DNA of 20,000 nt from an uncultured virus (IMG/VR IMGVR_UViG_3300028888_000136). Lineage: Duplodnaviria > Heunggongvirae > Uroviricota > Caudoviricetes. Below the pieces are notes generated by a model. It ran no database searches, was not told the DNA's origin, and saw only the letters and a list, made by a program, of their open reading frames with translations. This document shows, piece after piece, positions 1 through 20,000 of the stretch; position 1 is the first letter of the stretch, and every line of letters begins with the position of its first letter. Location of the stretch: IMG/VR virus record IMGVR_UViG_3300028888_000136; one strand, written 5' to 3'. The position numbers and the translations under genes were made by a program.

Positions 1-9
1 GGCGTTAAT

Positions 10-339
10 TTATTCTTCTTCTTGTTCCTCTTGTTTTTCAACATACTCTTCAAATTGCAAGAAAATCCACCCGCTGGCATTGCTGTATGCTTCTGTTATA
101 TGTTCTACGTCTTTGACGAAAAAAACCTCCCGTTTGTCTCTAATTTCCACACACAGCGTTGAATTGTTCTGAATATACATTAACACCTTGAATCCGTTTT
201 CGCTTTCAAGCACAAAACGCTTCCCCAGCGCGGCACATTGTAGGAAGTTATTGTAACAATCAAACATCATATCAACAAAATTGGTTACGTTTTCGTTGTT
301 CTCTGCGTTTTTGCTCGCCAGCACTTGATTTTCTTTCAT
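10..339 (-). CDS. hypothetical protein, 109 aa, acidic C-terminus
   Basis: Clean ORF with ATG and A-rich leader, divergent from the control region; no family recognised. Confidence 0.7.
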   Translation of the reverse strand: MKENQVLASKNAENNENVTNFVDMMFDCYNNFLQCAALGKRFVLESENGFKVLMYIQNNSTLCVEIRDKREVFFVKDVEHITEAYSNASGWIFLQFEEYVEKQEEQEEE

Positions 340-384
340 ATTACTTTTTAATTTATATCACAACCAACATCGGCTGTGCAGGTA

Positions 385-413
385 GTTATACATTTAAGTT
401 TTGAAAAATCCAA
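385..413 (-). promoter_or_regulatory. putative leftward promoter for the 10..339 gene
   Basis: Minus strand reads TTGGAT-N17-TATAAC; the region is AT-rich, so a chance match is possible. Confidence 0.4.
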
Positions 414-682
414 ATTTAAATTAATTTTTATTAAAAGTCAATTTGGCGGGCGGAACATTTTCGTGCCATCTAAAGATGGATTCACTGTTGGAATACTTGA
501 TGTTGCTTCGCTTTTAGATGTAACCTGCTGATATTGAGATACCATTCACCAAAGAGCCGATTTAAGAGGCGATTAGTAGTTGAGAGGATAGATTATACCA
601 GTTGGTATATTATCGCTTGTCCTGTGTTATCCCTGCCACCACCAGAAAGAAAATTCAGATATTGGTATATTTGTAAAAACGA

Positions 683-722
683 ACACGCAAGTGTGAGAAC
701 ATTCCAACGATAGTTGGGATGT
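683..722 (+). other. tandem hairpins in the origin/control region
   Basis: ACAC-GCAA-GTGT (683-694) followed by ACATTCCAAC-GATA-GTTGGGATGT (699-722). Confidence 0.45.
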
Positions 723-763
723 AAATAAATAATTTTAATTAAAAAAATTATTCTATACTGCTA

Positions 764-838
764 AGGTATATATACCTATAGGTATATTAGTAATATCTAT
801 ATTACTTTATTAAATAGATATTAGTAATATCGATATTA
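764..838. repeat. overlapping palindromes and a 21-bp direct repeat, origin-like AT-rich tract
   Basis: Perfect palindromes AGGTATATATACCT (764-777) and ATATACCTATAGGTATAT (770-787); ATATTAGTAATATC(T/G)ATATTA at 784-804 and 818-838. Confidence 0.7.
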
Positions 839-961
839 TTAATTGGGGTTATAACGCCAATCAAATTGAAAAATTCCCCAATCAAATACTAATTGATTGG
901 GTATATAACGCCAATCAATTTATATGTTCCGCATATTGACTGGTATTATATTACCAATCAA
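839..961. repeat. three inverted-repeat boxes TTGATTGG-N10-CCAATCAA plus one half-site (putative iterons/operators)
   Basis: 839-864 TTAATTGG-ggttataacg-CCAATCAA; 893-918 TTGATTGG-gtatataacg-CCAATCAA; 936-961 TTGACTGG-tattatatta-CCAATCAA; extra CCAATCAA at 878-885. Confidence 0.8.
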
Positions 962-1016
962 AATAGCAGTGTTATTTCTTAAAAATTGTTAAAAATAATT
1001 ATTTTTTAGAAAATTA

Positions 1017-1045
1017 TTGATTTATTAGCTATTTATTTGTATAAT
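1017..1045 (+). promoter_or_regulatory. putative promoter of the replication operon
   Basis: TTGATT (1017-1022), 17-bp spacer, TATAAT (1040-1045). Confidence 0.55.
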
Positions 1046-1066
1046 AGTAATAGAAAGTAGCAGTGC

Positions 1067-1166
1067 GATACCACATAGCACATAGAGGAATAATGGCTGT
1101 CAGATTGGAACTTATGGTAGTGGTATCCCGTAACTCCAACGACAGCCGCTTTTTTAAGATACCACA
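1067..1166 (+). ncRNA. structured 5' leader / attenuator-like cis-regulatory RNA
   Basis: Stem GGCTGTC(1095-1101)/GACAGCC(1141-1147), TTGGA/TCCAA, TTATGG/CCGTAA, followed by T6 (1150-1155). Loop GTGGTATC (1120-1127) is the reverse complement of GATACCAC at 1067-1074 and 1158-1165. Confidence 0.6.
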
Positions 1167-1169
1167 ACA

Positions 1170-1709
1170 ATGTTACAGTTAACAAATTATTCCAAGCTAC
1201 CGAGCATAATATTTAACTCGGTGGAACTAAACCCAAATGAAAAAATAATGCTTGCATATTTGACCAACAGAGCAAATTATTTCAATAGAGAAGATGATTG
1301 GTTTGGTGTTCCTCTTTGTTGTTTTGCAAGTGATATAGGTTTCAATGACCACCACAAAGTGTCTGATGTCAGAAAGTCTCTTGTGAATATGGGTCTTATA
1401 GAGTATAAGAGAGGCGGCAATGCGAAATCATCCAAATACAAAGTATGCTGGGATAATATTTATGAAAACCTCACATCAAGATATGAAACAAAAACAGAAG
1501 AAGAGAATCAAATCAACGATGTGATAAATGAAAAAATAGAAGACGTAATAAACAATAAGAAATCAAATTACGACATATCGTTCGAAAATCCAGAGTTTCG
1601 TAAAAAACTTACCGCTATGAAGGAAAATATTTCAAGACAATTCAATGTAGCAGAAGAAGAGGTACGAAATAACATAATAAACACTTTTAATAATAAAATT
1701 AAAATTTAA
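1170..1709 (+). CDS. winged helix-turn-helix protein, putative replication initiator/organiser
   Basis: N-terminal pattern LNPNEKIMLAYL...WF...FASDIGF...KVSDVRKSLVNMGLIEYKRG...KYKV resembles phage replisome-organiser wHTH domains; lies next to the iteron-like boxes. Confidence 0.65.
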   Translation: MLQLTNYSKLPSIIFNSVELNPNEKIMLAYLTNRANYFNREDDWFGVPLCCFASDIGFNDHHKVSDVRKSLVNMGLIEYKRGGNAKSSKYKVCWDNIYENLTSRYETKTEEENQINDVINEKIEDVINNKKSNYDISFENPEFRKKLTAMKENISRQFNVAEEEVRNNIINTFNNKIKI

Positions 1710-1715
1710 AAAAAA

Positions 1716-1970
1716 ATGACTAAAAACATTGAAGAAACAATCGCCTTGATATTAAGGCCTAACGTAATGGAAGCCGCGTTCCAATTAAACGAAGTTGATT
1801 TCAAGTATTTAATAACAAAATTGTATTACTTCTCTAGGGGTAAGGAATACAACGAAACACCTGATAACGAAAACCCTTTGGTAAAAGTTATTTTTGATAT
1901 GGAGAAATCATTTTTGGAATACAATCTCAACAGGTTCATTAAGAATAACGGTGAAAAAATTAACCAATAA
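1716..1970 (+). CDS. DUF6291-like small helical protein (replication-associated)
   Basis: MEAAFQLNEVDFKYLITKLYYF...E...NPLVKVIFDMEKSFLEYNLNRF matches the pattern I associate with DUF6291. Confidence 0.55.
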   Translation: MTKNIEETIALILRPNVMEAAFQLNEVDFKYLITKLYYFSRGKEYNETPDNENPLVKVIFDMEKSFLEYNLNRFIKNNGEKINQ

Positions 1971-1973
1971 CAT

Positions 1974-2345
1974 ATGGACAAATTCATACCAAAAGAAGAG
2001 TGGCCGTCACAAGTCAGGCCGAATTCAACAGACAGTGAACTTTTGAGATGCGGTAACATCCTGAGGAAATGGATAAATGAAGACAAAAACATTGACGTTG
2101 ATTTTGACTTTTTCTCCTTGTATAAGGCTATTGTAAGTTACATTGAAGCATATAAACGTAATGGAATAGAATTTGACGAATATTATTCCTTAATATGTTT
2201 GAAAATAATAAACGACATATTGTTGTTTCTAGCCGACCGACACAACAGGGAAATAGATGACTACCTGATAGACAGGGACTATGAGAACGCCAGAAACTAC
2301 ATAAAGAAAAAATATCACTTAGAAGAAACAACGAAGCCAGCCTAA
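1974..2345 (+). CDS. hypothetical protein, 123 aa
   Basis: Tightly packed ORF in the same operon, ending in a terminator. Confidence 0.75.
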   Translation: MDKFIPKEEWPSQVRPNSTDSELLRCGNILRKWINEDKNIDVDFDFFSLYKAIVSYIEAYKRNGIEFDEYYSLICLKIINDILLFLADRHNREIDDYLIDRDYENARNYIKKKYHLEETTKPA

Positions 2346-2361
2346 TCAGGCTGGTTTTTTT
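2334..2361 (+). terminator. intrinsic terminator
   Basis: AAGCCAGCCT-AATC-AGGCTGGTTT followed by a T-tract. Confidence 0.85.
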
Positions 2362-2395
2362 ATTTAATGTTGATATATGAATTTTTCATTTTCTT

Positions 2396-2428
2396 TTGAC
2401 TTTTTCATTATTTTATGTATATTATAAT
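2396..2428 (+). promoter_or_regulatory. putative promoter of the second operon
   Basis: TTGACT at 2396-2401 with TATATT/TATTAT/TATAAT at 2418-2428, directly after a terminator. Confidence 0.5.
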
Positions 2429-2488
2429 TGAAAAAAAAAGAAAACAACACACTATTTATATTAAAATAACAAAATAAAAAAAATATGA

Positions 2489-3052
2489 ATGACAAAAATA
2501 AACATTCTAGTCCGTAGCGGACAGTATTGCAGGGTATTTTCAAGTCAAACATTCTCAATAAGGAATTTGATAACACAACTAAGAAGGTATAATCCCAACG
2601 CAGATGTACTATGTATTTGGTACGGGGAAGGCACACTTTATTTCGCCTCCAACGATGAATGGAAAAAACTACCGTTACACTCTTGGAGAGTGCCAGATGC
2701 AATTTACATCCCAACCGACAATGACAAAGTTAGTTTACTTGAGAACTACGACTATAGAACAGCCGTAAATCTGTCGTATGCGAGATGTATGAACATTGGC
2801 AAGTATCCAAAGCTTCACCCGTTCAAAGGCGTTAAAATAGGCGGTCATTTGCCATCAGAATTGTCCAAATACGAGGATGCACACTATCCTTTGTTTGTGG
2901 CCGACAATGAGAACCCGTACGCCAACAAAGAGGATATATTGCTGCACTTGGACGGTTACAGGATTGAAAAGAAAGTCAACGGATATGACATAGCTGGCTA
3001 TTTGATTGAAAATAATAGATACAGTTCAATCGAAGATGGCGATAGAGCATAG
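2489..3052 (+). CDS. hypothetical protein, possibly degenerate RimK/ATP-grasp-like fold
   Basis: 187-aa ORF; weak by-eye resemblance to the RimK N-terminal half (KINIL...SIRNL...PDAIYIP...AVNLSYA...GK...YPLFV...IEKKVNGYDI). Confidence 0.6.
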   Translation: MTKINILVRSGQYCRVFSSQTFSIRNLITQLRRYNPNADVLCIWYGEGTLYFASNDEWKKLPLHSWRVPDAIYIPTDNDKVSLLENYDYRTAVNLSYARCMNIGKYPKLHPFKGVKIGGHLPSELSKYEDAHYPLFVADNENPYANKEDILLHLDGYRIEKKVNGYDIAGYLIENNRYSSIEDGDRA

Positions 3053-3371
3053 TAATGAATCAGAATTCATCGCATATTGCACAAGGTGCCTTGCTATAGA
3101 TATTAGAGTGGAAGGGAATTTAGAATACTGTCCTCACTGTTTCAAGAGAAAAAACCCCTCAACGATTGATTTCACCACTTGGGAGAGGTGGGAAGAACTA
3201 TACGAACAAAAGTACGGTCATCAGCTGGTAGAGAAAAAAACGCCATACGATGACATCAGTGAGGTTTTTTACGAGGAAGCCGAAGAAACAATCACAGAGA
3301 TAGATGCAATCAGCAAGCAAATGATTGTTAGAGAGAAAATTAATTTGAATTTAGACCGTCTAAAGGAATAA
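3036..3371 (+). CDS. zinc-ribbon hypothetical protein
   Basis: YCTRCL...YCPHC (two CxxC) followed by WERWEELYEQKYG; ATG at 3036 preferred over TTG at 3006. Confidence 0.75.
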   Translation: MAIEHSNESEFIAYCTRCLAIDIRVEGNLEYCPHCFKRKNPSTIDFTTWERWEELYEQKYGHQLVEKKTPYDDISEVFYEEAEETITEIDAISKQMIVREKINLNLDRLKE

Positions 3372-3392
3372 TATAGATAATTCTGAAAACAA

Positions 3393-3920
3393 GTGACAAA
3401 AAAACAAAAACATTTCATAGAAGCCAAAGCGCACGACAATGTAGATTTTCATTTTTTCAAACAAATGGTAAAGCCCAACTGGACTTGCACACAGACTGGG
3501 GACCCAGACAAATTCTCGGATGGTGATTTCAGCGAGTATGACGTACTGGTGACTGACGGTCATAAAGAATTCTATGTAGAGCTGAAGGGCCGAAAATACC
3601 AACTTAACGAAAAACTCCTCAATGAAGGGTGTCTGATTGACAGGGATAAAGTTGAAGAGCTTGAAAAGTTCGGTAACGCTTATGTTGTTCAGTTTTTCCC
3701 TGAGAGCAACAGGACGTTTGTTTGGGATATACACAACAAAAAAGACTGGAGATACCAAGAGACTATAACCACACCGTTCGAGCTTGGAAGCGAAAGGAAA
3801 ATAAACAAGGATGTATATTTTATGCCTTTTTCACCTGAGAACGAGAGATACATTGATATTTCAAACTATAATGAACTACTTGGCAAGGAAATAGACAGAC
3901 TTACAAAAAATTATGAATAA
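3393..3920 (+). CDS. PD-(D/E)xK nuclease-fold protein
   Basis: FSEYDVLV...FYVELKGR provides the D...ExK catalytic motif; GTG start. Confidence 0.65.
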   Translation: MTKKQKHFIEAKAHDNVDFHFFKQMVKPNWTCTQTGDPDKFSDGDFSEYDVLVTDGHKEFYVELKGRKYQLNEKLLNEGCLIDRDKVEELEKFGNAYVVQFFPESNRTFVWDIHNKKDWRYQETITTPFELGSERKINKDVYFMPFSPENERYIDISNYNELLGKEIDRLTKNYE

Positions 3921-3938
3921 CAAGGAAAACAAATACTG

Positions 3939-4145
3939 ATGACAACAAAGAAAAAAGCGTTCAAAGTTATTTACAACCTCATAGTTGACGGTGTTTTGGC
4001 TGAAAAAGAGGCTTACAACCTCATAGAAGGTATTTTCGACAGGGAAGTTATGCAGATTCCTGTGCCGATACCAACAGCTGAAACAGAGAACCCGATGGAA
4101 GAGCCAGTTAATAATGTAGAAGTGAAAGGTTTTCACTTGGAATAA
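3939..4145 (+). CDS. hypothetical protein, 68 aa
   Basis: Fills the gap in the operon; Pro-rich tail ending VEVKGFHLE. Confidence 0.7.
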   Translation: MTTKKKAFKVIYNLIVDGVLAEKEAYNLIEGIFDREVMQIPVPIPTAETENPMEEPVNNVEVKGFHLE

Positions 4146-4166
4146 TTGAAGAAAATTCAAAGATTA

Positions 4167-4646
4167 ATGGCTAAATGGTTCAAATTGAAGGAGTTTTGTG
4201 TTTCAGGGTCACATCCAGAGCTGGTTGAGGTTCCGAAAGAAGGAACACCAATCTATAACAACATAGTATATCTGATGGAGAGGATGGACATAATAAGGGA
4301 AAAATGGAACGGTCCGATAATTGTCACCAGCGGATATAGACCACCGAAACTTAACAAGGCTGTAGGTTCAACTGCCAAGAATAGTGCGCATTTGGTCGGT
4401 CTCGCTGCCGATTTTCACCCGAAGAACGGAAAAATAATGGATTTGGCGAAACAGATAGCCAGTATGGAGATGGACTGGGACCAACTAATATTGGAGAAAT
4501 GCACAATAAAAAACAGTGAGATAATAAACTGCCAATGGCTACATCTTGGTTTCTCCAGAACAAACAACAGAAGACAAATTCTTGCTTGGGATGGCAAAAC
4601 CTACAAGCCAGTAAAAATAACCACAGAAAAGAAATTGACTGTTTAA
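4167..4646 (+). CDS. peptidase M15 family Zn-dependent peptidoglycan hydrolase (probable endolysin)
   Basis: PIIVTSGYR...LNKAVG...SAHLVGLAADF...DQLILE...WLHLGF: SxHxxGxAxD and WxH zinc-ligand motifs; ATG at 4167 preferred. Confidence 0.9.
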   Translation: MAKWFKLKEFCVSGSHPELVEVPKEGTPIYNNIVYLMERMDIIREKWNGPIIVTSGYRPPKLNKAVGSTAKNSAHLVGLAADFHPKNGKIMDLAKQIASMEMDWDQLILEKCTIKNSEIINCQWLHLGFSRTNNRRQILAWDGKTYKPVKITTEKKLTV

Positions 4647-5584
4647 TGGCAAGTAAGAACGAGAATTTACGCAAAGCTAAAAAAGCCAAAAATGATGAAT
4701 TCTTCACAAGAATAGAAGATATAGAGAAGGAGTTGGTTAATTACCAAGATTTTTTCAAAGACAAAGTGGTATATTGCAATTGTGACCATCCTACAGAGAG
4801 CAATTTCCCAAGATATTTCATTCTTAATTTTGAAAAGTTAGGTTTGAAAAAACTTGTTTCAACCTGTTTCATAAGTGACAGCAAAGGATGGGTTGGCACA
4901 AAAGAAAAAGACTGTGAATACACTATAGAGCAGCTTGCAAGTGACGGTGATTTCCGTTCCGAAGAGTGTATTGAATTTCTAAAAGAATGCGATGTTGTTG
5001 TGACCAACCCACCATTTAGTTTGTTTCGTGAGTATATTGCCCAACTGATTGAATACGAAAAAAAATTTTTAGTTATTGGAAACTTAAATGCTATCACTTA
5101 TAAAGATATTTTTTCCTTAATCAAAGATAATAAGATTTGGATGGGTACAACATATTTCAATGGTGGTGCAGCATATTTTTATGGTGATGCCAAAGTGTTT
5201 GATGTGAATAAGATTGCCAACCCAAAGAACGCTTGGGTGGAAAATGGTAAATTGTATTGGCGAGTTAATGGTGTTCGTTGGTTTACAAATATTGAGCATA
5301 AGAAGAGAAACACACCAATTGACATTTATAAGACCTATTCCGCAGAGAATTATCCAAAATATGATAACTACGATGCCATTGAGGTGTCAAAGGTTGTGGA
5401 GATTCCCGAAGATTACAAGGGAGTTATGGGTGTTCCCATTTCATTCCTTGACAAATATTGTCCTACACAATTTCAAATTGTGAAATTCCGTAAGGGTGAT
5501 GACAATAAAGATTTGTCGGTCAATGGTAAATGTCCTTATTTTAGAATTTTAATTAAGCGAGTTAAAAATAACGAAACAAAATAA
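4646..5584 (+). CDS. adenine-specific DNA methyltransferase, EcoRI family (orphan)
   Basis: NLRKAKKAKNDEFFT...VYCNCD...GDFRSEEC...VVTNPPFSLFREY...MGVPISFLDKY; NPPF motif IV; start overlaps the endolysin stop (TAATG). Confidence 0.92.
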   Translation: MASKNENLRKAKKAKNDEFFTRIEDIEKELVNYQDFFKDKVVYCNCDHPTESNFPRYFILNFEKLGLKKLVSTCFISDSKGWVGTKEKDCEYTIEQLASDGDFRSEECIEFLKECDVVVTNPPFSLFREYIAQLIEYEKKFLVIGNLNAITYKDIFSLIKDNKIWMGTTYFNGGAAYFYGDAKVFDVNKIANPKNAWVENGKLYWRVNGVRWFTNIEHKKRNTPIDIYKTYSAENYPKYDNYDAIEVSKVVEIPEDYKGVMGVPISFLDKYCPTQFQIVKFRKGDDNKDLSVNGKCPYFRILIKRVKNNETK

Positions 5585-5590
5585 ATATGA

Positions 5591-5989
5591 ATGTCCAAAA
5601 CAAAACACAAGAAAGATTGTGGAAAATTCAAATCGCATTTTGAATTGGAAGTATCTGAAAAAATGCCGACTGATAGCTATGAATGCGAGGAAATAGAGTA
5701 TGAAGTGCCAGTCATTGCAAGAGTGTATCATCCAGATTTCGTGACAGAGCCAGATGGAAAGAAAATATACTGGGAATGCAAGGGTAAACCAAGAAATCTT
5801 GAGGAAATGAAGAAGTATATCTACGTAAGAAATTCAAATCCAAATATAGATTTGAGGTTTATACTGATGGACAAAAAGACGCTGATGCCAAGAAGCAAGA
5901 AGACCACAGTTGCGGAATGGCTGAAAAAGAACGGATTCGTTTACTATTTATGGCCAGATATTCCAAAAAAACTTTTACAAAATTCTTGA
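5591..5989 (+). CDS. T7 endonuclease I-like Holliday junction resolvase
   Basis: FKSHFELEV...YE...IEY...YHPDF...WECKG...NPNIDLRFI...TTVAEWLKKNGF follows the phage endonuclease I pattern. Confidence 0.85.
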   Translation: MSKTKHKKDCGKFKSHFELEVSEKMPTDSYECEEIEYEVPVIARVYHPDFVTEPDGKKIYWECKGKPRNLEEMKKYIYVRNSNPNIDLRFILMDKKTLMPRSKKTTVAEWLKKNGFVYYLWPDIPKKLLQNS

Positions 5990-6014
5990 CATTTTCAGAA
6001 AAAAAAGATACAAT
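5986..6014 (+). promoter_or_regulatory. putative promoter
   Basis: TTGACA (5986-5991), 17-bp spacer, TACAAT (6009-6014), overlapping the resolvase stop codon. Confidence 0.5.
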
Positions 6015-6043
6015 TAAAATTGACTAAATTCTTCTAATACTGG

Positions 6044-6086
6044 CTGGGAGCGCATACAAGGTGTGTAGCTTCCAGTTTTTTTTTTT
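6044..6086 (+). terminator. intrinsic terminator 1
   Basis: CTGGGAGC-GCATAC-AAG-GTGTGT-A-GCTTCCAG followed by T11. Confidence 0.8.
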
Positions 6087-6090
6087 AACG

Positions 6091-6123
6091 AAGGGCTACC
6101 CATTTAGAGTAGCCCTTTTTTTT
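6091..6123. terminator. intrinsic terminator 2, possibly bidirectional
   Basis: AAGGGCTAC(6091-6099)/GTAGCCCTT(6109-6117); T-tract on the + strand, longer stem but weak U-tract on the - strand. Confidence 0.75.
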
Positions 6124-6165
6124 GGTCCAAGCCCAACACTGAAACTCGCACAAAGTCAAACGCGG

Positions 6166-6173
6166 CAAAGATA
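6166..6173 (-). promoter_or_regulatory. Bacteroidota-type -7 promoter element pointing into the non-coding gap
   Basis: Minus strand TATCTTTG (TAnnTTTG) followed by CCGC; no clear -33 TTTG. Confidence 0.55.
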
Positions 6174-6183
6174 GTATTTTTAT

Positions 6184-7152
6184 TTACGAAAGAAGCTTTT
6201 CATTGGCCTCGAACAGTTTTTCAACGGGAATATCACCAAGATAATTGTCGGTAATACCAAGAGAATGGCCTAAATTGCGTTCGATTATCGCATAATTGAC
6301 ACCCTCTCCGTTAAGAATAGTGCAATAACTGTGTCTGGCGAAACAGAAAGAACAGTCACTTCGTAAACCAAGTTTGCTGGCCACTTTTTTAAGCACTTTG
6401 CTGGCGTATGTGTTTATGTACATAACCCTCAAATCCACAGCGTCATCATCGTTGATGTCTGTGTCGTTCAGAAAGCTGCCGAAAACAAGACCACCGTTGT
6501 TTACCTCATCGCCAATCTCGTCAATGACAATTGATAGTTTTTCCGTTACAGGGACGCGCACATAGGCTCCGCTCGAATTCCTAACCTTGTGCCTGTGGAA
6601 ACCAAGTGTTTTCCCTCCACTGTTGCGCCATTCGTCATCATACCTCATACGTAGCAAATCGGCAGCGTTGCAACCGTTGCAGAGATAGCTGGCGAAGAAT
6701 ATCCCAAGCCACCTTTTCTCTCCATTTGACTTTTCAAGACCAATCCAGTAGTCCCACAGTTTCTGTATGTCATCTTTTGAAAAATAACTACCCTGACGCT
6801 TTCTTGGCTTTTCAAGCTTCACTTTGTCAAGCTCATATGATTTTGAGCGGGTGAGCTTTGCATCGCCATAGAACACACCTATGTACTGTCCATAATTCAC
6901 TATGGACTGCAAAAGGGCGAAATAGGTTTTGATTGTTGATGCTGATTTCCTCTCGCTTTTCATCAGGTTATGCAGCCTTGTGGCAAAAGCTGGATTGACA
7001 TCCTTCATCTGGACTATCCCGTAATGGCTTTCGATGTAGTGGATGATTGTCCTGTAATTGCGGTAGGAAGAACGGCCTTCCGCCTTCATTACCAGCATTT
7101 TCTCTGTCAGCAGCTCGTTGAGTGAGCGATTCTGTTTTTTTGTCCTTTTCAT
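6184..7152 (-). CDS. tyrosine recombinase / integrase, Bacteroidales type
   Basis: SAM-like core-binding region (SASTIKTYFALLQSIVNYG), then SYLCNGCNAADLL, FHRHKVR...VRVPV, FARHSYCTIL, LGHS, TDNYL (catalytic Tyr); ATG at 7152 or GTG at 7158. Confidence 0.9.
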   Translation of the reverse strand: MKRTKKQNRSLNELLTEKMLVMKAEGRSSYRNYRTIIHYIESHYGIVQMKDVNPAFATRLHNLMKSERKSASTIKTYFALLQSIVNYGQYIGVFYGDAKLTRSKSYELDKVKLEKPRKRQGSYFSKDDIQKLWDYWIGLEKSNGEKRWLGIFFASYLCNGCNAADLLRMRYDDEWRNSGGKTLGFHRHKVRNSSGAYVRVPVTEKLSIVIDEIGDEVNNGGLVFGSFLNDTDINDDDAVDLRVMYINTYASKVLKKVASKLGLRSDCSFCFARHSYCTILNGEGVNYAIIERNLGHSLGITDNYLGDIPVEKLFEANEKLLS

Positions 7153-7306
7153 TTGCACATTTTTTGGTTAAGTTTATACTCGTAACTATTTGATTTTCAA
7201 ATATGCCCGCCATTTTGATGCTGGCAAGACGAAATAATCCATATATTTCCCTCGCACAATCCATCTTATTGAATCAGAGGTAATTAAACCCTGATTAGTA
7301 ATTTAC

Positions 7307-7331
7307 ACCACCCAAAAAGGGTGGTTTTTTT
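7307..7331 (+). terminator. intrinsic terminator-like hairpin
   Basis: ACCACCC-AAAAA-GGGTGGT followed by a T-tract. Confidence 0.65.
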
Positions 7332-7337
7332 GTGCCG

Positions 7338-7370
7338 CAAAGATACAAAAAAAATCCAAACTAGGTCAAA
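7338..7370 (-). promoter_or_regulatory. Bacteroidota sigma-A promoter driving the recombinase
   Basis: Minus strand TTTG (7370-7367), 21-bp spacer, TATCTTTG (7345-7338): full -33/-7 consensus. Confidence 0.7.
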
Positions 7371-7423
7371 AAAAAGAGAACTCCCGAAGAAAAGCTGCAA
7401 ATAGTAGAAAACTTCATCAAACA

Positions 7424-7798
7424 ATGGGAACACATTATACAAAGAAAAGAAGACAGGAGCTCAAAGAACAATTCCTGCAATATTATGACGAGAGCAAGGC
7501 TATGCAGGCTACATCAGCCGAAAGGATAGGTGTTACTGGAAGGACGATTGAAAACTGGAGAAAAAGCGATGAGGAGTTCAATGAGAAGATGAGCGAAATA
7601 GAGAAAAAGTGGGGTGAATGGGTAAAAGGCAAACTGATGACTTTGATTGAGAACAATAATGTCAGTGCCATCATATTCTATTGCAAAACGCGCCTTGGTT
7701 TTTCCGAGAAGAAAGAAGTTGAGGTTTCCACTAAAAAATCAATTGACGTAGAGAAAGCATTGGAGGATATTAAAAAGACACTTGGAGAGGAGGACTAA
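7424..7798 (+). CDS. terS: terminase small subunit
   Basis: HTH (SAERIGVTGRTIENWRKSDEEF) and SAIIFYCKTRLGFSEK motif; abuts terL. Confidence 0.85.
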   Translation: MGTHYTKKRRQELKEQFLQYYDESKAMQATSAERIGVTGRTIENWRKSDEEFNEKMSEIEKKWGEWVKGKLMTLIENNNVSAIIFYCKTRLGFSEKKEVEVSTKKSIDVEKALEDIKKTLGEED

Positions 7799-8989
7799 AT
7801 GGAACTTAGCATTCCAAAGAAATATTTGAAATTCTTCGTATCCAATTTGAAATCAAGGCATTTGGTTATACAGGGGTCGCGTAGGTCAGCGAAAACTTGG
7901 TCTGTGCTGCAATACCTTTTTCTTTTGGCGAGCGGAGCAGAAAGGGAGGACATATTGGTTGTTTCTCCGTCATATCCGAGCCTGCAAAACACCATACAGG
8001 ACTTTATGCAGTCAACTGGAATGGTTGTAGAGGGAAGCCAGATATACGGTTTCCATTGCAGACTGGAGAACGGCTCGATATTCAGATTCGTATCATACGA
8101 CCGAAAAGAAAAGGCGCAAGGCACAAAATGCTCATATCTATTTGTAGATGAGGCACTTTCGGTTGACGAAGGTATAATAAGCACTTTGAGTATGTCCGTA
8201 AGCAAACAGATTTTTTTCGCATACAACCCAACGAAGAAAAGCTTCCTTGACAAGTATATAGACAAGGATAAGAAGAATTTCATTCTTACATCCTACCTTG
8301 ACAATGAGTATCTTCCAGAGGAACAAAAAGAAGAATTTCGGCTTATTAAGGACCGCGCTTTGTCTCCAACTGCCACTACATTAGATAGATACAACTATTT
8401 TGTCTATGTACTTGGAGAATTTTCCTCAATGGCTGGAAAGGTATTCAAAGAGATATGGAATATGACCGATGATGAATACAAAGATATAAGAGCCACAGAA
8501 ATATACGGCCTTGACTTCGGATTTGTTGACAACAACGACAAGACTGTTCTGATAGGAGCGAAGATATTCAACAACTGCCTGTATCTAAAGGAATACATAT
8601 TCTCAAACACACTGTCAAAGGATTATGATTTGGCTTGGGCGCTTGTTGACGCAGGAATAACACCTTATGACATAATAGCTGCCGACTACGGTGGAATGGG
8701 AAAATCAAGGCTTACCAACCTCATCACAGCAAACAACGGTGAATGGGCCGAAAACCCCATAAACAAAGGTTTCAATGTATGCAACGCCGTAAAAGGAAGG
8801 GTTATTGACGGCATACAAAAAATGCAGCAGTTTGAAAGAATATATGTCACTGAAAACTCCATAAATATGAGGGAAGAATTCGACAGATACGAACTCAACG
8901 AGGAGGGAAAAGAGGTTTCTAAACATCAAAACTGTGTTGACGCTGCCAGATACGCAACGACCACAATGTTGGCTATGGGATATAAATAA
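7799..8989 (+). CDS. terL: terminase large subunit, PBSX-like
   Basis: Walker A VIQGSRRSAKT, Walker B LFVDEA, coupling motif YNP, nuclease motifs GLDFGF and NCVDAARY. Confidence 0.93.
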   Translation: MELSIPKKYLKFFVSNLKSRHLVIQGSRRSAKTWSVLQYLFLLASGAEREDILVVSPSYPSLQNTIQDFMQSTGMVVEGSQIYGFHCRLENGSIFRFVSYDRKEKAQGTKCSYLFVDEALSVDEGIISTLSMSVSKQIFFAYNPTKKSFLDKYIDKDKKNFILTSYLDNEYLPEEQKEEFRLIKDRALSPTATTLDRYNYFVYVLGEFSSMAGKVFKEIWNMTDDEYKDIRATEIYGLDFGFVDNNDKTVLIGAKIFNNCLYLKEYIFSNTLSKDYDLAWALVDAGITPYDIIAADYGGMGKSRLTNLITANNGEWAENPINKGFNVCNAVKGRVIDGIQKMQQFERIYVTENSINMREEFDRYELNEEGKEVSKHQNCVDAARYATTTMLAMGYK

Positions 8990-9043
8990 CGGACAGTTCT
9001 TTATGCTTTCTGACAAATAAACTATGAAAAGAAAATTTGAATT

Positions 9044-9496
9044 ATGTTAATAACAACGAACGATATATACGACAGCGGCCTTTCTGTTTCAACCGAGATT
9101 TCAGAGGCCAGTGTGGAGAGAGCGATAAAAACAGCCGAGCAGTATATGGTAAGACCGAGACTTACGGATGCCATATACATTGAATTTGTAAATGGCGAAC
9201 ACACTGACCTTTTCAACGGTGGTGTAGTTGGTACGAATTATGTGGCAGGATTGAAAGAGGCAATAATTGAATTGTCATTTGCCGTCCTTTTGCACCAGTC
9301 CATCAATGCAACGACATTCGGGAGTGTTGTGAAAGTTGACGATTATTCCAAATACGCTGGTTATGACAACATAGCTGAAGAGGCAAAGAGACATATAGAG
9401 ATAGGTTTGGCTTATTTGAATGAAATCACACATCTCCTTGGTATAAAAGAAGAGGACCAGATTTTGAATAATTTCTCAAACGAGGAATTCATATAA
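9044..9496 (+). CDS. putative head-tail adaptor / virion protein (DUF6712-like)
   Basis: MLIT...ERAIKTAEQYMVRPRL...GG...AGLKEAIIELSFA...TTFGSVVK pattern, which I associate with Bacteroidales phage structural genes. Confidence 0.55.
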   Translation: MLITTNDIYDSGLSVSTEISEASVERAIKTAEQYMVRPRLTDAIYIEFVNGEHTDLFNGGVVGTNYVAGLKEAIIELSFAVLLHQSINATTFGSVVKVDDYSKYAGYDNIAEEAKRHIEIGLAYLNEITHLLGIKEEDQILNNFSNEEFI

Positions 9497-9567
9497 TGCT
9501 CTGGAGACTTTGGATAAAAATAAACTGGTTAATGTACCAGTGCTATAGATTACCTATTGCGATATGA
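9496..9567 (+). CDS. 23-aa mini-ORF MLWRLWIKINWLMYQCYRLPIAI (not in the ORF track)
   Basis: Starts in a TAATG overlap with the upstream stop and ends in an ATGA overlap with the holin start. Confidence 0.55.
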   Translation: MLWRLWIKINWLMYQCYRLPIAI

Positions 9568-9884
9568 AGGAAATAGTGAAGGATTTGATTTTCGGGATGC
9601 CTTGGTATTCATACGTTACGCTTTTTTTTGTGATAGCAATGACAACAACAGCTTTCTTTCTACCACCAATTGCAATTGTCGATAAATCAATACTTTATAC
9701 TGGCGCACTCCTTCTTGGCTTTAACTGGTTGATGTTCATAACCATCAACATACCGACATTCATAGAGAAGGGTGCAAGAATAAGGGCCACTTGGGGTGAC
9801 AAGAAAATAGAGATAGGAAAAGAAAATAAATTTGAAAACAAAGATACAGATAATGAATATGACCAAGACAATCAAGATAGTTAG
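9564..9884 (+). CDS. putative holin (two TM segments, charged C-terminal tail)
   Basis: Hydrophobic YVTLFFVIAMTTTAFFLPPIAIVDKSILYTGALLLGF, then a charged tail. Confidence 0.65.
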   Translation: MKEIVKDLIFGMPWYSYVTLFFVIAMTTTAFFLPPIAIVDKSILYTGALLLGFNWLMFITINIPTFIEKGARIRATWGDKKIEIGKENKFENKDTDNEYDQDNQDS

Positions 9885-10203
9885 CATAGCTATAGAGGCG
9901 GTACTTATAGCCGTTTTCATCATCCTGTGTGTCGCTGTTGGAGTGAAGAACAGACATATTAAGGAATACAAGGCAACGATAGCCGCACAAACGACTCAAA
10001 TAGACAGCCTACAGTCAAGATGCGACAGATACGGACAGATGGAAGGAATCAGCGTGTCAACCACATTCGTAATCAACAACAAAAACATTATGTCGGTGAA
10101 CACCAATGCCGTTTCAAATGTTACCAGAAACTACGCTGTAATGACAAAAGAGGAAGTCCTCAAAGCAATTGACAGCCTGAATAATGTAAACAAGAATCAG
10201 TAA
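9853..10203 (+). CDS. membrane-anchored coiled-coil protein, Rz/i-spanin-like
   Basis: N-terminal TM (IVSIAIEAVLIAVFIILCVAVGV) followed by a heptad-like helix; overlaps the holin; start at 9853 or 9859. Confidence 0.5.
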   Translation: MNMTKTIKIVSIAIEAVLIAVFIILCVAVGVKNRHIKEYKATIAAQTTQIDSLQSRCDRYGQMEGISVSTTFVINNKNIMSVNTNAVSNVTRNYAVMTKEEVLKAIDSLNNVNKNQ

Positions 10204-10206
10204 TTT

Positions 10207-11277
10207 ATGGGATTATTTAGCAACAGGAAACAAGAGAATCCGAACATAATCAAAAATGCGGTCCAGATAAACGATGTTGACCCAGCTGCTGTGGCAAGAC
10301 CGTTTTCTTTCAATTTCTGGAAGAAGGGCAAAGCCAACTATTCGAGGATGATATGGTACATCATTCTGACCAGACTGTTCAACGGACTGAAGAATATTAG
10401 CTGGAAGACCCAGAAAATCCATTACACCGCTATGGATGTGATTTCATTCATAGAGAAAAACGCTGAGGTTTTGGTTTACCACTATCTAAAAAACGGTTTC
10501 GCTTGCGTCATAGTTGAGAAGAGCGGAAACATCAGATTGCCTCAGACTAACGAATTGAAACTGGACAGCAAATTGCGAGTGCTCAATCGCAATGCTGTTT
10601 GCATTTACAGTGACCCTTATACCATTGAGAACACATCGCACTATATGTTGTCTTTGCCGTACTTGTTGGATATCGATGACAGTTTGAATAATTCAAATTT
10701 CATAGGAAACCAGCAAGGTCTGTTCGGAATTCTCTCAGGAAAGGGGATGCCTATGTCACCAGCAGCCAAAACCGATTTCCAGAAAATGTTGAAAAAGGAT
10801 TATGGCTTCAACGAGGAACAATACCAATTCATTATATCCAACAACGAGGTTGACTGGACACCAATCCAAATCCCTGTTGACAAATTGCAGTTTGACGAAA
10901 AGACGGTTAACGATTTCAAATGGTTGTGCAACTTGTACGGCCTGAATCCAGATTTCTTCTTGGGCGGCAGTACATTCAGTAACCAAAGCGAGGCAGTTCG
11001 CTCCTTCTACAGAAATGCCGTAGTGCCGTTGGCTGAGGTCCTGTTGAGATTGGCAAGGGGGATTTTCATCTATGTCAACACCGATATGGAACCGAGCACA
11101 ATCATTACTTACGATTTGAGTAACGTACCAGAATTCGATGACACACTGTCAAACAAATGTGCAGAGAAGAAAGCGTATCTGGATTATTTGTTAGCGCTAC
11201 GGGACGCTGGTGTGGATATTTCTATTGACCTGAAGAAACTGTACGAGTCAAGCAAGGATATGCTGACAGATGTATAA
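10207..11277 (+). CDS. portal protein (HK97-like)
   Basis: 356 aa immediately before the prohead protease; YLKNGFA, GILS, WTPI, LCNLYGLNPDFF, TFSNQSEAVRSFYRNAVVPLA fit the portal pattern. Confidence 0.85.
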   Translation: MGLFSNRKQENPNIIKNAVQINDVDPAAVARPFSFNFWKKGKANYSRMIWYIILTRLFNGLKNISWKTQKIHYTAMDVISFIEKNAEVLVYHYLKNGFACVIVEKSGNIRLPQTNELKLDSKLRVLNRNAVCIYSDPYTIENTSHYMLSLPYLLDIDDSLNNSNFIGNQQGLFGILSGKGMPMSPAAKTDFQKMLKKDYGFNEEQYQFIISNNEVDWTPIQIPVDKLQFDEKTVNDFKWLCNLYGLNPDFFLGGSTFSNQSEAVRSFYRNAVVPLAEVLLRLARGIFIYVNTDMEPSTIITYDLSNVPEFDDTLSNKCAEKKAYLDYLLALRDAGVDISIDLKKLYESSKDMLTDV

Positions 11278-11304
11278 ATAATCAATTATAATTTATATTG
11301 AAAA

Positions 11305-11868
11305 ATGGAAAAAAACTTTATATCACAGACATTCAAGATTGAAAACGCTGCTAAAGATGACAATGGATTGAAAGTGGAAGGCTTCTGCTGCCATTACAAT
11401 CAGCGTAATTTAAACGGAGAGATGGTTGATGACAATAGCTACAAAGCGTTTTTCACCCTTTACAACGAAGGCAAATTGAAACCTCATTTCAATTGGAATC
11501 ATACTGATATGATTATCGGTGGAATAGATACCATAGAATCCAAAGACAAAGGGCTTTACATAAGTTGCCATTTGAACAACGATGTGGCACTGGTGAGGGA
11601 TATGATTGCCCCAAATATACTCGCTGGAGACCTTGATTCATTCTCAACGGAAGAGAGTCCGCTTAACGGATATGAAGATATTGTACAACTTAAGGATAAC
11701 GGTTTCTATTTGAAGAACGCAATATTGAGAGGTGTGGCAATTGTCTCAATCCCAGCCGACTGGACAGCAAAGTTCACAGTTGCCAATTATCTTAAGGAAC
11801 TTGGTGTTGAACTTGAAAACAAGAAGGATGAAATAGAGAAAAACAGAAAATGGTATTTGTTTTCATAA
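11305..11868 (+). CDS. prohead (head maturation) protease, HK97 family
   Basis: VEGFCCHYN...NGEMV...WNH...IGG...GLYI...LDSFS...GVAIVSIPAD: His and Ser catalytic motifs. Confidence 0.88.
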   Translation: MEKNFISQTFKIENAAKDDNGLKVEGFCCHYNQRNLNGEMVDDNSYKAFFTLYNEGKLKPHFNWNHTDMIIGGIDTIESKDKGLYISCHLNNDVALVRDMIAPNILAGDLDSFSTEESPLNGYEDIVQLKDNGFYLKNAILRGVAIVSIPADWTAKFTVANYLKELGVELENKKDEIEKNRKWYLFS

Positions 11869-11896
11869 CAGCGGGCTTGGCTCAAAGTTATGAGAT

Positions 11897-11970
11897 GGGC
11901 GAGTAGCTCAGTTGGCAGAGCATCTGGTTTGCAACCAGAGGGTCGTGGGTTCAAATCCCACCTGCGTCCA
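11897..11970 (+). tRNA. tRNA-Ala(TGC), extra G in the acceptor stem, CCA not encoded
   Basis: D arm GCTC/GAGC; anticodon arm TCTGG-TTTGCAA-CCAGA (TGC at 11930-11932); T arm GTGGG-TTCAAAT-CCCAC; acceptor GGGCGAG/CT(G)CGTCC with G3:U70 and A73. Confidence 0.9.
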
Positions 11971-12075
11971 CATAAAAACATATCAGAAAACAAATTAACA
12001 GGCAGAACTGCCATAGCTCTAACTATAAACAAGTAGAGATTATTTGTAACAATAACTTAATAAACAAAAACAACA

Positions 12076-13344
12076 ATGAAAGAGACTTTCAAACTTTTCA
12101 TACAGAATTCAATTGAAGAGAAACAGAAGTTGCTCGTTTCAAACTCAATTAATGAGGAGGACAAAGCCCTTATTCAAGAACAAATCGATAACTTGACCGC
12201 TATGGTGGAAAAAGTTGACGCTCTTGAAGACGGTGAAAAAGCCAACGAAGCTATTGAGGACCTGAAACAAACCGTTGCTGAAATGGCTGAGAAACTTGTT
12301 TCTATCAATGAGAAATTAAATCAAAAAGAAGAGAATAACGAAACAGAAATCGAAAAAGAAATGGAATACTTACAGACTAAAAACAGCGTCAACGATTTTG
12401 TTGCCGCTATCAAAAACTCCAGAAATGGCGAAGAGCTGAAAGCCAACTGGAATGAAATGCTTGTCAAGAACGGCATCACTTTTGAGGATGGAGAGGAATT
12501 CGCTTATCTTCCTGATTACGTTCGCGGTAAAATCTCCGACCTCTGGGAAAAAGGAGCTGGATTTTTAAGCTCTTTAAGAAACAGCGGAGCAAAGCGTTTT
12601 GTAGTTCGCCACAACAACAGCGACAAGAACGCAGAAACCTCAAGAGCAAAAGGTTGGAAAAAGGGCGACACCAAAGTCGGTCAAAGCATCGTTTTGGGTG
12701 CAAAGACCATCAACCCTCAGTTCATCTACAAACTTATTGACATTGACAAACAAACCGAGTTCGAGGATGACGGTTCATTACTTGACTATGTTTTGGAAGA
12801 GCTTGTAAATCAGCTACTTAGCGAGGAACGTCGTGCCATATTGGTTGGTGATGGGCGTGCTGCTGACAGCGATTATAAAATCACCTCTTTTGAGACTATT
12901 GCAAAGGACACCACAGACGCTTACACAACTGTTATGACAGCTTCCGAAACCTTCCTGATAGACGATATTCGCAAGATGGGTGACGAACTGAACAACGAGG
13001 ATAACAAGGATGTGTTCTTGTTCATCTCAAAGGCTGATTTCCGTACACTTGCAAGAGTGCAGGCTTCAGAAACCTCAACTCCTATCTATATGAGTGACGA
13101 GCAAGTTGCTGAAATGTGCGGTGTCACGAAGATTTTCAAAACCGATTTACTTGGTGGCGAATCCGACTACAAAGCCCTTATGATGATTCCTTCCGAATAT
13201 GTTTTGGTCGGTGCTAATGTTTTGAATCCTGAACTTACCACTCAACACAACATTTACACAAACAACACTGCATACAGAGTTGAATGTCCCGCTGGCGGTG
13301 GTATAAACGGTTTGAAATCAACTGTTTGTCTTAAAAACGCTTAA
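12076..13344 (+). CDS. major capsid protein (HK97 fold, N-terminal coiled-coil delta domain)
   Basis: Follows portal and protease; about 100-aa acidic coiled coil, then AYLP...KK...IYK...EERRAILVGDGR. Confidence 0.9.
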   Translation: MKETFKLFIQNSIEEKQKLLVSNSINEEDKALIQEQIDNLTAMVEKVDALEDGEKANEAIEDLKQTVAEMAEKLVSINEKLNQKEENNETEIEKEMEYLQTKNSVNDFVAAIKNSRNGEELKANWNEMLVKNGITFEDGEEFAYLPDYVRGKISDLWEKGAGFLSSLRNSGAKRFVVRHNNSDKNAETSRAKGWKKGDTKVGQSIVLGAKTINPQFIYKLIDIDKQTEFEDDGSLLDYVLEELVNQLLSEERRAILVGDGRAADSDYKITSFETIAKDTTDAYTTVMTASETFLIDDIRKMGDELNNEDNKDVFLFISKADFRTLARVQASETSTPIYMSDEQVAEMCGVTKIFKTDLLGGESDYKALMMIPSEYVLVGANVLNPELTTQHNIYTNNTAYRVECPAGGGINGLKSTVCLKNA

Positions 13345-13380
13345 TCAACCATAAACAACACGATATAATTTATAGCTGAC

Positions 13381-13406
13381 GGTGGGTGAAGTCGTAGTAG
13401 CCCACC
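13381..13406 (+). other. intergenic RNA hairpin after the capsid gene
   Basis: GGTGGGT-GAA-GTCGT-AGTA-GCCCACC; no U-tract. Confidence 0.5.
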
Positions 13407-13444
13407 ATTATTAAAGAATAATCAAAAACAAAACATATACTAAA

Positions 13445-14059
13445 ATGGGAAAATGTGATAAATTCATAGAAACCTGTATCAAAGCCGACTGCAAGAAACC
13501 GCCTTTCACTGGTGTAGAGGAAAAGGCTTGGATTTTCAACAGAGCAGAATGGTTGGAACCCACTTGGAATGCTTCTAACCCCAACCTTATTGATGCCATC
13601 AACTTGGCTGACGGTGCAACTGGTTACACTGTAAACCAATTGGGCAAGACCCCTTACACTGGGACCACTGTGGAATTAGTGGAGGGAGCGTTTGGCAATA
13701 CTTTCACAAGTACGGTACAATTTTTGGTACCTGACAACTCTGCGGCTGCTTCATCTGGAATTTTGGACCAACTTGCTGGTGGTAAGTTCGTTATGATTCT
13801 AGCTAACTCCTATGCGGGTTCGGATTCAAAGTCAAGATACCAAGTGTTCGGTGTCAACAAAGGTTTAAGCTGTACAGCTATGACCAACGACAAATACAAT
13901 GCTGACGCTCTCGGTGGATGGCAAGTCACTTTGACTGAGGAAGCTGGCGGTGGCTCTGCTTATTTCCTCTATCACGAGACTCAACAAGGTGTTGACGACA
14001 CTCTTGACTATATCGGCACCAAAACCGACAACTGCGGTCAGGATGAAAACAACGGCTAA
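13445..14059 (+). CDS. major tail (tube) protein
   Basis: 204 aa, beta-rich; C...I.ADC...GVEEKAWIFNR...FTSTVQF...YQVFG...GL...GGWQVTLTE pattern; followed by a strong terminator. Confidence 0.7.
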   Translation: MGKCDKFIETCIKADCKKPPFTGVEEKAWIFNRAEWLEPTWNASNPNLIDAINLADGATGYTVNQLGKTPYTGTTVELVEGAFGNTFTSTVQFLVPDNSAAASSGILDQLAGGKFVMILANSYAGSDSKSRYQVFGVNKGLSCTAMTNDKYNADALGGWQVTLTEEAGGGSAYFLYHETQQGVDDTLDYIGTKTDNCGQDENNG

Positions 14060-14084
14060 TAACCGATACAGTAAACAAACAAAC

Positions 14085-14124
14085 AACCACATTCTATCAA
14101 TTTAGGATGTGGTTCTTTTTTTTT
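14085..14124 (+). terminator. intrinsic terminator
   Basis: AACCACATTCTA/TAGGATGTGGTT, then C and T9. Confidence 0.85.
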
Positions 14125-14179
14125 ATAAAGAACTGCTTTGCATTTGACGGCAATAAGGTAGAAAACATTTTCAAAGATT

Positions 14180-14569
14180 ATGACCAAAGAAGAGATGATT
14201 GAAAAAATAAAAGGCGTGAAAAGCCCTAACAATGAGATTAAGACAATATATTCTGTTCTTGACGAGCTTGGTGTCAAGTACAAGAAGACAACCTGTCCAA
14301 AATGCAGAAAAGACCTTTACAATATCGCCCTCGAAGAGCTTGGTATGATTAAAAGCGCGGCTGAAAAGAGCGATTTCAACAAAGTCCCAGATGACGCTGA
14401 ATACAGGTTCATCAGGAAGACAGGGACAGTATGGAAAGGTAAACTGTACGACCAGAACACACCTGTTGAAATGATAAGGGAATTCGTAAAACATTTCCCT
14501 GTCGGTTTCTACGAGAAAATAGAAAAGAAAGAACCTCAACAAGAGGAAACAATAAATAACAAAGAGTAA
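14180..14569 (+). CDS. hypothetical protein with CxxC (possible tail assembly factor)
   Basis: 129 aa, TTCPKCRKD; positioned directly after the tail tube gene. Confidence 0.7.
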   Translation: MTKEEMIEKIKGVKSPNNEIKTIYSVLDELGVKYKKTTCPKCRKDLYNIALEELGMIKSAAEKSDFNKVPDDAEYRFIRKTGTVWKGKLYDQNTPVEMIREFVKHFPVGFYEKIEKKEPQQEETINNKE

Positions 14570-14580
14570 TTTATATTAAA

Positions 14581-15600
14581 ATGAAATTAAATGATGTAAA
14601 ATTTCTGCCAGCAACCAACGCTGTTGCTGATGTATATACAAAGGCCACTGGTTTGCCCATTGTTGGCGAAATGATGGTGGCCGCAGCTGGTCAAGGCGGT
14701 GAGCCGACACCTCCGACACCGACACAATTCACATTCACATCCATAAAAATAATCAAAAATGCTGTAGATGACTACACTATAGAGGCCACATCCAACATAC
14801 CAGCTCCAGTTGATAATGCAAGAGCGTATTTGGAAGATTCCTTATCCCAATGGGGAGGCAGTGTTTCTCCGACAGAAAATGGTTCTACACAGTGGGTTTT
14901 GAATCCCAATTATGAATATTTTTTCAATGAGGGAAGCATCCCGACAGAAGGTGGCCAATGTACAGCTTGGGGTGAGTTCATTGAAGGCGATGACCACACC
15001 ATTCATTGCGATTGGACTTACGAACAACCAGCACCTATTTACGACTTGAATATTGAATTTATGGGAGGTGGACAAGCTACGGTTTCAGCAAGTGCGAGAG
15101 TTGATTATTCTGCCGATGAGATATATTACAGAAGCGGTGGAGTGGACATCAGACTAAAACCGATGGAAGGTGACTACACCATACTTGAACTTGATAATGA
15201 TTATACAAATCGGTTTGACGATATACATTCAACAACTCTTTACGGAACGATTGAAGTGTTTTCTCCAGAGCAAGGTGAAAATATCGCAACATTTGAATTA
15301 GAAGCGACTGTAACGCCTATGTTCAATGTTATGGATATTTCCGTCAACCAAGACGATGTTGACAAATACTCCATAAACGGAAGCGGTGATTTTGCCCCAA
15401 GAGAAATGTTTGATAGTGATTGTATAGCTGAATTTGAAGGATGTGAAAACCCAATATCATTGTATATTAGCGATTACGGGTCAATTGAAGGATTTTATGA
15501 TGGTGTCGCGTCTTTCCAAGACGGCGGAAGTGTGACGGTTACAGATATTAACAACAACATTTCTTGGAGTGGCACATATAGATATAATTCGTTGCCTTAA
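14581..15600 (+). CDS. acidic beta-rich putative virion decoration/fibre protein
   Basis: Short N-terminal segment, GGEPTPPTPT linker, then about three 95-100 aa beta-sandwich-like blocks. Confidence 0.65.
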   Translation: MKLNDVKFLPATNAVADVYTKATGLPIVGEMMVAAAGQGGEPTPPTPTQFTFTSIKIIKNAVDDYTIEATSNIPAPVDNARAYLEDSLSQWGGSVSPTENGSTQWVLNPNYEYFFNEGSIPTEGGQCTAWGEFIEGDDHTIHCDWTYEQPAPIYDLNIEFMGGGQATVSASARVDYSADEIYYRSGGVDIRLKPMEGDYTILELDNDYTNRFDDIHSTTLYGTIEVFSPEQGENIATFELEATVTPMFNVMDISVNQDDVDKYSINGSGDFAPREMFDSDCIAEFEGCENPISLYISDYGSIEGFYDGVASFQDGGSVTVTDINNNISWSGTYRYNSLP

Positions 15601-15626
15601 AAATAACTGAATAATTTACACAATAT

Positions 15627-18600
15627 ATGGCAAAGACAAGAATATTACCAATTCCGCTAGGCGGTGGCGGTGGTGAGTGCAATTTGCAACAGAAAACCGC
15701 CACTCCTACCACATCCACCCAGACCGTTAATCCAGACGCTGGTTATGACGGTATGTCAAGAGTGACGATAGAGGCTGTTGATGCGAATATTGACCAGAAC
15801 ATCACCCCAGAAAACATCAAGGACGGAGTTGAAATCCTCGGTGTGACTGGAACTTACGAAGGCGAAGGCGGACAATGCAACCTTGAGAGTGGAAAGACAA
15901 TCACCCAGAACGGTTATTATGACGCACAAAGCGATGGATATGACGGTTTTGATGCGGTTGATGTAAACGTACTACCGAATGTGGGTTTCAAATCAATCAC
16001 CCAGAACGGGATTTATAATGCCCAGAACGATGACGGTTGGGACGGCTATTCCGAGGTTGACGTACAAGTCACACCTAACATTTCAATCGGTGACGTTTTC
16101 ACTCCATCTACTCAACAACAACAAATAACAGCTCCGATGGCAACTGACGGTTACAACGATTTCACAATTGAGGCCGTTGACGCTAACATTGACCCTAACA
16201 TCCAAGCTGGCAATATAAAGGACGGTGTGACGATTTTGGGTGTCACTGGAACTCTACAGGAGGGAATAACCCCGACAGGTACTTTGAATATCATAAACAA
16301 CGGCACTTACAACGTCACAAACTATGCCAGTGTGTTTATCAATGTTGCAAGCGGTGAGTTTGGCGAACTCTGTTTCACAGCTTTGCAGTCCAATTCTAAA
16401 ATCAATATGTCTCACGCAGGAACAAACGCCAGTAACACGAAACCTGTAATGTATTATTCGACAGATGGAAGACAGACTTGGAATCTCTGGGACTATTCAG
16501 AAATAACACTTGCAAACGTTGATGACAAGGTTTACTTTTATGGTGACAATCCAAACGGTTTTTCAAAAGGTGAATATGATTATAGTACCTTCAATCTTTC
16601 TGGACAGATTTCTGTTTCTGGCAAGATAATGTCACTGATTAGCAGATATGCTGACAGAGATATACCTAATGCACATTGTTTCAGAGAATTATTCAAAGGA
16701 GCTGGCGCACTTAAAGATGCACAGTATTTAGTGTTGCCGTCAAATACAACAGATAGTTGTTATAAAGGGATGTTCTCGTCAACTGGAATTACTGTCGCTC
16801 CAAATCTACCAGCTGAAACTGTCACAAACAGAAGTTATATGCAAATGTTTCAGTTTTGCAGTTCTCTTACAACAATACAGAGTTTCGGTCTGAAACGTTT
16901 TGACACCTCGTCTTCATCCAATTCAGCTTTTTGTAGCAATATGTTTAGTTATTGCGGAAACTTGGTTAACATACCAGATGTCCTTGAGCCGACCGAACTT
17001 GCCCCAGACTGTTATTGGAAAATGTTTGAAAGTTGTACAAGTATTACAAAAGCACCTATGTTACCAGCAAAAAACACTGCTGTAAGAAATGTTTATCAAG
17101 AAATGTTCGATGGGTGCGCTTCACTTAACAACATTACAACTTTGGCGAGTAGCTTGAATCAATCAAACTGGGTGCGTAATGTTGCCCAGACTGGTACTTT
17201 CTATAAGATAAAAGGCGCTGATATTCCGATTGATTCTGCAAACGGTGTTCCTGTCGGTTGGACTGTGGTTGAAATACCTTCCGTTATTGACAATAACAAT
17301 GAGATAACGTTTGACTATAATACTGGTACTAATATATACTACACGCTTGACGGAACTACACCGACAACATCTTCAACTTTGTACACAGGACCGATAGACG
17401 CTTTGGTTGTCGGTAACAAGTTCACATTGAAATATCTTTCTGTTTACAACGGTGTCAATTTGCCGATTATGGAATATGAATACTACAACGCTTTCTACAT
17501 TGAGGCACTTGAAAACAATACCGTACTCAATGTCAACAACTGGAGAGACAATATGCTGTATTCAACAGACAAACAGACTTGGGTTATGTGCAATACAGCA
17601 CCTAACAGAGAAATAACGCTAACAAACACTGGTGATAAGGTTTATTTCAAAAAAGCTATAGTTGACGGTGTGAAAATGGGTGTTGGTGCTTTGGGTACTG
17701 TTTCTGGCACGATAAAAGCTGGTGGATTCCTTGAATACGCTGCCACTTGGGATATTACTAACAACGCAACTCTTATATCAAATGTCGGAAACCTGTTTGA
17801 AAACTGTACAGGAATGGTTGACGCTTCGGATTTGATACTGATAGACGATATGACAGGTTACAATCCAGGTTACTCAAGCAACAACGGTGCTTATGCCAGA
17901 ATGTTCAATGGTTGTACGAATCTGGTCAAAACACCTAATCTTCCGTCACAACAGCTCGGTTTGTACTGTTATTATGAAATGTTCAAGGGTTGTACCAGTT
18001 TGACAAAATGTCCAGACCTGCCAGCAAGAACGCTCGGTGAAAGAGGTTCTTATCAAGAAATGTTTATGAACTGTACAGGTCTCACAACTTCTGGTAAGAT
18101 TATGGCAACTTCAATCCGTAATTTCTATTCAGTTAAAGATATGTTCAACGGATGCACTAATCTGTCAAGAGTGTTTATTGAAAACTGTACAGACTTTGAA
18201 GGCACTTACGGAACAAGTGATTGGCTTAAGAACGTTGCGACAAACGGTGTTGTGTTCGTACCGTCAACAACCAATATTCCTGCTGGTACAAACGGTATTC
18301 CTTCTGGATGGATTCGCGGTGACGCTCCTACAACCCCACGCCAATTTGTAGTGGATAGTGTTGGAACTGGAAGCTGGGTTGTCGGTATAGTTGACAACGG
18401 ATGGCCTTCAACTGGAAATGATTTGCAGCTGGCACGCATATTCGCTACAATAGACAACACAGAGACGTATTGCGATTACGATATATTCTACAGTATCGCC
18501 AACAACACAATCTATGCAACAAAATATAGCGGTTGGGATGACAATATAGCAACTGGAACTTCAACAAGTATGACAGGAAACAAGGTTATCCGTATTGACT

Positions 18601-19709
18601 TCAATTATATAACCGCGAATGGCAGCAACTACGAAAACTCAATTAATGACTGCCACGACTGGAGTACACGAGGTTACAATAGTTTTGAAGATTGTGACTG
18701 TAATGAATACGGTTGGAGTTGCCAAAACGTAAACAATATGGTTTGCTTCACAGCTGTTGACCCGAATGTAACTATAGCTTATACAGGCAGAAACGCAACT
18801 TTGTATGCTTCAACAGATGGAGGTCAGACCTTCACACAAATGACCAAACAAGTGCCTGTCACACTTTCAAATATAGGCGATAAAGTCTATATTTACGGTA
18901 ACAATGAGCGTTTGTGTGATATGCAAGACATTTCAAATCACACTTATTTCTTAATTAGCGGTGGTGATGTTACAGTAGGCGGTGATTTGACCACACTGTT
19001 AGACAGGAACGGACTTACAACTATTCCAGACAGGGCTTTCGTTCAAACATTACGAAGCGGTCATATTGTTTCTGCCGCTGATTTGACGGTTAACGTAACT
19101 TCTGTCGGTAAATACGGTTTATATGGTCTGTTCAAAGACTGTGTAAACCTTACAGACGGTATAGCGGCACTGCCAGCAACGAATTTGGACTATGGTTGTT
19201 ATGAAAGTATGTATTACGGATGTGAGAAACTAACCACAACTCCAACCACACTGCCAGCTACCACTCTTTCAGATTCTTGTTATTCTCAAATGTTTGCTTT
19301 CTGCAAACGTATTGTAACAGCACCTTCTCTGCCAGCTATTAATCTTTCACAAAGTTGTTACGCATTTATGTTCAACAATTGTGCTGGATTGCAGAATGCT
19401 CCCGCAACATTACCAGCCACAACAACCGTAACTCATTGTTATTGGGGAATGTTCAACAATTGCGATTCATTACATACAGCACCAGAAATCTATACAACTA
19501 ATTTCGTTGTAGCTCATTGTAGTCAAATGTTTGAAAGTTGTAGTAATTTGGATTCTGTAACTGTAAGAGCAACAAGCTGGGATAATTCTGGAAGTTCAAC
19601 TTGGTTGGGGAATGTTCCTTCTGGCGGTACTTTCACAAAACCAACCGCCACTGTAATACCAACTGGAAGTGACGGAATACCTAACGGATGGACGGTGGTT
19701 AACGTATAA
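15627..19709 (+). CDS. large tail fibre / receptor-binding protein with three BspA-like Cys-containing repeat modules
   Basis: N-terminal fibre repeats (ITQNG.Y..DG.DG...V.V; NIKDGV.ILGVTGT twice); repeats CY..MF..C..L...P.LPA; IYYTLDGTTPT FN3-associated motif; three GIP.GW-type module ends. Confidence 0.8.
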   Translation: MAKTRILPIPLGGGGGECNLQQKTATPTTSTQTVNPDAGYDGMSRVTIEAVDANIDQNITPENIKDGVEILGVTGTYEGEGGQCNLESGKTITQNGYYDAQSDGYDGFDAVDVNVLPNVGFKSITQNGIYNAQNDDGWDGYSEVDVQVTPNISIGDVFTPSTQQQQITAPMATDGYNDFTIEAVDANIDPNIQAGNIKDGVTILGVTGTLQEGITPTGTLNIINNGTYNVTNYASVFINVASGEFGELCFTALQSNSKINMSHAGTNASNTKPVMYYSTDGRQTWNLWDYSEITLANVDDKVYFYGDNPNGFSKGEYDYSTFNLSGQISVSGKIMSLISRYADRDIPNAHCFRELFKGAGALKDAQYLVLPSNTTDSCYKGMFSSTGITVAPNLPAETVTNRSYMQMFQFCSSLTTIQSFGLKRFDTSSSSNSAFCSNMFSYCGNLVNIPDVLEPTELAPDCYWKMFESCTSITKAPMLPAKNTAVRNVYQEMFDGCASLNNITTLASSLNQSNWVRNVAQTGTFYKIKGADIPIDSANGVPVGWTVVEIPSVIDNNNEITFDYNTGTNIYYTLDGTTPTTSSTLYTGPIDALVVGNKFTLKYLSVYNGVNLPIMEYEYYNAFYIEALENNTVLNVNNWRDNMLYSTDKQTWVMCNTAPNREITLTNTGDKVYFKKAIVDGVKMGVGALGTVSGTIKAGGFLEYAATWDITNNATLISNVGNLFENCTGMVDASDLILIDDMTGYNPGYSSNNGAYARMFNGCTNLVKTPNLPSQQLGLYCYYEMFKGCTSLTKCPDLPARTLGERGSYQEMFMNCTGLTTSGKIMATSIRNFYSVKDMFNGCTNLSRVFIENCTDFEGTYGTSDWLKNVATNGVVFVPSTTNIPAGTNGIPSGWIRGDAPTTPRQFVVDSVGTGSWVVGIVDNGWPSTGNDLQLARIFATIDNTETYCDYDIFYSIANNTIYATKYSGWDDNIATGTSTSMTGNKVIRIDFNYITANGSNYENSINDCHDWSTRGYNSFEDCDCNEYGWSCQNVNNMVCFTAVDPNVTIAYTGRNATLYASTDGGQTFTQMTKQVPVTLSNIGDKVYIYGNNERLCDMQDISNHTYFLISGGDVTVGGDLTTLLDRNGLTTIPDRAFVQTLRSGHIVSAADLTVNVTSVGKYGLYGLFKDCVNLTDGIAALPATNLDYGCYESMYYGCEKLTTTPTTLPATTLSDSCYSQMFAFCKRIVTAPSLPAINLSQSCYAFMFNNCAGLQNAPATLPATTTVTHCYWGMFNNCDSLHTAPEIYTTNFVVAHCSQMFESCSNLDSVTVRATSWDNSGSSTWLGNVPSGGTFTKPTATVIPTGSDGIPNGWTVVNV

Positions 19710-19755
19710 AACTAATAACTCCAATACAGTAAAAACTAACAACACTAATTTATAC

Positions 19756-19783
19756 AAGGTGGTCAATATGGCCACCTTTTTTT
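19756..19783 (+). terminator. intrinsic terminator
   Basis: AAGGTGGTCA-ATA-TGGCCACCTT followed by a T-tract. Confidence 0.85.
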
Positions 19784-19834
19784 GGCAGTTCTTTATTGAA
19801 ATTGCCGACAAATAAATAGAAAATAGATTTAGAT

Positions 19835-20000
19835 ATGAGATATATTGATTATTTGACAGCTAACAACCAGACAGGCGATTGGGAACCGCAATGCAAAATT
19901 GACACTGGAATAGCTATGACAGACCCAGACATAACCATTCGTATCAAATACAAGCAGAAATATCCATCCAGAGGATGGACTTTCTGTGACAGGATAGTTG
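19835..20000 (+). CDS. 5' part of a further structural gene (runs off the window)
   Basis: MRYIDYLTANNQTGDWEPQCKIDTGIAMTDPDITIRIKYKQ..., open to the window end; the Y(I/L)...IDTG motif suggests a ConA/LamG-like tail domain. Confidence 0.65.
   Translation, partial: MRYIDYLTANNQTGDWEPQCKIDTGIAMTDPDITIRIKYKQKYPSRGWTFCDRIV

Follow-up and report, generated by a model that had tools for sequence, protein, structure and literature searches.

A probable RNA switch in the leader of a replication-initiator-like gene of an uncultured phage

The question raised by this locus is whether the short leader of a gene for a winged-helix protein, in a 20,000-nt stretch of DNA from an uncultured virus of the Caudoviricetes (IMG/VR IMGVR_UViG_3300028888_000136; this whole stretch is hereafter the window), acts as an RNA that controls the gene behind it. 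A sequence-only reading had proposed such an RNA-level element from a promoter-like site, a long hairpin followed by T6, and an apical loop complementary to two sites flanking that hairpin. Replication-gene silencing in temperate gut Bacteroidota phages is poorly described. We compared the leader with shuffled sequences, with a paralogous leader and with homologues read through their proteins, and conclude that it is very probably an RNA switch setting the level of the initiator protein, as far as this can be judged from sequence and computed folds.

Genomic context and host

The window belongs to a contig of 52,826 bases containing two related, syntenic phage units arranged one after the other, the proteins of which are about 24-95% alike. 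Along this contig (G000:C1 1-52826) the unit period is about 32 kb, a 243-nt repeat stands at 1 and 32621 in copies 96% alike, and one early gene region of the two units is 96% alike in DNA, versus 24-72% for the other proteins; the contig may be a chimeric assembly, or may represent prophages in tandem that have recently exchanged DNA. The phage is temperate and from the ruminant gut, with a probable host in the Bacteroidota. Terminase, portal, prohead protease and integrase genes are present in the window, and parts of it were matched in sheep-gut, rumen and bovine-gut sequencing runs (X2, X6, X7). The host assignment draws on exact TAnnTTTG boxes in the intergenic DNA, which is the promoter consensus described for Bacteroidota (PMC7366714), on A-rich start regions, and on weak terminase matches (26-27%), the best of which, among the matches listed, were mostly to Phocaeicola and Bacteroides phages. 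An integrase is present, yet no recognisable CI-like repressor was found among the 26 contig ORFs scanned with PHROGs, in agreement with the sequence-only reading; the sole 'transcriptional repressor' row of that scan (E 0.047) fell on the small terminase. Elsewhere in the window, a tRNA gene lies between the prohead protease and capsid genes (11898-11969), and a gene for an EcoRI-type adenine methyltransferase (4535-5584) is without a counterpart at the matching place in unit 2.

The gene behind the leader starts with an ATG at 1170 and encodes a replication-initiator-like winged-helix protein of 179 aa (1170-1709, plus strand; phrog_270, E 1.3e-6). Its structure model (pLDDT 87.8) has plasmid initiator domains as the nearest solved chains, with an E of 1.2e-3 that is just short of significance, and its homologues fall in HTH_36 clusters of the Atlas. 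One relative of 343 aa, P0040, has the initiator-like domain fused behind an N-terminal domain with PF04480 and PF18741. Past the initiator gene, two same-frame ORFs (1716-1970 and 1974-2345) are separated by one TAA and one codon, and may represent a single gene that is interrupted by a stop or translated by readthrough. Upstream of the promoter-like site, and outside the RNA, are three 30-nt palindromic repeats (838-964; family D1, 73-100% identity), which are candidate origin or initiator-binding sites, and several shorter palindromes with a core hexamer in common occupy 529-790.

A loop with an upstream and a downstream partner

The octamer GATACCAC occurs exactly at 1067-1074 (site 1) and at 1158-1165 (site 2) on the plus strand, and its complement occurs at 1120-1127; these three are the only exact matches in the window and in the whole contig. 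The complement occupies most of the apical loop (1118-1127), which costs 0.6 kcal/mol to open, at the tip of a long, interrupted, terminator-like stem (1095-1147, -21.8 kcal/mol) with arms 1095-1101/1141-1147, 1105-1109/1135-1139 and 1112-1117/1128-1133, in all 7+1+5+6 pairs. Site 1 is displayed by a small hairpin, H1, of four pairs and an 11-nt loop (1063-1081), whereas site 2 covers positions -12 to -5 relative to the initiator start codon. Between the stem and site 2 lies a U6 tract (1150-1155), the predicted point of termination. All of these elements lie on the plus strand and, with the hairpin, T6, loop and both complementary sites, the architecture first described for the leader stands as it was drawn.

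Of 20,000 shuffles of the flanks around a fixed hairpin, none produced an 8-nt complement of the loop on both sides, 27 produced one upstream and 98 one downstream. The fold of the leader (1046-1180) is by itself modestly better than that of shuffled sequences (z -1.96; 7/200). A hairpin scan of the contig gave 64 rows, three of which had a nearby complement of at least 8 nt, and all three were this leader or its paralogue; that scan caught the window leader on the minus strand only, and a later two-strand scan caught it on both. The two-strand scan, over 575,650 bases (the contig and 22 unrelated loci), passed five rows, three of them from the two leaders and the other two being look-alikes in the unrelated loci with an upstream partner only, so that both sites were found in the window leader only. 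A simple terminator scan omits the hairpin, whose loop exceeds the size that it accepts. Compared with 50 start regions, the loop matches strongly only its own site 2 (-12.2 kcal/mol, the next best being -7.9), and the idea of one loop regulating many genes was accordingly dropped. The sequence-only reading had suggested a comparison with Rfam, and a cmscan of the window against 4227 families returned no catalogued family at 1017-1172, with E values up to 5 admitted.

The promoter-like site at 1017-1045 was found where it had been reported, on the plus strand and with 10 of 12 positions matching, and would place the start of transcription at about 1044-1052; however, such matches are no commoner in the sequence than in shuffles (16 versus a mean of 17.3), and the site therefore does not rise above chance. 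In the paralogous leader, the stretch aligned with this site matches the Bacteroidota -7 box exactly, and the window leader departs from it by one mismatch. A related contig from X7 covers 975-1147 with seven differing letters and one gap; the differences listed are at 1028 and at five places in 1050-1062, and at most two more are possible in 1063-1147. They break two further pairings that we had considered, an outer helix of 1057-1062 and 1171-1176 that would cover the AUG and a pairing of the U-tract with 1052-1058. The RNA run X2 was set aside as evidence on expression or transcript ends, since it consists of contigs only and these also span DNA upstream of the promoter. Runs X8-X13, with small shares, did not enter the analysis.

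A paralogous leader with other letters

A paralogous leader lies at the same place in unit 2 (G000 44905-45027; L003 2906-3028), before an orphan gene of 196 aa, and aligns with the window leader at the core of the promoter, along the purine-rich linker and over parts of the stem. Its fold is strong (z -5.5). The loop can pair over 11 nt with an upstream site whose sequence is entirely unlike that of site 1 (4/20,000 shuffles). A 5' hairpin of five pairs and an 11-nt loop occupies the place of H1, and an ATG stands inside the upstream site. A second site was sought in the paralogue and rejected as not significant (823 of 2000 shuffles did as well), and the U-run is absent from it, hence the pairing with site 1 is the better conserved half of the arrangement. 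The first gene downstream of the paralogue is not a winged-helix homologue, and Rfam gave no match at this leader either. The cognate loop:site duplexes amount to -12 kcal/mol in the window and -17 kcal/mol in unit 2, whereas the cross-unit duplexes reach -3.4 to -5.4 kcal/mol; duplexes this weak between units fit what type-specific addresses would need.

Beyond these two, no relative of the leader or of its gene was found as DNA in the viral, metagenome and genome collections searched. One viral search returned two chance matches, and another gave 20 distant loci of annealing proteins, none of which has a further gene in common with the contig. Annotated phages and plasmids likewise held no such leader, with distant or chance matches only, and no entry listed in searches of the open-licence literature describes one for Bacteroidales or rumen phages, although the supplements of RNA-motif surveys could hold one.

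The region around the integrase holds structured elements of its own. Directly behind the integrase stop, a stretch of about 45 nt is conserved between the units (window 6115-6172 and L003 10400-10460, both on the minus strand), with a promoter-like box before it and a terminator hairpin after it; it is a candidate small RNA gene or attachment-site sequence. Facing the 3' end of the integrase, the window has on the plus strand a strong promoter-like site (11/12) and then two hairpins, the first with T11 and the other with T8, and no ORF (5986-6123), and unit 2 has a counterpart with promoter, hairpins and terminator (G000 52181-52306); both are candidate small RNA genes. In addition, a structured leader of about 170 nt precedes the integrase (7159-7330, minus strand; -45 kcal/mol), with a hairpin directly behind a promoter box and a 9-mer in common with the stretch behind the integrase. 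The idea that a small RNA encoded next to the integrase triggers the leader was not supported, the cognate pair in the window being not significant (37/40 shuffles). The unit-2 stretch behind the integrase does pair with an arm of the unit-2 hairpin (-21.7; 0/40 shuffles), one of 16 combinations tried.

Covariation in homologues read by back-translation

With two leaders only known as DNA, further leaders were sought in the translated N-terminal extensions of mis-called homologues, and four homologues carry an extension corresponding to translated leader. The sample obtained in this way is biased, because a sequence is visible only where its frame is open. Two of the four, the close homologues P0004 and P0039, form one 90% cluster and map without gaps on 1086-1150. 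None of the 18 stem pairs is broken in either, both have certain two-sided changes at 1113-1132 and 1114-1131, and P0039 has a further possible one at 1096-1146; a T-run compatible with the U6 tract is also present. In their loop, A1125 has become T, and the bases facing it in site 1 and site 2 have also changed, these altered loop:site pairs being certain under any codon choice. Compatible G-U wobbles favour an RNA of the plus strand, and the P0004 hairpin is better than those of 30 out of 30 shuffled peptides. In a blind test without mapping on the window, the match of loop and site 2 in P0004 and P0039 is not significant (1039 and 928 of 2000), as a consequence of codon degeneracy.

P0056 has a different upstream sequence, in which a TGG-containing segment pairs with a site at -12, seven of the eight pairs being certain; with four extensions tested, 23 of 2000 shuffled peptides did as well, and the hairpin that may be drawn for it is not significant (9/30). 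Reading the P0024 extension as a translated hairpin base was rejected, since shuffles were not beaten by the loop:site pairing (1085/2000) or by the fold (13/30).

The covariation supports pairing at the RNA level, in few sequences. The conservation of loop:target complementarity on which the sequence-only reading had staked its proposal is thus found at both sites in P0004 and P0039 and at site 1 in the paralogue, but not at the second site of the paralogue. The broader claim of an RNA-level element before a replication gene is borne out by complementarity kept through changed letters and by the phrog_270 assignment of the gene. The arrangement is real and probably functional, though thinly sampled.

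Folding order and a possible mechanism

In prefix folds of the window leader, a small hairpin forms, then a helix between site 1 and the loop segment while the 3' end lies at 1127-1140, and the long stem from 1147 onwards. The site 1:loop helix amounts to -15.5 to -17.5 kcal/mol, and the full stem to -25.3 kcal/mol at 1147. The leader of unit 2 folds in the same order, with a helix of -17 to -18 and a long stem of -26 to -36 kcal/mol. These are equilibrium folds that leave aside pseudoknots and kinetics, and it is from them that we infer a kinetic step, since the full stem beats the site 1 helix and read-through would have to rest on kinetics. Opening the loop, site 1 or site 2 costs less than 1 kcal/mol in each case, and the duplexes of the two sites with the loop are near equal (-12.3 and -12.2 kcal/mol). 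Site 1 lies 20 nt from the long stem and site 2 only 10 nt, a spacing that would allow site 1 to pair in cis and make site 2 easier to reach in trans; on the presumed geometry, a cis pseudoknot with site 2 looks strained, because 10 nt must span a stem of 19 pairs.

We are confident that this is a functional RNA leader in which loop and sites pair. How it works is less certain, and the particular mechanism that we favour, an RNA-only attenuator with logic like that of P4 CI whose loop would shield the start region as well, has by our estimate about an even prospect of being correct; it is favoured for the fold order, the accessible sites, the spacing, the coverage of the start region and the cross-unit specificity. 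By this mechanism, site 1 would, as computed, pair with the loop segment at a stage when the 3' arm of the long stem has yet to be transcribed, and the early helix would delay the terminator stem and favour read-through into the initiator gene. If a terminated leader RNA made earlier were already paired through its loop with site 1, the stem could form and transcription would stop at the U-tract, which would yield more of the short RNA, so that the off state would reinforce itself. The same loop, pairing more easily in trans than in cis, might cover -12 to -5 and block initiation, which assumes a host that relies on open start regions; in Flavobacterium, structure near the start has been described as lowering initiation (PMC6847099). 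The outcome would be a throttled synthesis of initiator, usable for prophage quiescence and type-specific immunity. Action in trans would need processing that removes the 5' part, because a terminated leader still contains site 1, which could mask the loop; the P4 CI RNA is made by processing (PMC4825925).

The same elements could be arranged otherwise. A switch acting purely in cis, with the loop pairing alternately with site 1, which leaves the start free, and with site 2, which covers it, perhaps under the influence of ribosomes translating a leader ORF, would have nothing acting in trans and only a secondary role for termination. It fits the accessibility of loop and sites and the equal energies of their duplexes, as well as a paralogue that lacks the U-run. 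Both DNA leaders also have a start codon in or beside site 1 and a frame open through the hairpin, in the window from GTG 1063 or ATG 1093 to 1182 on the plus strand and overlapping the initiator start. However, the signal of this possible ORF is weak (232 and 208 of 3000 shuffles did as well in the window and in unit 2, about 7-8%), the 10-nt link from the stem base to site 2 would be tight across 19 pairs, and no input signal is evident, and we regard a switch of this kind as unlikely. About as improbable, in our view, is a plasmid-style countertranscript of the IncI, IncL/M or pT181 type, an antisense RNA made from a minus-strand promoter just past the hairpin, which would kiss the mRNA loop with its own loop and block the pairing of the mRNA loop with the sites. 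A possible promoter of this kind does stand at the same place in both units: in the window as a weak match at 1154-1186 (-33 box 1186-1183; -7 box 1161-1154, with two mismatches and overlapping site 2; background about 3% per 45 nt), and in unit 2 as exact minus-strand boxes at G000 45042 and 45024 (background 0.5-3% per 45 nt for 45042). The antisense hairpins fold (-22.3 and -33.5) and are followed by pyrimidine-rich tails, and there are precedents (PMC8125031, PMC10286972, PMC8383071). Against this, the promoter patterns were chosen post hoc, and the T-to-A change of site 2 in P0004 and P0039 removes the TA of the window -7 box.

The least likely rival, and a very unlikely one, places the sites at the level of DNA, the three 8-mers being operators or iterons through which the initiator represses itself and the hairpin an ordinary terminator. 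It draws on the resemblance of the protein to plasmid initiators and on the core hexamer ATACCA, which occurs on either strand five times in 340-1045 versus 0.75 expected (1/1000 shuffles), twice within palindromes, in a region with the three long palindromic repeats at 838-964, and which P0056 retains. However, P0004 and P0039 differ in the recognition helix and yet have one address in common, and P0039 is nearer to the window protein and yet has an address that differs from that of the window. In unit 2, an 11-nt pairing occurs with no winged-helix homologue downstream, and the intergenic DNA there holds no further copies of the paralogue's address. One of the three copies in the window sits precisely within the apical loop, and wobble pairs are retained for one strand. 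The DNA-operator alternative is thus weakened.

Returning to the RNA-only attenuator, its widest form would be a lysogeny and immunity switch that dispenses with a repressor protein, in which the terminated leader is the trans repressor, the 8-11-nt address sets the immunity type and keeps tandem prophages orthogonal, and the leader belongs to a widespread, uncatalogued class in Bacteroidota phages that regulates without Shine-Dalgarno sites. Taken as a whole this is doubtful and we put it forward tentatively. Were it true, re-lettered addresses would let related prophages live in tandem without cross-talk, and a leader of about 125 nt with an exchangeable address of 8-11 nt would carry RNA immunity of the P4 type into a distant phylum. 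If the leader acts in trans, it would also be a compact, programmable regulator for use in hosts that translate without regard to Shine-Dalgarno sites. With two natural, orthogonal versions on a single contig, the idea could be tested directly.

Comparison with known systems

The closest likeness is to the CI RNA of satellite phage P4, which is complementary to seqA and seqC, up- and downstream of itself (PMC4825925). In both cases the regulator, a putative one here, derives from the leader of a replication operon and has complementary sites on both of its sides, premature termination is the likely output, and no repressor protein was found. Unlike P4 CI, the phage leader has a single 8-nt address in the tip of a terminator-like hairpin and a downstream site that directly touches the initiator start; there is no likeness to P4 CI in sequence or in Rfam, and the phage is probably one of a Bacteroidota host. 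The paralogous leader follows the two-site arrangement only at its upstream site. The C4 RNA of P1 and P7 has two seed segments and controls the icd-ant operon. It resembles the leader as an antisense element on the same transcript as its flanking targets in a temperate phage, but here there is one seed and an initiator gene, and no match to the Rfam c4 family. The c4 and c4-a1b1 motifs have been catalogued (PMC2864571).

The rep leaders of IncI, IncB and IncL/M plasmids, with their pseudoknot, leader peptide and antisense RNA I (PMC8125031, PMC10286972, PMC8383071), likewise have a hairpin whose loop is complementary to the start region of a replication-initiator gene, and the possible leader ORF ending at the rep start and the possible countertranscript would add to the likeness. 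However, the plasmid pseudoknot activates translation at a Shine-Dalgarno site, whereas the site in the phage leader covers -12 to -5 and is predicted to block translation, the host being one that lacks Shine-Dalgarno sites; the phage leader also has an extra upstream partner and a U-tract. With the antisense-driven attenuation of pT181 and pIP501 (PMC8383071), the leader has in common two alternative folds, one of them a terminator, as judged in the phage from the computed prefix folds and with a paralogue that lacks the U-run, and a default nascent fold that would prevent the terminator. In those plasmids the trigger is a countertranscript, whereas in the phage the best candidate is the leader's own loop.

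What the first reader, a model, noticed from the sequence alone, without database searches (positions are those of the whole stretch)
6091..6173. Orphan minus-strand small-RNA unit behind the recombinase, possibly an antitoxin-mimic RNA
Seen: a Bacteroidota -7 element (TATCTTTG, 6173-6166) just past the recombinase stop points at about 70 nt with no ORF: GUUUGACUUUGUGCGAGUUUCAGUGUUGGGCUUGGACC-A-run-GC-rich hairpin (6117-6091). No sense-strand gene follows. Established: promoter-short RNA-leaky terminator is the layout of type III and AbiF-type RNA antitoxins, and phage phiTE escapes ToxIN with pseudo-ToxI RNA. Inference: this may be a captured antitoxin or decoy RNA without its toxin. I have an unverified recollection of GGGCTTGGACC-plus-hairpin elements upstream of Abi-family genes in Bacteroidales; treat it only as a search hint.
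Basis: partly seen in the sequence, partly recalled or inferred. Interest (0 to 1): 0.7.

Follow-up and report, generated by a model that had tools for sequence, protein, structure and literature searches.

The report
Phage antisense RNA against host leader
Behind its integrase gene, this gut phage carries a host-type promoter and a short non-coding stretch copied backwards from a folded host RNA that lies in front of a leucine-rich-repeat gene, so the phage likely makes an antisense RNA predicted to unzip that host RNA and switch the gene off.

Summary
The unit is real, but it is not an antitoxin mimic. The promoter matches 19-nt promoter text in 38 of 55 genomes of the presumed host genus. 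Four related phages keep promoter + GTGT..GCTTGGA + hairpin behind the integrase. The attachment site lies at the other end, 7198-7248, identical at 51 of 51 nt to the host rpmE 3' end. The RNA body is the reverse complement of the 3' arm of a ~233-nt covarying host rod RNA with no Rfam match, whose 13 closest copies all precede a small LRR gene. All five phage RNAs are predicted to pair with that arm (-40 to -54 kcal/mol, 0 of 100 shuffles each). It is the best site in 1.8 Mb of the best host candidate for four of them. The window's copy is the weakest (rank 3, within shuffle range). Likely a prophage antisense RNA that blocks a zipper-type host attenuator; transcription, pairing and direction are untested. 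The scan noted the host RNA family before on other DNA (e1-4683595); my look-ups found no note of the phage RNA.

The parts
6162..6180 (-). Host-type promoter: A-tract plus -7 box TATCTTTG (6173-6166)
   Evidence: Same 19 nt occurs in host-genus genomes upstream of genes; a -7-type box is kept in all relatives with the unit; a close relative keeps the promoter and swaps what follows at 6165
6086..6163 (-). Predicted ~75-nt non-coding RNA (ends inferred from promoter and hairpin)
   Evidence: Sequence; 0 differences over 6116-6186 against 13 over 6187-6290 in a relative (Fisher p 0.0009); transcription not shown
6125..6162 (-). Antisense segment: reverse complement of the 3' arm of the host rod RNA (27 of 37 aligned positions identical)
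6125..6141 (-). Core CAGTGTTGGGCTTGGAC (16 of 17 match to the host arm); GCTTGGA invariant in all five phage RNAs
6091..6117 (.). GC-rich hairpin; U8 run on the plus strand (6116-6123), weak U tail on the RNA strand
   Evidence: the same hairpin has a U-run on the RNA strand in a relative's contig
6184..7158 (-). Tyrosine integrase, upstream neighbour of the unit
   Evidence: Pfam Phage_int_SAM_5 and Phage_integrase, PHROG 1
7198..7248 (+). attP core, identical to the 3' end of host rpmE (bL31); places the attachment site away from the finding
   Evidence: Contigs in three runs match these 51 nt and continue with host DNA; 51 of 51 identical in genome G411

Best explanation
The unit is a host-type promoter, a ~38-nt reverse-complement copy of the 3' arm of a folded host RNA and a terminator hairpin, and it likely yields a ~75-nt prophage RNA that is predicted to pair with that host RNA and would switch off the LRR gene behind it. 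Shown: promoter identity, conservation in related phages, complementarity to one orthologous host locus (dipeptidase - rod RNA - small LRR_5 gene), covariation of the host rod, and the att site elsewhere. Predicted by cofolding: the phage RNA pairs across the rod's unpaired CCC loop, opens the rod base and removes the 5'-3' closing helix. Inferred by analogy with the zipper-type attenuator of pLS20: the fully zipped rod is the read-through state, so blocking the zip favours termination before the LRR gene. Inferred: the benefit is loss of a host protein that hinders the phage or a competitor. The direction (off, about 60% within this model) and the LRR protein's role are not shown.
For: Five phage RNAs with unalignable 5' parts and four unrelated hairpins all pair with host nt ~173-220 of 233: -39.9, -50.4, -54.2, -48.3, -43.0 kcal/mol; 0 of 100 shuffles reach this in each case. 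In 1.805 Mb of G411 (about 1.9 Mb in all) the rod is the top site for B, L051 and L052; L046 lacks an 8-nt seed there, but its energy beats its best seeded site (-43.8). The 5' extension is specific for L046, L051, L052 (0, 0, 1 of 500 shuffles). A contig in run X6 carries the same hairpin preceded by about 25 nt of near-exact host antisense text. Differences from the host arm keep G-U pairing 12 times against 4 mirror changes (p 0.04, not independent). G411 and G438, the two of 55 genomes with a perfect attB 24-mer, both carry the target. Host rod: 63 matches in 27 of 55 genomes; 21 of 56 pairs with compensatory change in 11 copies; 13 of the 13 closest copies directly precede the LRR gene. 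With the window RNA the closing-helix probability falls from 0.77-0.88 to 0.04 or less in 4 of 4 host copies, and the 3' hairpin rises in 3 of 4.
Against: The window's own copy is the weakest: rank 3 genome-wide, with a REP-like repeat first (14-nt perfect match), and within the range of 6 shuffles; its 22-nt core ranks first but 1 of 12 shuffles did better. Its 5' part adds nothing over shuffles (288 of 500; B 39 of 500), and net binding is only -7.4 kcal/mol (2 of 40 shuffles as good) and -0.6 against the G438 copy. The target was found by a pattern built from the phage RNAs, so the core match is partly by construction. No transcript evidence. The host 3' hairpin is weak and variable, and fell with the window RNA in 1 of 4 copies; the invariant GUGGGGC:GCUCCAC pairing never formed in the models. 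The LRR protein has no PADLOC match (0 of 7 downstream proteins). No phage-host pair from one cell was available (integrase in 0 of 401 and 0 of 55 genomes).
Confidence: 0.55

Rival explanations
1. Captured host fragment that was once antisense but in this phage is decaying; the selected parts are now the promoter slot and the hairpin that stops plus-strand transcription.
For: Window copy pairs weakest and its 5' part is no better than shuffled; the hairpin's U-run faces the plus strand; one close relative replaced the cargo behind the same promoter and a 46%-identical integrase locus lacks the unit.
Against: 0 differences in 71 nt against 13 in the next 104 nt in a relative, although recent module exchange could also give this; GCTTGGA is invariant across integrases of 49-74% identity.
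Confidence: 0.17
2. The host rod is a stand-alone regulatory or sensor RNA rather than a leader, and the phage RNA is an anti-RNA sponge that inactivates it or marks it for decay (AgvB-like), with effects beyond the LRR gene.
Against: The copies best matched by the phage RNAs sit directly before an LRR gene with no separate -7 box found; the layout fits a zipper attenuator (PMC13401043 abstract).
Confidence: 0.13
3. The window's RNA now targets REP-like intergenic repeats of the host, or titrates a protein that binds the shared CCAAGCCC-ACACTG text.
For: Top genome-wide site for the full window RNA is a REP-like repeat; 4 of 9 hits of the 17-mer in five genomes are such repeats.
Against: Only the ~15-nt core matches; the longer complementarity of four relatives and the X6 contig fits the rod only.
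Confidence: 0.07
4. Orphan type III or AbiF antitoxin mimic.
For: Promoter-RNA-leaky terminator layout; Abi_2 genes occur in 3 of 5 host-genus genomes searched.
Against: No repeats, no abiF match while a control leader scored; host-genus Abi_2 genes have different leaders, three of four with abiF-like text; the origin is explained by the rod.
Confidence: 0.03
5. RNA anti-CRISPR (solitary type I-C repeat unit).
For: L051 and L052 align to host-genus I-C repeats better than shuffles (L051 p 0.01 or less against 4 of 4 I-C repeats, L052 p 0.01-0.06).
Against: The window copy and L046 do not (p 0.18-0.83); the test was post hoc; the repeat stem is absent; G411 and G438 have no Cas2 hit (incomplete genomes).
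Confidence: 0.02

Closest known systems
AgvB anti-sRNA of EHEC prophage Sp5 (passages of review PMC12197685)
   Same: Short prophage RNA that acts in trans on a host non-coding RNA
   Different: AgvB mimics mRNA targets of the Hfq sRNA GcvB; here the RNA is a 30-40-nt reverse-complement copy of a structured host RNA arm, in Bacteroidales
Zipper-type attenuator cATT of pLS20 (PMC13401043: abstract, outline, passages)
   Same: Host target has the same three segments: weak 5' stem-loop, long imperfect stem, 3' hairpin with U-rich tail, 5' and 3' ends complementary. The paper raises a counter-transcript that blocks the antiterminator, as in pCF10
   Different: cATT is a plasmid conjugation leader in Gram-positives; the passages read name no phage-encoded trigger and the word Bacteroid- does not occur in the text; termination by the rod is untested
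P1/P7 c4 RNA (table row of PMC12197685) and P4 CI RNA (recalled; also named in notes e1-8233980, e1-8233972)
   Same: ~75-nt temperate-phage antisense RNA acting in trans on a leader
   Different: Their targets are in the phage; here no target in three phage genomes beat shuffles, and the partner is chromosomal
pseudo-ToxI of phage phiTE (passages of PMC3475682) and abiF/AbiFr RNAs (passages of PMC12373285, PMC12737573)
   Same: Phage non-coding RNA taken from a host element
   Different: Those are sense mimics that bind a toxin protein, repeated or with a defined stem; this one is single, unstructured and antisense
Racr solitary repeat units (passages of PMC10651486)
   Same: Solitary host-derived RNA behind a phage promoter
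   Different: Not a CRISPR repeat in the window copy

Membership tests
Type III antitoxin / pseudo-ToxI | Tandem ~36-nt repeats resembling ToxI | tested here: not met
   Single unit by sequence and self-match; no Rfam hit at E up to 5
Type III antitoxin / pseudo-ToxI | Cognate ToxN in the host | tested here: inconclusive
   PF13958 in 0 of 5 genomes, but the control was silent too
AbiF RNA antitoxin (RF03085) | Match to the abiF stem motif | tested here: not met
   Scores on control leader L164 (E 0.022), not on L046, L051, L052, L082 or the window
AbiF RNA antitoxin (RF03085) | Homologues directly upstream of Abi_2 genes | tested here: not met
   0 of 8 (by eye) and 0 of 4 Abi_2 leaders carry the motif
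Integrase attachment site | Core shared with host DNA, with host flanks on both sides | tested here: not met
   The core is 7198-7248, not the finding
Racr (type I-C) | Likeness to the host CRISPR repeat, with its stem | tested here: not met
   Window copy p 0.18-0.45 against 4 I-C repeats
Phage trans-acting antisense RNA | Own promoter and terminator, no ORF | tested here: met
   terminator leaky in the window copy; a 24-codon UUG frame is not kept in relatives (spacing varies 1-5 nt)
Phage trans-acting antisense RNA | Specific complementarity to a target RNA | tested here: met
   Met for four relatives; marginal for the window copy
Phage trans-acting antisense RNA | Discrete transcript and pairing-dependent effect | not testable with these tools
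   Only contigs of one RNA run were available; it did not cover the unit
Zipper-type attenuator (host target) | 5' stem-loop, long stem, 3' hairpin, with complementary ends | tested here: met
   Folds of 7 copies, closing helix probability 0.43-0.99; covariation
Zipper-type attenuator (host target) | Functional intrinsic terminator controlled by the zip | tested here: inconclusive
   3' hairpin weak and variable between copies; needs in vitro termination assay
opsX / UpxY recruitment site | YGCGNAGCR hairpin; motif shared with UpxY leaders | tested here: not met
   Consensus from PMC11685472 passages is absent from the unit; GCTTGG-R in 1 of 30 UpxY leaders

The most novel reading that the evidence does not exclude
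A family of temperate gut phages has stolen the reverse complement of a host attenuator RNA and expresses it to silence, in trans, a host anti-phage or receptor-related gene: counter-defence by antisense jamming of a host RNA switch, with copy-specific targeting inside a multicopy leader family.
Probability: 0.3. Interest if true: 0.85.

Novelty: new variant of a known kind. Interest (0 to 1): 0.66.

Why it matters
Known phage RNA counter-measures mimic a host RNA in sense (pseudo-ToxI, Racrs, AgvB). A phage RNA made from the antisense of a host attenuator would be a different route. It also gives the first handle on an uncatalogued, multicopy Bacteroidales rod RNA: it names a trigger, a target arm and a downstream gene, so whether the rods are switches becomes directly testable. 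It marks a small LRR protein without an evident signal peptide as something these phages act on.

Tried and rejected
BLAST of the unit against phages and plasmids: only short chance hits or none. Pattern scans: viral contigs 9, 33, 38 and 1 loci, with only this phage family's own copies real (part of the output was cut); GTDB genomes 35 loci, about the number I estimated for chance, none seen before an Abi-like gene; 1 of 401 Bacteroidales genomes against 9 control hits; 5 hits in 55 genus genomes, none the unit. These scans required a promoter or A-run beside the motif and so could not see the rod, where the text lies on the other strand. RF03085 in 0 of 61 genomes with a silent control is uninformative. 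Antisense target inside three phage genomes (P4 CI or c4 type): best sites no better than 6 shuffles each. rpsL leader likeness: seen in one genome, 0 of 9 others. UpxY/ops mimic: 1 of 30. dif-like att idea: replaced by the rpmE result. I-C repeat mimic. Abi_2 genes 4-5 kb behind two other rod copies have their own -7 boxes, so they are not counted as rod-controlled. Lack of RNA-contig cover over the unit is not evidence either way. A terminase-based scan added no new copy. The plus-strand twin RNA had no host match in 5 genomes. Small-share runs were not used to name a habitat.

Full report
Setting. The window is the right end of a 64.9-kb virus record holding two paralogous ~32-kb phage units, A (the window) and B. 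It encodes endolysin, methyltransferase, endonuclease, a tyrosine integrase on the minus strand, terminase, portal and capsid. The finding lies between the converging endonuclease and integrase.

Observation. The box alone is chance-level (27 against 22.9). BLAST of 6085-6180 against the 55 genomes of the presumed host genus hit 38 genomes, always within query positions 1-30, the promoter; 17 of 20 fetched loci have a same-strand ORF 8-162 nt downstream. So the promoter is of a working host type, and the RNA body gave no BLAST hit. The hairpin's U8 run is on the plus strand; on the RNA strand it is leaky. The 5' 44 nt fold no better than shuffles. Rfam has no match.

Conservation. Unit B (integrase 70% identical) has the same layout. 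Of 24 integrase loci whose downstream DNA I printed, 3 carry it (L046 74%, L051 49%, L052 56%); the 46% locus (two records) and the 19 more distant ones do not. In the five copies GCTTGGA is invariant and GTGT precedes it by 1-5 nt, while 5' parts and hairpins differ; the varying spacing excludes a conserved peptide. A relative in run X4 has 0 differences over 6116-6186 and 13 over 6187-6290 (Fisher p 0.0009). A contig in X6 has the same hairpin with a U-run on the RNA strand and the motif further upstream. A relative in X3 breaks off at 6165 and carries other cargo behind the same promoter. The site is thus a promoter-driven cargo slot.

Not the attachment site. A block upstream of the integrase is identical in A and B. 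Contigs in three runs match 7198-7248 and go on with host DNA at both ends. That DNA is the 3' end of rpmE; G411 is identical at 51 of 51 nt, and G411 and G438 are the 2 of 55 genomes with a perfect 24-mer. These are my host candidates; no prophage was found in them.

Not an antitoxin mimic. pseudo-ToxI is a repeated sense copy of ToxI (PMC3475682, passages); AbiF antitoxins carry the abiF stem upstream of the toxin (PMC12373285 and PMC12737573, passages). The unit is single and unstructured. abiF scored on a control leader but not on four relatives' loci. None of 8 and none of 4 Abi_2 leaders carries the motif.

What it is. A pattern built from the five copies hit G411 once and G438 three times among 5 genomes. 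The G411 hit and one G438 hit are the same intergenic element, read backwards; the other two are in ORFs. The element is a ~233-nt promoter-driven rod RNA (z -5.0) with no Rfam family at E up to 10 beyond chance hits. It has 63 matches in 27 of 55 genomes, and 21 of 56 predicted pairs show compensatory change in 11 copies. The 13 copies closest to G411's all lie directly before a small LRR gene, 12 of them behind a dipeptidase (LRR_5 in 10 of 10 scanned); that ranking was made with the G411 copy as query. Other copies precede secreted or HTH proteins and pair more weakly in most cases (two copies before housekeeping genes pair as well, -38 and -39 with the window RNA). At the rod's internal loop the phage text follows the reverse complement of the 3' arm (GGGC), not the 5' arm (GAAC), and the L051 and X6 texts match the 3' arm's reverse complement almost letter for letter. 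So the cargo was captured in antisense.

Strength of the pairing. All five RNAs pair with host nt ~173-220 at -39.9 to -54.2 kcal/mol, 0 of 100 shuffles each. In 1.805 Mb of G411, scanned at sites with an 8-nt seed, the rod ranks first for B, L051 and L052; L046 has no such seed there, but its energy exceeds its best seeded site by 10 kcal/mol. The window copy ranks third, behind a REP-like repeat and a coding site, inside the range of 6 shuffles; its 22-nt core ranks first, with 1 of 12 shuffles better. Its 17-mer at up to 2 mismatches hits 9 sites in 5 genomes, 5 rods and 4 REP-like repeats, against 4 control hits. Its 5' part adds nothing (288 of 500), unlike L046, L051 and L052 (0, 0, 1 of 500). 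The claim therefore rests on the family; this copy may be decaying or tuned to a host strain I do not hold.

Mechanism. The rod has the three segments of the zipper-type attenuator of pLS20, where full zipping is the antiterminator (PMC13401043, abstract and passages). Cofolding with the window RNA removes the 5'-3' closing helix in 4 of 4 host copies and raises the 3' hairpin in 3 of 4; net binding is -0.6 to -11.3 kcal/mol. I infer termination before the LRR gene. Read-through is not excluded, because the terminator is unproven and the inner rod stays closed. The LRR protein shows no evident signal peptide by eye and has no PADLOC match, so a defence role is a guess. Earlier notes on similar rods before anti-phage and surface genes are unchecked leads.

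Novelty. Phage RNAs acting on host RNAs are known (AgvB; review PMC12197685, passages). Three full-text searches (listings only) showed no phage antisense RNA against a host attenuator and nothing on this RNA; the library lacks most subscription papers and no supplements were opened. The host family was noted earlier in this scan (e1-4683595, 24 of 97 words shared with copy L312); six look-ups showed no note of the phage RNA. Verdict: real, new variant of a known kind, interest 0.66.

Noticed in passing
window 5986-6086 (+): Second small-RNA-like unit facing the finding: TTGACA-17-TACAAT promoter, hairpin 6042-6075, U11 run. A TACAAGG-type loop recurs in relatives' loose ends, and unit B has a similar unit. 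No host match in 5 genomes.
   Followed up: partly
window 7198-7248: attP core equals the 3' end of host rpmE (bL31), upstream of lon; integration would separate the integrase from its -7 box at 7345-7338.
   Followed up: yes
L273 about 1455-1690 (G411:C5) and L277-L322: Uncatalogued multicopy ~233-nt rod RNA of the host genus with invariant GGTGGGGCT and GCTCCACTTTCT, which are complementary but never paired in the models.
   Followed up: partly
L289-L292 (G407, G411, G452): REP-like intergenic repeats share a ~15-nt text with the rod's 3' arm and match the phage core.
   Followed up: partly
L051 about 1550-1640 and L052 about 950-1030: A second promoter-RNA-terminator unit behind the first; its AU-rich body reads like the antisense of a translation start region.
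   Followed up: no
L438, L440, L441 (Abi_2 leaders): Host-genus Abi_2 genes carry abiF-like leaders; their CCAAGCC could pair over 8 nt with the phage core, probably by chance.
   Followed up: no
G000:C1 whole record: Two paralogous phage units in tandem with the first 246 nt repeated at 33095; probably two genomes joined in one record.
   Followed up: partly
L054 1419-3427 and L253 89-2094: Related phages with two tandem integrase genes before the small terminase and no RNA unit.
   Followed up: no
window 11898-11969 (+): tRNA gene between protease and capsid genes (Rfam E 4.8e-10; ARAGORN calls it tRNA-Ala).
   Followed up: no
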